Shown here: one piece after another, positions 1 to 64,000 of the stretch
How positions within the stretch are numbered: position 1 is the stretch's first letter
How the letters are laid out: every line of letters starts with the position of its first letter
Virus record (IMG/VR): IMGVR_UViG_3300040801_004034
Location: 124,001 to 188,000 of that record
Reading direction: 5' to 3' (one strand)
DNA: 64,000 nt
Program-made: the position numbers and the translations under genes
The notes under the pieces: model-generated
The model's database searches: none
Seen by the model: the letters and a program-made list of their open reading frames with translations, nothing else
Told to the model about the DNA's origin: nothing

Positions 1-152
1 GATGATGATATTCTAGATTATAGACTCACACAACATTTTATTGAAACCAACAGTATCAATGGTGATGTGCGTGTTTTTGATTATGGTCAACACCATTTTG
101 GTTCTGAGAAATGTGTTAATGAAATTGTTGAGTACATAAATAACTATGTACC

Positions 153-752
153 ATGCGATTAAATTTTCAAGAGTTCTTTTGTGAATCATTTTCAAACCTT
201 TTCATTAACAAAGATGATGAAAAGCGTAGACAGTTAGCAGATCAAATCCATAGTATGGTGGGTGCATCATATCAGAAAGCTACTGGTCAGCAAAACTTAG
301 CTTTTGGTATGCAGTCTCCAGAAGCTATGCTTGAAACCATACCATTTTGGAAAATCGCAAAACGTGATGGACGTATAAGAGCAGTCATTCTTTATAAAGA
401 TAAGAATGGAAGAAAATCGATGGCAATTGCAACCGATAGTACTAAAGAAGGAAAAAATCTTCTCAAACAAATGCTGCATGATGACATGATACGAAATCGA
501 GCATACAGTGAAATTTCCGATCCATCACTTTCATTCAGAAAGAAAATTCTCCCAGCAAATTTATCAATTCAAGACATAGCTATACCATTTGAAGAAGTTC
601 AGAAGATGATGCCTAATATAACTAGACCACCACAAGATGATCCGCATGTTATAAAACATCCTGAACTTGAGCCATATTTCTATCAGAGAGAGTTCGGTGG
701 AGATCTAAAGACAAAAATAATGGTCGGTCAAATTGGTAATGAAATATCATAA
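153..752 (+). CDS. hypothetical phage protein (199 aa)
   Basis: Intact ORF with TAAATA just upstream of the ATG. Confidence 0.7.
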   Translation: MRLNFQEFFCESFSNLFINKDDEKRRQLADQIHSMVGASYQKATGQQNLAFGMQSPEAMLETIPFWKIAKRDGRIRAVILYKDKNGRKSMAIATDSTKEGKNLLKQMLHDDMIRNRAYSEISDPSLSFRKKILPANLSIQDIAIPFEEVQKMMPNITRPPQDDPHVIKHPELEPYFYQREFGGDLKTKIMVGQIGNEIS

Positions 753-754
753 AG

Positions 755-853
755 GGAACTATCATATAATAGAGACAGAAATACGTTCTTTATCAGAAAA
801 ATCAAAAATAGTTCAAAAAAAAATAGTTTAAAAAGAAGGAACTATGATATACT
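755..853 (+). promoter_or_regulatory. two tandem GGAAC-N5-TATAAT promoters
   Basis: GGAAC-TATCA-TATAAT 755-770 and GGAAC-TATGA-TATACT 838-853; motif recurs about 20 times in the window. Confidence 0.7.
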
Positions 854-876
854 TGGCATAAGTAATAACAACGACA

Positions 877-978
877 ATGAATTTACATACACAATATAGC
901 TTTAACAAATGTGAGTCTGATATTAGACAATCACGCCCGATAGCGAATGTGCTGAATACAGGAGGTAGCGGGGATTGA
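877..978 (+). CDS. putative attenuator leader peptide (33 aa, MNLHTQYSFNKCESDIRQSRPIANVLNTGGSGD)
   Basis: ATG 877 to TGA 976-978, between the promoters and a terminator; below the ORF-track cutoff. Confidence 0.5.
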   Translation: MNLHTQYSFNKCESDIRQSRPIANVLNTGGSGD

Positions 979-1023
979 CCACGAGATAATTTTAAGTTCT
1001 GAAAAAGAACAATAATAGAATTG

Positions 1024-1056
1024 AACTCGGGTCAGAAAAAGGACACCGGGTTTTTT
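1024..1056 (+). terminator. intrinsic terminator (attenuator)
   Basis: AACTCGG-GTC...GAC-ACCGGGTT hairpin followed by a T tract. Confidence 0.65.
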
Positions 1057-1082
1057 AATGATTTTAAAGATAGACAAAAATA

Positions 1083-1098
1083 GGAACACAGATATAAT
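1083..1098 (+). promoter_or_regulatory. GGAAC-N5-TATAAT promoter at the head of the RNA array
   Basis: GGAAC-ACAGA-TATAAT. Confidence 0.7.
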
Positions 1099-1284
1099 TT
1101 AAACATAATTTAGTAAATGGCGCCTTGAGCCAAATAAAGAATCAAGGTTAGTACGTCCACTGTAAAAGCATCATGGGCACCTAAACCAATTATATAATTG
1201 AGAGAGGTGAAAGTAAGATTTATAAAATGGTGGCTGCACCAGTGAAGTTGAGATTTTTCTCCTTCTGGTGCAGCCTTAACTTTC

Positions 1285-1369
1285 AGGAATATGGCAGCTG
1301 TTCGATTCAGTAACTCTTCGGAGATGTGGTGTTGTCAGATACGTTCAAAGTTAGACTCCTTGTATTCCT
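1285..1369 (+). ncRNA. permuted tRNA-like (YrlA-like) RNA
   Basis: Closing stem AGGAATA/TATTCCT with a T-arm (CTG-TTCGATT-CAG) near the 5' end. Confidence 0.35.
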
Positions 1370-1710
1370 CAATTTTCAAATCCTAGTCGTCTAGAAGCAG
1401 AGGACACCAGCCAGTTCGTGCTGGAAACGATAAGTTGCGATTATCCTAGGACGTTTTAATCCATATAATCTAGGCAAGAGCTTGCAGGCTTATCATTTAG
1501 GTTATATGGCGCCAGATATATAGTAACTGCAATTACAAATATACCTGCGTTGTATCGGTCGGCTGGCGGAGACGCCCTCGTGAAGAGGGAGGTGATTGGT
1601 TCGATTCCAATATACAAATTCGATATTTATACCTATGCAAGTCATGTGTGAGTCATGGGGACGAAACATATAATAAACCACATGTCATGTATATGTTTCA
1701 AATTTTATAA

Positions 1711-1797
1711 GCCTAGGTGGCTCAGTTGGTCGACAGCGCCTGCTTTGTAAGCAGGATCCTACAGGACTCGTGGGTTCGAATCCCACCCTAGGCTCCA
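1711..1797 (+). tRNA. tRNA-Thr(UGU) with long variable arm
   Basis: Cloverleaf, loop TTTGTAA, CCA encoded. Confidence 0.9.
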
Positions 1798-1839
1798 TTT
1801 TGATTGTAGTTTTCGAGTTACGTTTGATTAAGTATTTAT

Positions 1840-2364
1840 ATGATAACATGTATGCAATGCAATAAATTGATTCCTAATCAGGAATCGATAGCTCATAAAT
1901 ATCAAAAACGTTTTTGTGATAGTTCTTGTAGTGCAAAATACAATAACACAAAACGTAAATATAAAAAACAACCAAAAAGCAAGTGTTTGAATTGCGATAA
2001 AGAAACAAAATATAGTACAACGAAGTTTTGTTCGCATCAATGTTCAGGAGATTTTAGAGCAAAACAAGCATATAAAACCAATATCGAAAAATATAAAGCT
2101 GGTGAATTAACAAATCGTAATCGTATATATTCATTTCTTGTTGAAGAATTTGGTAATATATGTAATATATGCCAGTTAGATGGTAACAATTGGAACGGTA
2201 AACCTATCAGATTATGGGTAGATCATATTGATGGGAATGCAACAAATAATTCACCATCGAATTTCAGACTGTTGTGTCCAAATTGCGAATCACAAACTGA
2301 TTTTTGTAGAGGTAAGAATTATGGAAATGGTAGATCATCAAGAGGTCTAAAACCATACGGGTAA
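1840..2364 (+). CDS. HNH homing endonuclease with zinc fingers
   Basis: CxxC repeats; VDHIDGNATNNSPSNFRLLCPNC HNH motif. Confidence 0.85.
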   Translation: MITCMQCNKLIPNQESIAHKYQKRFCDSSCSAKYNNTKRKYKKQPKSKCLNCDKETKYSTTKFCSHQCSGDFRAKQAYKTNIEKYKAGELTNRNRIYSFLVEEFGNICNICQLDGNNWNGKPIRLWVDHIDGNATNNSPSNFRLLCPNCESQTDFCRGKNYGNGRSSRGLKPYG

Positions 2365-2370
2365 TTTAAT

Positions 2371-2445
2371 GGATCTATAATATAACGGCTATTATCACCG
2401 GTTTTTACCCGGCTTATCCGGGTTCAAGTCCCGGTGGATCCACCA
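2371..2445 (+). tRNA. tRNA-Lys(UUU)
   Basis: Cloverleaf, loop TTTTTAC, CCA. Confidence 0.85.
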
Positions 2446-2448
2446 TTT

Positions 2449-2690
2449 AACGTCCCTAGAATCACAGGTATAGGTGCGCCAATGCAAACTATGCGGCATT
2501 GGTCAGTAATGCAATGCACCTTTGATGTAGATTTGCGAGATACGAAGTAGGTGTTGATAGCAGATAGCATAGGCTGTAAACAACACTGAGATAGTTGATC
2601 GTGTAGGAGAATTGCCTAGGAGGGATGACCATCTACAGTTCGAAAGCCGGAAGTCTTGGGTGTTAGGCTTGACAATCGGAGAGACGATAC
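2449..2690 (+). ncRNA. orphan structured RNA, family A copy 1
   Basis: GC-rich, noncoding, paired ends; motifs shared with 16292-16440. Confidence 0.5.
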
Positions 2691-2699
2691 AAATTTAAT

Positions 2700-2776
2700 G
2701 GGCGTGTAGTTCAAGTGGCAGAATACCGGATTTGCAATTCGGAGGTTTGGGATTTCGATTATCCCCACGTCCACCA
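2700..2776 (+). tRNA. tRNA-Ala(UGC)
   Basis: Cloverleaf, G3-U70, CCA. Confidence 0.9.
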
Positions 2777-2896
2777 TCTTAAAAATGATAACAGTATGGT
2801 CAGAACATAGCTATTCTAGATTAACTATGCAATGCACTTGAAGATTAGGACACTTCTTAAGTTATCGATAATGTATATCAGTCCTATACAATTTAT

Positions 2897-3014
2897 GATC
2901 GAGGTCGTTATAATCGACTCACCAAAATAATGTAGAGTACTATATGTTATTGCGGGAAATAAAAGATATGTAATGAGCTATTGCACAGGGGTGAAAATCC
3001 TCCATCGATCACCA
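2897..3014 (+). ncRNA. tRNA-like RNA with acceptor stem, T-arm and CCA but a noncanonical core
   Basis: GATCGA/TCGATC-A-CCA; T-like arm GGGG-TGAAAAT-CCTC. Confidence 0.45.
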
Positions 3015-3020
3015 TTTTAT

Positions 3021-3106
3021 GGGTACCTAAAGCTGTTCGGATACAGTAGCTTGACTGTAAATCAAGTCTCTTCGGGGGAGTGGTTCGAGTCCACAGGTAC
3101 CCACCA
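3021..3106 (+). tRNA. tRNA-Tyr(GUA)
   Basis: Loop CTGTAAA, long variable arm, CCA. Confidence 0.9.
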
Positions 3107-3110
3107 TTTA

Positions 3111-3245
3111 TACATAGTAGCTTAATTGAGTTAGATGATCAAATGAGTCTGTGAGAGGTACCCAAAATCAGATAGTTTGATCATACTGATAAAGCGGCCG
3201 GCTAATAACCGGTATCGTTGTTGGTAGAAATCCAACTATTGTATA
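3111..3245 (+). ncRNA. tRNA-Ile(AAU)-like RNA with about 60-nt hairpin inserted in the D-loop
   Basis: GCTT/AAGC D-stem split by an ATGATCAAA/TTTGATCAT hairpin; GCCGG-CTAATAA-CCGGT arm. Confidence 0.5.
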
Positions 3246-3255
3246 ACAATTTTAT

Positions 3256-3367
3256 GTCGCAATTAGTGTAACGGTTAGCACGCCACCGCAAGGTGAGGAC
3301 AGCAGTTCGATTCTGCAAAGCTTGGAGGTCCTTGAAGGAAGATCGGTTCAAATCCGATAGCGACTCA
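3256..3367 (+). ncRNA. tRNA-like RNA with GNRA-capped anticodon arm and two T-arms
   Basis: CACC-GCAA-GGTG; GCAG-TTCGATT-CTGC and ATCGG-TTCAAAT-CCGAT. Confidence 0.5.
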
Positions 3368-3374
3368 TTTTTAT

Positions 3375-3450
3375 TGTAGGGAGGGATGCTGGTATCCCCG
3401 TGAGTCTCATAAGCTCACTGACGCGGGTTCGATTCCCGCCCCCGCACCCA
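3375..3450 (+). tRNA. tRNA-CAU (Met or Ile2)
   Basis: Loop CTCATAA, CCA. Confidence 0.8.
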
Positions 3451-3558
3451 TTTTACTGAAGGTCGGCACACTGATATGCCAATGCCGTCTGCAGCGGTTA
3501 GTCAAAATTGGTCTCTAACCAGGAGTTGATAAGATCACTTCAGTAACAATTTTATAAT

Positions 3559-3634
3559 GGTCTCATGGTCCAACGGCTTAAGATATTCGACTGTCTCTCG
3601 AATGATGAGGGTTCGATTCCCTCTGGGATCGCCA
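3559..3634 (+). tRNA. tRNA-Asp(GUC)
   Basis: Loop CTGTCTC, G73, CCA. Confidence 0.9.
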
Positions 3635-3639
3635 TTTAA

Positions 3640-3716
3640 TTGACCAGAGGAGAATAGTGAAACTCGTTCGACAGTTTATCGAAAAATAGTGGGTTTGAAT
3701 CCCATTGGTTGAGCCA
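3640..3716 (+). tRNA. degenerate tRNA (Asn GUU-like)
   Basis: Cloverleaf with CCA, but loop CAGTTTA lacks U33 and purine 37. Confidence 0.45.
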
Positions 3717-3723
3717 TTTATAT

Positions 3724-3798
3724 GCCGCTATGTTGTAAAGGATGCATTTCTTCCCTGTCAAGGTTGAGGTACGAGTTCAAATCTCGTTAGTGGCGCCA
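3724..3798 (+). tRNA. tRNA-Asp(GUC), second copy
   Basis: Loop CTGTCAA, G73, CCA; weak anticodon stem. Confidence 0.75.
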
Positions 3799-3799
3799 C

Positions 3800-3916
3800 G
3801 GGTCCTTAGCTCAAATGGTTAGAGCAACCGACTCTTTCAAATTATATGATAATATTTCTATTGTATGATTTGGAATAATCGGTAGGTTGGGAGTTCGATC
3901 CTCCCAGGACCCACCA
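3800..3916 (+). tRNA. tRNA (CAU, or CUU) with 40-nt hairpin insertion in the anticodon loop
   Basis: Perfect tRNA halves; removing 3835-3874 gives ACCGA-CTCATAA-TCGGT. Confidence 0.75.
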
Positions 3917-3961
3917 TTTTCGATATGTTAGGGTACCGATAATATTTGAATAAATATTAAT

Positions 3962-4636
3962 ATGGAATATATTACCATTATTTGCAAAAATTGCGAACAA
4001 GAACATCGATACCCTAAACGTCATTATATTCAAAGACAGAAAACAGGAAGACCGCATAAGATATATTGTTCAAGACATTGTGCTGATATCGGTAAATCGG
4101 TCAAATACGAAAAAAGACATTGTGTTGTATGTAAAGATGAATTTAATTGTAAATCAAATTTAAAAACAAAATGTTGTAGTCGTAAATGTGCTGATAATTT
4201 ACATAATCCTAAAAAGAAATGTGGCAAATGTAAAAAACCTGATTGTAATAATATTACCAGTAATCATCGAAAAGTATTATGTGATATATGTATTGGTGAA
4301 GGTAGATCATATTATAAAGCATATAATTACATGTTACCAGATGAGCTTCCTCTTTATAAAGTTATAAAACAAAGAGGTTCAAATAAATTTGATGTAGTTA
4401 GATCATGGGCTCGTAAAAAAATGATCAACAGTGGTGTAGAATTAAAATGCGATGTTTGTGATTATGATATTCATGTTGAAGCAGCACATATTAAACCTTT
4501 AAGTACATTTTCACCAGATACACTCATTTCAGAAGTTAACTCATTTGATAACTTAAGATTGATGTGCCGTAATCATCATTGGGAGCTTGACCATGGGGTA
4601 TTAAAAGAAAAAATTTCATCGCCGCGAAGCTCTTAG
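3962..4636 (+). CDS. HNH homing endonuclease with zinc fingers
   Basis: CxxC repeats; EAAHIKPL...NLRLMCRNHHWELD. Confidence 0.8.
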   Translation: MEYITIICKNCEQEHRYPKRHYIQRQKTGRPHKIYCSRHCADIGKSVKYEKRHCVVCKDEFNCKSNLKTKCCSRKCADNLHNPKKKCGKCKKPDCNNITSNHRKVLCDICIGEGRSYYKAYNYMLPDELPLYKVIKQRGSNKFDVVRSWARKKMINSGVELKCDVCDYDIHVEAAHIKPLSTFSPDTLISEVNSFDNLRLMCRNHHWELDHGVLKEKISSPRSS

Positions 4637-4709
4637 TAGAGCAGTTGGATTTATATCCCAATGTCTAGATAAGAAACAGGAAGGGGAGCGTAACCCCTCG
4701 CGGCGACCA
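4620..4709 (+). tRNA. atypical tRNA-Ile(UAU)
   Basis: Loop TTTATAT, noncanonical T-loop AGCGTAA, long variable region, CCA. Confidence 0.6.
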
Positions 4710-4733
4710 TTTACATTTTTCAATTTTATATAT

Positions 4734-4826
4734 CGTGGAGTGCCCGAGTTGGTTTAAGGGATCCGGCTTGGAACCGGATGAATTGGCCCGTTGTCTGTTC
4801 CGTGGGTTCGAATCCCACCTCCGCGA
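4734..4826 (+). tRNA. tRNA with Pro anticodon (UGG) on a Ser/Leu-like long-variable-arm body
   Basis: TCCGG-CTTGGAA-CCGGA; C1-G72, A73; 23-nt variable arm; no full CCA. Confidence 0.7.
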
Positions 4827-4836
4827 CATTTTATAT

Positions 4837-4922
4837 GGAGGTTAGCGTCAAGGCGACAAACGGGTGTTGAATACCCGGCCGGGTTTAATAGCTCGAGGGT
4901 TCAATTCCTTTAGCCTCCGCCA
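4837..4922 (+). tRNA. tRNA-Ser(UGA)
   Basis: Long variable arm, G73, CCA. Confidence 0.85.
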
Positions 4923-4932
4923 CTTCCCATCC

Positions 4933-5004
4933 CTGGGAAGCTCATACGGAAGAGCACACGGTCGATAACCGTGAGGTAGTCGGTTCGAATCCGATTACTA
5001 CAGC
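4933..5004 (+). pseudogene. degenerate tRNA-Ile(GAU)
   Basis: D, anticodon and T arms intact; acceptor stem poorly paired; no CCA. Confidence 0.5.
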
Positions 5005-5012
5005 CCTTTCAT

Positions 5013-5089
5013 CCCTAGGTAGCTTAGCGGTTTAAAGCATCCGGTTGATAACCGGAAGACCGAGAGTTCAAATCTCTCCTCAGGGACCA
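5013..5089 (+). tRNA. tRNA-Ile(GAU)
   Basis: Loop TTGATAA, CCA. Confidence 0.85.
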
Positions 5090-5095
5090 CTTTAT

Positions 5096-5180
5096 TCTGA
5101 CGTAGCCGAGCTGGTAGCAGGCGACAGACTGTTAATCTGTAGGAGAAATCCCGTCGGTGGTTCGAGCCCACCCGTCAGAG
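5096..5180 (+). tRNA. tRNA-Asn(GUU) with long variable arm
   Basis: Loop CTGTTAA, GGA-GAAA-TCC variable arm, G73, no CCA. Confidence 0.85.
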
Positions 5181-5191
5181 CTTTATTTTAT

Positions 5192-5269
5192 TCCGTCTGG
5201 GCTGGCATAGTGTTAAGCGGCAGGCTGTTAACCTGTTTAAGTGTGGGGCGGTACCACAAGACGGAGCCA
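5192..5269 (+). tRNA. tRNA-Asn(GUU), atypical T-loop
   Basis: Loop CTGTTAA, T-loop GGCGGTA, CCA. Confidence 0.7.
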
Positions 5270-5361
5270 TTTGCGGTCCCCGGCTTGACTAGAAACGAGC
5301 TCGCAGTCTCTTCCAGGGTCTTCTGCGTTATCAAAAGGATTAAGACCCTACCACTTTATAT

Positions 5362-5437
5362 CTCCTAGCATGCTGTTGGAAGCACAGTGATTCTTACAAA
5401 ATCGCTCTCGTAAGTTCGATTCTTACCTAGGAGACCA
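5362..5437 (+). tRNA. tRNA-Val(UAC), extended anticodon stem
   Basis: Loop CTTACAA, CCA. Confidence 0.7.
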
Positions 5438-5444
5438 TTTTAAC

Positions 5445-5520
5445 GGGAATATGGTGTAACAGGTGCGCACGCTCGACTGAAGATCCTGAGGTTCTGGTTC
5501 GATTCCAGATATTCCCGCCA
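5445..5520 (+). tRNA. tRNA-Phe(GAA)
   Basis: Loop CTGAAGA, CCA. Confidence 0.8.
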
Positions 5521-5606
5521 TTTTAACGTTTAACATGTGAGGAGCATGACTTAATTGGTACGTGAGGAGCATGAACAAATAAACAAATACATGGTCACAA
5601 TTTTAT

Positions 5607-5778
5607 GAGGGGGTATCCTAGTGGTAAGGGACAGACTCTGTCGTATATGAATTAGTTTGGAAGCGTACGGTAGTACATTCTAATTTCATATTATGGCAAC
5701 CTGTTGTTGACGAAAGCAAAACAAAGCGCTTTGTTTTGTGGGAGACGTTGAAGGTTCGATTCCTTTTCCCGCTCGCCA
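5607..5778 (+). ncRNA. tRNA scaffold with the anticodon arm replaced by an about 100-nt multi-hairpin domain
   Basis: Acceptor, D and T arms plus CCA flank a long structured insert. Confidence 0.55.
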
Positions 5779-5934
5779 TTTTTATTCTGACAATGCTAAG
5801 CTGATCTTTTTAAGGGACTGTACTGCTGGTATGATCTGTTACAACTATCGCTTGAAGGTATACATTCTTGCCCTGTGACAAGTTCAACATTGGTCAACGT
5901 GGTAGCTCCTCGTTGTTTACAGATATTTTATAAT

Positions 5935-6011
5935 GCATCACTAGTGTTTAACGGCTAGCACGTGAGTCTTCCAAACTTGAAGTAAGGGTTCAAGTCCCTT
6001 GTGATGCACCA
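5935..6011 (+). tRNA. tRNA-Gly(UCC)
   Basis: Loop CTTCCAA, A73, CCA. Confidence 0.9.
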
Positions 6012-6016
6012 TTTTA

Positions 6017-6126
6017 TTTGTTGTGTATCAACTATCGACGGCAGCCAGTGAGCAGCCGGTTACAATGGGTCACTACCACGTAGCGAAAAGATCGTCACTT
6101 ATATCATAGCTGGTACAACATAACAA
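6017..6126 (+). ncRNA. orphan pseudoknot-like RNA, family B copy 1
   Basis: Motifs shared with 8008-8087. Confidence 0.5.
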
Positions 6127-6131
6127 TAATC

Positions 6132-6203
6132 GCACTGTAGTGTAAGGCTAACACGCTCCAATCAAGAGGGAGTAATTCGGTATAGGACCCGATGGTGCAC
6201 CCA
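6132..6203 (+). pseudogene. degenerate tRNA-like element
   Basis: Acceptor and D arm with CCA; noncanonical T-loop and anticodon loop. Confidence 0.4.
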
Positions 6204-6215
6204 TTTATATTTTAT

Positions 6216-6291
6216 GGCGCCATCGTCTAAAGGTCAGGACAATACCCTTTCAAGGTAGAAATCGAGAGTTCAAGTCTCCGTGGCGTCACCA
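6216..6291 (+). tRNA. tRNA-Glu(UUC)
   Basis: Loop CTTTCAA, CCA. Confidence 0.9.
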
Positions 6292-6297
6292 TTTTAT

Positions 6298-6373
6298 GCC
6301 TCATCGGACTATATAGTAGCGCAGCATTACTGCAGTGATGATGAAATCGGTGTGACTCCGATATGGGGCTCCA
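6298..6373 (+). tRNA. atypical tRNA-Cys(GCA)
   Basis: CTGCAG loop, U73, CCA; noncanonical T-loop. Confidence 0.55.
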
Positions 6374-6669
6374 TTTTACCAGGCAGAAATGTTCACAACG
6401 GAGATACAAGCGCGAATACGATCAATGCGGTGTCCGCTTCACCTGACCTGGTAATTAATTTTATTAACAAACTAAAGTATCCATTACAAATTGGATCAAC
6501 ATTATATCCTAAAGGTACGGTTGTTGAGGTGCTAATGCACAACGATAAACGCATTACAAATGTGTTTCCAAACATGCAACATAACCCTGAATCAACACAA
6601 GTAGCAATCATGCTACCAGGGAGAGAGAAACCAACAATACATGTTGCAAAAGGTAATGAATAATTTTAT

Positions 6670-6746
6670 GGGGATGAAGCTTATTAGGAAAAGCGGCTGG
6701 CTCTTAACCAGTAGTCTTGTCGGTTCGAATCCGATTATCCCTACCA
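6670..6746 (+). tRNA. tRNA-Lys(CUU)
   Basis: Loop CTCTTAA, CCA. Confidence 0.9.
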
Positions 6747-6931
6747 TTTAGTATACTGCTCCTTGCCTTGTAAAGCAAATGGCATCTCCTATGACTAATG
6801 ATACAATACAGCGGTTCGAAACGCAAAATTGGTGACCGATTAGGGATGAATTCCTCCGTGTAGGAAGGAGCTTAAATTTATATAAACTACGGAAAAGTAA
6901 GTAAACCTGCAATGAGAATATAAATATTATC

Positions 6932-7540
6932 ATGAGATATTTCATGTATAAAACAACTAATTTAAAAAATGGTAAAATATACATCGGTGTGCACAGGACC
7001 AAAAATGTAGATGATGGTTATTTAGGTTCAGGTGTTATGATAAAACGTTCAATCCTTAAATATGGTAAACAATGTTTTAAAAAAGAAATATTGCAAGAAT
7101 TTGAGTCGGTATCAGCAATGTATGATGCTGAAAGAAATACAGTTACAACTGAATTTATTAACAGGCCTGATGTTTACAATCTTAGAGTTGGTGGTTGGGG
7201 TGGAAAAATCACTGAACAAACACGCCAAAAAATATCAAAAGCTTTATTAGGAAAGAAAAAAACAGACCAGATGAAAGAAAAACTTAGAAACGCTCGAACA
7301 GGTACAAAATTAAAGGAATCCACAAAAAACAAGATTCAAAATTCGAGAAACGAAAACAAAGACAGTCGAGATCAAATATGGTGTACACTTTTTGATGAAT
7401 GGAAAAATAGCGGTTTGAGTAAAAATGAATTTATAAAAAAAGCAGGTTATCATAGCACAACAACAGCAACATATAATTGGGTTAGGCTAGGATTACAGCC
7501 TGCTAAAGAAAGAATAAAAAGAAAAATTAAGACCTCTTAG
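6932..7540 (+). CDS. GIY-YIG homing endonuclease (Seg-like) with NUMOD3 repeats
   Basis: YKTTNLKNGKIYIGVH...GYLGSG; YNLRVGG. Confidence 0.9.
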   Translation: MRYFMYKTTNLKNGKIYIGVHRTKNVDDGYLGSGVMIKRSILKYGKQCFKKEILQEFESVSAMYDAERNTVTTEFINRPDVYNLRVGGWGGKITEQTRQKISKALLGKKKTDQMKEKLRNARTGTKLKESTKNKIQNSRNENKDSRDQIWCTLFDEWKNSGLSKNEFIKKAGYHSTTTATYNWVRLGLQPAKERIKRKIKTS

Positions 7541-7607
7541 CTCAGAGGACAGAGCAGCAGCCTACGAAGTTGCGTTGTCGGGAGTTCGAATCTCTCAGAG
7601 GTCACCA
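7531..7607 (+). tRNA. tRNA-Arg(ACG)
   Basis: Loop CTACGAA, CCA. Confidence 0.92.
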
Positions 7608-7614
7608 TTTTTAT

Positions 7615-7690
7615 TGTCCCGTGTGTGTAACGGATAGCACGACTGACTTTGAATCAGTAGGTCCAGGTTCGATTCCTGGTGGAGCTGCCA
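7615..7690 (+). tRNA. tRNA-Gln(UUG)
   Basis: Loop CTTTGAA, CCA; weak acceptor stem. Confidence 0.7.
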
Positions 7691-7695
7691 TTTAT

Positions 7696-7787
7696 TGCAG
7701 GGTAGTGTAATCCGGTAACATGTCGGGCTCATAACCCGAAGAAGCACTTCGAGTGTGTTGTAGGTTCAAATCCTTCCCCTGCCTCCA
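7696..7787 (+). tRNA. initiator tRNA-fMet(CAU) with long variable arm
   Basis: GGG/CCC anticodon stem, 1-72 mismatch, GCAC-TTCGA-GTGT arm, CCA. Confidence 0.85.
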
Positions 7788-7862
7788 TTTTCTGATATTG
7801 TAATATTGACGTGTTACAATTGATGTATGATTGCCATATGGATAATAGCTGCGTCAACAGTT

Positions 7863-7946
7863 ATATGAAGTATCGCTGATATAGTGTAATTGGTAACACA
7901 GCCTCCTAACACGAGGCGGATATAGGTTCGAGTCCTGTTTTCATAT
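7863..7946 (+). ncRNA. tRNA-Val(AAC)-like domain embedded in a larger RNA
   Basis: GCCTC-CTAACAC-GAGGC arm, normal D and T arms, extra hairpin before the D arm. Confidence 0.45.
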
Positions 7947-8007
7947 TGCAATCGTTAATTTATAGATAATTGATACGGAGTAGTTGAACGAAAAAGTATC
8001 ATTTATT

Positions 8008-24259: not shown

Positions 24260-24824
24260 TTTTACGGGCGCACAATCGACAGGGAAATCTACATTGTTAA
24301 ATGCAATGCAGGGTGATGAAAAGTATAAAGACTGGGTCTTTGTACCTGAAATAACTCGTCAGATAAAGGATAAATATGGTGTTGATATCAATGAGCAAGG
24401 TAATGTTGAAACACAAATACTGATACTTAACGAACATATCAATAACTGGTATAACACTGTTGGTTCTGAAAAGAACGTTGTGATGGATAGATGCATCTTA
24501 GATGGACTCGTTTATACAACATATATGCATCTAAGCAGAAAACGTAATCGAACAAAAGAGTTCAGAACTCTTGTTTCATACGCAGAACTACTTGTTAACA
24601 CATATGCATCCAATGTTGATGTAATATTTTATACCGAACCTGATATACCATTAGTTGATGATGGTGTCAGGTCTGTTAATAAGAGCTTTAGACGTCGTAT
24701 AATTAAAATGTTCGAAGAAGCATTTGATCATTTCGAGCTTGAAAATGTAGTAAGGCTCAAAGGTTCAGTTGATGAACGAATGGAAACAATAAATAACACA
24801 ATAACAAAATTACAAAATGGATAA
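24249..24824 (+). CDS. P-loop nucleotide kinase (NadR/AAA_28-like)
   Basis: GAQSTGKSTL; DRCILDGLVY. Confidence 0.8.
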   Translation: MVISFTGAQSTGKSTLLNAMQGDEKYKDWVFVPEITRQIKDKYGVDINEQGNVETQILILNEHINNWYNTVGSEKNVVMDRCILDGLVYTTYMHLSRKRNRTKEFRTLVSYAELLVNTYASNVDVIFYTEPDIPLVDDGVRSVNKSFRRRIIKMFEEAFDHFELENVVRLKGSVDERMETINNTITKLQNG

Positions 24825-25725
24825 CTCAAACATATCAGTTCACCTCGGACAAACATCGCAGTATAAAAGTACATACGATCCAACCTTGCTTGTAAGAGAG
24901 CCGAGACAAAATAACCGAACATACCTTGGTATTAAAGATGATGATCTACCTTTTGTGGGTAGTGATACATGGAATGCATATGAGTGTTCATTCCTTCTTG
25001 ATTCAGGATTACCAGTAACTGGTGTTCTCAAAATTGTTTATCCTTGTAGCAGCAAATATATTGTTGAGAGTAAGAGTATTAAGTTGTATCTTAACTCATT
25101 TAATATGCAGAAAAGCGGTAAAACCCGGCATACAGCTATATCATCGTTTGAACATAAAGTATCTGTTGATTTGAGCGAATTGCTTGAAACAGATGTTAAT
25201 GTTAAATTTTTAATGGCAGGTGAGTGTTGTGAAATGAACGGCCCGACAGACGAGTGGGGATTAGAAACATTTGTTTGTCTTGAAGATATAGTAGGGAACA
25301 TTCCTGATGTTGATGTTTATGAAGAAAGCCCTGACTTGCTCGAGGGTGAAATTCTGGATGAGACTATTGAACAATGGTATCGATCTGAACTACTCAAAAG
25401 CAATTGTCGTGTAACGAGTCAACCAGACTGGGGTGATGTTTTTATCTATTACAAAGGTAAATGCAAGATCGATGAAGAAGCTCTACTACGCTACATCGTA
25501 TCATTCAGAGATGAGTGCCACTTTCATGAAGAGATCTGTGAATGCATCTATCAGAGACTATGGGATACATTCGAACCAGAAGAATTGTCAGTGATGTGTT
25601 TATACGCTCGGAGAGGCGGGATTGATATCAATCCGATCAGATGCTCTAGTCAGGAAGTGTATGATGAATTTGGTGGTGAACTCAGAGATGTAAATACATC
25701 TCATGTAAAGACAGCTAAGCAATAA
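24817..25725 (+). CDS. queF: 7-cyano-7-deazaguanine reductase QueF (bimodular)
   Basis: VESKSIKLYLNSF, SNCRVTSQPDWG, FHEEICE and RRGGIDINP. Confidence 0.92.
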   Translation: MDNSNISVHLGQTSQYKSTYDPTLLVREPRQNNRTYLGIKDDDLPFVGSDTWNAYECSFLLDSGLPVTGVLKIVYPCSSKYIVESKSIKLYLNSFNMQKSGKTRHTAISSFEHKVSVDLSELLETDVNVKFLMAGECCEMNGPTDEWGLETFVCLEDIVGNIPDVDVYEESPDLLEGEILDETIEQWYRSELLKSNCRVTSQPDWGDVFIYYKGKCKIDEEALLRYIVSFRDECHFHEEICECIYQRLWDTFEPEELSVMCLYARRGGIDINPIRCSSQEVYDEFGGELRDVNTSHVKTAKQ

Positions 25726-25732
25726 TTACAAA

Positions 25733-25817
25733 CAAAGACCGCTGCTTTTTGTAGCGGTCTTTTCCTGTCTGAAGTTATAGACAATAAAAGAGGTGACCCT
25801 TTCGAGTCACCTCTTGA
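25733..25817. terminator. two hairpins between convergent queF and gp23
   Basis: AAAGACCGCT/AGCGGTCTTT and AAGAGGTGAC/GTCACCTCTT. Confidence 0.8.
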
Positions 25818-25845
25818 TTTTAATTCATTGATTCCGAAACTTGGT

Positions 25846-27342
25846 TTAACCGAAGTACACGCTATCGCTAGCTGGTGTAAACGCTTGACCAAGACCTGCA
25901 ACAACCACAACGTGGTAGTAGAGGTTTGCCCCGAAGATATTGTCAACAACTCCATAACGAGTAAGCATACCAACACGTGGTGCAAAATCGTTAGGACCCA
26001 TTGTACGTTGAACCATCACAGGGATGTATGGGCAGTAAATGATACCAGTGTCGTAAAACTCTGGACCCTTGTAGCCAAGTAACGCGTATTCTGGAGCACC
26101 TGAATTTGAGTTGCTAAGGTCGTTTCCAACATAGCCACCTTCTGTACGAGTGTCACGGTATACGTTAAAACGACCACCAAGATTACCGATCTTTGCCACA
26201 CCAACTGGTTGTGTATTAACACTACCTTGTACATTTACCCACTGGAATTCAGGGAGCATTTCTAAGATAGCGCAAACACGTGGAGTAGCAACGATGAAGT
26301 TAGCAGCACCACGGCGATTTCTCACTGCGATACGATTTGCTTCGATGATAAGCTTCTGGTAGAAGTCACGATTACGTTCAACTAACCAACGACCGTCAGC
26401 AGATGCCGGACTCCATACAGAGTATCCATTTCCTGCACCGGCTTCAATAGCAACTTGAATCATACGCATAAGCATTTCACGGTCGATTTCGGCCTGAATT
26501 TCGTACGACATAGCGTTTGTCAATTCAGTATCGATATCGATACCATTCATGTTCATAAGGTCTTGTTCAAGTTCTACCGACCAGCGTGCGCCAAGACGAC
26601 GTGTACCTGCTTCAACAGCTGTCTTTTCAAAAGAAACTTCCATTGTAGGAATGTTACCAGTGATTTCAAACTGATTAAGCAATGCAGCAACACCGTTATC
26701 GCGTGCGTTCGTAGCACCAATGCTTTGACCTTCGATAGTCGCACCAGATAGGTAAGACGATGATGTACCTGTATATCCTGTGTTAAGATATTGGTAACCA
26801 GCTTCTTTTTCTGCAGCCGCTGCGAGAGCAGCTGCTTGACCTGTTGGTGAATTACCAGCAGTAGCACGATTGTTATCGATACCATTACCAAGTGTTTCAC
26901 CGCTGTAGCGGTAACGTAGAGCAAATGCAAGACCTACTGGTCCTGCCATCGGTTGAACACCGACGAGTTCGTTAGTTATAAGTTCGGGAAAAGTACGGCG
27001 AATCATTGGAATCAAGATCTTTGGAAGACGTGCATCACCTGCAGCATATTGGTCAGTACCTGGGGTACCACCAACGTTACCTGCGTAACCAAAGTTGTTA
27101 CCAACTGCACCACCAGATCCAGCTGTGTTAGCAACACCTGAAGGTGTGTAACCTGGACCGGCTTCTTGAATGCAGTAGGCTTCTTGGTTTTCAAGTAGCA
27201 TAGCTGTGTTAAGGCGAGTATGTGCGTCTTCGATCGGAGCTACATTCTTTGAAGTGTAATCCAATACAGGACCCCACTTCTCAACAAGTAACTTCGCTCT
27301 TGATTCATTAATATAAGCTTGAGTAGGACTAATTCTATTCAT
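25846..27342 (-). CDS. gp23: major capsid protein (T4 gp23 family)
   Basis: GVQPMAGPVGLAFALR, ELEQDL and TRYGVVDN; start at MNRISP. Confidence 0.95.
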   Translation of the reverse strand: MNRISPTQAYINESRAKLLVEKWGPVLDYTSKNVAPIEDAHTRLNTAMLLENQEAYCIQEAGPGYTPSGVANTAGSGGAVGNNFGYAGNVGGTPGTDQYAAGDARLPKILIPMIRRTFPELITNELVGVQPMAGPVGLAFALRYRYSGETLGNGIDNNRATAGNSPTGQAAALAAAAEKEAGYQYLNTGYTGTSSSYLSGATIEGQSIGATNARDNGVAALLNQFEITGNIPTMEVSFEKTAVEAGTRRLGARWSVELEQDLMNMNGIDIDTELTNAMSYEIQAEIDREMLMRMIQVAIEAGAGNGYSVWSPASADGRWLVERNRDFYQKLIIEANRIAVRNRRGAANFIVATPRVCAILEMLPEFQWVNVQGSVNTQPVGVAKIGNLGGRFNVYRDTRTEGGYVGNDLSNSNSGAPEYALLGYKGPEFYDTGIIYCPYIPVMVQRTMGPNDFAPRVGMLTRYGVVDNIFGANLYYHVVVVAGLGQAFTPASDSVYFG

Positions 27343-27441
27343 AATTTTTCGTTTTTTCCTTTTATTCGACCCCAAAGAGTTAGTGTATAACTCTAGGTAA
27401 CTCAGGATAACCTAAATATTTCTTCTTGCGAAAATTGGTTA

Positions 27442-28332
27442 TTAGTACTTAGATAGTTCTGATAGATAACTTGCTGGCACTGTATTTTCAGAAACTAACT
27501 CTTGCTTAGCAGGTTGTTTCTTCTCAGTGATCACACGATCTACCTTTTCCTTAGTACTGAAAGCTTCTGTTTTGAGCTCCTCAAGTCTGTCCACTTCTTT
27601 TTTCTTAAAGAGCTTTACAGTATAGTCGAAGTTTTCTGTGATAAAGTTATAATCCTTATCTGCGAATGCCTTCTTCACATATGTTTTCGCTCTTTCATCA
27701 AGTTTGGCAACTCTCTCTTCCAAGAATAATCTCTTTTTAAGATCATCATTCTCTTTCAATATTTGCGCATTCTTTTTGCGAACAGACTCAAGCTCATTTG
27801 AAGCTTCACTTATTTGTTTTTGACCATCTTTTACAGCTTCTTTAATAGCTTCTTTTTCAAGAGCACTATCAACTGCAAGGTGATGTCTAAGACCTTCTAA
27901 AATTTTAGCTGCTTTCTTATTCTTCACAGCTTCTTGAATATCAGCTGATGGAATTTTATTTTCGATATAAACATCGATAAATTCAGAAATTGATTCAACA
28001 AGATCGCCTTTGAAAAGCTTTGCATCTTCGTTGATTGCTTTTTCGTAACGAGAAACAACAAGTTTAAGTTTTGCTGTTCTATCTTTGTCGATAGCTTCAA
28101 CAACATTCTTAAGTTTCTTACTATGATCAGTATCAATAGCTTCAATAACTTGCTTTAACTTCTTTGTATAAAGTTCGTCTTGTTCGTTAAGAGCTTTTTC
28201 GACATGAATTTGAACACGATCTTTTACACGATCTTCAAATGCTTCTTCGATTTGGTTAAGTACATTTTCATCGAGAGCACCGTCTGTTGCTTCGCTTAAA
28301 GTCTTTTTGATATCTTGTTTTTTGTTACCCAT
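27442..28332 (-). CDS. gp22: prohead core scaffold protein
   Basis: Coiled coil directly upstream of gp23. Confidence 0.8.
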   Translation of the reverse strand: MGNKKQDIKKTLSEATDGALDENVLNQIEEAFEDRVKDRVQIHVEKALNEQDELYTKKLKQVIEAIDTDHSKKLKNVVEAIDKDRTAKLKLVVSRYEKAINEDAKLFKGDLVESISEFIDVYIENKIPSADIQEAVKNKKAAKILEGLRHHLAVDSALEKEAIKEAVKDGQKQISEASNELESVRKKNAQILKENDDLKKRLFLEERVAKLDERAKTYVKKAFADKDYNFITENFDYTVKLFKKKEVDRLEELKTEAFSTKEKVDRVITEKKQPAKQELVSENTVPASYLSELSKY

Positions 28333-28334
28333 GA

Positions 28335-28484
28335 TTAAAATAATTTACGTTTATTATTACTTATGATCTGACGAGCTATTTTCCTATCAACAACCGTTTT
28401 TAAATTTTTGCTTGCAGCTTGATAGTTTTTCTCGTTCACGTTTTTAATGAACTCAATAATCTGCTTTTGTTGTGTCGTTGCCAT
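28335..28484 (-). CDS. small prohead core protein (gp67/68-like, 49 aa)
   Basis: MATTQQKQIIEFIKNVNEKNY...; syntenic position. Confidence 0.55.
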   Translation of the reverse strand: MATTQQKQIIEFIKNVNEKNYQAASKNLKTVVDRKIARQIISNNKRKLF

Positions 28485-28528
28485 TTTTAATTATTTATAG
28501 TATGTTATTGTTTTTTCTGATAAAAATA

Positions 28529-29197
28529 TTAAAGTGTTTTCAAAAACTGAATAATATTTTCTGTTAAATACTCTTTTGTGTGCTTTTTCGGTAGTGTAAT
28601 TAAACCATTCTCAAATTTATCATATGCTTCTTCAAATTGACCATATTTGTTTAGAACGTATTGCTTTGATTCAAGAATACCATTAACGAATGCATTTGAA
28701 AAGGATGGATCAGCTACACAATCGATTGCTACAAGTTTAAAATCCTTTACACGGTTGATACCTTCTTGACCAGATTCTGGAATAAGTTGCCCAAGTGCTC
28801 TTGAACTCATACCAACACGAACACCATCATTAATAAGCGATCTAACAACGAGACCTTTTGGTGTTGAGAGAACTTTACTCTTACCAATGAAAACATTACC
28901 TTCTTGTGTAAGCTCTGTTACAACGTGACATGCTCTTTCAAGATCAACTTCTGCTGATGTTGGGTGGTTCAGTTCCCCACAAGCGCGACCAGTCATAACC
29001 ATCTCCTTATTATAACGAGCAATTTCAGTTACCATCTCGTTAAGTGTATAGATTCTGTTATTCTTATTAACACCTTCAGCCATCATGTATGGACCTTTGA
29101 TGAAAAAGTTTCTTTCGTCTTTACCGTTTTTATCTTCAACGATATACTCGAATTCTTGTTCAGGAGCGGATTTTTCTACTATAAGATGATGACTCAT
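28529..29197 (-). CDS. gp21: prohead protease
   Basis: GELNHP, GMSSRALG and DCVADPS. Confidence 0.95.
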   Translation of the reverse strand: MSHHLIVEKSAPEQEFEYIVEDKNGKDERNFFIKGPYMMAEGVNKNNRIYTLNEMVTEIARYNKEMVMTGRACGELNHPTSAEVDLERACHVVTELTQEGNVFIGKSKVLSTPKGLVVRSLINDGVRVGMSSRALGQLIPESGQEGINRVKDFKLVAIDCVADPSFSNAFVNGILESKQYVLNKYGQFEEAYDKFENGLITLPKKHTKEYLTENIIQFLKTL

Positions 29198-29219
29198 TAC
29201 AATTATTTATCGTTCCCTT

Positions 29220-29675
29220 TCAAATATTTAACTCTTTTTCTGTAAGAACTACAAATTTAAACCCATTTCTCTTACACCATTCATCAGCATACTTCCATTT
29301 AGCTTGGTTTCTCAACCATTCAGACTGTTCATATATAATAGTGCTTTTCTTTTTACGTTTACTTGGTGTTGGTGGTTTGGTCTGGCTACTTGGTTTGATT
29401 TCAACTAAAAATTTGACGAGTTTCCCTTGCTTATCTTCAAATAGAATATACCCATCAACATAGTACTTGTGCATTTTGTTGTCTAAAGGACTTATATACG
29501 GTATAATAAAGCACTCGTTATTCCATTGTTTAACAAATGGGTTATGATCACACCATCTGAAAAATTTTAACTCAAAACTTGATCTATAAAACGGTGTATT
29601 TTCCCCATTATATTTTTTACCATTTTTTGGTATGTACGGACCTTGTTTATACTTTTTCTTATGTTTATAGTTCAT
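29220..29675 (-). CDS. gp4: head completion nuclease
   Basis: YRSSFELKFFRWCD, YYVDG, EIKP and NQAKW. Confidence 0.9.
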   Translation of the reverse strand: MNYKHKKKYKQGPYIPKNGKKYNGENTPFYRSSFELKFFRWCDHNPFVKQWNNECFIIPYISPLDNKMHKYYVDGYILFEDKQGKLVKFLVEIKPSSQTKPPTPSKRKKKSTIIYEQSEWLRNQAKWKYADEWCKRNGFKFVVLTEKELNI

Positions 29676-29703
29676 CTTTAATGTTATTTAGATAAATACT
29701 TAG

Positions 29704-30441
29704 ATGCAGTCGTTTAGTAAATTTTATGAGAACTATTTTCAATACAGTGAAGAATTGAACCCGAAGGTATGGGACGGGTTCACAATTAAACCAAACATTA
29801 GAGAAAAGCTTATTGTAATAGCAAAAGATTTTTATGATTCTCTGGAGCTAGATGCAAAATTTACCGACATACAATTGACCGGTTCATTATCAAATTTTAA
29901 TTATACACAATATTCTGATTTCGATTTACATATACTTCTTGATTTTAAAGATATAAATGATGATGAAGGTCTGGTTAAACAAGCATTAGATGGTAAGCGT
30001 TTTATATGGAATAGTAGACATAACATAATGATTCAAGGGTATGAAGTTGAAGTTTATTTACAGGACAACAGCGAGCCGCATATTGCTTCAGGTCTTTACT
30101 CATTGTTAAATGATAAATGGTTAGTTAAACCAACATATGACCCTCCTCATGTTGATGAACGAGATGTAAGTAAAAAAGCTCGTGAGTATGAGAAACTTAT
30201 TGATCAACTCGTTAGTAAAGTTGAAAGCGCACCTCTTGGTGATCCTATAAATGAAGAATACTATGAATATGGTAAACGTATAAAAGATCGTATTCAAAAG
30301 ATGAGAAAGAGTGGTCTTGCTACAGGTGGTGAGTTTAGCGTAGAAAATCTCGCATTTAAACAGCTTCGTAATAGCAAATCTATCCAAGATCTTATCGATG
30401 CAACAAATACAGCATACGATAAAATATATAGCGAAGGTTAG
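29704..30441 (+). CDS. nucleotidyltransferase-fold protein
   Basis: TGSLSNFNYTQYSDFDLHI. Confidence 0.75.
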   Translation: MQSFSKFYENYFQYSEELNPKVWDGFTIKPNIREKLIVIAKDFYDSLELDAKFTDIQLTGSLSNFNYTQYSDFDLHILLDFKDINDDEGLVKQALDGKRFIWNSRHNIMIQGYEVEVYLQDNSEPHIASGLYSLLNDKWLVKPTYDPPHVDERDVSKKAREYEKLIDQLVSKVESAPLGDPINEEYYEYGKRIKDRIQKMRKSGLATGGEFSVENLAFKQLRNSKSIQDLIDATNTAYDKIYSEG

Positions 30442-31457
30442 TTCGAAATTTTGTTAATGAAGTCTGTGTAATCTTTATCTATTATAACGATGTAGTCATA
30501 TTGTGATTTTTTTGCAGCATCGAATTTTTCTGCTCGAGTGCGCTTGAAAGTGTATAACGATTTTATTTCAACCTGTAAATTAAATTTCGGGATGAAAAAA
30601 TCAGGATAATAAAATCTTTCTTTATTATCTGCAATATACTGTATTCTCGGAGCATCATACTCTATTTCAGTTTCATTTAAAATGTTATTATAAAAAATGA
30701 AATCTAAAAAATGATCTTCATATCCTTGAACAAATATGATCTTACCGCTCGGTAGAGTGTATTTTTTCGATCTATAACTGCGGTTCAACTTATTACGGAG
30801 ATTTGTCTCATCTTTATTTCTCATCTGTATTGAAAGTCTCTTACTACGAATCGTAACACCATTATCGGTGAGTGTTTTTCTTATATAGTACACACTTACA
30901 TCATATTTTACTTTAAGTTCACCAATAGATAAACCATTATTGTAATCACATATAATGATATCCTTTTTTGCTTTACTTTTTACTAACGATTGTTTCCGTT
31001 TTTTCTGTAATATGATTCCGTGTAATTTTAAAACTGATCTTACACCAGATGTTGGTATATCGTAAACTTTTGCAACATCAGCTATTACAGATCGTTGATT
31101 ATAAATCGATAACGCAGCTTCATATTCGGTATACAATTTATAGTATTTTTCATTTTTAATAATGCTTCTATTCAGATTTTGGACTGGGATACCACGCTCA
31201 TCTAATAACTTCATGAAATATGATTTTGAAAATCCATATTTATTTAAAGTTGCTGACAGAATAGGGTAGTCTTGATAATACTGAATAGCTTCCTCAATTA
31301 AATGATCGCGTTTTTTATTACCATAAACAGGAATACCGTGGTTATGCATGATTTTCAAAACTGTTGCCTCAGCTATACTAAAATCATTAGCCACACTTAA
31401 TGCACATTTTCGAATCTTATATGCGTCTATTATATCACTTTCTGTTTGTCTATTCAT
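30438..31457 (-). CDS. multi-HTH protein with C-terminal PD-(D/E)XK nuclease (putative homing endonuclease)
   Basis: Repeated HTH units; QGYED...YYPDFFIP...VEIKS. Confidence 0.65.
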   Translation of the reverse strand: MNRQTESDIIDAYKIRKCALSVANDFSIAEATVLKIMHNHGIPVYGNKKRDHLIEEAIQYYQDYPILSATLNKYGFSKSYFMKLLDERGIPVQNLNRSIIKNEKYYKLYTEYEAALSIYNQRSVIADVAKVYDIPTSGVRSVLKLHGIILQKKRKQSLVKSKAKKDIIICDYNNGLSIGELKVKYDVSVYYIRKTLTDNGVTIRSKRLSIQMRNKDETNLRNKLNRSYRSKKYTLPSGKIIFVQGYEDHFLDFIFYNNILNETEIEYDAPRIQYIADNKERFYYPDFFIPKFNLQVEIKSLYTFKRTRAEKFDAAKKSQYDYIVIIDKDYTDFINKISN

Positions 31458-31503
31458 TATAGTTATTTATTTAAACAACTACAAAAAACAACGTCGTGAA
31501 GCA

Positions 31504-32748
31504 TCAACCTAACATAGTGTTCAATGCACCGCTTGTATAAATATTGTGTATAATATTATATATTGGTATTAATGCTGCTGCCCAAGCTCCCACAAAAAAG
31601 ACAGGTGGAGCTGCGTCCCCATACCCGCCTTCTTGGATATTCTGTTCTAGCGCTTTCTTCTCGTCAAGACCTTGTGTCATTAGATCGGTAGAGTTTAACG
31701 TTCCACCACCAAACAATGTGATGTTACCATACTTGCCTCGTACGCTTGCTACAGTCATCTTCGTTAAAGCAAGTGCATAGTTATACACCCATTGCTCTTT
31801 TATAACATCTCTGATAGGTCTTTCAACATAACAGCTTATAACTCCGTAGAATCTACTTGCAGATGTACCACTGTTTCGTGGTTGCGGATACATTCTAAGC
31901 AATTGTGTTCTTGGATCGAACGTATAGCTACGATTAATTGCAAGCATTTTCTCACGAGTTTCCATCCACTCTTTCATTGTATACCAACTTACTAAGTCGA
32001 AACCGTAATTACCCATTGAATAACTGAAGTATGTTTGCTGTGCTAATGTTTGTTCAATAGTAAAGAGAGTGTTAATACCATTTGATGAACCTTCTTCAAA
32101 GTTAATTACATCGATTACCTTTCTATAATCCATCAAGTCGTAATCAAATGAATTCATGAATCTGTTTCGGTTACCTTCCTTTGTACCTTTAATAGTAAAC
32201 CCTTTTGGTGTTTGAGCTACAAAGTATTGAGCTAATGCTGAATTAGATTCAACAACTGTGTTGTAAATTTCGGTCAGTAAAAGCTGATACTCAAATACAC
32301 CATCTGAAAGTGGTGATGATAATGATGAGACACTTGTAAAATAAGAACCAGGTATTGCACTTGTACATACATACGTTGTATCTAATGATATCGTATCAGG
32401 TTCATCAGCATATGTAGAAAAATCTTTACTCTCTGTTTTAAATTGAACTTGTTCTGTAAATGTATCGCTATTTTGAAGAGTGAAAAGATGGTCTAATCTC
32501 ACACCTTTATTCTTTTCATATAAATCACTATCAAATACCAGATATTCTTGTGTGTATCCAGCATACTTTGTGAACCATTCGACAGCAATACTAATATTTT
32601 CGTATAGAGAATCCCGATGAATTTCAATGTTTATGAACGGGTAGCCTAATGATCTAAGTATGCGTTCAGCCAGATCGTTATATGATTCGATTTTGTTGTT
32701 TAAATTGGTTGACTGAAAAGCTGATACCGGTTGTATTTCACATGCCAT
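31504..32748 (-). CDS. gp13: neck protein
   Basis: ILRSLGYPFINIEI, RGKYGNITLFGGGTLN and PPVFFVG. Confidence 0.85.
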   Translation of the reverse strand: MACEIQPVSAFQSTNLNNKIESYNDLAERILRSLGYPFINIEIHRDSLYENISIAVEWFTKYAGYTQEYLVFDSDLYEKNKGVRLDHLFTLQNSDTFTEQVQFKTESKDFSTYADEPDTISLDTTYVCTSAIPGSYFTSVSSLSSPLSDGVFEYQLLLTEIYNTVVESNSALAQYFVAQTPKGFTIKGTKEGNRNRFMNSFDYDLMDYRKVIDVINFEEGSSNGINTLFTIEQTLAQQTYFSYSMGNYGFDLVSWYTMKEWMETREKMLAINRSYTFDPRTQLLRMYPQPRNSGTSASRFYGVISCYVERPIRDVIKEQWVYNYALALTKMTVASVRGKYGNITLFGGGTLNSTDLMTQGLDEKKALEQNIQEGGYGDAAPPVFFVGAWAAALIPIYNIIHNIYTSGALNTMLG

Positions 32749-32826
32749 TAAAATATTTAATCAAACAAAAATATTGTTATATAGGTCTAAAAAATATACT
32801 AAACACATTACTTGTTTTTATAAGTA

Positions 32827-33519
32827 TTGACAATGGAACAACTAAGAAATTCTTCTACACCTTTTAAGGTAGTACTATCATTAGTATTAGCAGTTATAAC
32901 AGCGAGCGGAGGCTGGTTAGCTGCTTACTATAATTATCAAGCGCAACTTTCACACCAACGAGCTGAAATTGAAGTTGCAGCGCTCGAAATGGGTAAGGTA
33001 CAAAAAAATCTATCTTTTGGTGAATATTTAGCTGATTGGGACGAGACAGAATTGATGATAGCTGACTTGATTGATAGCACAAATATAAGCCGGTTTCTTT
33101 TAATGAAAGCATGGAATGGTTCAGTTGATCCAAAGTGGTCAACTGCTACATTTCAGATAAGAGAAAGCAATCAAAAAGTATTTAATTATGTTCATGTCGA
33201 TTTAGATGCTGATTATGTTAATAGATTGCGTGAAATTATGATCAATGAGTACGCTGTTTTATACACTGATAACTTACCGAATTCACTAATAAAATCAATT
33301 TATATGAATGAAAATGTCGGTAGTGCACTATGGGCAATGATCGGTCAAAGAGAAGAACCTGGTGGTCATGTTGTACACACATATGTATCATTTGCAACAC
33401 AAAATGGTGATATACTAGATGAAAATACAATTACACAAGCACGTTTAGTTGTGAGCAGAATCAAAGCAAATGCAGCAGAGTATAGACGCGTTCATGGTTA
33501 CTCACCATATTCAGATTAA
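32827..33519 (+). CDS. single-TM protein with soluble domain
   Basis: N-terminal TM helix. Confidence 0.6.
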   Translation: MTMEQLRNSSTPFKVVLSLVLAVITASGGWLAAYYNYQAQLSHQRAEIEVAALEMGKVQKNLSFGEYLADWDETELMIADLIDSTNISRFLLMKAWNGSVDPKWSTATFQIRESNQKVFNYVHVDLDADYVNRLREIMINEYAVLYTDNLPNSLIKSIYMNENVGSALWAMIGQREEPGGHVVHTYVSFATQNGDILDENTITQARLVVSRIKANAAEYRRVHGYSPYSD

Positions 33520-33532
33520 ACATAAATAATGT

Positions 33533-34021
33533 ATGCCCTGGATATCGTCAGAAATTCATTATGAACGAGTAAATATCAAGAAGAAAACGATCTTTGGTTG
33601 GAGACGTAAATTAGGATATCGTTTAACAAAAGATCTCAGATATAAAGCTGGTGATGGTGTTTTTTATGTTTTAAAACGTGGTTATATTTGGGACGGCCCA
33701 TCATACCCAAATTGGCTTAGTTGGATTATAGGTGATAAAACAACGGATGGTGCATTAGCTGCATCAGCATTCCATGACATTCATAATAAGATACCAGCTC
33801 GTTATGTTACATATAACAGTGATAAATCACAAAAAATGTATTATGTAACAATGTCTATTAAAGATGGTGCTGCATTTTATGATAAACTGCTTGATGAATG
33901 GCCGGATAGTAACCAAACAGTGAAAGGATGGCAATCCAACACACAACGATTTGGTTTAATAGTTTTTCAGCCAATATATCGTCTGTTGAATGATAATGAA
34001 GATTGGCTACTGGATGAATAA
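33533..34021 (+). CDS. DUF1353-like protein
   Basis: GYIWDGPS...AASAFHD. Confidence 0.6.
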   Translation: MPWISSEIHYERVNIKKKTIFGWRRKLGYRLTKDLRYKAGDGVFYVLKRGYIWDGPSYPNWLSWIIGDKTTDGALAASAFHDIHNKIPARYVTYNSDKSQKMYYVTMSIKDGAAFYDKLLDEWPDSNQTVKGWQSNTQRFGLIVFQPIYRLLNDNEDWLLDE

Positions 34022-34394
34022 ATAATTATATGAGCATGTTAAGAAAAATAAAACGTTTTTTCAATCTTCCGATCGTTGAATGGGTTGAAAACACACAAAA
34101 AAATACAAGTAATGAAGCTGATGAATATCTTTATATTTTTTCACCAACTGAAGGTGACCTTATGTTAACAATCGGAGATGTTAAAGCAGCTAAAAAGCTC
34201 GCAAGTAAAAATAACGAGGATAAATAATATTATGCCATTACATACAACACTAGTACCACCTGCATCAGGTGGAAGCATGACAACGGGTTATCTAGAAGAT
34301 TTCATGAACACCACGGTAACTGCAGCTTCAGGGACTTTGATTCAAGTACTTGACGCAAGTGGTCGTCTTCTTCTTGTATGGTCTGATTAAACCT

Positions 34395-36158
34395 TTAAGC
34401 TACTGGCTCTTCTGGCACCGGTTCACCAACCGGTGTCTCCGGCTCTACTGGTATATCTTCAGTACCCCCTGCATCAGCTGGAGCTCCTCCGAAGTCAGGG
34501 ATTCCGCCACCTCCTCCGCCGAGGTCCGCTCCGCCGAGATCACCTTCTGCTCCTTCAACACCTTGCTCCATATTTTCTCTCCAGTCAGGACCACCTGCAG
34601 TAATTTGTGCAATTTCCCAATCAGTTTCAGCATCTTTACGACGTGCATGTCTATTAGCTTTAATACGGTCATCATCCCAACCAAGATAAAGCTTTTGTGC
34701 AAATGTTGGTGATATACTTTCATTACCAGCAATAGCATTAAAGTTGTCCATTCGTAGAGACAATTTCTGACTTTCACGCATTTCGTAAAAGTTAGTCGGT
34801 ACATTCATTGTAATATCAATGTTATGCGCTTTGATATCAAATTTCTTATCTAGCTTTTTAAGCTTAAGATGAGCAATAAATCCGTTTTTAAGACCGTTAG
34901 CAAACTGCTGCTGTAATCTGATAATAAAATTAGCAAATCTAAGTTCTTGTCTTAAGATTTCATTACCATCAGAAAAACCTTGTTCTGGGTTTATACGAGT
35001 ACCTGGCACTTTAAGTGCTTTGTAAAGCTTTTCGACGAAGTAAAGCAAGTCTGTAAGCTCACCGAGGTTTTGACCACCTTCAAGTTGTGTAACGGATGTA
35101 CCTTCACTACCAGTACGCTTTGCGAACCAGAAACTATCTAGCATACTTTGAGGATTGAATTTTTGTACTTGACCTTCTTGATTCGTGTCAAACGTCTTTT
35201 TGCTCCAATACTGCTGAATTAATTTACGGAGATAAGCTTCTGCTTTTGGTGGCGGAAGGTTACCGGTATCAACATTGAATACTAGACGTTCTGGTGCACG
35301 AACTAGACGATAGATTACAATAGAATCTTCAATAAGAGACAGCTGTCTATATGCACGTCTACCGTTTTCAATATGCGGCATTCTAAACGTCTTATCGTGA
35401 TTCCAAACACCAGAGTGTACATATGTAATTTGATTTTCTTCCATCGGAATCAAATCGTATCCGACAACCTTTTCAGGCTTCTGTGGATCAAAGATTGGTT
35501 TACGTAAAATATACCCTTTGATCATCATGTTTTGAATATTATCAAAAATAGGATCAATCAACTCACATGGTAATGTTACAGCACCTAAAATACCTTCATC
35601 TATATGATTGTTATGAATGATGTGTTCAAAATAAACTTCCCCTTCAATTAACAACTGTCTGAAATACTCGAACCCTTTCTTCTCTAACTCGAAATGATCT
35701 ACATATTTTTGAAATTCTTCTTTAAGTAAAGTTTCATATTCTGAATCGATTTCAGTATTTTTAATTTTAAGATAAGCTACACGACCTTCATCATCAAGGT
35801 TAACACACTCATCGCAAATTTCATCTAGTGCTGTTGCAACTTCAGCAAAGGCAGCCATAACTCTATACTCAGATAATCTACCACCTTTATTCTCATCGAT
35901 ATTAGAATAAACAAGCTGCGCATAATCACCATCTCTTGAAATAGCTGCTGCTCCTTGTTCATTATACCCGTTGTTATAAAATATACTATTCTTAGCTAGT
36001 GCTTCATTGCGATCCATGCCCAATTGCTGGAAAGCTGGGTATTTTGGATTCAGGTTGCCGAACACATTATCAAAGTCTACCGGTTGATATGGTAGTTTGT
36101 TTGTTAAATTCTTGAATAGGTCAGATTTAAAGAATCCTTTTTTATCGTCTTGAGCCAT
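34395..36158 (-). CDS. gp20: portal protein
   Basis: EDSIVIYRLVRAPERLVFNVDTGNLP; QSMLDSFW. Confidence 0.96.
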   Translation of the reverse strand: MAQDDKKGFFKSDLFKNLTNKLPYQPVDFDNVFGNLNPKYPAFQQLGMDRNEALAKNSIFYNNGYNEQGAAAISRDGDYAQLVYSNIDENKGGRLSEYRVMAAFAEVATALDEICDECVNLDDEGRVAYLKIKNTEIDSEYETLLKEEFQKYVDHFELEKKGFEYFRQLLIEGEVYFEHIIHNNHIDEGILGAVTLPCELIDPIFDNIQNMMIKGYILRKPIFDPQKPEKVVGYDLIPMEENQITYVHSGVWNHDKTFRMPHIENGRRAYRQLSLIEDSIVIYRLVRAPERLVFNVDTGNLPPPKAEAYLRKLIQQYWSKKTFDTNQEGQVQKFNPQSMLDSFWFAKRTGSEGTSVTQLEGGQNLGELTDLLYFVEKLYKALKVPGTRINPEQGFSDGNEILRQELRFANFIIRLQQQFANGLKNGFIAHLKLKKLDKKFDIKAHNIDITMNVPTNFYEMRESQKLSLRMDNFNAIAGNESISPTFAQKLYLGWDDDRIKANRHARRKDAETDWEIAQITAGGPDWRENMEQGVEGAEGDLGGADLGGGGGGIPDFGGAPADAGGTEDIPVEPETPVGEPVPEEPVA

Positions 36159-36200
36159 TGTAATTATTTAATTGTAACCACTGTTTTAATCAATACTATG

Positions 36201-37376
36201 TTATAGATCGTATGATATATAGTTACCAGAGAGGTCAGTTATAACCTGATCGAGATAAGTCACAATACCGATACCACTGTCTAACATCATAATATTCGTA
36301 TCACCAGCACTGAAAGATTGTGTATTTAGCGTGTAACTACTATCTGTGTATCCAGCATCATTAATTGTAACAAACACCACATCAAATGACGATGCTGCAC
36401 TTAATGATGGCAAGTCAAACATCAAAATATTATCATTTAAAACTGTCGGTATAATCTCTTGACCTGAAACCGGTGCTTGTTGAGATGTGAATCCTGATAC
36501 CGTTTTAACACTAGAGTACACATCCGGGTTATTCGATGATAATAATACAGTTTCAACATGATTGAAACCATACCCTTCAAGAGTTATATTACCTGTTGTA
36601 CCGTATGCTAATGGTAATCTAGTGAAAAGCTGTCGTTGACCGTAGTATATGCTTGTTATTTCAGGTGCACCGCTCAATACACGACGACTAATATCACCAG
36701 TATCAAGATCAGCTGATGTAATTAGATTAACATCGTAAAAGTTTTGTCTTATATTATGAATTTCACCTACTGGATCAGCTGTATCTTTAAACAACCATCC
36801 TTTAAGAGTGAAGTTCGTTTCAGAAACAACTCTATCCTTTTTTGATGAATCTCTATTTAGTTCATGCGTCGTTGATATATCACCGCTCCACAACACCGTT
36901 GTTCGAATTTCCTGTATGTTTGGAAGTTTAAATTGTATTGGCACCGGCCAACTTATAATAACATACGGGTCACAAAAAGGTATGAAATTCGATATAATCT
37001 GATCCATATCAGTATCATAACGCGACATAATTGCCATCGATATCTCAATATTTACCGGTACAGGGGCTTTAATATGTGAATGACTTGCTGCTTCAGTTAA
37101 ATCACTAAAGTACCCGCCGTCGATCTTATTACGTTGTCTGACGCTATCACGTTTTAACCCAGTCATATTAACACTCACAACCGGTAATGTAAGTGTTTTA
37201 TTCTCATTAACAATGTCGTGCATCACACGTTCTTTCGGTGCATACACGTATCTTACACTGATTCGATCTTGTTCAGAACGATTTTTGTTATAGCGACCAA
37301 TAACTATATCATCGAACGCAGCACAAAACTGCGTGATAATATCTGAAATTTCAAAATAGAATGGACGGGACTTCAC
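36201..37376 (-). CDS. gp15: tail terminator/sheath stabiliser with C-terminal extension
   Basis: FDDIVI, VYAPKER, LPVVSV, PVPVNI and DQIISNFIPFCDP. Confidence 0.85.
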   Translation of the reverse strand: MKSRPFYFEISDIITQFCAAFDDIVIGRYNKNRSEQDRISVRYVYAPKERVMHDIVNENKTLTLPVVSVNMTGLKRDSVRQRNKIDGGYFSDLTEAASHSHIKAPVPVNIEISMAIMSRYDTDMDQIISNFIPFCDPYVIISWPVPIQFKLPNIQEIRTTVLWSGDISTTHELNRDSSKKDRVVSETNFTLKGWLFKDTADPVGEIHNIRQNFYDVNLITSADLDTGDISRRVLSGAPEITSIYYGQRQLFTRLPLAYGTTGNITLEGYGFNHVETVLLSSNNPDVYSSVKTVSGFTSQQAPVSGQEIIPTVLNDNILMFDLPSLSAASSFDVVFVTINDAGYTDSSYTLNTQSFSAGDTNIMMLDSGIGIVTYLDQVITDLSGNYISYDL

Positions 37377-37384
37377 ACAATTAT

Positions 37385-37849
37385 TTAATCAACTTCCCAC
37401 GGGAAGTGAATCCAACTAGTGCCTGCATTTCCGCAGTGATATGTTTTAATATCAAATGTTGTATCATCACGTCTTAACAATGAGCAATATGTTACATTTA
37501 TTTGAGGGTAAAATGTGGATAAAAATACAGAAACTTTTCTGAATGTTTCTCCGGAATCATTAATATCATCCACAACAATAACATTTTTAAACATGTCTAA
37601 TTGCGGTGTCTGTTTAATACACCCAGCACCATCTCTCAAGCTAACTGAGAAATTAACGAGTTCATTACAACCGAACTTGTATGCTAACATAGTGGCAGGA
37701 ATTAAGCCGCCTCTACCTATTCCGATAACACAGTCAGTTTCAATCTCGTCAACTTTAAGTTGATTATGTAAATCAGTGATGTAATGATCTACATATTCCC
37801 ATGGTAAAGAAAACTTATCATGCGGTTTTTCAGTTTTAAATAAATGCAT
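37385..37849 (-). CDS. phosphoribosyltransferase
   Basis: GIGRGGLIP; VVDDINDSGET. Confidence 0.85.
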   Translation of the reverse strand: MHLFKTEKPHDKFSLPWEYVDHYITDLHNQLKVDEIETDCVIGIGRGGLIPATMLAYKFGCNELVNFSVSLRDGAGCIKQTPQLDMFKNVIVVDDINDSGETFRKVSVFLSTFYPQINVTYCSLLRRDDTTFDIKTYHCGNAGTSWIHFPWEVD

Positions 37850-38262
37850 ACTCTAAATTATGGAGTAAAGATACACTTAATCCATGTATGCATCATATGT
37901 ATTTTTAAAGTGTTTTAATAAAGACAGCTTATCATCAACTGCATAAACACCATTATCAAGCATACGCTTAATATCTTCAACACATCTTCGCATCAAATTT
38001 TCCAACTGTTCTAATCTCATTGAACCGTACCCTGGTACAAGAATTTCACTACTGTCGGAAATTTCTGATTCCTGCTCTACACCTGTACTTGCACTGTATG
38101 GTGATCCTTCCACTTTACCTTTACCTTGGAGACCAGGAAAAGCACTGGATGGTCCTTGACTATGAGGTGCATATTGACTATTTTGTCTTGTTTGATTGTA
38201 TGCACCAGGATAATTTTCCATGATTAATTCGTTATCGCTCTTTTCGATCATATCATTACTTA

Positions 38263-38712
38263 TTAGAAAAAGTCATCTAATCTTGATGCAATTTTTTCCC
38301 ATTCTTTACATTCATGTTCATATTTGTTATTTGCATATTTATCATGATCAATATCATCATTAGAGTCCGGAACGTAATCGACTACATCTCTTACAGGTGC
38401 TCTATCAATGTTGCATTGTATCCAGTGTTTAAATTCATGTACAATAGTCTGTATAACGAACTGTCGCTTTGTACGGAACACTCGAGCACCATAAAATTCG
38501 TCCCCAATCTGAATCTCGTTTGTACCCCATATATACCCAGAAACTGGTCCTGGTACGACAGAAATACTCAACGTATAAAACCAAATTTTAGTTGTTCTCT
38601 TATGATGATTAGCAAGAAATGATAGACAATTTTCTAAACGATGCTTCTTAATTCCGTATTCCTTTAGAAGTTTTCTAAACTTTGCATCATATTCTATCGA
38701 AATAACTATCAC
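38263..38712 (-). CDS. putative HExxH metallopeptidase
   Basis: IVHEFKHW. Confidence 0.5.
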   Translation of the reverse strand: MIVISIEYDAKFRKLLKEYGIKKHRLENCLSFLANHHKRTTKIWFYTLSISVVPGPVSGYIWGTNEIQIGDEFYGARVFRTKRQFVIQTIVHEFKHWIQCNIDRAPVRDVVDYVPDSNDDIDHDKYANNKYEHECKEWEKIASRLDDFF

Positions 38713-39132
38713 AGACTTTCAGTTCTATTTTCTTTTAAAACATCGATAAGTGTTCTGAATGATTTTCTTCCTGCTTCTTCAGCAGCTTCTTTACTTTCAA
38801 ACCCGAAATTGTACTTATCAGGGGGATATTGTTCTTTCTCAGATTCTGTTTCGTCTTTTACTGTATCGACTTTAAGGTATTTGAATGCCCATTGAGCACC
38901 TGCTATAAATGCCTTGTGAGCTTCCGTGGTAAACATGTCACCATCTTCAACCTTATCCATGCCGTTTTCTTCGCTATACTCATCTATGCCATAGCACATA
39001 GCGGTCCAATCATCAATAAAAAGATCTCCTTTTTTATAACACTCCTTACGACACTCTTCCCAGATTCGTATAAATCGTTCATCTGTAATTGGCTTCATAT
39101 TTTCCATAACTCTATTATAATATATTTTTATA

Positions 39133-39735
39133 TTATGTCCACATTTGCTTACGATTTCTGATAATCCAGCTCATGTAAAATTCTTCTTGTTTGTTTAGCT
39201 TTTCTTCAAGCTTATCATGGTGACTATAGCATTCTTCATATGAAAACTTAGATGGTTTCAATTTCTTTAATGATAGTTGATCGTCAATTTTACATGGTTC
39301 ATCTTCCCATTCAAGTGGTCCAGCTTTATTCGTTGCAGCTGTGAGTGCATCATCTATTTGTTTCTGTAATTTCGGTCGGCGAACCTTCACAAAATCATAA
39401 CAATCTGTAAGTTCTTTTGCAAACTTCTTATGATCATCACAATCATCATATGCGACCCGTTCAAAACATTCTTCACCTTCTACGAAATGAATAACACAAC
39501 CGAATAAAAATTCCTCGATAAGATAATCTTTATCATGCCATTCATATTTCGGAATGTATGTTCGTACCCAACGTTGTGGTGACTTGAAGAACTGCTTAAT
39601 GTAATCAAGCCAGTTCATTCGATATCGGGGTAGAATGAATCCCCACACATCATCAACGAAGAAGTCGTAAACATCATATACGAATTTCGGAAGATTATAC
39701 ATCCTCCATTCCATTTTGAATTTAAAATCGTTCAT
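39133..39735 (-). CDS. hypothetical protein
   Basis: 200-aa ORF in a co-directional run. Confidence 0.7.
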   Translation of the reverse strand: MNDFKFKMEWRMYNLPKFVYDVYDFFVDDVWGFILPRYRMNWLDYIKQFFKSPQRWVRTYIPKYEWHDKDYLIEEFLFGCVIHFVEGEECFERVAYDDCDDHKKFAKELTDCYDFVKVRRPKLQKQIDDALTAATNKAGPLEWEDEPCKIDDQLSLKKLKPSKFSYEECYSHHDKLEEKLNKQEEFYMSWIIRNRKQMWT

Positions 39736-40006
39736 TATGTTATTGGTTCAATTTCAAAACATTCGAGCCTTTGAAACAATTCGTTTTGTGATACAACCGT
39801 GATACCTTTTCCAGACAAGCTGAAAACATAAACATATAATGCGTGTATACCTCTGCTTCCAACAGTACGTTTGAATTCACATGTAAAGTAGATACAATCA
39901 CCTTCTTTAATATCACAAAAACCATAAGCTGTTGTTTTCTTTTTGATTGCAGTTACCCTATACTGGCCTGATTGAAATGGTATTGTTAATTCTTCCATAT
40001 AAAAGG

Positions 40007-40218
40007 TGAGGTTCAAGAACCGAAGTTCAACGAAAAGTTTCGCTGCTAAGTTTTTTGTTTTACGATTTTCGTTTTACAGTTTACAGAAGCTAAATTTTGT
40101 ATTTTAGATGTCGATATCTGTATATATACGAAGTCCGATTGGACCAGTTCATCAAGTCTCCGAAGAGAGTATGATAAGTGCTACTTGCTTTTCATACCCG
40201 CCCGATTCTATCCCCTCA
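40007..40218 (-). ncRNA. structured RNA with about 7-nt A-rich repeats in its loop
   Basis: UGAGG/CCUCA and AGAAUCGG/UCGGUUCU closing helices. Confidence 0.5.
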
Positions 40219-40222
40219 TAAA

Positions 40223-40666
40223 CTAAATTGATGTTGTTGCGTTGAAATCATCGACCTCGTCTTGAAGATCATTGATCTCTTCTTTGATCACTTGCAATCT
40301 TGCGTCAACATCATCTTGGGTAACAAAAGCTTCAAACACATCATATTCTTCAGGTGCATCGCGCGTGAATCGAGATTTACTAAACTTACCTTCTTTTGTG
40401 TCGAGGCATTCGAAAAAGCCTAGCTGTCCTTTGAGTTCAGCCATTCTGATCAGCTTAACTGCAATTGGTGCAGTTGCAACTTGAATTGCAGCCTTGAGAC
40501 TAATCAGTTGAGCAAGTTTATCATCAAGTTGAACGAACGACTCACTAACTTTAGTATGATTAAACTTATCTTCAAGCTGTGAATTCTCACGGTTAATGAT
40601 AGATTTAACTGTGTTGATCTCACCTACAAGGCGATTTTTAACTTTTAATGCTTTGCTTAATTTCAT
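40223..40666 (-). CDS. DIP1984/DUF6847-like coiled-coil protein
   Basis: MKLSKALKVKNRL...LQDEVDDFNATTSI; own GGAAC promoter at 40673-40688. Confidence 0.55.
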   Translation of the reverse strand: MKLSKALKVKNRLVGEINTVKSIINRENSQLEDKFNHTKVSESFVQLDDKLAQLISLKAAIQVATAPIAVKLIRMAELKGQLGFFECLDTKEGKFSKSRFTRDAPEEYDVFEAFVTQDDVDARLQVIKEEINDLQDEVDDFNATTSI

Positions 40667-41085
40667 AGTTGTATTATATCGTTGTTCCTATTATTTTTTA
40701 CCCTTTTCGTAAATTTCTTTCATTGTTCTTTTACATCCCACACAGTATGTTTTACACCTGCTTAGTTCACATTTTCGAATGCACTGTTTCATACATGTCT
40801 ATCCCAGAATATTCCACCTAACCATAGAAAGATGCATGAACGAGCTGTTTTTCTAATACGGAATTGATTTCTCGATACACGCTCGGTTGAACTTGGCGGG
40901 AATTTATCGCGAGTTATTTCAAAATTATTCCAAAATATCAGCGGAAGAATTTCCATCCCCGCTTCGATATTACCTTTACTGGTATAGAAATTAGCAACTG
41001 CAGTATTGCGGTTCTTCCAACCATAAAACTCGAACAATTCAATCTCGATAAATCTACCAGACTTCGTTGTAATATTCCACTTCAT

Positions 41086-41535
41086 TTACTCTGCTTCTTT
41101 TACCATAGCATCAAAGTCAATTGCATTAACAGCATTAACGATGATTACAGGTTCTTTCGTCTTTACACTGATATCTCGTTCAGTAAGAAGCTTTCTCTTT
41201 ACGTCTCCCATAGCGTTAGCAATGGTCTCCACTGGAATCTTCATGCCTTTACGTGTGAGATTGTGTTCAGCTGCTGCTTCTTTAATGCGTTTCACAACAT
41301 CAACATGCGGAACACTTTCAGGCGTCTGAACAATATACATTGGAATTTCAGCAATGTTTTCATCTTCACTCAATGCAACAATTACGAATTGCTTCGGCTC
41401 TTTTGGGAGAGGCGGCTCTTTTGCTGCTTCTTGTTCAGCTTCTGCTTTGCTGATAATTTCTGCTCGTGTCGGCAAGTCGAGTTGCGGATAATCTGCTAGG
41501 ACGCTTTCGAATATTTCTTTGTCTATTTTTTTCAT
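41086..41535 (-). CDS. hypothetical protein
   Basis: ORF after the promoter at 41548-41563. Confidence 0.7.
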   Translation of the reverse strand: MKKIDKEIFESVLADYPQLDLPTRAEIISKAEAEQEAAKEPPLPKEPKQFVIVALSEDENIAEIPMYIVQTPESVPHVDVVKRIKEAAAEHNLTRKGMKIPVETIANAMGDVKRKLLTERDISVKTKEPVIIVNAVNAIDFDAMVKEAE

Positions 41536-41584
41536 AAATTCTAAATGATTGTAACACTGTTCCTTCTTGAATAAATAATAAAAT

Positions 41585-42898
41585 ATGACAATTACAAAAT
41601 TTAGTCAGCTCGTAAAGCTCGTAAATGAAGAGTTTTACAAAGATGGTGATACATTAAAGTTTACAACAGATTCAAACGATGATAATGTATTGAAATTTAC
41701 TGATTCTTTAACAACAGTTAAAGGTGATAATTCAACATTTATAAGAAACAGGGGATTATCTCAAGGTAATTGGCATAGAGTGTATTATGGGTATGATGTT
41801 GTGGACGATACCGATATGAGAAAAAGTGTTATGAGAATACCGAAGACATTTACATCGGGTTCAGCTGATCCAAAATCATACGATTCAAACATAAATACAA
41901 CACATTATGATTATGATGCATTTACTGATAAGGAATATCAAATGTTAATAGATAGAGCAATTGATGGGTTCGTATCAAAACCATACACAGCTAAGACGCA
42001 TTATAATTTAATTGTGTATCCGAGTAGTAGATCACCTCATGTTATGGATATTGTACAGTCAATTCAAAATAAAATTGGTTATGAATTACCAGCTATAGAA
42101 CACAAAAAAATTCCTAATACAACAACAGGTTGGAAACAAATATTTGGATTAAATGACCCAGATAACAGTAAAAATATTGTCAATACGCTGTACAATAAAA
42201 TCTTCGGAGATGCTAATCATTCCAGTAATGTAGCAGCTACTGCAAAAACAGAAATAAATGATGCTGCAAATGCGGTAATGACAAACCATAAAAGCAATGA
42301 CGATAAATACATTTCAGTTGCAACTCATTTACGCGGTGCAGGTGAGCCGGTTTTAATACAACAAATAATCGATGCGTTAAACCAAAATGGGTTCTTCGAA
42401 AAATTTCCAGGTGCTAAACAACCTAAGCTAGGTGGTCATTTAGATCAATATGCAACTAATTCTGTATTCAGACAAGAAAGACTGAACAAAAAGCTTGGTG
42501 AGGATCAGCTTAATATTTTATTTGTGGATGATAATATTAATACAGGGGATACGTATAAGCAGTTACAAGCTGTAATTACAAAATCGCCTGATCAGCATTG
42601 GGATTTCTTTTACCTTATTAAAAAGGAAAGTTATGGAAATACAGAAGGTGATATTGGTACTGGGGAAATCGAACAGCTTGAATCACAAAAAGTTAGTATT
42701 TCAAAAACGATTTCCGATCTCAACCTTAGGCTCAAAAAATTGAACGATGTTGAAAATTTCTCTTCTATGGACCTTGGTTTGAGCGATATGAGACGAGAAA
42801 AGGAGCAAAAGGAAAAGACAAATCAGTTAGAATCACTTACAAACCAGCTTGCTGAACTTGAAAAGAAGATCAAGCAACTAAGCTGGCAGAGGGAATAG
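41585..42898 (+). CDS. hypothetical protein with PRTase-like motif and coiled-coil tail
   Basis: ILFVDDNINTGDT; TAAATA leader. Confidence 0.65.
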   Translation: MTITKFSQLVKLVNEEFYKDGDTLKFTTDSNDDNVLKFTDSLTTVKGDNSTFIRNRGLSQGNWHRVYYGYDVVDDTDMRKSVMRIPKTFTSGSADPKSYDSNINTTHYDYDAFTDKEYQMLIDRAIDGFVSKPYTAKTHYNLIVYPSSRSPHVMDIVQSIQNKIGYELPAIEHKKIPNTTTGWKQIFGLNDPDNSKNIVNTLYNKIFGDANHSSNVAATAKTEINDAANAVMTNHKSNDDKYISVATHLRGAGEPVLIQQIIDALNQNGFFEKFPGAKQPKLGGHLDQYATNSVFRQERLNKKLGEDQLNILFVDDNINTGDTYKQLQAVITKSPDQHWDFFYLIKKESYGNTEGDIGTGEIEQLESQKVSISKTISDLNLRLKKLNDVENFSSMDLGLSDMRREKEQKEKTNQLESLTNQLAELEKKIKQLSWQRE

Positions 42899-42899
42899 T

Positions 42900-43286
42900 T
42901 TAATCCCAATTCCAGGTTTCATAATACAAATCATCAACCTCGAACTCATCCCAGAATTCTTTACCGCATGTAGGACAGGTACCATATAATGTCTTCCAAT
43001 GACCAGGTTTATTAGGATATCCGGTCATACCACTTGTTCTAACCTTCATTTTAAGATCTTTATGTCCGCAATAATCGTTCTAGATCGTTTCAATTTCCTG
43101 TACGACTTGTTGCTGAACCTTCTTGATTAGATCTTGTTTATCATTTGTGGTATTAATTTGTAGTTGCAAGTAAAAATGATCTTGTTTACGGTGATCTACC
43201 GTAAACTTATCTTCCATCAAAGCATTCACATTTTTGACATGCACAAACCCTGTCTCTGAGATAGTTCTCCAATCAAATTTTCTCAT
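42900..43286 (-). CDS. zinc-ribbon protein with internal in-frame TAG (43080-43082)
   Basis: ...QEIETI*NDYCGH...GTCPTCGKEF read in one frame. Confidence 0.45.
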
Positions 43287-44161
43287 ACTGCAACCTCCGC
43301 CTTGATTGTACCCTGATGATTGTAATCGACGAGCTTCGAGTCTGAAAACTCCCAATCAAATACACTTGTAAAATTATCTGTCTGAAGCGTAGGCAACGCA
43401 AGCGGGCTACGTGACAGCTGTTCTCTTGCTTGTTCCACATGGTTCTCATACAGGTGTAAATCAGCTAGTGAACCACTTAGAACACCTGGTTTGAGACCTG
43501 CTTCTTTTGCTAGCAAATCTAGTAGCAAAGCATACGATGCAAGATTGAATGGTACCCCAAGGAATGTATCACAACTGCGCTGCGTCCAAACAAGGTCGAG
43601 ATATTCACCACGCTTCATAACTTGCCAAGAAAAATGACACCATGCAAGTGCTGTATGATCTAGACCGAGAGGATTCCAAGCAGTACAGACCATTCGACGA
43701 CATTCAGGATTGTTATGAAGTCGATAAACAATACTTTTTAATTGGTCAACACTTTGATGACCTTCATTACCGTAATGTCTTGCAGATGGATCATGAAAAT
43801 CTCTCCAACTAGCTCCATAAATACATGGACCGAGATCGTCTTCGGCTTTCATTTTAGCTTTAGTTTCATCATCGTTACCATATAGTACTTTATCTGGGTT
43901 ACACCATTCATCCCAAATCTTACATCCACGATCTTGAAACCATTTCTTAGATGTAACACCTTTAATGAACCCCTCGAGCTCAACCGCCATTGTTTTAAAT
44001 GCAAGACGTTTTGTTGTAAGTGCCGGAAATCCTAAACTCATATCATGTTGAATCATACGAGGTGGGATTTTATAAGTAGCTACACCGGTACGGTTTTGCT
44101 GAATGACATCTGTATCAAGAAGGTCTTGAAGAATTTGTAGGTATTGTGTTTCTGCGTTCAT
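43283..44161 (-). CDS. thyA: thymidylate synthase
   Basis: QRSCDTFLGVPFNLASY; DLHLYENH. Confidence 0.95.
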   Translation of the reverse strand: MNAETQYLQILQDLLDTDVIQQNRTGVATYKIPPRMIQHDMSLGFPALTTKRLAFKTMAVELEGFIKGVTSKKWFQDRGCKIWDEWCNPDKVLYGNDDETKAKMKAEDDLGPCIYGASWRDFHDPSARHYGNEGHQSVDQLKSIVYRLHNNPECRRMVCTAWNPLGLDHTALAWCHFSWQVMKRGEYLDLVWTQRSCDTFLGVPFNLASYALLLDLLAKEAGLKPGVLSGSLADLHLYENHVEQAREQLSRSPLALPTLQTDNFTSVFDWEFSDSKLVDYNHQGTIKAEVAV

Positions 44162-44162
44162 A

Positions 44163-44630
44163 TTAATCTTTAAAGTGTTCACGTACGGTATTTTCCATAA
44201 TCTGCTTTAGCTGACTATCGATATTGAACCGTTTGCTGTTGATATCCAAACTGGTGCGGATATTACCGTTTTTATTTCGTTGCGTAGCTGCTTTCCAGTC
44301 TGCAAGCATCTCGAGCAAATCGAGGAGTGTCATGTCATTAACACCATTCTCCCAGTGTTCAGGGTGGTGCCGGTTCTTTGCATAGTGGTTGTCAATAGCA
44401 GGTTGTACCTGCTTGAGAAGCTCATCATACTCAGGAGAACCATATTCTGTCTTAGCTAGTTCAGGAGTCTTTTCAGCAAAGATTGCTAGCTCCGGATCAA
44501 CAAACTTACTATCATCATGCTTTTGACCACGATCAATCAGATCATGTACAAACAAATTCAGATTCATTTGTACTTGACGGACATGTTTATGCGTCTCGTT
44601 CAGACAGTTTAATGTTTTATTATTGCTCAT
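44163..44630 (-). CDS. HD-like protein (DUF5662-like)
   Basis: KHDDSKF, HYAKNRHHPEH and EMLADW. Confidence 0.7.
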   Translation of the reverse strand: MSNNKTLNCLNETHKHVRQVQMNLNLFVHDLIDRGQKHDDSKFVDPELAIFAEKTPELAKTEYGSPEYDELLKQVQPAIDNHYAKNRHHPEHWENGVNDMTLLDLLEMLADWKAATQRNKNGNIRTSLDINSKRFNIDSQLKQIMENTVREHFKD

Positions 44631-45111
44631 ATTGTTTCATTCCTTCCGGTTTTGTATCCGACGACGGATAGCAGCTTCAATTCCGTCTTGTTCATCTGTT
44701 AACATTGCTTTAGCGTTATGTAAGATACTTTCAATATCATTTTCATCAAACCATTCTCTATCAACATCTAACCAACCAAGAATGTATTCTGCAATTTCAA
44801 ATTTAGTAAATTTCATTTTGTCTTACGATACATATCTGGATGATCCTTTTTATATTGTTCGAATTCCTCCTTTGTCATGTTCCATGGATCTGTTGGATCA
44901 GGAGCAAGATGATCAAGAATTTCTTCCGGGGAGTCACCGATCATGTAATACGGAATTGTACGATCACAAAGATTGTCTTCCTTACCTCCTTCGTCTTCTT
45001 GTTTGAGTCGAGCTCGAGCATGACGGCGAAGCATCTTTTTATCGTTCATGTCATCCCGCTCAATAAGAGATCCGCGCTTGAATTTATCCATACTGTATTA
45101 TAGAAGTGTTC

Positions 45112-46227
45112 CTACAGATCTTCACGCCCAATGTCAACCATAACCGGAAAACGTGGAATACCATCTGGTGTAAGGTTCTGATATCGAATTGTAGCAAGCT
45201 TACCAATGTATTTGTCTTTGTTAACAAGCAGCTCGGTAAACAATTCATCATTACCACGACCACTAGCTCCAAATTCTTTACCATCTTTTGTTTGACAAAT
45301 CAACCGACCCATCATACCTGCACGTCGCCCATTACCTGGTGTGATATCAAGCACTAAAAATTCATCATCATCGAATGCTTTATACTTCTGCAAATGTTTT
45401 GTACGTGTGAAAATATACGGCTCGCTCGGATTCTTCAACATGATACCTTCATACCCATCCTCGATATAACTTGCATGAGCTTCTTCAATTGTTTCAATTG
45501 TCGGCTCGTACATAATATTCTCAACAATCTTAATCATTGAATCAATACCTGCAACTTCCATATGAAGAAACTCTTGACGTTCAATTGTGGTCATATCAGG
45601 TCGATCTGAATCAAACATATCGAATACATGAAACTGTAACTTGCTTGCTGCTTCAGCTAAGTCAGCTGATGTAGGTTTCTTTTTACGTGTTAAACTGATT
45701 ATTTTGTTGAAATCAGTATTGTATTCATGATTATAAATTTCACCATCAAGACGTACTGTTGGAAACTTCTCAAAGAAGCTTCCGAGCGCATCAAACAAAT
45801 GACCAAGTGTGAAGTATGGTTTATTATTACGACTTACTGCTTCATTTTTGTCAATGATACACCGTAACCCGTCCAGCTTTGGGGAGATAAATACATGCTT
45901 CTCAAGATGCTTAGGTTGATATTTCTGTGCTAGGGTAGGACTAAAGTTTGTCTGTGTATCATCTGGCACATCATCAACATTTTCAACATACCCTTTATTT
46001 ACATGGTCATCCCACTGCTTTTGTGCGCGTTCCATCGCAACTGTTTGAGGAGTCTTTTCGTTTGCTTTACCAAAGTTATTTCCTTTAGCATAGGTCGGTG
46101 TACTCGTTGTCGTTTTTCCACCTACCTGACCATACTCGGTCCAGAAATGATCATCTTCCCAGAACATTGTCCAGTGCTGAATACTTCCGTTTTTATTGCG
46201 TTTAAATAGCGTTGGTAAATTTTGCAT
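45112..46227 (-). CDS. ATP-dependent DNA ligase
   Basis: PKLDGLRC, DGEIY, EGIMLK and TPDGIPRFP. Confidence 0.92.
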   Translation of the reverse strand: MQNLPTLFKRNKNGSIQHWTMFWEDDHFWTEYGQVGGKTTTSTPTYAKGNNFGKANEKTPQTVAMERAQKQWDDHVNKGYVENVDDVPDDTQTNFSPTLAQKYQPKHLEKHVFISPKLDGLRCIIDKNEAVSRNNKPYFTLGHLFDALGSFFEKFPTVRLDGEIYNHEYNTDFNKIISLTRKKKPTSADLAEAASKLQFHVFDMFDSDRPDMTTIERQEFLHMEVAGIDSMIKIVENIMYEPTIETIEEAHASYIEDGYEGIMLKNPSEPYIFTRTKHLQKYKAFDDDEFLVLDITPGNGRRAGMMGRLICQTKDGKEFGASGRGNDELFTELLVNKDKYIGKLATIRYQNLTPDGIPRFPVMVDIGREDL

Positions 46228-46243
46228 AATGATATATATTGTA

Positions 46244-47188
46244 TTACAGTTCCTTTGGTGCATGGACTTTTTCTAATCCATGACCTTTTGTCTTTTTAAT
46301 TTTGTCTTTGTTTTTGTTCATCCAGTCTTGAACATACCAAAGTTGACCGCATCCACCGCCAATATCATCTTGACCGGCTGGATTGAAAACACGGACGTTG
46401 TAACCTGCTTGTAACATCTTGGATGAAAAATCTTGTGCTAACTTCCGTTGCCGTTCATTTGCTGTGGCAATATTTTCATCGCGTTCACAAATAACTGATA
46501 TTGTTGACTGCCAGATTGACGGATCGAAATGTTTGACTAATCGATCAACATCTTCCTGTGAATCATTTTTATCATGAACACAATAATTAAAGAATGGTTT
46601 TCTACCACAAGCTTTATACCATTCAACACCGGTTTCAGAAATCTGTTTTAGCGTCATTGTAGGGCTTGGAATTAACTTCTTTCTAGCTTCATCTGTCGAT
46701 TCATGAACTGAAAACTGTAACCCGATGGTTTGGATCCATTTAGAGATTTTATTCAACTCCTCGAAAGCTTTTATTCCGCCGATTGGAGCTGATGTTGAAA
46801 TCAGAAGTGAAGCTGTAGGATACATTGCATAAAGCGTACCGAGTGCTTTTGATAACTCATTAAAATTCAACATTGGTTCACCCATTGACATAAACATGAT
46901 TTGCAGCTTATCGATATCATTCGGATTACAATCGATCTCATTTTCCAACAAGTGTATTGATTGTGATGCAATCTCTTCACCTGTGAACGATCTTACGAAG
47001 TAGTCACCGGCGCCACAAAACCGACACCCTACCGGACAACCAGATTGTGTAGAACAACAGATAACTGTTCGATCTTTGTATGTCGGATACTTATACAATA
47101 CCGATTCTGCAACACCATTGTCCTGAGTGTAAACATACTTGTTTACATTTTCATCACTAGATGTTATTTTTTTAATATTATCCCACAT
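46244..47188 (-). CDS. RlmN/Cfr-family radical SAM RNA methyltransferase
   Basis: STQSGCPVGCRFC, MSMGEP and GGCGQL. Confidence 0.85.
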   Translation of the reverse strand: MWDNIKKITSSDENVNKYVYTQDNGVAESVLYKYPTYKDRTVICCSTQSGCPVGCRFCGAGDYFVRSFTGEEIASQSIHLLENEIDCNPNDIDKLQIMFMSMGEPMLNFNELSKALGTLYAMYPTASLLISTSAPIGGIKAFEELNKISKWIQTIGLQFSVHESTDEARKKLIPSPTMTLKQISETGVEWYKACGRKPFFNYCVHDKNDSQEDVDRLVKHFDPSIWQSTISVICERDENIATANERQRKLAQDFSSKMLQAGYNVRVFNPAGQDDIGGGCGQLWYVQDWMNKNKDKIKKTKGHGLEKVHAPKEL

Positions 47189-48100
47189 ACCGGTATTATA
47201 TTACAGTTCCAAAATCTTTTTCGATGTCGGTACCCAATCAGGATCAGTTTTCAACTTCATTGAGACTTTACGAAACAAATCAGCTGTTGAACCTTGCATT
47301 GTTGTTGGTACCGTATCTTGAACGGTCGAAAGACCAAAACTCTCAATCACACTAATGTAAGGTTTCTGTTCACCTTTCCAGTTCGTTGTAACACCAGCAA
47401 CTCGTACTGCTGGAAATTCACGGCCTATCCAATCATTACGAATATGTGGCTGAACAACAATTGCTGTTCGCATGTATAGTGAGCTGCCGCATCGACCAGG
47501 GTAGGATATAATTTGTCCTCGTTCAATCGGTTTACTGTATAAATCTGTAATATTATTAATAATTGCTTTTTTTGTTAAAAATTCTACTGCTTCTTCCATT
47601 GTTAGAACCTTTGCATTTTTACCTTTTGGTCTTTGCATTGATTCAATTTTTTCTTGTTCGTTATTATAAAGACATCCTGAGCAAGTCCAACCCCCGAACA
47701 TGCCGGGAGGGCATGAACCTCTTCCCTTCGAACATTTTTCAATGTTACCCTCCCGGCAGATACCACCTTGGTGTAAATAAACCATTTACATAAACCAAGT
47801 TATAACCCAACCAAAAAGCAATGCAAAAGCAGGCTTTAATACAGCAACCACAATACTAAAAATTATCTTTTCTTCTGACGTACGAGTATCTTCCGGTTCG
47901 TTACCGGAATAACCTTTAGTTAGATAATTTATAATTATCGCAATTCCGACTGCTACCGGGATTGTTAATGATGCAATACCAAATGTAGAAACGATAAACC
48001 ATTCCCATAAGATGGTTAATGCGTATCCGCTCCAGATTATACCGAGCGGTGTAATTAGTAATGCAATTACTGCTAGTGCTATTGTTTTCATATTTTTGTT

Positions 48101-48832
48101 TTATTGCTTTGTAGTGGGCATTAACCACATGTTATTGTTTGAGAAAACTTGCTCCTTGATCATGCTGTAGTATTCAAGCCGTGACAAGGTCAACATAGTA
48201 TCAGCCTTGAAACACTTGAACAATTCCTCACGGATACGCTCTTGTGAAACGTTCTTTAGACCACTTACGAACTCCATGTAGATCATGCAGCGATGAATAT
48301 CCTGATGTAGGTTGAATCCCTTGGTGATTGAAAACCTGAAGTAGCGTAACATACGAAGGTAATCTTCCTTGATTCGATCTTCAGCATTTCCAACTGCACG
48401 GATAAGCTTCATATTAAGGTCATCCACCCCATGAAAAGGATCGATAATAGTACCATCAGCAAGATCAATAGCAATTGCATTTACAGTTGCGTCACGACGA
48501 GCAAGGTCATCTTCGATACAATCAGCAATGTGGGTTACATCAGGCCGACGACCATCACTGTATTCACCATCCTTACGAGCAAGAGCAACATCAACTGCAC
48601 CGAGTCCAGGAATGTTGCATCGTAGAGTCAAAAACCCTTCAGTTGCAAGAAAGACCTCACCACCGATATCTTCAACAGCCTTCACCATGTCAGCAAAGGT
48701 AGGAGCTACCATACACAAATCCAAGTCCTTAGGCTTGCTATTTGCGTCGATCAACTTATCACGTACCCACCCACCAACGATGTACGTTGGGAAGGGTAGC
48801 TTAATGTTAGGAATGTCTAATACTGCTTGCAT
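48101..48832 (-). CDS. CCA-adding enzyme/poly(A) polymerase family nucleotidyltransferase
   Basis: VGGWVRDKL..PKDLD, DLARRDATVNA and EDYLRMLR. Confidence 0.9.
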   Translation of the reverse strand: MQAVLDIPNIKLPFPTYIVGGWVRDKLIDANSKPKDLDLCMVAPTFADMVKAVEDIGGEVFLATEGFLTLRCNIPGLGAVDVALARKDGEYSDGRRPDVTHIADCIEDDLARRDATVNAIAIDLADGTIIDPFHGVDDLNMKLIRAVGNAEDRIKEDYLRMLRYFRFSITKGFNLHQDIHRCMIYMEFVSGLKNVSQERIREELFKCFKADTMLTLSRLEYYSMIKEQVFSNNNMWLMPTTKQ

Positions 48833-49229
48833 ATGGTAATTATATGATTGTTCCTATCCGAAATACGGTTCGCTTTTTTTACTGAAAGGGTGCATTGCAT
48901 CCCAATGTTTTTTATATGCTTCAGGATCTTTTTTCTTCATACGTTCTACTTCTTCAGCATATCGCTTCAACGGACGATTTGCAATCTCATTGAATTCATC
49001 CTGTGTAATGTTATTGAGATTGATTTCAATATTTCGTAACTCAGGGCATCCAGTCTGCTCACCGCCAAACCGACGCTGTTCAGCACCTTCAGGGCTGAGA
49101 TCGATCCCGTATTTGCAGTCACATGTTGAAGGTTCTTTTTCGAACATCATACCGTCATAACTACATTTCGTGCGGCGAAGCAGATGGATGTATTTTCTGA
49201 GTGTTTCTATGTCTGTTGTAAACATAATA

Positions 49230-49913
49230 TTATAGCGGATTCTGAGTATCCTTACCGTGATGATCTGGAGCACTTCCATTTTGCTTATCCATGAACTTTC
49301 TCAGATCAGCAAAGTTGATCGGGTAATCATTCTCTTCAACGCTAACTTCGTAGCACTTCATCTTGGAATTCTTGTAAAGACGTCCGAGTTCAGACTTAAC
49401 GAGAGTTCCATGAACATGACTGTAAAGCATGTAAGACCCTCCGCCTTGACCATTCCAACTCAACACTGGGTAATGACTCAAGCACACAGCTTGACCATTG
49501 ACAAATGCTTCGAAGTAGTTTGGAGTAAACACAACTTGCTTACCCCCGAGATCGAGAACATTTTCATCAACACCGCTAAAGCTTTGATGCCAACCCGCAT
49601 AGTGATTACCAGCAGGTAGGTAAAGAGTCTTGAAGCTCAATCGGTTCAGCAATTCTTCGAATGCTTCCTTCCCACCTGCGCCGAACATAGTATCACCAAG
49701 TAGGAAACCAACAGTATTCTCATTAGCTACTTCGTTCCAACGTTGGATCAAAGTCTCTCTATGATCAAGAACGGAATCAAATCCGCGCATCTTCCATAGC
49801 GGTACCTTCCACTTTGGATCATGATTAGCATGCAAGCATCCCCAGAACAGAACTTCCTTAGGATCTGCCTTAACCTTAACTGGCTTGTAAAATAAATCTT
49901 TTAAATTCGACAT
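49230..49913 (-). CDS. calcineurin-like metallophosphoesterase
   Basis: GCLHANH, LLGD, GNH, SHYP and SHVH. Confidence 0.8.
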   Translation of the reverse strand: MSNLKDLFYKPVKVKADPKEVLFWGCLHANHDPKWKVPLWKMRGFDSVLDHRETLIQRWNEVANENTVGFLLGDTMFGAGGKEAFEELLNRLSFKTLYLPAGNHYAGWHQSFSGVDENVLDLGGKQVVFTPNYFEAFVNGQAVCLSHYPVLSWNGQGGGSYMLYSHVHGTLVKSELGRLYKNSKMKCYEVSVEENDYPINFADLRKFMDKQNGSAPDHHGKDTQNPL

Positions 49914-49920
49914 ATGCGTA

Positions 49921-50361
49921 TTATAAATGTGTTCCTGTTGCAAGTTGAACATAAAATGGTACAAGAGCAATAAGCGTTACTGCGTGAATAAGCTGATCGA
50001 TTCCAATTGTATTCCAAAATGCTTTATATTGATCACGTTGCCAGAATCGAGCTGTAAGTCTACTTGTACACCAATCTGTTGCAAAATGTGTTACAAAAAT
50101 ATAAAAATATATTAACATATGAAACGAAAATGATCCCCAAAATCCCATATTAGGCAGCTCTGTTACAAAGCAAAGCGGCATCAAGATAAAAAGAAAAATC
50201 ATCATGAATACAGTCCCTGTATAAATCGTAACGTGATCTAACATAACCCTGTTATCTGAGATTTTTTGTGTACCTATTTTTCTACTCTGAAGTAGAAAAT
50301 CTCCGATATAATGCCCACTAAGTAAGACAGCTATAAAATAAATTGTAATATATTCAATCAT
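49921..50361 (-). CDS. DUF3307-like membrane protein
   Basis: HYIGDFLLQ; IGIDQLIH. Confidence 0.75.
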   Translation of the reverse strand: MIEYITIYFIAVLLSGHYIGDFLLQSRKIGTQKISDNRVMLDHVTIYTGTVFMMIFLFILMPLCFVTELPNMGFWGSFSFHMLIYFYIFVTHFATDWCTSRLTARFWQRDQYKAFWNTIGIDQLIHAVTLIALVPFYVQLATGTHL

Positions 50362-50489
50362 AATCTTCTCCAATTCCAACTGTTCGATGTGCATATCTCT
50401 CACCGCAAGAATATTCAGCGAGCTCTGAACTGCATAGAGATAATGTTCCGTCCTTCACTCTCTGAAAAAACAGATCGATCTCTAATTCC

Positions 50490-51326
50490 TCAATCATGGT
50501 CTTCGAGATCGATGTAAATTTTGTCGTTGAACCATGACCAATCTTGTTTAAAGACTGGCGTCTCGTTATCAATGTACCATTTTGTTCTGACAGGTACCTC
50601 ACCGATTTTAATATCTGGATGCATATCAGGAAATGCTACTGTTTCAAATTTCTTATAACAAGACGAACCATGCTGTTTGGTAACTGGTAGTTCATACCAA
50701 TCAGCGTCATCATCTTCATTTGACATTAACATCTCTTTAAGCTTAGCTGTATTCTTACCTTGTAACTCTTTATGTGAGTAATAAGCTCGAGCTTGCATCT
50801 GAACACTGTTTTTTGCAGCATCTTGCATTCTCCACCACAAGCAGTTTAAAACTTCATAACGTTGTGATAGTGGAAACACACGAGCATCGAATTGAGCTTG
50901 TTTCATTACCATTGCATCAGCTACAGCAGTTTCATCTAACTGATTACCATAATCAGGTGTTATAGCACGAACCATTCGCAACTGATTAAACTTACTTGTT
51001 GCAAGACTTGCAGCAACACTTGTGATCTTTTGGATGTTTCCGCCAAACCAGATATCAGCTTCACGGCTCATCAGGTCAGTAAACACGATTGTGATATCAT
51101 CTGATTGTGTATAACCAAACTGCGCACCCTGGATATTCTCACAAAGAAACTTCATCGTCTCTTGCATATCTTCGATCATACCTTCATCGAATGGTCGATC
51201 CAACCCTTTTGTATAGGTATGAAATGCTTTACCATCGATGCGTAGCACGTAATATTGTTTTGGTGAAAGATATGTACGAGTGATATTCTCGTAACCTTTC
51301 ATGCGATCTCCTAATTCATCACTCAT
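50490..51326 (-). CDS. Thg1-like tRNA-His guanylyltransferase (3'-5' polymerase)
   Basis: RIDGKAFH, YTQSDDI, FDARVF and WRMQDA. Confidence 0.9.
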   Translation of the reverse strand: MSDELGDRMKGYENITRTYLSPKQYYVLRIDGKAFHTYTKGLDRPFDEGMIEDMQETMKFLCENIQGAQFGYTQSDDITIVFTDLMSREADIWFGGNIQKITSVAASLATSKFNQLRMVRAITPDYGNQLDETAVADAMVMKQAQFDARVFPLSQRYEVLNCLWWRMQDAAKNSVQMQARAYYSHKELQGKNTAKLKEMLMSNEDDDADWYELPVTKQHGSSCYKKFETVAFPDMHPDIKIGEVPVRTKWYIDNETPVFKQDWSWFNDKIYIDLEDHD

Positions 51327-51489
51327 GTTGTTATAATATCGTTGTTCCTATTTTACCAACAAAACCATCCGCCGCATTTATTACATTTAACACCACCACG
51401 TGGTTGTGCTTGGATATCATGATCACATTCTGTATCAGCATCCCAAAGTTCATCTAATTCTGAGACGTTTTCTTTTATTTCATCACCCA

Positions 51490-51906
51490 TTACAGCTTAA
51501 TGTTATTGAGGATCTTCTCCTTTTGCTTTGCAACTACCTCAGCAGGTACCCCATGTACGTTTTCACTCCCATGCAAGTTCTGAACAACATAGCTCACAAC
51601 TACATAACCATGCTTTTCAGCAAGTTCGATATACGGCTTACGTTCTTTACCTGTTGTATTGGTGTTGTCAACAATGATACATGCAGTTCTTTTCAACATA
51701 TTCAGCTCGACCTGATCTTTGCACCAAGCATGAGCTTGGCCGAGTTTACTCGGATCGAAATCATAACCATCACCCCAGAATAAATCAGCACTACATATTT
51801 CACAATCTGGGTGCAAAGTTTCGATGAACTTGCTAAAGGTAGACTTACCGCTGCCTGACGCTCCGACAGGCAGGATAAGTACTTTGTTTTGAATTAATGG
51901 ATTCAT
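51490..51906 (-). CDS. AAA_33 polynucleotide kinase-like protein
   Basis: GASGSGKST, VDNTNT and NVHGVP. Confidence 0.85.
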   Translation of the reverse strand: MNPLIQNKVLILPVGASGSGKSTFSKFIETLHPDCEICSADLFWGDGYDFDPSKLGQAHAWCKDQVELNMLKRTACIIVDNTNTTGKERKPYIELAEKHGYVVVSYVVQNLHGSENVHGVPAEVVAKQKEKILNNIKL

Positions 51907-51929
51907 ATAGCTATTATGTTAATGTTCCT

Positions 51930-52130
51930 TTACTTGCTTACTCGCTCACGAATTTCTGCAAGAGAATGCTCGATCAAAAGCTCCATAAGGTCATCAGAAC
52001 TTTGAATCCTAGCTTCAATAACCTCTGTTGGCTCGTTATGGTAAATTGCTCCGGCAGCAACATGTACCTCACCACCACTGAATACATGGCGATTGAAATT
52101 AATATGCTTGTTTTTTTCTAGTTTAATCAT
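51930..52130 (-). pseudogene. N-terminal fragment of a ribose-phosphate pyrophosphokinase-like gene
   Basis: FSGGEVHV and ARIQSSDDLMELL, then an early stop. Confidence 0.5.
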
Positions 52131-52352
52131 AATTGTTTTGTCTATTTAAATTGTGTATCCATGTTGATATTAAACGAACGGAAAACATAGTATAGTGATC
52201 CGATGTAAAATATCACCCAAGTACTCCATGTTGCAAAAACGAAACTATTCCAAGGTAGTTCATATATCACACCTGTAGACCACAGGGTAGCAAAAAACAT
52301 CAATATGGAAATGAATTTATGTTTATGTTTTAAAAATCGTCGTATCATATGT

Positions 52353-53135
52353 TTATATTACTGTTGTTCCTTTTTTACATCTACCTTTGAACCACCCGTT
52401 TGGTATTTCAGTTTTGGTTAAATCAACTTGTTTCATTGTTACACCATTGGTAATCCAATTTGTTCCTTTCTTCGCTTCACTCATTCTTTTTCTTGTACTA
52501 GTCTTTTTTGCAATACCTTTCTGTTTTATGCTTATTTTACGTTTAACATCATCAGGACGCTGTTTACCATAATGACCATTATTCGCGCCTTTATTTTTAC
52601 CTTTCATGCTTTGTGAGATTTTTCTACAATGATCTTTAGAAAATTTCTTGCCTTTGTTAGTACCGGTTCGACCAATATTTGTTTCACTTATTCTTTTTTT
52701 ATGTCTTTCAGTCATTCCTCTCACCCAACCTTCAGGTATATTTTTCAGTTTACACCATTTTTCATTATTACCATCGTTTATTAATACTAAACCATCACGT
52801 GCATGTTTCATACTTTCTCGCCATCGAACCCTGTAATACTCAAACATTCTTGATGATGTAATACGACCTACACCGTTAATACCAGTTTTAAAAAAAGATA
52901 AAGCGGATAGAGCTCTTAACATTTTATAATACTCAACAGAGCCTTTTATTTGCATTTTTACTAGTAGTAAATGCGCAATAAAATGTTCTCTCGGAGATAA
53001 TAAAACTATATTACTATGTTTATTATCTCCACCAATACTTTTTGGTATAATATGATGTCTTTCAGCATGGCATGATGTTGATGGATCTGATTTGCGTTTT
53101 TTGACAAGTGATTTGTAAACAGTATGATAATTCAT
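52353..53135 (-). CDS. HNH homing endonuclease with NUMOD3 repeats
   Basis: ERHHIIPKSIGG...LSPREHFIAH. Confidence 0.9.
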   Translation of the reverse strand: MNYHTVYKSLVKKRKSDPSTSCHAERHHIIPKSIGGDNKHSNIVLLSPREHFIAHLLLVKMQIKGSVEYYKMLRALSALSFFKTGINGVGRITSSRMFEYYRVRWRESMKHARDGLVLINDGNNEKWCKLKNIPEGWVRGMTERHKKRISETNIGRTGTNKGKKFSKDHCRKISQSMKGKNKGANNGHYGKQRPDDVKRKISIKQKGIAKKTSTRKRMSEAKKGTNWITNGVTMKQVDLTKTEIPNGWFKGRCKKGTTVI

Positions 53136-53149
53136 ACTATTATTTATAT

Positions 53150-54160
53150 TCAGCTTTCGGTATACTGGTAATTGATCGTTTTGAAGCTTAGATCTTTGTT
53201 AAGTCGTTCACTATAAAGATGATTGCGAAGTCTCCATACAAGCCCTTCAGCAGTTGCACCATTAGCATACTTCACTTTCTTCGCTTCTTCGACAAGATCA
53301 TCAGCTGTTTCCCATTTGAATGGACCTTCATAGTAAAGATCAACCATAGGAATACCAAGCGTAGTGCAGATTTGAACTGATTCATTCCAGTCGCAAAGAA
53401 TACGACGATCAAGCTTCCAAACATTGAACACCCGGGCGTCAACACCTTTAAGCTTTTCTGGATTCTTTTGAATACCTTCACCTACAAGCTCCAACTGGAG
53501 ACCAATACCCACAGGTAGCTTCTCTTTAAGGTTGTACTTGAATACAGGTTGCCAATATTTGCTGTTTCCTGATTCTTTGATTTCGAGATTACGAGAGCAA
53601 ACTTTGAAACCGTCTTCGGCATGATTAACGATAGTTACAGAACTACCATCATGCTTAACAGTTGCAACAACATCTCGCCCTTTCATCATTTCGATAATAT
53701 CAGGCATATTCTCAAGACGTTCTTCATCGGTCTTTGGTACAAGATGTGTCGGAAACGACCCAGCTACGTCACCACTTTCATACGATACAGGTTTTTCGTA
53801 TTTCTCAACACCGAGATATTCACCCACATCAGTATCAATCAAATCATTCGGGTCGACATCATAATAGCTTGCTGGGAGATATTTCATAAGCTCACCAAGA
53901 GGCATAATTAGTCCATTGCTGTATTCACCACGAAGCTTGATAATATTAATCCTGAACTTCTTATTTTCTAGGAAGCTGAATTCTGGTTTATCTTTCGGCG
54001 CAATAGTATCGACCGGGATATAAACGACGAGATCATCCACTTTGAAATCAACTGCGCTAATTACACGCCAGCTGAGACCATACATCTTAAAGATGGTGAG
54101 TGAATCTGCATTTGGATGCTCAATAACATCCGAGATTTTTTGTATTGTTGCTAGTTTCAT
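53150..54160 (-). CDS. RNA ligase (DRB0094/Rnl2-like family)
   Basis: LATIQKI..HPNADSL, KHDGSS, ELVGEG and EGLVW. Confidence 0.9.
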   Translation of the reverse strand: MKLATIQKISDVIEHPNADSLTIFKMYGLSWRVISAVDFKVDDLVVYIPVDTIAPKDKPEFSFLENKKFRINIIKLRGEYSNGLIMPLGELMKYLPASYYDVDPNDLIDTDVGEYLGVEKYEKPVSYESGDVAGSFPTHLVPKTDEERLENMPDIIEMMKGRDVVATVKHDGSSVTIVNHAEDGFKVCSRNLEIKESGNSKYWQPVFKYNLKEKLPVGIGLQLELVGEGIQKNPEKLKGVDARVFNVWKLDRRILCDWNESVQICTTLGIPMVDLYYEGPFKWETADDLVEEAKKVKYANGATAEGLVWRLRNHLYSERLNKDLSFKTINYQYTES

Positions 54161-54500
54161 ATTATATTTTTATTTTTGTTTCTTGTAGTTAACAAAGTCT
54201 CTACGTAAAACATTTCCAGTTTTTTGAAAATTTCTGATGAACATTAAGTTGTAGTTTTTTAGACTCTTCTGTTTATCGTAATACCCGAATACCTTTGCAT
54301 TAAATTTTACAACATCACCTGAACGGAATTTAAAGCCAGCAGGTGCAGTGATCCAAACATGATCTGCAACATCAATATCTTTATGTATCACGTCTTTAAT
54401 CAAAAGATAATGACCACCGATCTTGCGTGGATTAATTGTTTGTATAGTTGCAGTTACTTCGATCAATTGACCTTTGAACTGCTCCATTGCTTCTCTGAAT

Positions 54501-55598
54501 TTACTTTTCATCCAATACTGATTTGATTATTTTTTTGATTGTTTGGTTTGGTATTTCCATTCCTTTACGTTTCTTAAATGCAACATCTTTCCATGGATTT
54601 CTGTACGTCATTTGCATTAAGAACGCAAAATCCTTATCCGAAAGATTTTTGTGCATTTGTGCATATTCATCGATTTTGTTGATTGAAACATCAACAGATT
54701 TTTTAACTTCATCTAGATTTTGAACAAGTTCCTCAACCATGCACCAGCATTCATAATCAAATGTGTTTTTGATATATTTTTTAAATGCTTTGAATGATGG
54801 AAAATCCTGATCAGCATAAAGATTAAGAATATTCTTTTCAGTTGCATTTGATTTAAACGAATGTAACTTGAGATACTCTGCTGATTTTACTTTCCATAAA
54901 TCATTACCTTGGTATATGACACAACCTTCAATACCAGATGCTTTTTCGATCGTAGATAGAAGTTCGCTCAGGTCATTGAACTCATATTTCTTCGGACGTG
55001 GCACAAGCATCTCCATTGCAAATGAATCAAGCATTACCTGAGATTCTAGCTCGTATGTATTCTTGTTAATTGCTCCGATCAGATACAAATCGATTTCGGG
55101 GTAGTCCAAAACAATCCGCTGATTAGGTGTTACAATTTCGAAAAGTAATGATAAATGAGTATGGTTCTGCATCCAAGGACGGATGTTATAGTACTTGTCA
55201 AGAGCAACATCGAAATCAGCGCTATTGTCTAAAGTAACGTAGCTTTCAGTACCTCTGGTACGAACGTTGAACATGTTCTCACATGCATCGACAATCATTA
55301 ACGAGCCATCCTCTTTAGATACAATTCTCGAATCTAACAGATCAGTTGGAGGCGGAAAGTTACCAGGGTTTTCACCAAAATTAACGAACTTAGGAAAGCC
55401 GCAGCTTAAGGGCTGAAAATCTGACTTACGGTAAATAAGTGAGCGTAAAAATTTATTTTCCTGCGTCCATTCGACACTAGGCAGACCTGGAGTAATTAAA
55501 CATGCCTCATCGCCAAAGAATGTAATATCTCTTTGTATAAATTCCTCGATTGGTACACTTTTGAGTGCAGCCTCTACGCGTTTTTGTGCTAAGTTCAT
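54501..55598 (-). CDS. RNA ligase (T4 Rnl1-like)
   Basis: FPKFVNFGE, KEDGSL, EGCVI and KVKSAEY. Confidence 0.85.
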   Translation of the reverse strand: MNLAQKRVEAALKSVPIEEFIQRDITFFGDEACLITPGLPSVEWTQENKFLRSLIYRKSDFQPLSCGFPKFVNFGENPGNFPPPTDLLDSRIVSKEDGSLMIVDACENMFNVRTRGTESYVTLDNSADFDVALDKYYNIRPWMQNHTHLSLLFEIVTPNQRIVLDYPEIDLYLIGAINKNTYELESQVMLDSFAMEMLVPRPKKYEFNDLSELLSTIEKASGIEGCVIYQGNDLWKVKSAEYLKLHSFKSNATEKNILNLYADQDFPSFKAFKKYIKNTFDYECWCMVEELVQNLDEVKKSVDVSINKIDEYAQMHKNLSDKDFAFLMQMTYRNPWKDVAFKKRKGMEIPNQTIKKIIKSVLDEK

Positions 55599-56455
55599 AC
55601 TAACTCCAAGCTATAATTTGCTCCCCGTTTATTGAATTTGAACACCCCTTTAACAACCCCGTTAACCATATGCGGTACAACCTTTTCAAACTCTGCTAAT
55701 CTGAATGTGTATACAGTTCCACGAACACCAACATGTTTAAATTTGAAGTTACATGCTGATCGACCTCGATTTGCTCCCACAAATTCAAGCTCAGCTGGAA
55801 AGGGTCCAGGAATCTCAAGCATTTCATACCCGCCATAACTTTCATAGGTTAAGTATTCGTTTTTTTCTTTGTTGTATGGTACTTTCATATTATTTTTTTC
55901 TAATTGGAATTAATGGTACTGGTGATGCTTTACAATCACATGAGAAATCTTTTGTTTTGTCAAATTCTTTTTTACAAACCGTACATTGCCAAATGTTCCA
56001 ATGTATTTTGCGTTCGTATTTTTCTTCTAATAATGCCTCTGATGGCCACTTTGGTGGATCAACTTGACTTTTTGGTGGAATATAACTACCTGTTCGAACA
56101 GGTTCATTATGACAATCGCATGGACATTTATGATTTTTACGAATCTTTACAAATATCCACAAAGCTATCGGCAATAAAGCAACAGCAATTGGACTACAAC
56201 TTGAACATGCTAAAACGATCATACTTCTTTAAATTCAATTTCAAATGTTGCAAGGCTATATTTTTCACCCGGTAAATTGCGACGAATGTTTACTAAATCA
56301 TATTCAGCTTCCTCTTTATCTGATTTGAGATGTTTAAGCGGAACGGTTGGTGAAAAATATCCTCCCATTCGATGCGAGCAATAGTAAAACCCATCACAAT
56401 CACGTTTGATGCAATACTGTTTAATAATCATACAGCAATAATAATGATGTTCCTT

Positions 56456-64000: not shown

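What the first reader, a model, noticed from the sequence alone, without database searches (positions are those of the whole stretch)
877..1056. Leader-peptide attenuator at the head of the tRNA array
Two promoters lead into a 33-codon ORF whose TGA overlaps GACCACGAG (977-985). That segment pairs with CTCGGGTC (1026-1033), the 5' arm of the terminator, forming a long alternative hairpin. A ribosome reaching the stop would block the antiterminator, whereas stalling upstream would allow read-through. This would switch on the phage tRNA/ncRNA array when host translation is impaired (inference from classical attenuation). Caveat: another promoter lies just after the terminator at 1083.
Basis: partly seen in the sequence, partly recalled or inferred. 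Interest (0 to 1): 0.7.

Follow-up and report, generated by a model that had tools for sequence, protein, structure and literature searches.

The report
Switchable terminator before phage tRNA array
Just upstream of a 40-tRNA gene array in an uncultured T4-like phage, a transcription stop signal competes with a long rival hairpin whose base starts at the stop codon of a 33-codon reading frame, so it looks like a translation-sensed attenuator, though this is computational only and the array also has its own promoter.

Summary
Every coordinate is right. The two upstream "promoters" (755-770, 838-853) and the one after the terminator (1083-1098) are copies of a phage-specific promoter motif, GGAAC-N3-GATATAAT, found about 60 times in this 221-kb genome. 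H buries the whole 5' arm of a canonical terminator T (1023-1053 plus U6).

In the P2 transcript H wins (-40.5 vs -37.2 kcal/mol; P(T) = 0.03). None of 300 shuffles does this, and 17 of 19 other terminator candidates in the genome, including all the clear ones, keep P(T) at 0.85 or more. Blocking a ribosome-sized footprint at the UGA restores T.

Translation of the ORF is plausible but unproven. One distant relative (L204) has the same order: small ORF, stop codon in the hairpin's 5' arm, terminator, promoter, tRNA array. Its overlap is weaker and its peptide unrelated.

Against a true "switch for the array": P3 drives the array independently, the equilibrium depends on the assumed 5' end, there are no tandem control codons, and no RNA data cover the region.

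Verdict: a probable translation-sensitive terminator (about 0.4), a new variant of a known kind.

The parts
755..770 (+). P1, a phage early-type promoter (GGAAC-N3-CATATAAT) that starts 3 nt after the stop of the upstream gene 153-752. The inferred start site is about 777.
   Evidence: PWM score 21.6 bits. The motif class has 37 strict and 66 relaxed copies genome-wide against 2-6 in shuffles. The start site is inferred from the class rule that ATG lies 6 nt after the -10 element in the leaderless genes.
838..853 (+). P2, a second promoter of the same class (GGAAC-N3-GATATACT). The inferred start site is about 860, which gives a roughly 17-nt A-rich leader without a Shine-Dalgarno sequence before ATG 877.
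   Evidence: PWM score 21.4 bits. The upstream composition fits this genome's gene starts, which are A-rich, and only 12 of 173 long ORFs have an SD-like 4-mer.
877..978 (+). 33-codon ORF (putative leader peptide or small protein). Its UGA at 976-978 forms the first three bases of hairpin H.
   Evidence: for the ORF. Codon log-likelihood is 0.159 per codon, in the lowest 9% of real-gene windows and the top 6% of spurious ORFs. Codons 1-19 are mostly preferred; rare codons cluster at codons 20-26. The peptide uses 19 of the 20 amino acids (P about 0.002-0.007, post hoc). No homologue was found. Only 3.5% of shuffles give an ATG ORF of 30 or more codons ending in the 5' arm.
911..972 (+). Two local hairpins inside the ORF (911-934 and 936-972). 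The second is GC-rich, covers codons 20-32 and contains AGGAGG at 959-964. They may be RNA polymerase pause hairpins (inference).
   Evidence: Both are present in every fold of the P2 transcript.
976..1034 (+). Hairpin H, the antiterminator. It has 22 bp in helices 976-980/1030-1034, 982-985/1026-1029, 987-994/1016-1023 and 996-1000/1006-1010.
   Evidence: Energy -18.3 to -19.3 kcal/mol, z = -5.6, 0 of 200 shuffles. It is homologous in architecture and apex sequence to L204:13143-13189, with 3 both-sided changes in the 5 basal pairs.
1006..1021 (+). Degenerate promoter-like element (AGAAC-N3-AATAGAAT) forming the 3' half of H. It is the counterpart of a bona fide promoter in the same position in the relative.
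   Evidence: PWM score 8.7 bits, in the top 0.011% of genome positions but below the 12-bit cut-off. The L204 counterpart scores 12.3 bits.
1023..1056 (+). Intrinsic terminator T. The stem is 1023-1033/1042-1053 with bulged A1045 and an 8-nt loop, followed by a U6 tract at 1051-1056. Its entire 5' arm is shared with the 3' strand of H.
   Evidence: Energy -13.2 to -13.7 kcal/mol, z = -3.3. Mutual exclusion with H is shown.
1071..1098 (+). P3, the array's own promoter. It has a -35-like TAGACA (1071-1076), GGAAC (1083-1087) and the -10 TATAAT (1093-1098). The inferred start site is about 1105.
   Evidence: It matches the sigma-70 consensus at 11 of 12 positions and scores 22.1 bits on the PWM.
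1117..1514 (+). First product of the P3 transcript, a roughly 400-nt structured RNA of unknown family closed by UGGCGCC/GGCGCCA. The first tRNA (Phe, 1549-1619) follows it.
   Evidence: Fold z = -3.5, 0 of 100 shuffles. No Rfam match at E up to 10. tRNAs.

Best explanation
This is a translation-sensitive (attenuator-type) intrinsic terminator. It sits between upstream transcription (the upstream operon plus two phage early-type promoters, P1 and P2) and the tRNA/ncRNA array, which also has its own promoter P3.

The RNA from 976 to 1056 has two mutually exclusive folds. One is the long hairpin H (976-1034). The other is the terminator T (1023-1053 plus U6). H is transcribed first, is more stable, and should pre-empt T, so naked or poorly translated RNA reads through into the array.

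A ribosome that completes the 33-codon ORF stops on the UGA that forms the first three bases of H. It then covers roughly 961-990 and unzips the basal helices. That frees 1023-1033 to pair with 1042-1053, and transcription ends at 1056. A ribosome stalled earlier, for example at the rare-codon cluster at codons 20-26, leaves H intact.

The net effect would be extra read-through from P1, P2 and the upstream operon into the tRNA array when translation is slow, added to constitutive P3 transcription.

Shown by computation: the promoters, the ORF, H, T, their mutual exclusion and its non-randomness, and the footprint dependence of the fold.

Inferred: transcription start sites, translation of the ORF, transcription-translation coupling, and the physiological sign and size of the effect.
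For: - H is exceptional (z = -5.6) and occupies all of T's 5' arm.
- For the P2 transcript the H state is -40.5 and the T state -37.2 kcal/mol, with P(T) = 0.03.
- None of 300 dinucleotide shuffles of the upstream region depresses T this much.
- 17 of 19 other terminator candidates in the genome keep P(T) at 0.85 or more; the two exceptions are weak candidates.
- At every transcript length from 1047 to 1056, H stays lower in energy than T.
- The estimated H-to-T refolding barrier is about 12.5 kcal/mol, so T should not form in time once H exists.
- Blocking 961-990 or 964-987 (ribosome at the UGA), or 949-978, makes T the minimum-energy fold. Blocking 919-948 or 943-972 keeps H.
- The distance from the stop codon to the end of the U tract is about 80 nt, comparable to about 70 nt in E. 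coli trpL (my knowledge).
- The ORF start context fits this SD-less, A-rich genome. Codons 1-19 are preferred codons and rare codons cluster at 20-26.
- The distant relative L204 has a 36-codon ORF whose UAG lies in the 5' arm of a homologous hairpin. That hairpin abuts and overlaps by 4 nt a terminator, followed by a promoter and a tRNA array. The chance of such an ORF is 2.8-3.5% per locus.
- L204's terminator is also more contested than 95.5-99.5% of shuffles.
Against: - P3, which matches the sigma-70 consensus at 11 of 12 positions and carries the phage motif, lies 27 nt after T and can drive the array regardless.
- There is no evidence that the ORF is translated. The codon score is ambiguous, no homologue appears among 1.8 billion representative proteins or in PHROGs, and the window and L204 peptides do not align.
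- There are no tandem control codons and no anti-antiterminator.
- The equilibrium is sensitive to the 5' end. P(T) is 0.03 from 860 and 0.11 from 600, but 0.85 from 777 (the P1 start) and 0.98 from 700.
- In L204 the overlap is only 4 nt and P(T') is 0.63-0.96, so mutual exclusion is not clearly conserved.
- In L204 the hairpin's 3' half is a working-looking promoter, so the inverted repeat may serve DNA-level functions.
- Only one informative relative exists.
- No RNA-seq contig covers 753-1560.
Confidence: 0.4

Rival explanations
1. This is a self-contained small gene or small RNA cassette. P2 (and P1) to T makes a roughly 200-280-nt RNA that either encodes a 33-aa protein or acts as an sRNA. 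T is its constitutive terminator and also insulates the upstream operon. H is a 3' stabilising or processing (RNase III-type) hairpin. The array is driven only by P3, with no regulatory link.
For: Terminator, then promoter, then tRNA is a recurring layout in this lineage. L178 has a 70-aa ORF, a terminator, a promoter and then tRNA-Leu. Within this genome, the terminator at genome 122437-122469 is followed at once by a promoter. The L178 ORF looks like a real conserved gene: the C-terminal end of an ORF in L121 reads very similarly in the sequences (judged by eye, not aligned). P3 is strong. With the P1 or upstream-operon 5' ends the equilibrium fold favours T. In L204 the ORF has its own late-type leaderless start.
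Against: This does not explain why this terminator has its whole 5' arm sequestered by an exceptionally stable upstream hairpin, when every clear terminator in the genome is unopposed. Both peptides are hydrophilic, unrelated to each other and have no homologues. No Rfam family matches.
Confidence: 0.28
2. This is a DNA-level palindrome rather than an RNA switch. H reflects an inverted repeat built around a promoter copy, active in the relative and decayed here. It could be an operator for a dimeric regulator or a pair of back-to-back promoters. The RNA competition with T would then be a by-product.
For: The 3' half of H' in L204 is a bona fide GGAAC...TATAAT promoter whose start site falls inside the terminator's 5' arm. 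The window's counterpart at 1006-1021 is the fourth-best motif match in the region, at 8.7 bits. Primary sequence is best conserved at the apex (AAGTTC...GAACA). Other promoters nearby also have inverted GTTC partners, for example 808-814 against 839-845 and 756-762.
Against: The repeat is 59 nt long with bulges, far longer than an operator. The basal helix is kept through both-sided changes in 3 of 5 pairs, although it lies outside the promoter motif. The roughly 60 ordinary promoters show no conserved partner upstream of GGAAC. This rival gives no reason for the ORF stop codons to fall in the 5' arm at both loci.
Confidence: 0.15
3. This is a conditional terminator set by a trans-acting factor other than the ribosome. 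A phage or host RNA-binding protein, a small RNA or tRNA, or a metabolite would bind 860-995 and decide between H and T, in the manner of a riboswitch, T-box or TRAP/PyrR system. The ORF would be fortuitous.
For: The H/T alternative is real. Two further local hairpins at 911-972 could form a sensor domain. The element sits before a tRNA array, where tRNA sensing would make sense.
Against: No T-box, riboswitch or other cis-regulatory Rfam family matches, even at E up to 10 on the 821-nt region. The upstream 860-975 does not align convincingly between the window and L204. The ORF position recurs in L204.
Confidence: 0.1
4. This is a chance arrangement: an ordinary terminator for the upstream operon that happens to lie next to a stable hairpin and an accidental ORF.
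For: ORFs of this length are common in AT-rich DNA. There are 76 ORFs of 20 or more codons in the first 4 kb.
Against: None of 300 shuffles reproduces the competition, and none of 200 reproduces the stability of H. The layout recurs in a distant relative whose shared conserved proteins are only about 50% identical.
Confidence: 0.04

Closest known systems
Leader-peptide transcription attenuators of enterobacterial amino-acid operons (trpL, hisL, leuL, thrL, pheL)
   Same: A short ORF lies just downstream of the promoter(s). An intrinsic terminator's 5' arm can instead pair with an upstream segment, giving 2:3 versus 3:4 alternatives. The ORF's stop codon sits at the start of segment 2, so a ribosome reaching it favours the terminator. 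The stop-to-U-tract distance is similar, at about 80 nt.
   Different: There are no tandem control codons; the peptide has 19 different amino acids. There is no segment 1 anti-antiterminator, so untranslated RNA is predicted to read through rather than terminate. The downstream 'operon' is a tRNA/ncRNA array with its own promoter directly after the terminator. The element is in a phage. Translation would start without a Shine-Dalgarno sequence.
Lambda PR'-tR' unit (the 194-nt '6S' RNA) and Q antitermination
   Same: Promoter(s) are followed about 200 nt later by a strong terminator in a phage. By default this could make a short RNA, and read-through feeds a large downstream block.
   Different: Lambda uses a protein that modifies RNA polymerase at the promoter. 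It has no competing RNA hairpin and no ORF. No Q-like gene or binding site was looked for here.
T-box leaders of Gram-positive aminoacyl-tRNA synthetase genes
   Same: Both are antiterminator/terminator switches tied to the tRNA economy.
   Different: No T-box, specifier loop or Rfam match is present. T-boxes regulate protein genes, not tRNA genes.
T4 tRNA gene cluster with stable RNAs C and D (my knowledge)
   Same: Both are T4-like phages with a tRNA cluster interspersed with small stable RNAs and homing endonuclease genes, transcribed from upstream promoters.
   Different: No attenuator has been described there, to my knowledge. This array is far larger (about 40 tRNAs, a tmRNA and GOLLD) and has dedicated tandem promoters.
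IMG/VR contig IMGVR_UViG_3300021959_000071 (L204:12968-13788), the only homologous module found
   Same: It has a promoter, a roughly 36-codon ORF, a long three-segment hairpin with the same apex, a terminator, a promoter 20-27 nt later, an untranslated stretch of 450-540 nt, and a tRNA array. The ORF's stop codon lies in the hairpin's 5' arm.
   Different: The hairpin/terminator overlap is 4 nt rather than 11. The hairpin's 3' half is an intact promoter. The ORF is leaderless behind a late-type motif. The peptide and the upstream RNA cannot be aligned with the window's.

Membership tests
Leader-peptide transcription attenuator (trp/his type) | Short translatable ORF between the promoter and the terminator | tested here: inconclusive
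   A 33-codon ATG ORF lies 17 nt after the inferred P2 start. Its context fits this SD-less genome. The codon score is intermediate. No homologue was found. There are no ribosome or RNA data.
Leader-peptide transcription attenuator (trp/his type) | Intrinsic terminator (GC-rich hairpin plus U tract) upstream of the regulated genes | tested here: met
   The stem is 1023-1053 with U6 to 1056, at -13.2 to -13.7 kcal/mol and z = -3.3.
Leader-peptide transcription attenuator (trp/his type) | Antiterminator that is mutually exclusive with the terminator | tested here: met
   H (976-1034) shares 1023-1034 with T. P(T) is 0.03, none of 300 shuffles matches it, and 17 of 19 other terminator candidates keep P(T) at 0.85 or more. 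Caveat: the result depends on the assumed 5' end.
Leader-peptide transcription attenuator (trp/his type) | Ribosome position on the leader ORF decides which fold forms | tested here: met
   This was tested in silico only. A footprint at the UGA gives T; footprints at or before codon 28 give H. Whether it happens in cells cannot be tested here.
Leader-peptide transcription attenuator (trp/his type) | Cluster of control codons for the sensed amino acid | tested here: not met
   No amino acid is repeated in tandem, and the 33 residues include 19 different amino acids. There is only a loose cluster of rare codons at positions 20-26.
Leader-peptide transcription attenuator (trp/his type) | Anti-antiterminator (1:2) so that untranslated RNA terminates | tested here: not met
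   In the P2 transcript, 936-972 folds on itself and leaves 976-985 free for H. Only long-range pairings from 721-729 or 785-798 play that role, and only in longer transcripts.
Leader-peptide transcription attenuator (trp/his type) | The regulated genes depend on read-through, with no promoter after the terminator | tested here: not met
   P3 lies at 1071-1098, matches the sigma-70 consensus at 11 of 12 positions and scores 22.1 bits for the phage motif.
Leader-peptide transcription attenuator (trp/his type) | Conservation of the ORF and alternative structures in relatives | tested here: inconclusive
   One distant relative (L204) keeps the ORF position, the hairpin, the terminator and the promoter, but with weaker overlap. 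No other homologue was found in IMG/VR or JGI metagenomes.
T-box or other curated cis-regulatory RNA (Rfam) | Match to a covariance model | tested here: not met
   No cis-regulatory family was found at E up to 1 on 20 kb, or at E up to 10 on 740-1560.
Phage GGAAC / extended -10 promoter class of this lineage | GGAAC, 3 nt, (T)G, ATATAAT | tested here: met
   P1, P2 and P3 score 21.4-22.1 bits. The class is defined by about 60 genomic copies and recurs in many IMG/VR contigs.

The most novel reading that the evidence does not exclude
The 33-codon ORF is a general sensor of translation capacity rather than of one amino acid. It samples 19 of the 20 amino acids and ends at the foot of the antiterminator. 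A shortage of almost any charged tRNA would stall ribosomes upstream, keep the antiterminator closed, and let transcription from the upstream operon, P1 and P2 run into the phage's own 40-tRNA array. Such shortages could arise from host shut-off, codon-usage mismatch, or host anticodon-nuclease defences. The result would be a feedback loop in which a virus measures tRNA supply and tops it up.
Probability: 0.13. Interest if true: 0.85.

Novelty: new variant of a known kind. Interest (0 to 1): 0.55.

Why it matters
Large phages carry tRNA arrays whose regulation is almost unknown. One current view is that phage tRNAs compensate for host tRNA loss during infection or defence. A ribosome-sensed terminator at the head of such an array would be the first case I know of where a phage couples its tRNA supply to the state of translation. 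It would also extend leader-peptide attenuation to viruses, to RNA-gene targets and to SD-less or leaderless translation systems.

Even if the ribosome link fails, the locus is useful. It offers a clean, testable bistable terminator and documents the promoter grammar of an uncultured T4-like lineage: an extended -10 element with an upstream GGAAC, and leaderless early and late genes.

Tried and rejected
- **Close relatives for covariation.** blastn of 1-3000 against 50,697 phage genomes found only HNH and tRNA fragments. Protein-anchored searches with the upstream gene 153-752 gave at most 42% identity, with no tRNA array downstream (IMG/VR and JGI metagenomes).
It gave 41 IMG/VR hits. These were not inspected one by one, but none shares DNA similarity with 753-1560.
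- **Four further pattern scans for the hairpin/terminator/promoter module.** All returned only L204 plus chance hits in coding DNA.
- **Single-sequence covariance model of H.** It found nothing in 0.72 Mb of lineage contigs and did not recover L204 either, so it was too insensitive to count as evidence.
- **RNA evidence.** Three metatranscriptomes from the source sample hold no contig over 753-1560. Only 2271-2512 and small pieces further on are covered.
- **Peptide homology.** One spurious low-complexity hit among 1.8 billion representatives, and nothing in PHROGs. The 5.8-billion-protein word search refuses queries under 40 aa.
- **Recoded genetic code** (suggested by a tRNA with anticodon CUA): rejected, because the standard code already gives full ORF coverage.
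- **Late-type motif at 858-864 as the ORF's promoter:** rejected, because the spacing is 12 nt against the class norm of 5.
- **'GTTCTTT box' downstream of ncRNA promoters:** rejected as too common in the genome.
- **L178 as a third example:** downgraded, because its 70-aa ORF looks like a real conserved gene and P(T) recovers to 0.94 in the longer context.
- **Homology of the post-P3 RNA** (1099-1560) with L204's counterpart: none was evident.
- **Relatives of the assembly:** The genome search does not serve these for a virus record.

Full report
**Context.** The window is bases 124001-188000 of a single 221,292-bp contig with 35.5% G+C and the standard genetic code. DNA runs from one microbial-mat metagenome hold it; it is near-identical to a 201-kb contig in one of them, which may be its source. 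It is a divergent T4-like myovirus. It has gp23-like major head, portal and sheath-stabiliser proteins and RNA ligases. The major capsid protein is only 32-35% identical to those of cyanomyoviruses, its best matches. A long plus-strand gene block ends with the gene at 153-752. Next come about 800 nt of non-coding DNA. After that comes an array of about 40 tRNA genes with a tmRNA and a GOLLD RNA, interspersed with HNH endonuclease genes. The finding lies in the non-coding stretch.

**Observation check.**
- The 33-codon ORF (ATG 877 to TGA 976-978) and the segments GACCACGAG (977-985) and CTCGGGTC (1026-1033) are at the stated coordinates.
- The terminator is a stem at 1023-1033/1042-1053 with one bulged A, followed by U6 to 1056. 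It folds at -13.2 to -13.7 kcal/mol with z = -3.3.
- The generic scan missed the terminator because of the bulge, but it did pick up the promoter after it. My own scan lists it among the few clear hairpin-plus-U-tract terminators of the genome.

**The promoters are real and belong to a phage-specific class.** GGAAC, three bases, usually G (often TG), then ATATAAT, occurs 37 times as a strict pattern. It occurs 66 times at a PWM score of 12 bits or more, against 2-6 in shuffled genomes. The motif reads as an extended -10 promoter with an upstream GGAAC element and no conserved -35.

In most copies an ATG follows exactly 6 nt after the -10, so the mRNAs are leaderless. A second motif, ATAA[AG]TA, resembles the T4 late promoter and peaks at 5 nt before an ATG. 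Only 12 of 173 long ORFs have a Shine-Dalgarno-like 4-mer, and gene starts are preceded by A-rich sequence.

P1 (755-770), P2 (838-853) and P3 (1083-1098) score 21.4-22.1 bits. None is followed by a leaderless ATG. P3 also has a -35-like TAGACA and matches the sigma-70 consensus at 11 of 12 positions. The same promoter motif fills dozens of IMG/VR contigs, which defines a lineage.

**The alternative structure.** It folds at -18.3 to -19.3 kcal/mol with z = -5.6, and none of 200 shuffles does as well. H uses 1016-1034 as its 3' strand and therefore contains the terminator's whole 5' arm.

- For the transcript from the inferred P2 start (860-1058), the H state is -40.5 and the T state -37.2 kcal/mol. 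The ensemble probability of the terminator pairs is 0.03.
- In 300 dinucleotide shuffles of the upstream 163 nt, the median P(T) was 0.965. None reached the native value.
- Of 19 other terminator candidates in their native context, 17 kept P(T) between 0.85 and 0.995 with 165 nt of upstream context. The two exceptions are weak candidates.
- H stays lower in energy than T at every transcript length from 1047 to 1056.
- A direct-path estimate puts the H-to-T refolding barrier at about 12.5 kcal/mol. That is slow compared with the time RNA polymerase should spend on the U tract. This last step is inference.

**A ribosome-sized footprint decides the predicted fold.**
- Blocking 961-990 or 964-987 (a ribosome with the UGA in its A site), or 949-978, makes the terminator the minimum-energy fold.
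- Blocking 919-948 or 943-972 leaves H in place.

**Caveat on the equilibrium.** The equilibrium is not robust to the assumed 5' end. From 777 (the P1 start) P(T) is 0.85, and from 700 it is 0.98. In those transcripts 785-798 pairs with the apex of H, or 721-729 pairs with 973-981. From 600, P(T) falls back to 0.11. I give these long-range pairings less weight than the local hairpin, but they cannot be dismissed.

**Is the ORF translated?**
- *For.* The 17-nt A-rich leader fits how this genome's genes start. Codons 1-19 are almost all preferred codons. Rare codons cluster at positions 20-26, where a stalled ribosome would leave H free. Only 3.5% of shuffles give an ATG ORF of 30 or more codons ending in the 5' arm of H.
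- *Ambiguous.* The codon log-likelihood of 0.159 per codon lies in the lowest 9% of real-gene windows and the top 6% of spurious ORFs.
- *Against.* No homologue was found among 1.8 billion representative proteins or in PHROGs. The peptide is hydrophilic with no obvious fold.
- *A curiosity.* The 33 residues include 19 of the 20 amino acids. This has P of about 0.002-0.007 under three null models, but it was noticed post hoc.

**Relatives.** No close relative exists in the phage, IMG/VR or JGI metagenome collections. I used the promoter motif as a lineage tag and found one informative contig, L204 (IMGVR_UViG_3300021959_000071). Of the 27 ORFs of 60 or more codons in the 14.9-kb locus fetched from it, three match the window's genome, two at about 50% protein identity and one at 30%.

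Its layout is as follows:

| Element in L204 | Position |
|---|---|
| Promoter | 12968 |
| 36-codon ORF behind a late-type leaderless start | 13045-13155 |
| Long three-segment hairpin H', with the same apex (GUUC, A-rich loop, GAAC) and an AU-rich middle | 13143-13189 |
| Terminator | 13186-13208 plus U7 |
| Promoter | 13235 |
| Untranslated RNA | about 540 nt |
| tRNA array | from 13788 |

The ORF's UAG (13153-13155) lies in the 5' arm of H'. The chance of that is 2.8%. Three of the five basal pairs differ on both sides between the two hairpins.

Three things differ from the window. The hairpin and terminator overlap by only 4 nt. P(T') is 0.63-0.96, still in the lowest 0.5-4.5% of shuffles. 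The 3' half of H' is itself a good promoter whose start site would fall inside the terminator's 5' arm.

The window's counterpart at 1006-1021 is a decayed copy scoring 8.7 bits. The two peptides do not align.

A second contig, L178, also shows the order ORF, terminator, promoter, tRNA. Its 70-aa ORF looks like a real conserved gene, and its terminator competition disappears in longer context.

Further pattern scans and a single-sequence covariance model found no more homologues.

**Mechanism.** I consider a translation-sensitive terminator the best single explanation, at about 0.4. Upstream transcripts read through by default because H pre-empts T. Ribosomes that finish the ORF open the base of H and allow termination. 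Ribosomes that stall earlier do not.

The effect on the array can only be modulatory, because P3 follows 27 nt after the terminator.

The rivals are:
- a plain small-gene or sRNA cassette with a constitutive terminator and a stabilising or processing hairpin (0.28);
- a DNA-level palindrome around a promoter copy, active in L204 and decayed here (0.15);
- a switch set by some other factor (0.10);
- chance (0.04).

**Comparison with known systems.** The element works like a trp/his-type leader-peptide attenuator in its 2:3 versus 3:4 logic and in where the stop codon sits. It fails three defining features tested here: it has no control-codon run, no anti-antiterminator, and a promoter downstream of the terminator. 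I therefore do not file it as a member of that family, only as a new variant of the principle. No Rfam cis-regulatory family matches. A full-text search for a phage tRNA-array attenuator found no precedent.

**Limits.** No transcript, ribosome or structure-probing data exist. The three metatranscriptomes of the source sample do not cover 753-1560. Start sites are inferred from motif geometry. Conservation rests on a single distant relative. Several statistics (the ORF position window and the amino-acid diversity) were defined after seeing the data.

Noticed in passing
Whole genome; in the window, for example 15199, 19523, 40673 (-) and 48839 (-): The lineage has a specific promoter: GGAAC-N3-(T)G-ATATAAT followed 6 nt later by ATG. 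Dozens of early genes are therefore leaderless. There are about 60 copies here, and the same motif fills many IMG/VR contigs (up to 27 per 12 kb).
   Followed up: partly
Whole genome; in the window 3950, 6920 and 17028: A T4-late-like motif ATAA[AG]TA has a sharp peak at 5 nt before ATG (26 of 140 copies), so late genes also look leaderless. Only 12 of 173 long ORFs have an SD-like 4-mer. This points to a host with SD-independent initiation. The host is unknown.
   Followed up: partly
window:1117-1514: The first product of the P3 transcript is a roughly 400-nt strongly structured RNA (z = -3.5) closed by UGGCGCC/GGCGCCA. It has no Rfam match and no detectable similarity to the equivalent 540-nt stretch in L204.
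   Followed up: partly
window:18401-18612; genome 203133-203621 (L088:1133-1621): Two more clusters of three tandem promoters are not followed by an ATG. One lies just upstream of the GOLLD RNA (a further sigma-70-like TTGATA...TATAAT lies between the second and third, and the third has TTGACA at -35). The other lies on the plus strand inside the minus-strand early-gene block. L218 has a similar divergent pair at 9043 and 9192.
   Followed up: no
window:19025-19472, 16670-17019, 14150-14226, 4620-4709: The array holds a GOLLD RNA (179 bits, with an embedded tRNA-like 19094-19167) and a tmRNA with the tag GENQLMAA. It also holds a tRNA with anticodon CUA (an amber suppressor, although the genome uses the standard code) and a rare tRNA-Ile(UAU).
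   Followed up: no
window:3800-3913, 6216-6288, 4939-4995: Rfam tRNA matches that ARAGORN did not call. One is 114 nt long and may carry an intron or insertion. One covers only model positions 9-63 and may be a fragment.
   Followed up: no
window:18869-18925: A tandem duplication of about 28 nt (ACTAACTCAGTACTTCCTTAGAATAAA, twice) lies in the untranslated stretch before GOLLD.
   Followed up: no
window:1840-2364, 3962-4636: HNH homing-endonuclease genes sit between tRNA genes. The first is preceded by a late-type motif with leaderless spacing.
   Followed up: partly
window:877-975: The putative leader peptide contains 19 of the 20 amino acids in 33 residues (P about 0.002-0.007 under three null models, post hoc). 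The L204 counterpart has 17 of 20 in 36 residues, which is not significant.
   Followed up: yes
window:785-798 vs 997-1010; 721-729 vs 973-981: Long-range complements to the apex and base of hairpin H exist only in transcripts that start at P1 or in the upstream operon. In equilibrium folds they restore the terminator (P(T) 0.85-0.98). If real, P1 and P2 transcripts would behave differently at T.
   Followed up: partly
window:2271-2512: This is the only stretch of the first 6 kb that a contig from metatranscriptome X4 covers at full length and identity (the end of the HNH gene, tRNA-Lys and downstream). Run X5 adds one full 155-nt piece at 5622-5776 and two 21-nt fragments of an unrelated contig at 3338-3358 and 4800-4820.
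   Followed up: no

What the first reader, a model, noticed from the sequence alone, without database searches (positions are those of the whole stretch)
3800..3916. tRNA with a 40-nt hairpin intron-like insert in the anticodon
An otherwise perfect tRNA has an insert forming a 13-bp hairpin (TTTCAAATTATAT/GTATGATTTGGAA). Excising 3835-3874 restores CAU; excising 3837-3876 gives CUU, but a Lys(CUU) already exists at 6670. The insert is too small for a group I intron. The genome encodes two RNA ligases, a kinase and phosphoesterases, so protein-dependent splicing, or activation by a host anticodon nuclease, is plausible (inference).
Basis: partly seen in the sequence, partly recalled or inferred. 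Interest (0 to 1): 0.7.

Follow-up and report, generated by a model that had tools for sequence, protein, structure and literature searches.

The report
Hairpin-split phage tRNA beside homing endonuclease
A virus of bacteria carries a well-formed tRNA gene whose anticodon is split by a 40-base hairpin; this is most likely the footprint of the selfish DNA-cutting enzyme gene next door, not a proven intron, and whether the RNA is ever mended into a working tRNA is unknown.

Summary
Window 3800-3916 is a high-scoring tRNA (Rfam 56.5 bits) with exactly 40 extra bases (3835-3874) between C34 and A35. The extra bases form a 17-bp hairpin (z about -5.5).

Uninterrupted homologues in the T4-like phages Vibrio nt-1 and Aeromonas AS-zj fix the mature loop as CUCAUAA, so this is a tRNA-Ile2/Met type.

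The insert is not a group I intron and not an archaeal bulge-helix-bulge intron. No splicing endonuclease or RtcB is encoded. RNA libraries from the source sample do not cover the gene.

New evidence points to homing endonucleases:
- An HNH gene starts 46 nt downstream.
- In Aeromonas phage P19 an HNH gene sits inside the same tRNA at the same position.
- About nine other viral or metagenomic tRNAs have unrelated hairpins at this site. Half of them abut HNH or GIY-YIG genes.
- No bacterial genome scanned has such a tRNA.

Best reading (confidence about 0.5): an insert that splits an endonuclease target, as the T4 gene 60 insert does for mobA. Splicing is unproven, although the phage encodes Rnl1-like and DraRnl-like ligases, a kinase and a phosphoesterase.

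The parts
3800..3834 (+). tRNA 5' part: acceptor strand, D arm, 5' strand of the anticodon stem, and loop bases C32 U33 C34
   Evidence: Rfam tRNA 56.5 bits. Fold. 82% identical over the body to the tRNA(CAU) of Vibrio phage nt-1.
3835..3874 (+). 40-nt insert between C34 and A35. 17.5% G+C, single copy in the genome.
   Evidence: Boundaries come from uninterrupted homologues. ARAGORN -i reports a 40-nt intron. No other copy in the genome. G+C.
3835..3875 (+). Hairpin: 17-bp helix (3835-3851 / 3859-3875) with a 7-nt loop (3852-3858). The last pair uses A35, the first base of the 3' tRNA part.
   Evidence: Minimum-free-energy and centroid structures agree, z about -5.5. Insert alone z -4.9.
3875..3916 (+). 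tRNA 3' part: A35 U36 A37 A38, 3' strand of the anticodon stem, variable loop AGGUU, T arm, acceptor strand, A73, encoded CCA
   Evidence: The variable loop and anticodon stem are identical to those of the nt-1 tRNA(CAU).
3962..4636 (+). Free-standing HNH homing endonuclease gene (224 aa), 46 nt downstream of the tRNA. Its end overlaps the next predicted tRNA.
   Evidence: Pfam HNH_2 at 7.5e-7, above the cut-off. PHROG 1271, HNH endonuclease. Only two distant homologues among 5.8 billion proteins; one lies in a phage tRNA cluster.
3724..3798 (+). tRNA-Asp(GUC), ending 1 nt before the interrupted tRNA. RNase P cleavage at the 5' end of the interrupted tRNA would release the 3' end of tRNA-Asp (inference).
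   Evidence: ARAGORN and Rfam.
54501..55598 (-). T4 Rnl1 (gp63)-like RNA ligase. A possible sealing enzyme only if the insert is cut out.
   Evidence: PHROG 562 at 8.4e-37. Matches T4 RNA ligase 1 structure 2C5U at E 1e-8.
53150..54160 (-). DraRnl-type (OB fold plus nucleotidyltransferase) RNA ligase
   Evidence: Pfam RNA_ligase 1.6e-18 plus the PHA02142 OB domain. TIGR02306 at 1.3e-38 but 132.7 bits, below that model's curated cut-off of 151.15 bits, so the type assignment is tentative.
51490..51906 (-). AAA_33 / polynucleotide-kinase-like P-loop kinase
   Evidence: PF13671 at 39.4 bits. PHROG 2071 and, weakly, PHROG 505 polynucleotide kinase.
50490..51326 (-). Thg1-like 3'-5' nucleotidyltransferase (tRNA 5'-end repair family)
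   Evidence: Pfam Thg1 at 3.7e-27.
56456..57265 (-). Calcineurin-like phosphoesterase. A possible end-healing enzyme.
   Evidence: Pfam Metallophos at 1.3e-10.

Best explanation
The 40-bp hairpin is a DNA insertion that splits a homing-endonuclease target in the anticodon-loop region of a tRNA(CAU) gene, probably tRNA-Ile2.

The tRNA, its insert and the HNH gene 46 nt downstream form one selfish cassette. The proposed cycle, all inferred, is:
1. The endonuclease nicks or cuts uninterrupted tRNA(CAU) genes of co-infecting phages.
2. Repair copies the cassette into the cut genome.
3. The insert keeps the carrier genome from being cut itself.

This is the logic of the T4 gene 60 50-nt insert with mobA, and of 'collaborative homing'.

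The transcript would be a tRNA-shaped RNA with a roughly 26-bp extended anticodon arm. It cannot decode unless the insert is removed. A self-contained hairpin is the least harmful kind of insert: the tRNA body still folds, so RNase P and RNase Z can still process the tightly packed array (inference).

Shown: the anatomy, the exact insertion point, the adjacent HNH gene, an HNH gene at the same point in phage P19, and the recurrence of such inserts next to homing endonucleases. Inferred: the target of the HNH, the protection from cutting, the mobility, and the fate of the RNA.
For: (1) Adjacent endonuclease. An HNH gene lies 46 nt downstream.

(2) Same site in a cultured phage. In Aeromonas phage P19 the homologous tRNA has the same anticodon stem and variable loop. 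It is interrupted at the identical point (after C34) by 515 nt: a 15-nt leader plus a 167-aa HNH gene, whose stop codon is U36 A37 A38. That leaves no room for a ribozyme. Its sister phage AS-zj has an intact tRNA(CAU) at the same locus. The blastn match between the window and P19 runs 6 nt into the insert.

(3) Siblings. A pattern scan found other complete tRNAs with unrelated hairpin inserts at this place. Most inserts fold far better than shuffles. Homing endonuclease genes lie within 100 nt of the window's tRNA, L222, L231, L224 and the Asn tRNA of G005. These are HNH PHROG 2255 three times and GIY-YIG PHROG 314 once. L292 has one about 0.5 kb away, of the same PHROG as the P19 enzyme. That is 5 of 10, against a base rate of 7 of 41 tRNAs in this window's own endonuclease-rich array (p about 0.02).

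(4) Foreign-looking tRNA. The interrupted tRNA is a canonical bacterial-style tRNA among aberrant native tRNAs. It is at most 68% identical to any other tRNA of the genome, but 82% to the nt-1 tRNA. In G005 the interrupted Asn tRNA and a plain, very different Asn tRNA flank the HNH gene. This fits co-conversion with the endonuclease.

(5) Viral only. None of 185,579 species genomes has such a tRNA, apart from one archaeon. tRNA-Ile2 is essential in bacteria, so there the insert would be lethal if unspliced.

(6) No known splicing route.

(7) Precedents in the literature. Free-standing endonucleases sit in T4 tRNA clusters (SegB). Endonuclease insertions split genes. The gene 60 insert protects against MobA (PMC2988022; bioRxiv 10.1101/2022.08.31.505936).
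Against: - No close relative of this phage is available, so presence or absence of the insert at this locus could not be compared. The nearest DNA polymerase is 45% identical, and that phage has no interrupted tRNA.
- The target of the HNH is unknown. The window's HNH is not detectably related to the P19 enzyme.
- Four of the ten siblings show no endonuclease nearby. The statistic rests on ten loci and a single control array.
- A pure DNA-level model does not require a hairpin. Yet the hairpin is strong and recurrent, and the first three pairs at the junction (U:A35, U:A, U:R) recur in 5 of 10 inserts. This hints at a constraint at the RNA level.
- The tRNA shows no decay, although gene conversion or a recent insertion could explain that.
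- One sibling (L255) sits beside a tRNA-lysidine synthetase gene, and G005 carries three interrupted tRNAs. Both suggest such tRNAs are used.
- The flanks CTC and ATAA were imposed by my search pattern.
Confidence: 0.5

Rival explanations
1. A true protein-dependent intron. An unidentified endoribonuclease, from host or phage, cuts after C34 and before A35. The phage kinase and phosphoesterase heal the ends, and the Rnl1-like ligase seals the anticodon loop. The product is a working tRNA-Ile2/Met(CAU). This can coexist with the homing-endonuclease explanation: the insert would then be the tRNA counterpart of the gene 60 bypass.
For: - The tRNA body is flawless and has an encoded CCA.
- The hairpin brings the two junctions together, and hairpins of unrelated sequence recur at the site.
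- A junction motif is shared.
- The phage encodes an Rnl1-like ligase, which in T4 seals anticodon-loop breaks (established knowledge). It also encodes a second ligase, a kinase, a phosphoesterase and a Thg1-like enzyme in one neighbourhood.
- AUA is a frequent codon, 23 per 1000.
- Sibling L255 abuts a TilS gene.
- G005 has three interrupted tRNAs.
Against: - No endonuclease candidate exists. There is no bulge-helix-bulge motif, and no splicing endonuclease, RtcB or RNase III gene here; the siblings lack a splicing endonuclease and RtcB.
- RNase III geometry (2-nt 3' overhangs) would remove 39 or 41 nt from this helix, not 40 (inference from the pairing).
- Repair genes do not track the siblings and are common in T4-like phages anyway.
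- Phage P19 tolerates an endonuclease gene at the same point with no ribozyme.
- No bacterial genome has such a tRNA.
- There is no RNA evidence.
Confidence: 0.27
2. A dead tRNA gene. A chance insertion, unrelated to any endonuclease, inactivated a dispensable phage tRNA recently. The hairpin has no role.
For: - Phage tRNAs are dispensable, and the array has three other CAU tRNAs and a predicted UAU tRNA.
- The insert is single-copy.
- The closest relative lacks it.
Against: - The hairpin is far beyond chance (z -5.5).
- The same site is hit repeatedly in unrelated tRNAs, with hairpins, and by an endonuclease gene in P19.
- The endonuclease adjacency is enriched.
- No decay is seen anywhere else in the tRNA.
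Confidence: 0.1
3. An unspliced functional RNA. It would be a tRNA-shaped molecule with a long double-stranded arm that serves as a decoy or scaffold, for example for a host anticodon nuclease, a modification enzyme or a Ro-like protein, or as an RNase III processing site that separates the array transcript from the HNH mRNA.
For: - tRNA mimics with a replaced anticodon arm exist (bacterial Y RNA-like YrlA; established knowledge).
- Another class of insert-bearing tRNAs in viral contigs sits next to DUF2828/vWA proteins.
- The arm plus anticodon stem approaches the length of an RNase III substrate.
Against: - This genome has no TROVE or DUF2828 protein.
- The hairpin sequence is not conserved among siblings.
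- No Rfam family other than tRNA matches meaningfully.
- No partner protein has been identified.
Confidence: 0.1
4. An assembly or sequencing artefact.
For: It is a metagenome-assembled genome, and the palindrome is AT-rich.
Against: Independent Logan assemblies of four runs bridge the insert with no differences. Similar inserts occur in unrelated assemblies.
Confidence: 0.02

Closest known systems
T4 gene 60 50-nt insert plus the mobA HNH cassette (Bonocora et al. 2011, recalled from memory; summarised in bioRxiv 10.1101/2022.08.31.505936 and PMC2988022)
   Same: A short hairpin-containing insert (about 40-50 nt) sits in a conserved gene of a T4-like phage, next to a free-standing HNH homing endonuclease gene. 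In T4 the insert blocks cutting of the carrier genome, and the pair moves as a cassette. Variants exist where the endonuclease or the insert has been lost.
   Different: Here the host gene is a tRNA, not a protein gene, so ribosomal bypass cannot rescue it. No rescue mechanism is known. Neither the target nor the protective effect has been tested. The HNH families are different.
Collaborative homing: endonuclease-less group I intron in cyanophage psbA plus the adjacent free-standing F-CphI (Zeng et al. 2009, recalled from memory; concept in PMC2988022)
   Same: An intervening sequence splits the target of a neighbouring free-standing endonuclease.
   Different: There the intervening sequence is a self-splicing ribozyme of more than 200 nt. 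Here it is a 40-nt hairpin with no catalytic core.
Homing endonuclease genes that split host genes or sit in tRNA clusters: T4 SegB between tRNA genes, mobE in Aeh1 nrdA (PMC2988022)
   Same: The setting is a T4-like phage tRNA array densely populated with HNH and GIY-YIG genes; there are five in window 1800-17800. In phage P19 an HNH gene lies inside the same tRNA.
   Different: SegB lies between tRNA genes. An insert within the anticodon of a tRNA gene was not found in any paper I could search.
Archaeal and eukaryotic tRNA introns (bulge-helix-bulge motif, EndA plus RtcB or Trl1)
   Same: A short intron in the anticodon loop, a hairpin that pairs with anticodon-loop bases, and a requirement for protein enzymes.
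   Different: The position is 34/35, not 37/38. The structure is a 3x3 internal loop rather than two 3-nt bulges 4 bp apart. The host is bacterial (tmRNA and GOLLD RNA are in the same array). There is no EndA or RtcB gene.
Bacterial group I introns in tRNA anticodon loops, e.g. Azoarcus tRNA-Ile(CAU)
   Same: A tRNA(CAU) gene is interrupted in its anticodon loop, and the link to homing endonucleases is shared.
   Different: The insert is 40 nt against about 200 nt or more. There is no P1-P9 core and no Rfam intron match. The 5' exon ends in C, not U.
rRNA intervening sequences removed by RNase III without re-ligation
   Same: An extended AT-rich hairpin is inserted into a conserved stable-RNA helix.
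   Different: Fragmented rRNA still works. A tRNA cut in its anticodon does not.

Membership tests
tRNA (Rfam RF00005) | Cloverleaf with conserved D and T loops, scoring above the 29-bit gathering threshold | tested here: met
   56.5 bits over model positions 1-71, with extra bases in the anticodon loop only.
tRNA(CAU), Ile2 or Met type | After removal of the insert, the loop is CUCAUAA and the body is closest to CAU tRNAs | tested here: met
   The nt-1 and AS-zj tRNAs share the stem ACCGA/UCGGU and the loop CTCATAA. Identity is 63/77 and 61/77, against 54-58/77 for phage tRNA-Lys. The interrupted P19 allele occupies the locus of an intact CAU tRNA. Ile2 versus Met is not resolved, and a CUU reading is not fully excluded.
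Archaeal/eukaryotic protein-spliced tRNA intron | Bulge-helix-bulge motif (two 3-nt bulges separated by 4 bp) at the splice sites | tested here: not met
   The minimum-free-energy and centroid structures give a symmetric 3x3 internal loop directly followed by a 17-bp helix. No alternative bulge-helix-bulge pairing was found by inspection.
Archaeal/eukaryotic protein-spliced tRNA intron | A splicing endonuclease (PF01974) and an RtcB-type ligase are available | tested here: not met
   Neither is in this genome or in five sibling phage records. The host genome is unknown, and bacteria are not known to have EndA.
Group I intron | A ribozyme core of about 200 nt or more, U at the 5' splice site, G at the intron's 3' end | tested here: not met
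   The insert is 40 nt. No intron family matches in Rfam at E up to 10. The exon ends in C34 and the insert ends in A.
Homing-endonuclease cassette with a target-splitting insert (gene 60/mobA type) | A free-standing homing endonuclease gene lies immediately beside the interrupted gene | tested here: met
   An HNH_2 ORF at 3962-4636, 46 nt downstream.
Homing-endonuclease cassette with a target-splitting insert (gene 60/mobA type) | The same site is polymorphic among related genomes: empty, insert, or endonuclease | tested here: inconclusive
   Met across T4-like phages: nt-1 and AS-zj empty, P19 with an HNH gene, the window with a hairpin. For this phage's own lineage no close relative exists.
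Homing-endonuclease cassette with a target-splitting insert (gene 60/mobA type) | The endonuclease cuts the uninterrupted allele, and the insert blocks cutting | not testable with these tools
   This needs an enzyme assay.
Repeated palindromic mobile element (REP/MITE type) | Several copies in the genome | tested here: not met
   Only the one copy. Other matches are chance words of 13 nt or fewer. The host genome was not available.
Y RNA-like tRNA mimic (YrlA with Ro/TROVE-like protein) | A Ro-like (TROVE or DUF2828-vWA) partner gene, and a match to the YrlA model | tested here: not met
   No TROVE or DUF2828 in the genome. No YrlA match at 3780-3940.

The most novel reading that the evidence does not exclude
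The hairpin inserts at position 34/35 of phage tRNAs are a new class of bacterial-virus tRNA intron. An as yet unknown endoribonuclease would recognise the motif 'anticodon stem, 3x3 loop, hairpin'. The exons would then be rejoined by the phage heal-and-seal set: kinase, phosphoesterase and Rnl1-like ligase. Homing endonucleases could then colonise tRNA genes without killing them. This would be the tRNA counterpart of the gene 60 ribosomal bypass, and the first protein-dependent tRNA splicing in the bacterial world.
Probability: 0.25. Interest if true: 0.9.

Novelty: new variant of a known kind. Interest (0 to 1): 0.62.

Why it matters
If the endonuclease link holds, tRNA anticodon loops join the list of conserved targets that homing endonucleases colonise. 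Short hairpin inserts then become a recognisable signature of such cassettes. That explains 'intron-containing' tRNAs which annotation tools miss or mislabel in large phages.

It also poses a sharp, testable question. T4 rescues gene 60 by ribosomal bypass. Is there an equivalent rescue for a tRNA? The obvious candidate is excision followed by the phage's Rnl1-type ligase, whose only known natural job is to reseal anticodon loops. A positive answer would be the first protein-dependent tRNA splicing in bacteria or their viruses.

Aeromonas phage P19 is cultured and has an HNH gene at the same site, so the question can be tested experimentally.

Tried and rejected
- **Void scan.** My pattern had one N too many and did not match the window itself. 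Its zero result is void. It was redone correctly.
- **RNA evidence.** Three metatranscriptome runs of the source sample hold no contig over 3800-3916, so they are uninformative.
- **Close relatives.** Exact 26-mer and 23-mer scans of the exons found no near-identical tRNA in viral or metagenome collections. INPHARED has no similar DNA. The nearest phages have only 45% DNA polymerase identity.
- **HNH homologues.** Only two distant ones were found. One lies in a tRNA cluster and none lies inside a tRNA.
- **Bulge-helix-bulge, group I intron, terminator, repeated element.** All rejected (see the membership tests).
- **RNase III excision.** The 2-nt stagger gives 39- or 41-nt products in this helix, leaving 8- or 6-nt loops (inference).
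- **Fold-back (snap-back) repair as the origin of the palindrome.** Neither arm copies the flanking tRNA sequence.
- **Phage TilS.** The PP-loop hit is QueC.
- **Repair genes tracking the siblings.** Thg1 and RNA ligase are not consistently present, and several contigs are incomplete.
- **The 489-aa ORF inside the array (12495-13964).** It has no family match and is unrelated to the DUF2828 proteins.
- **Lys(CUU) reading.** It is less well supported than CAU but cannot be excluded for some siblings. The four loci L246, L271, L279 and L285 proved to be eukaryote-type tRNA-Lys with ordinary 37/38 introns.
- **Literature.** Four searches found no report of short hairpin inserts in phage tRNAs.

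Full report
**Setting.** The window is bases 124001-188000 of a 221,292-bp viral contig with 35.5% G+C, rated complete by CheckV. It was assembled from a microbial-mat metagenome. PHROG matches to DNA polymerase, tail sheath, baseplate wedge and the SbcC-like gp46 make it a T4-like myovirus. Its closest relatives in IMG/VR share only 45% DNA polymerase identity. Window 1500-19500 is one long array on the + strand. It holds about 40 tRNAs, a tmRNA and a GOLLD RNA, so the host is bacterial. Five homing endonuclease genes, of HNH and GIY-YIG types, are interspersed in the array.

Rfam's tRNA model matches 3800-3913 at 56.5 bits, one of the better scores in the array. All extra bases sit in one block in the anticodon loop. 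Default ARAGORN and Rfam's default filters miss the gene. ARAGORN with introns allowed reports a 40-nt intron.

The RNA folds as a cloverleaf. Its anticodon stem (3827-31/3879-83) is followed by a 3x3 internal loop (CUC/UAA) and then a 17-bp helix (3835-51/3859-75; 13 Watson-Crick pairs and 4 G.U) capped by a 7-nt loop. The z-score is -5.5, and none of 200 shuffles is as stable. The insert is single-copy in the genome. It is present unchanged in contigs that another assembler built from four DNA runs of the same sample, and no insert-less form was seen.

**Which tRNA, and where exactly is the insert?** Several excision frames give a 7-nt loop: AAU, CAU or CUU. Uninterrupted homologues decide between them. 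Vibrio phage nt-1 and Aeromonas phage AS-zj, both T4-like Straboviridae, carry tRNAs with the same anticodon stem. In nt-1 the variable loop is also the same. Both have the loop CTCATAA. With the insert removed as CAU, the window tRNA is 63/77 identical to nt-1 and 61/77 to AS-zj. It is 54-58/77 identical to phage tRNA-Lys, and at most 68% identical to any other tRNA of its own genome. Against CTCATAA the insert is exactly 3835-3874, between C34 and A35, with no positional ambiguity. The AS-zj tRNA has the acceptor stem I recall for E. coli ileX (from memory), and one sibling abuts a lysidine synthetase gene. tRNA-Ile2 is therefore likely, but Met is not excluded. AUA is a common codon in this phage, at 23 per 1000.

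**What it is not.**
- It is not a group I intron. It has 40 nt, no Rfam intron match, and the exon ends in C.
- It is not an archaeal-type intron. There is no bulge-helix-bulge motif, the position is 34/35, and no splicing endonuclease or RtcB is encoded here or in five sibling phage records.
- It is not a repeated palindromic element.
- No RNase III is encoded. By the pairing geometry, RNase III-type staggered cuts would remove 39 or 41 nt rather than 40 (inference).

**The new lead: homing endonucleases.** An HNH gene (Pfam HNH_2, PHROG 1271) starts 46 nt after the tRNA.

The best blastn match of the tRNA's 5' part among cultured phages is Aeromonas phage P19. There the homologous tRNA is interrupted at the identical point. 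After ...ACCGACTC come a 15-nt leader with a ribosome-binding site and a 167-aa HNH gene (HNH_3, PHROG 14913). The stop codon of that gene is U36 A37 A38 of the tRNA. The 3' part of the tRNA follows. The 515-nt insertion is almost entirely coding, so no ribozyme fits.

The sister phage AS-zj has an intact tRNA(CAU) at the same locus, after tRNA-Gly. The P19 arrangement therefore looks like a classic endonuclease invasion of a tRNA gene. The match between P19 and the window continues 6 nt into the insert, TTTAAA against TTTCAA.

**Siblings.** I scanned with a pattern that demands a D arm, CTC, 25-55 extra bases, ATAA and a T arm. It returned 6 viral loci, 113 metagenomic stretches (80 held as loci) and 45 stretches in species genomes. 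Most hits are plain tRNAs with chance downstream matches, or tandem genes.

Eight independent loci are complete tRNAs, with intact anticodon stems, that carry a 30-45-nt insert: L220, L221 (identical to L225), L222, L224, L226, L231, L260 and L292. Acceptor stems are intact in all but L260, which has 3 of 7 pairs. With the window they make nine inserts. The inserts are unrelated in sequence, but most fold far better than shuffles (z -3.8 to -4.9 for five of nine). L222 and L231 show the same architecture as the window: a 3x3 loop CUC/UAA followed by a hairpin whose first pair uses A35. Three further loci (L223, L255, L286) have 48-52-nt inserts that contain a T-arm-like hairpin.

In the species-genome collection the only real case is a DPANN archaeon. 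No bacterial chromosome has such a tRNA.

**Endonuclease genes next to the siblings.**
- L222: HNH, PHROG 2255, 4 nt from the tRNA.
- L231: HNH of the same PHROGs, abutting the tRNA.
- L224: GIY-YIG, PHROG 314, 77 nt away.
- L292: HNH, PHROG 14913 (the P19 family), about 0.5 kb away.
- Sources.

The 296-kb phage that holds L222 (G005, which also has a tmRNA) carries at least two more interrupted tRNAs. One is a canonical-looking tRNA-Asn(GUU) with a 51-nt insert near position 34/35. It lies 1 nt from another PHROG 2255 HNH gene. On the far side of that gene sits a plain tRNA-Asn of very different sequence.

Counting tRNAs within 100 nt of an endonuclease gene gives 5 of 10 interrupted tRNAs. 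The rate is 7 of 41 for all tRNAs in this window's own endonuclease-rich array (p 0.017; 0.034 without the window). The sample is small and the flanks were fixed by my pattern, so I treat this as suggestive.

**Best explanation.** The pattern is that of the T4 gene 60/mobA cassette and of collaborative homing. A short insert splits the target of a neighbouring free-standing endonuclease, protects the carrier genome, and travels with the endonuclease (PMC2988022; bioRxiv 10.1101/2022.08.31.505936).

This reading explains four things:
- why the interrupted tRNA looks foreign to its array (co-conversion);
- why it shows no decay (gene conversion with target genes, or a recent arrival);
- why such tRNAs are confined to viruses;
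- why an endonuclease gene can occupy the same point in P19.

The hairpin itself is not required by the DNA-level model. My inference is that a self-contained hairpin is the least disruptive insert. The tRNA body still folds, so RNase P cleavage at its 5' end, 1 nt after tRNA-Asp, and processing of the rest of the array are preserved.

**Is the RNA mended?** This is unknown.

For splicing:
- The hairpin recurs, and the junction motif recurs. Five of ten inserts start UUU and end RA, so that U:A35, U:A and U:R pairs form (p about 2e-5). Some of these tRNAs could instead be Lys(CUU) genes in which UU is the anticodon.
- A TilS gene lies beside L255.
- One phage holds three interrupted tRNAs.
- This phage has a full heal-and-seal set in window 50.5-57.3 kb: a Thg1-like enzyme, an AAA_33/PNK-like kinase, a DraRnl-type ligase, a T4 Rnl1-like ligase (PHROG 562; 2C5U at E 1e-8) and a metallophosphoesterase.

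Against splicing:
- There is no endonuclease candidate.
- The repair genes do not track the siblings.
- P19 tolerates the disruption.
- There is no RNA evidence.

I put splicing at about one in four. It is compatible with the cassette model, not an alternative to it.

**Verdict.** The feature is real. I have reinterpreted it as a member of a small, apparently undescribed family of hairpin inserts in phage tRNA anticodon loops that are linked to homing endonucleases. It is a new variant of a known kind of selfish cassette. There is an open, testable possibility of a new tRNA repair or splicing route.

Noticed in passing
IMG/VR loci L103, L105, L116, L135 (10274-10386 and 10535-10648), L139, L140, L141, L149, L152, L158, L164, L170, L178: A second, sequence-conserved class of insert-bearing tRNAs. 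The insert is about 40 nt, placed after the third pair of the 5' strand of the anticodon stem, and consists of a variable hairpin plus the motif ACAGCAA. In 7 of 8 loci tested, the neighbouring gene encodes a 485-545-aa DUF2828 + DUF7788/vWA protein. From memory this protein family is Ro60/TROVE-like, and Rfam gives a weak YrlA match. They may therefore be phage Y-RNA-like tRNA mimics rather than introns.
   Followed up: partly
IMG/VR loci L106, L107, L136, L151 (two tRNAs), L154, L169; metagenome locus L258: A third class of long inserts in tRNA anticodon arms, sharing a GTTACTT motif near the 3' end.
   Followed up: no
L223 (identical to L239), L255, L286; G005 tRNA-Asn at L390 9597-9722 (-): Inserts of 48-52 nt in the anticodon loop that themselves contain a T-arm-like hairpin (GGGTTCGATTCCC type). 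L255 lies beside a tRNA-lysidine synthetase N-domain gene (TIGR02432, 123.8 bits).
   Followed up: partly
Aeromonas phage P19, OM339718.1 188890-189460 (L342): A cultured T4-like phage has an HNH homing endonuclease gene inserted directly in the anticodon of a tRNA(CAU) gene, with the stop codon formed by U36 A37 A38. The record does not annotate the split tRNA.
   Followed up: yes
window 1711-1797, 4734-4827, 5096-5181, 7696-7787, 11506-11591, 4620-4709: tRNAs for Thr, Pro, Asn, Met, Val and Ile(UAU) carry long variable arms (86-94 nt in total), although they are not Leu, Ser or Tyr. Similar long Ile(UAU) tRNAs, next to a Met(CAU) tRNA, occur in G002 and L392, and in G005 both next to a Met(CAU) tRNA and next to the interrupted CAU tRNA.
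   Followed up: no
window 14150-14226: A tRNA with anticodon CUA, which ARAGORN labels 'Pyl'. It is a potential amber suppressor and hints at TAG recoding in part of the genome.
   Followed up: no
window 19025-19472 and 16670-17019: A GOLLD RNA (179 bits) with a tRNA-like element embedded at 19094-19167, and a phage tmRNA with tag GENQLMAA, both in the same array. The sibling phage G005 also has a tmRNA.
   Followed up: no
window 3641-3720, 4939-4995, 6216-6288: Further tRNA-like genes that ARAGORN misses. Two are Rfam-only matches (35 and 47 bits). A cloverleaf-like stretch between the two Asp tRNAs, with a 7-bp acceptor stem and the loop CAGTTTA, was seen by eye.
   Followed up: no
window 1840-2364, 3962-4636, 6932-7540, 10861-11520, 17040-17771, 52353-53135: Six homing-endonuclease-like ORFs (HNH, NUMOD3, GIY-YIG). 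Five are inside the tRNA array. One lies between the kinase and the RNA ligase of the repair cluster.
   Followed up: partly
genome C1:66214-69399 (L388): QueC (7-cyano-7-deazaguanine synthase) lies next to a SegE-like GIY-YIG gene and a RecA/UvsX-like gene. This suggests deazaguanine modification of DNA or tRNA.
   Followed up: no
L226 212-910 (-), and G004 C1:46158-46526: Thg1-like genes occur next to one sibling interrupted tRNA (L226) and elsewhere in another sibling's genome (G004), as well as in the window's genome. The trend is not consistent.
   Followed up: partly
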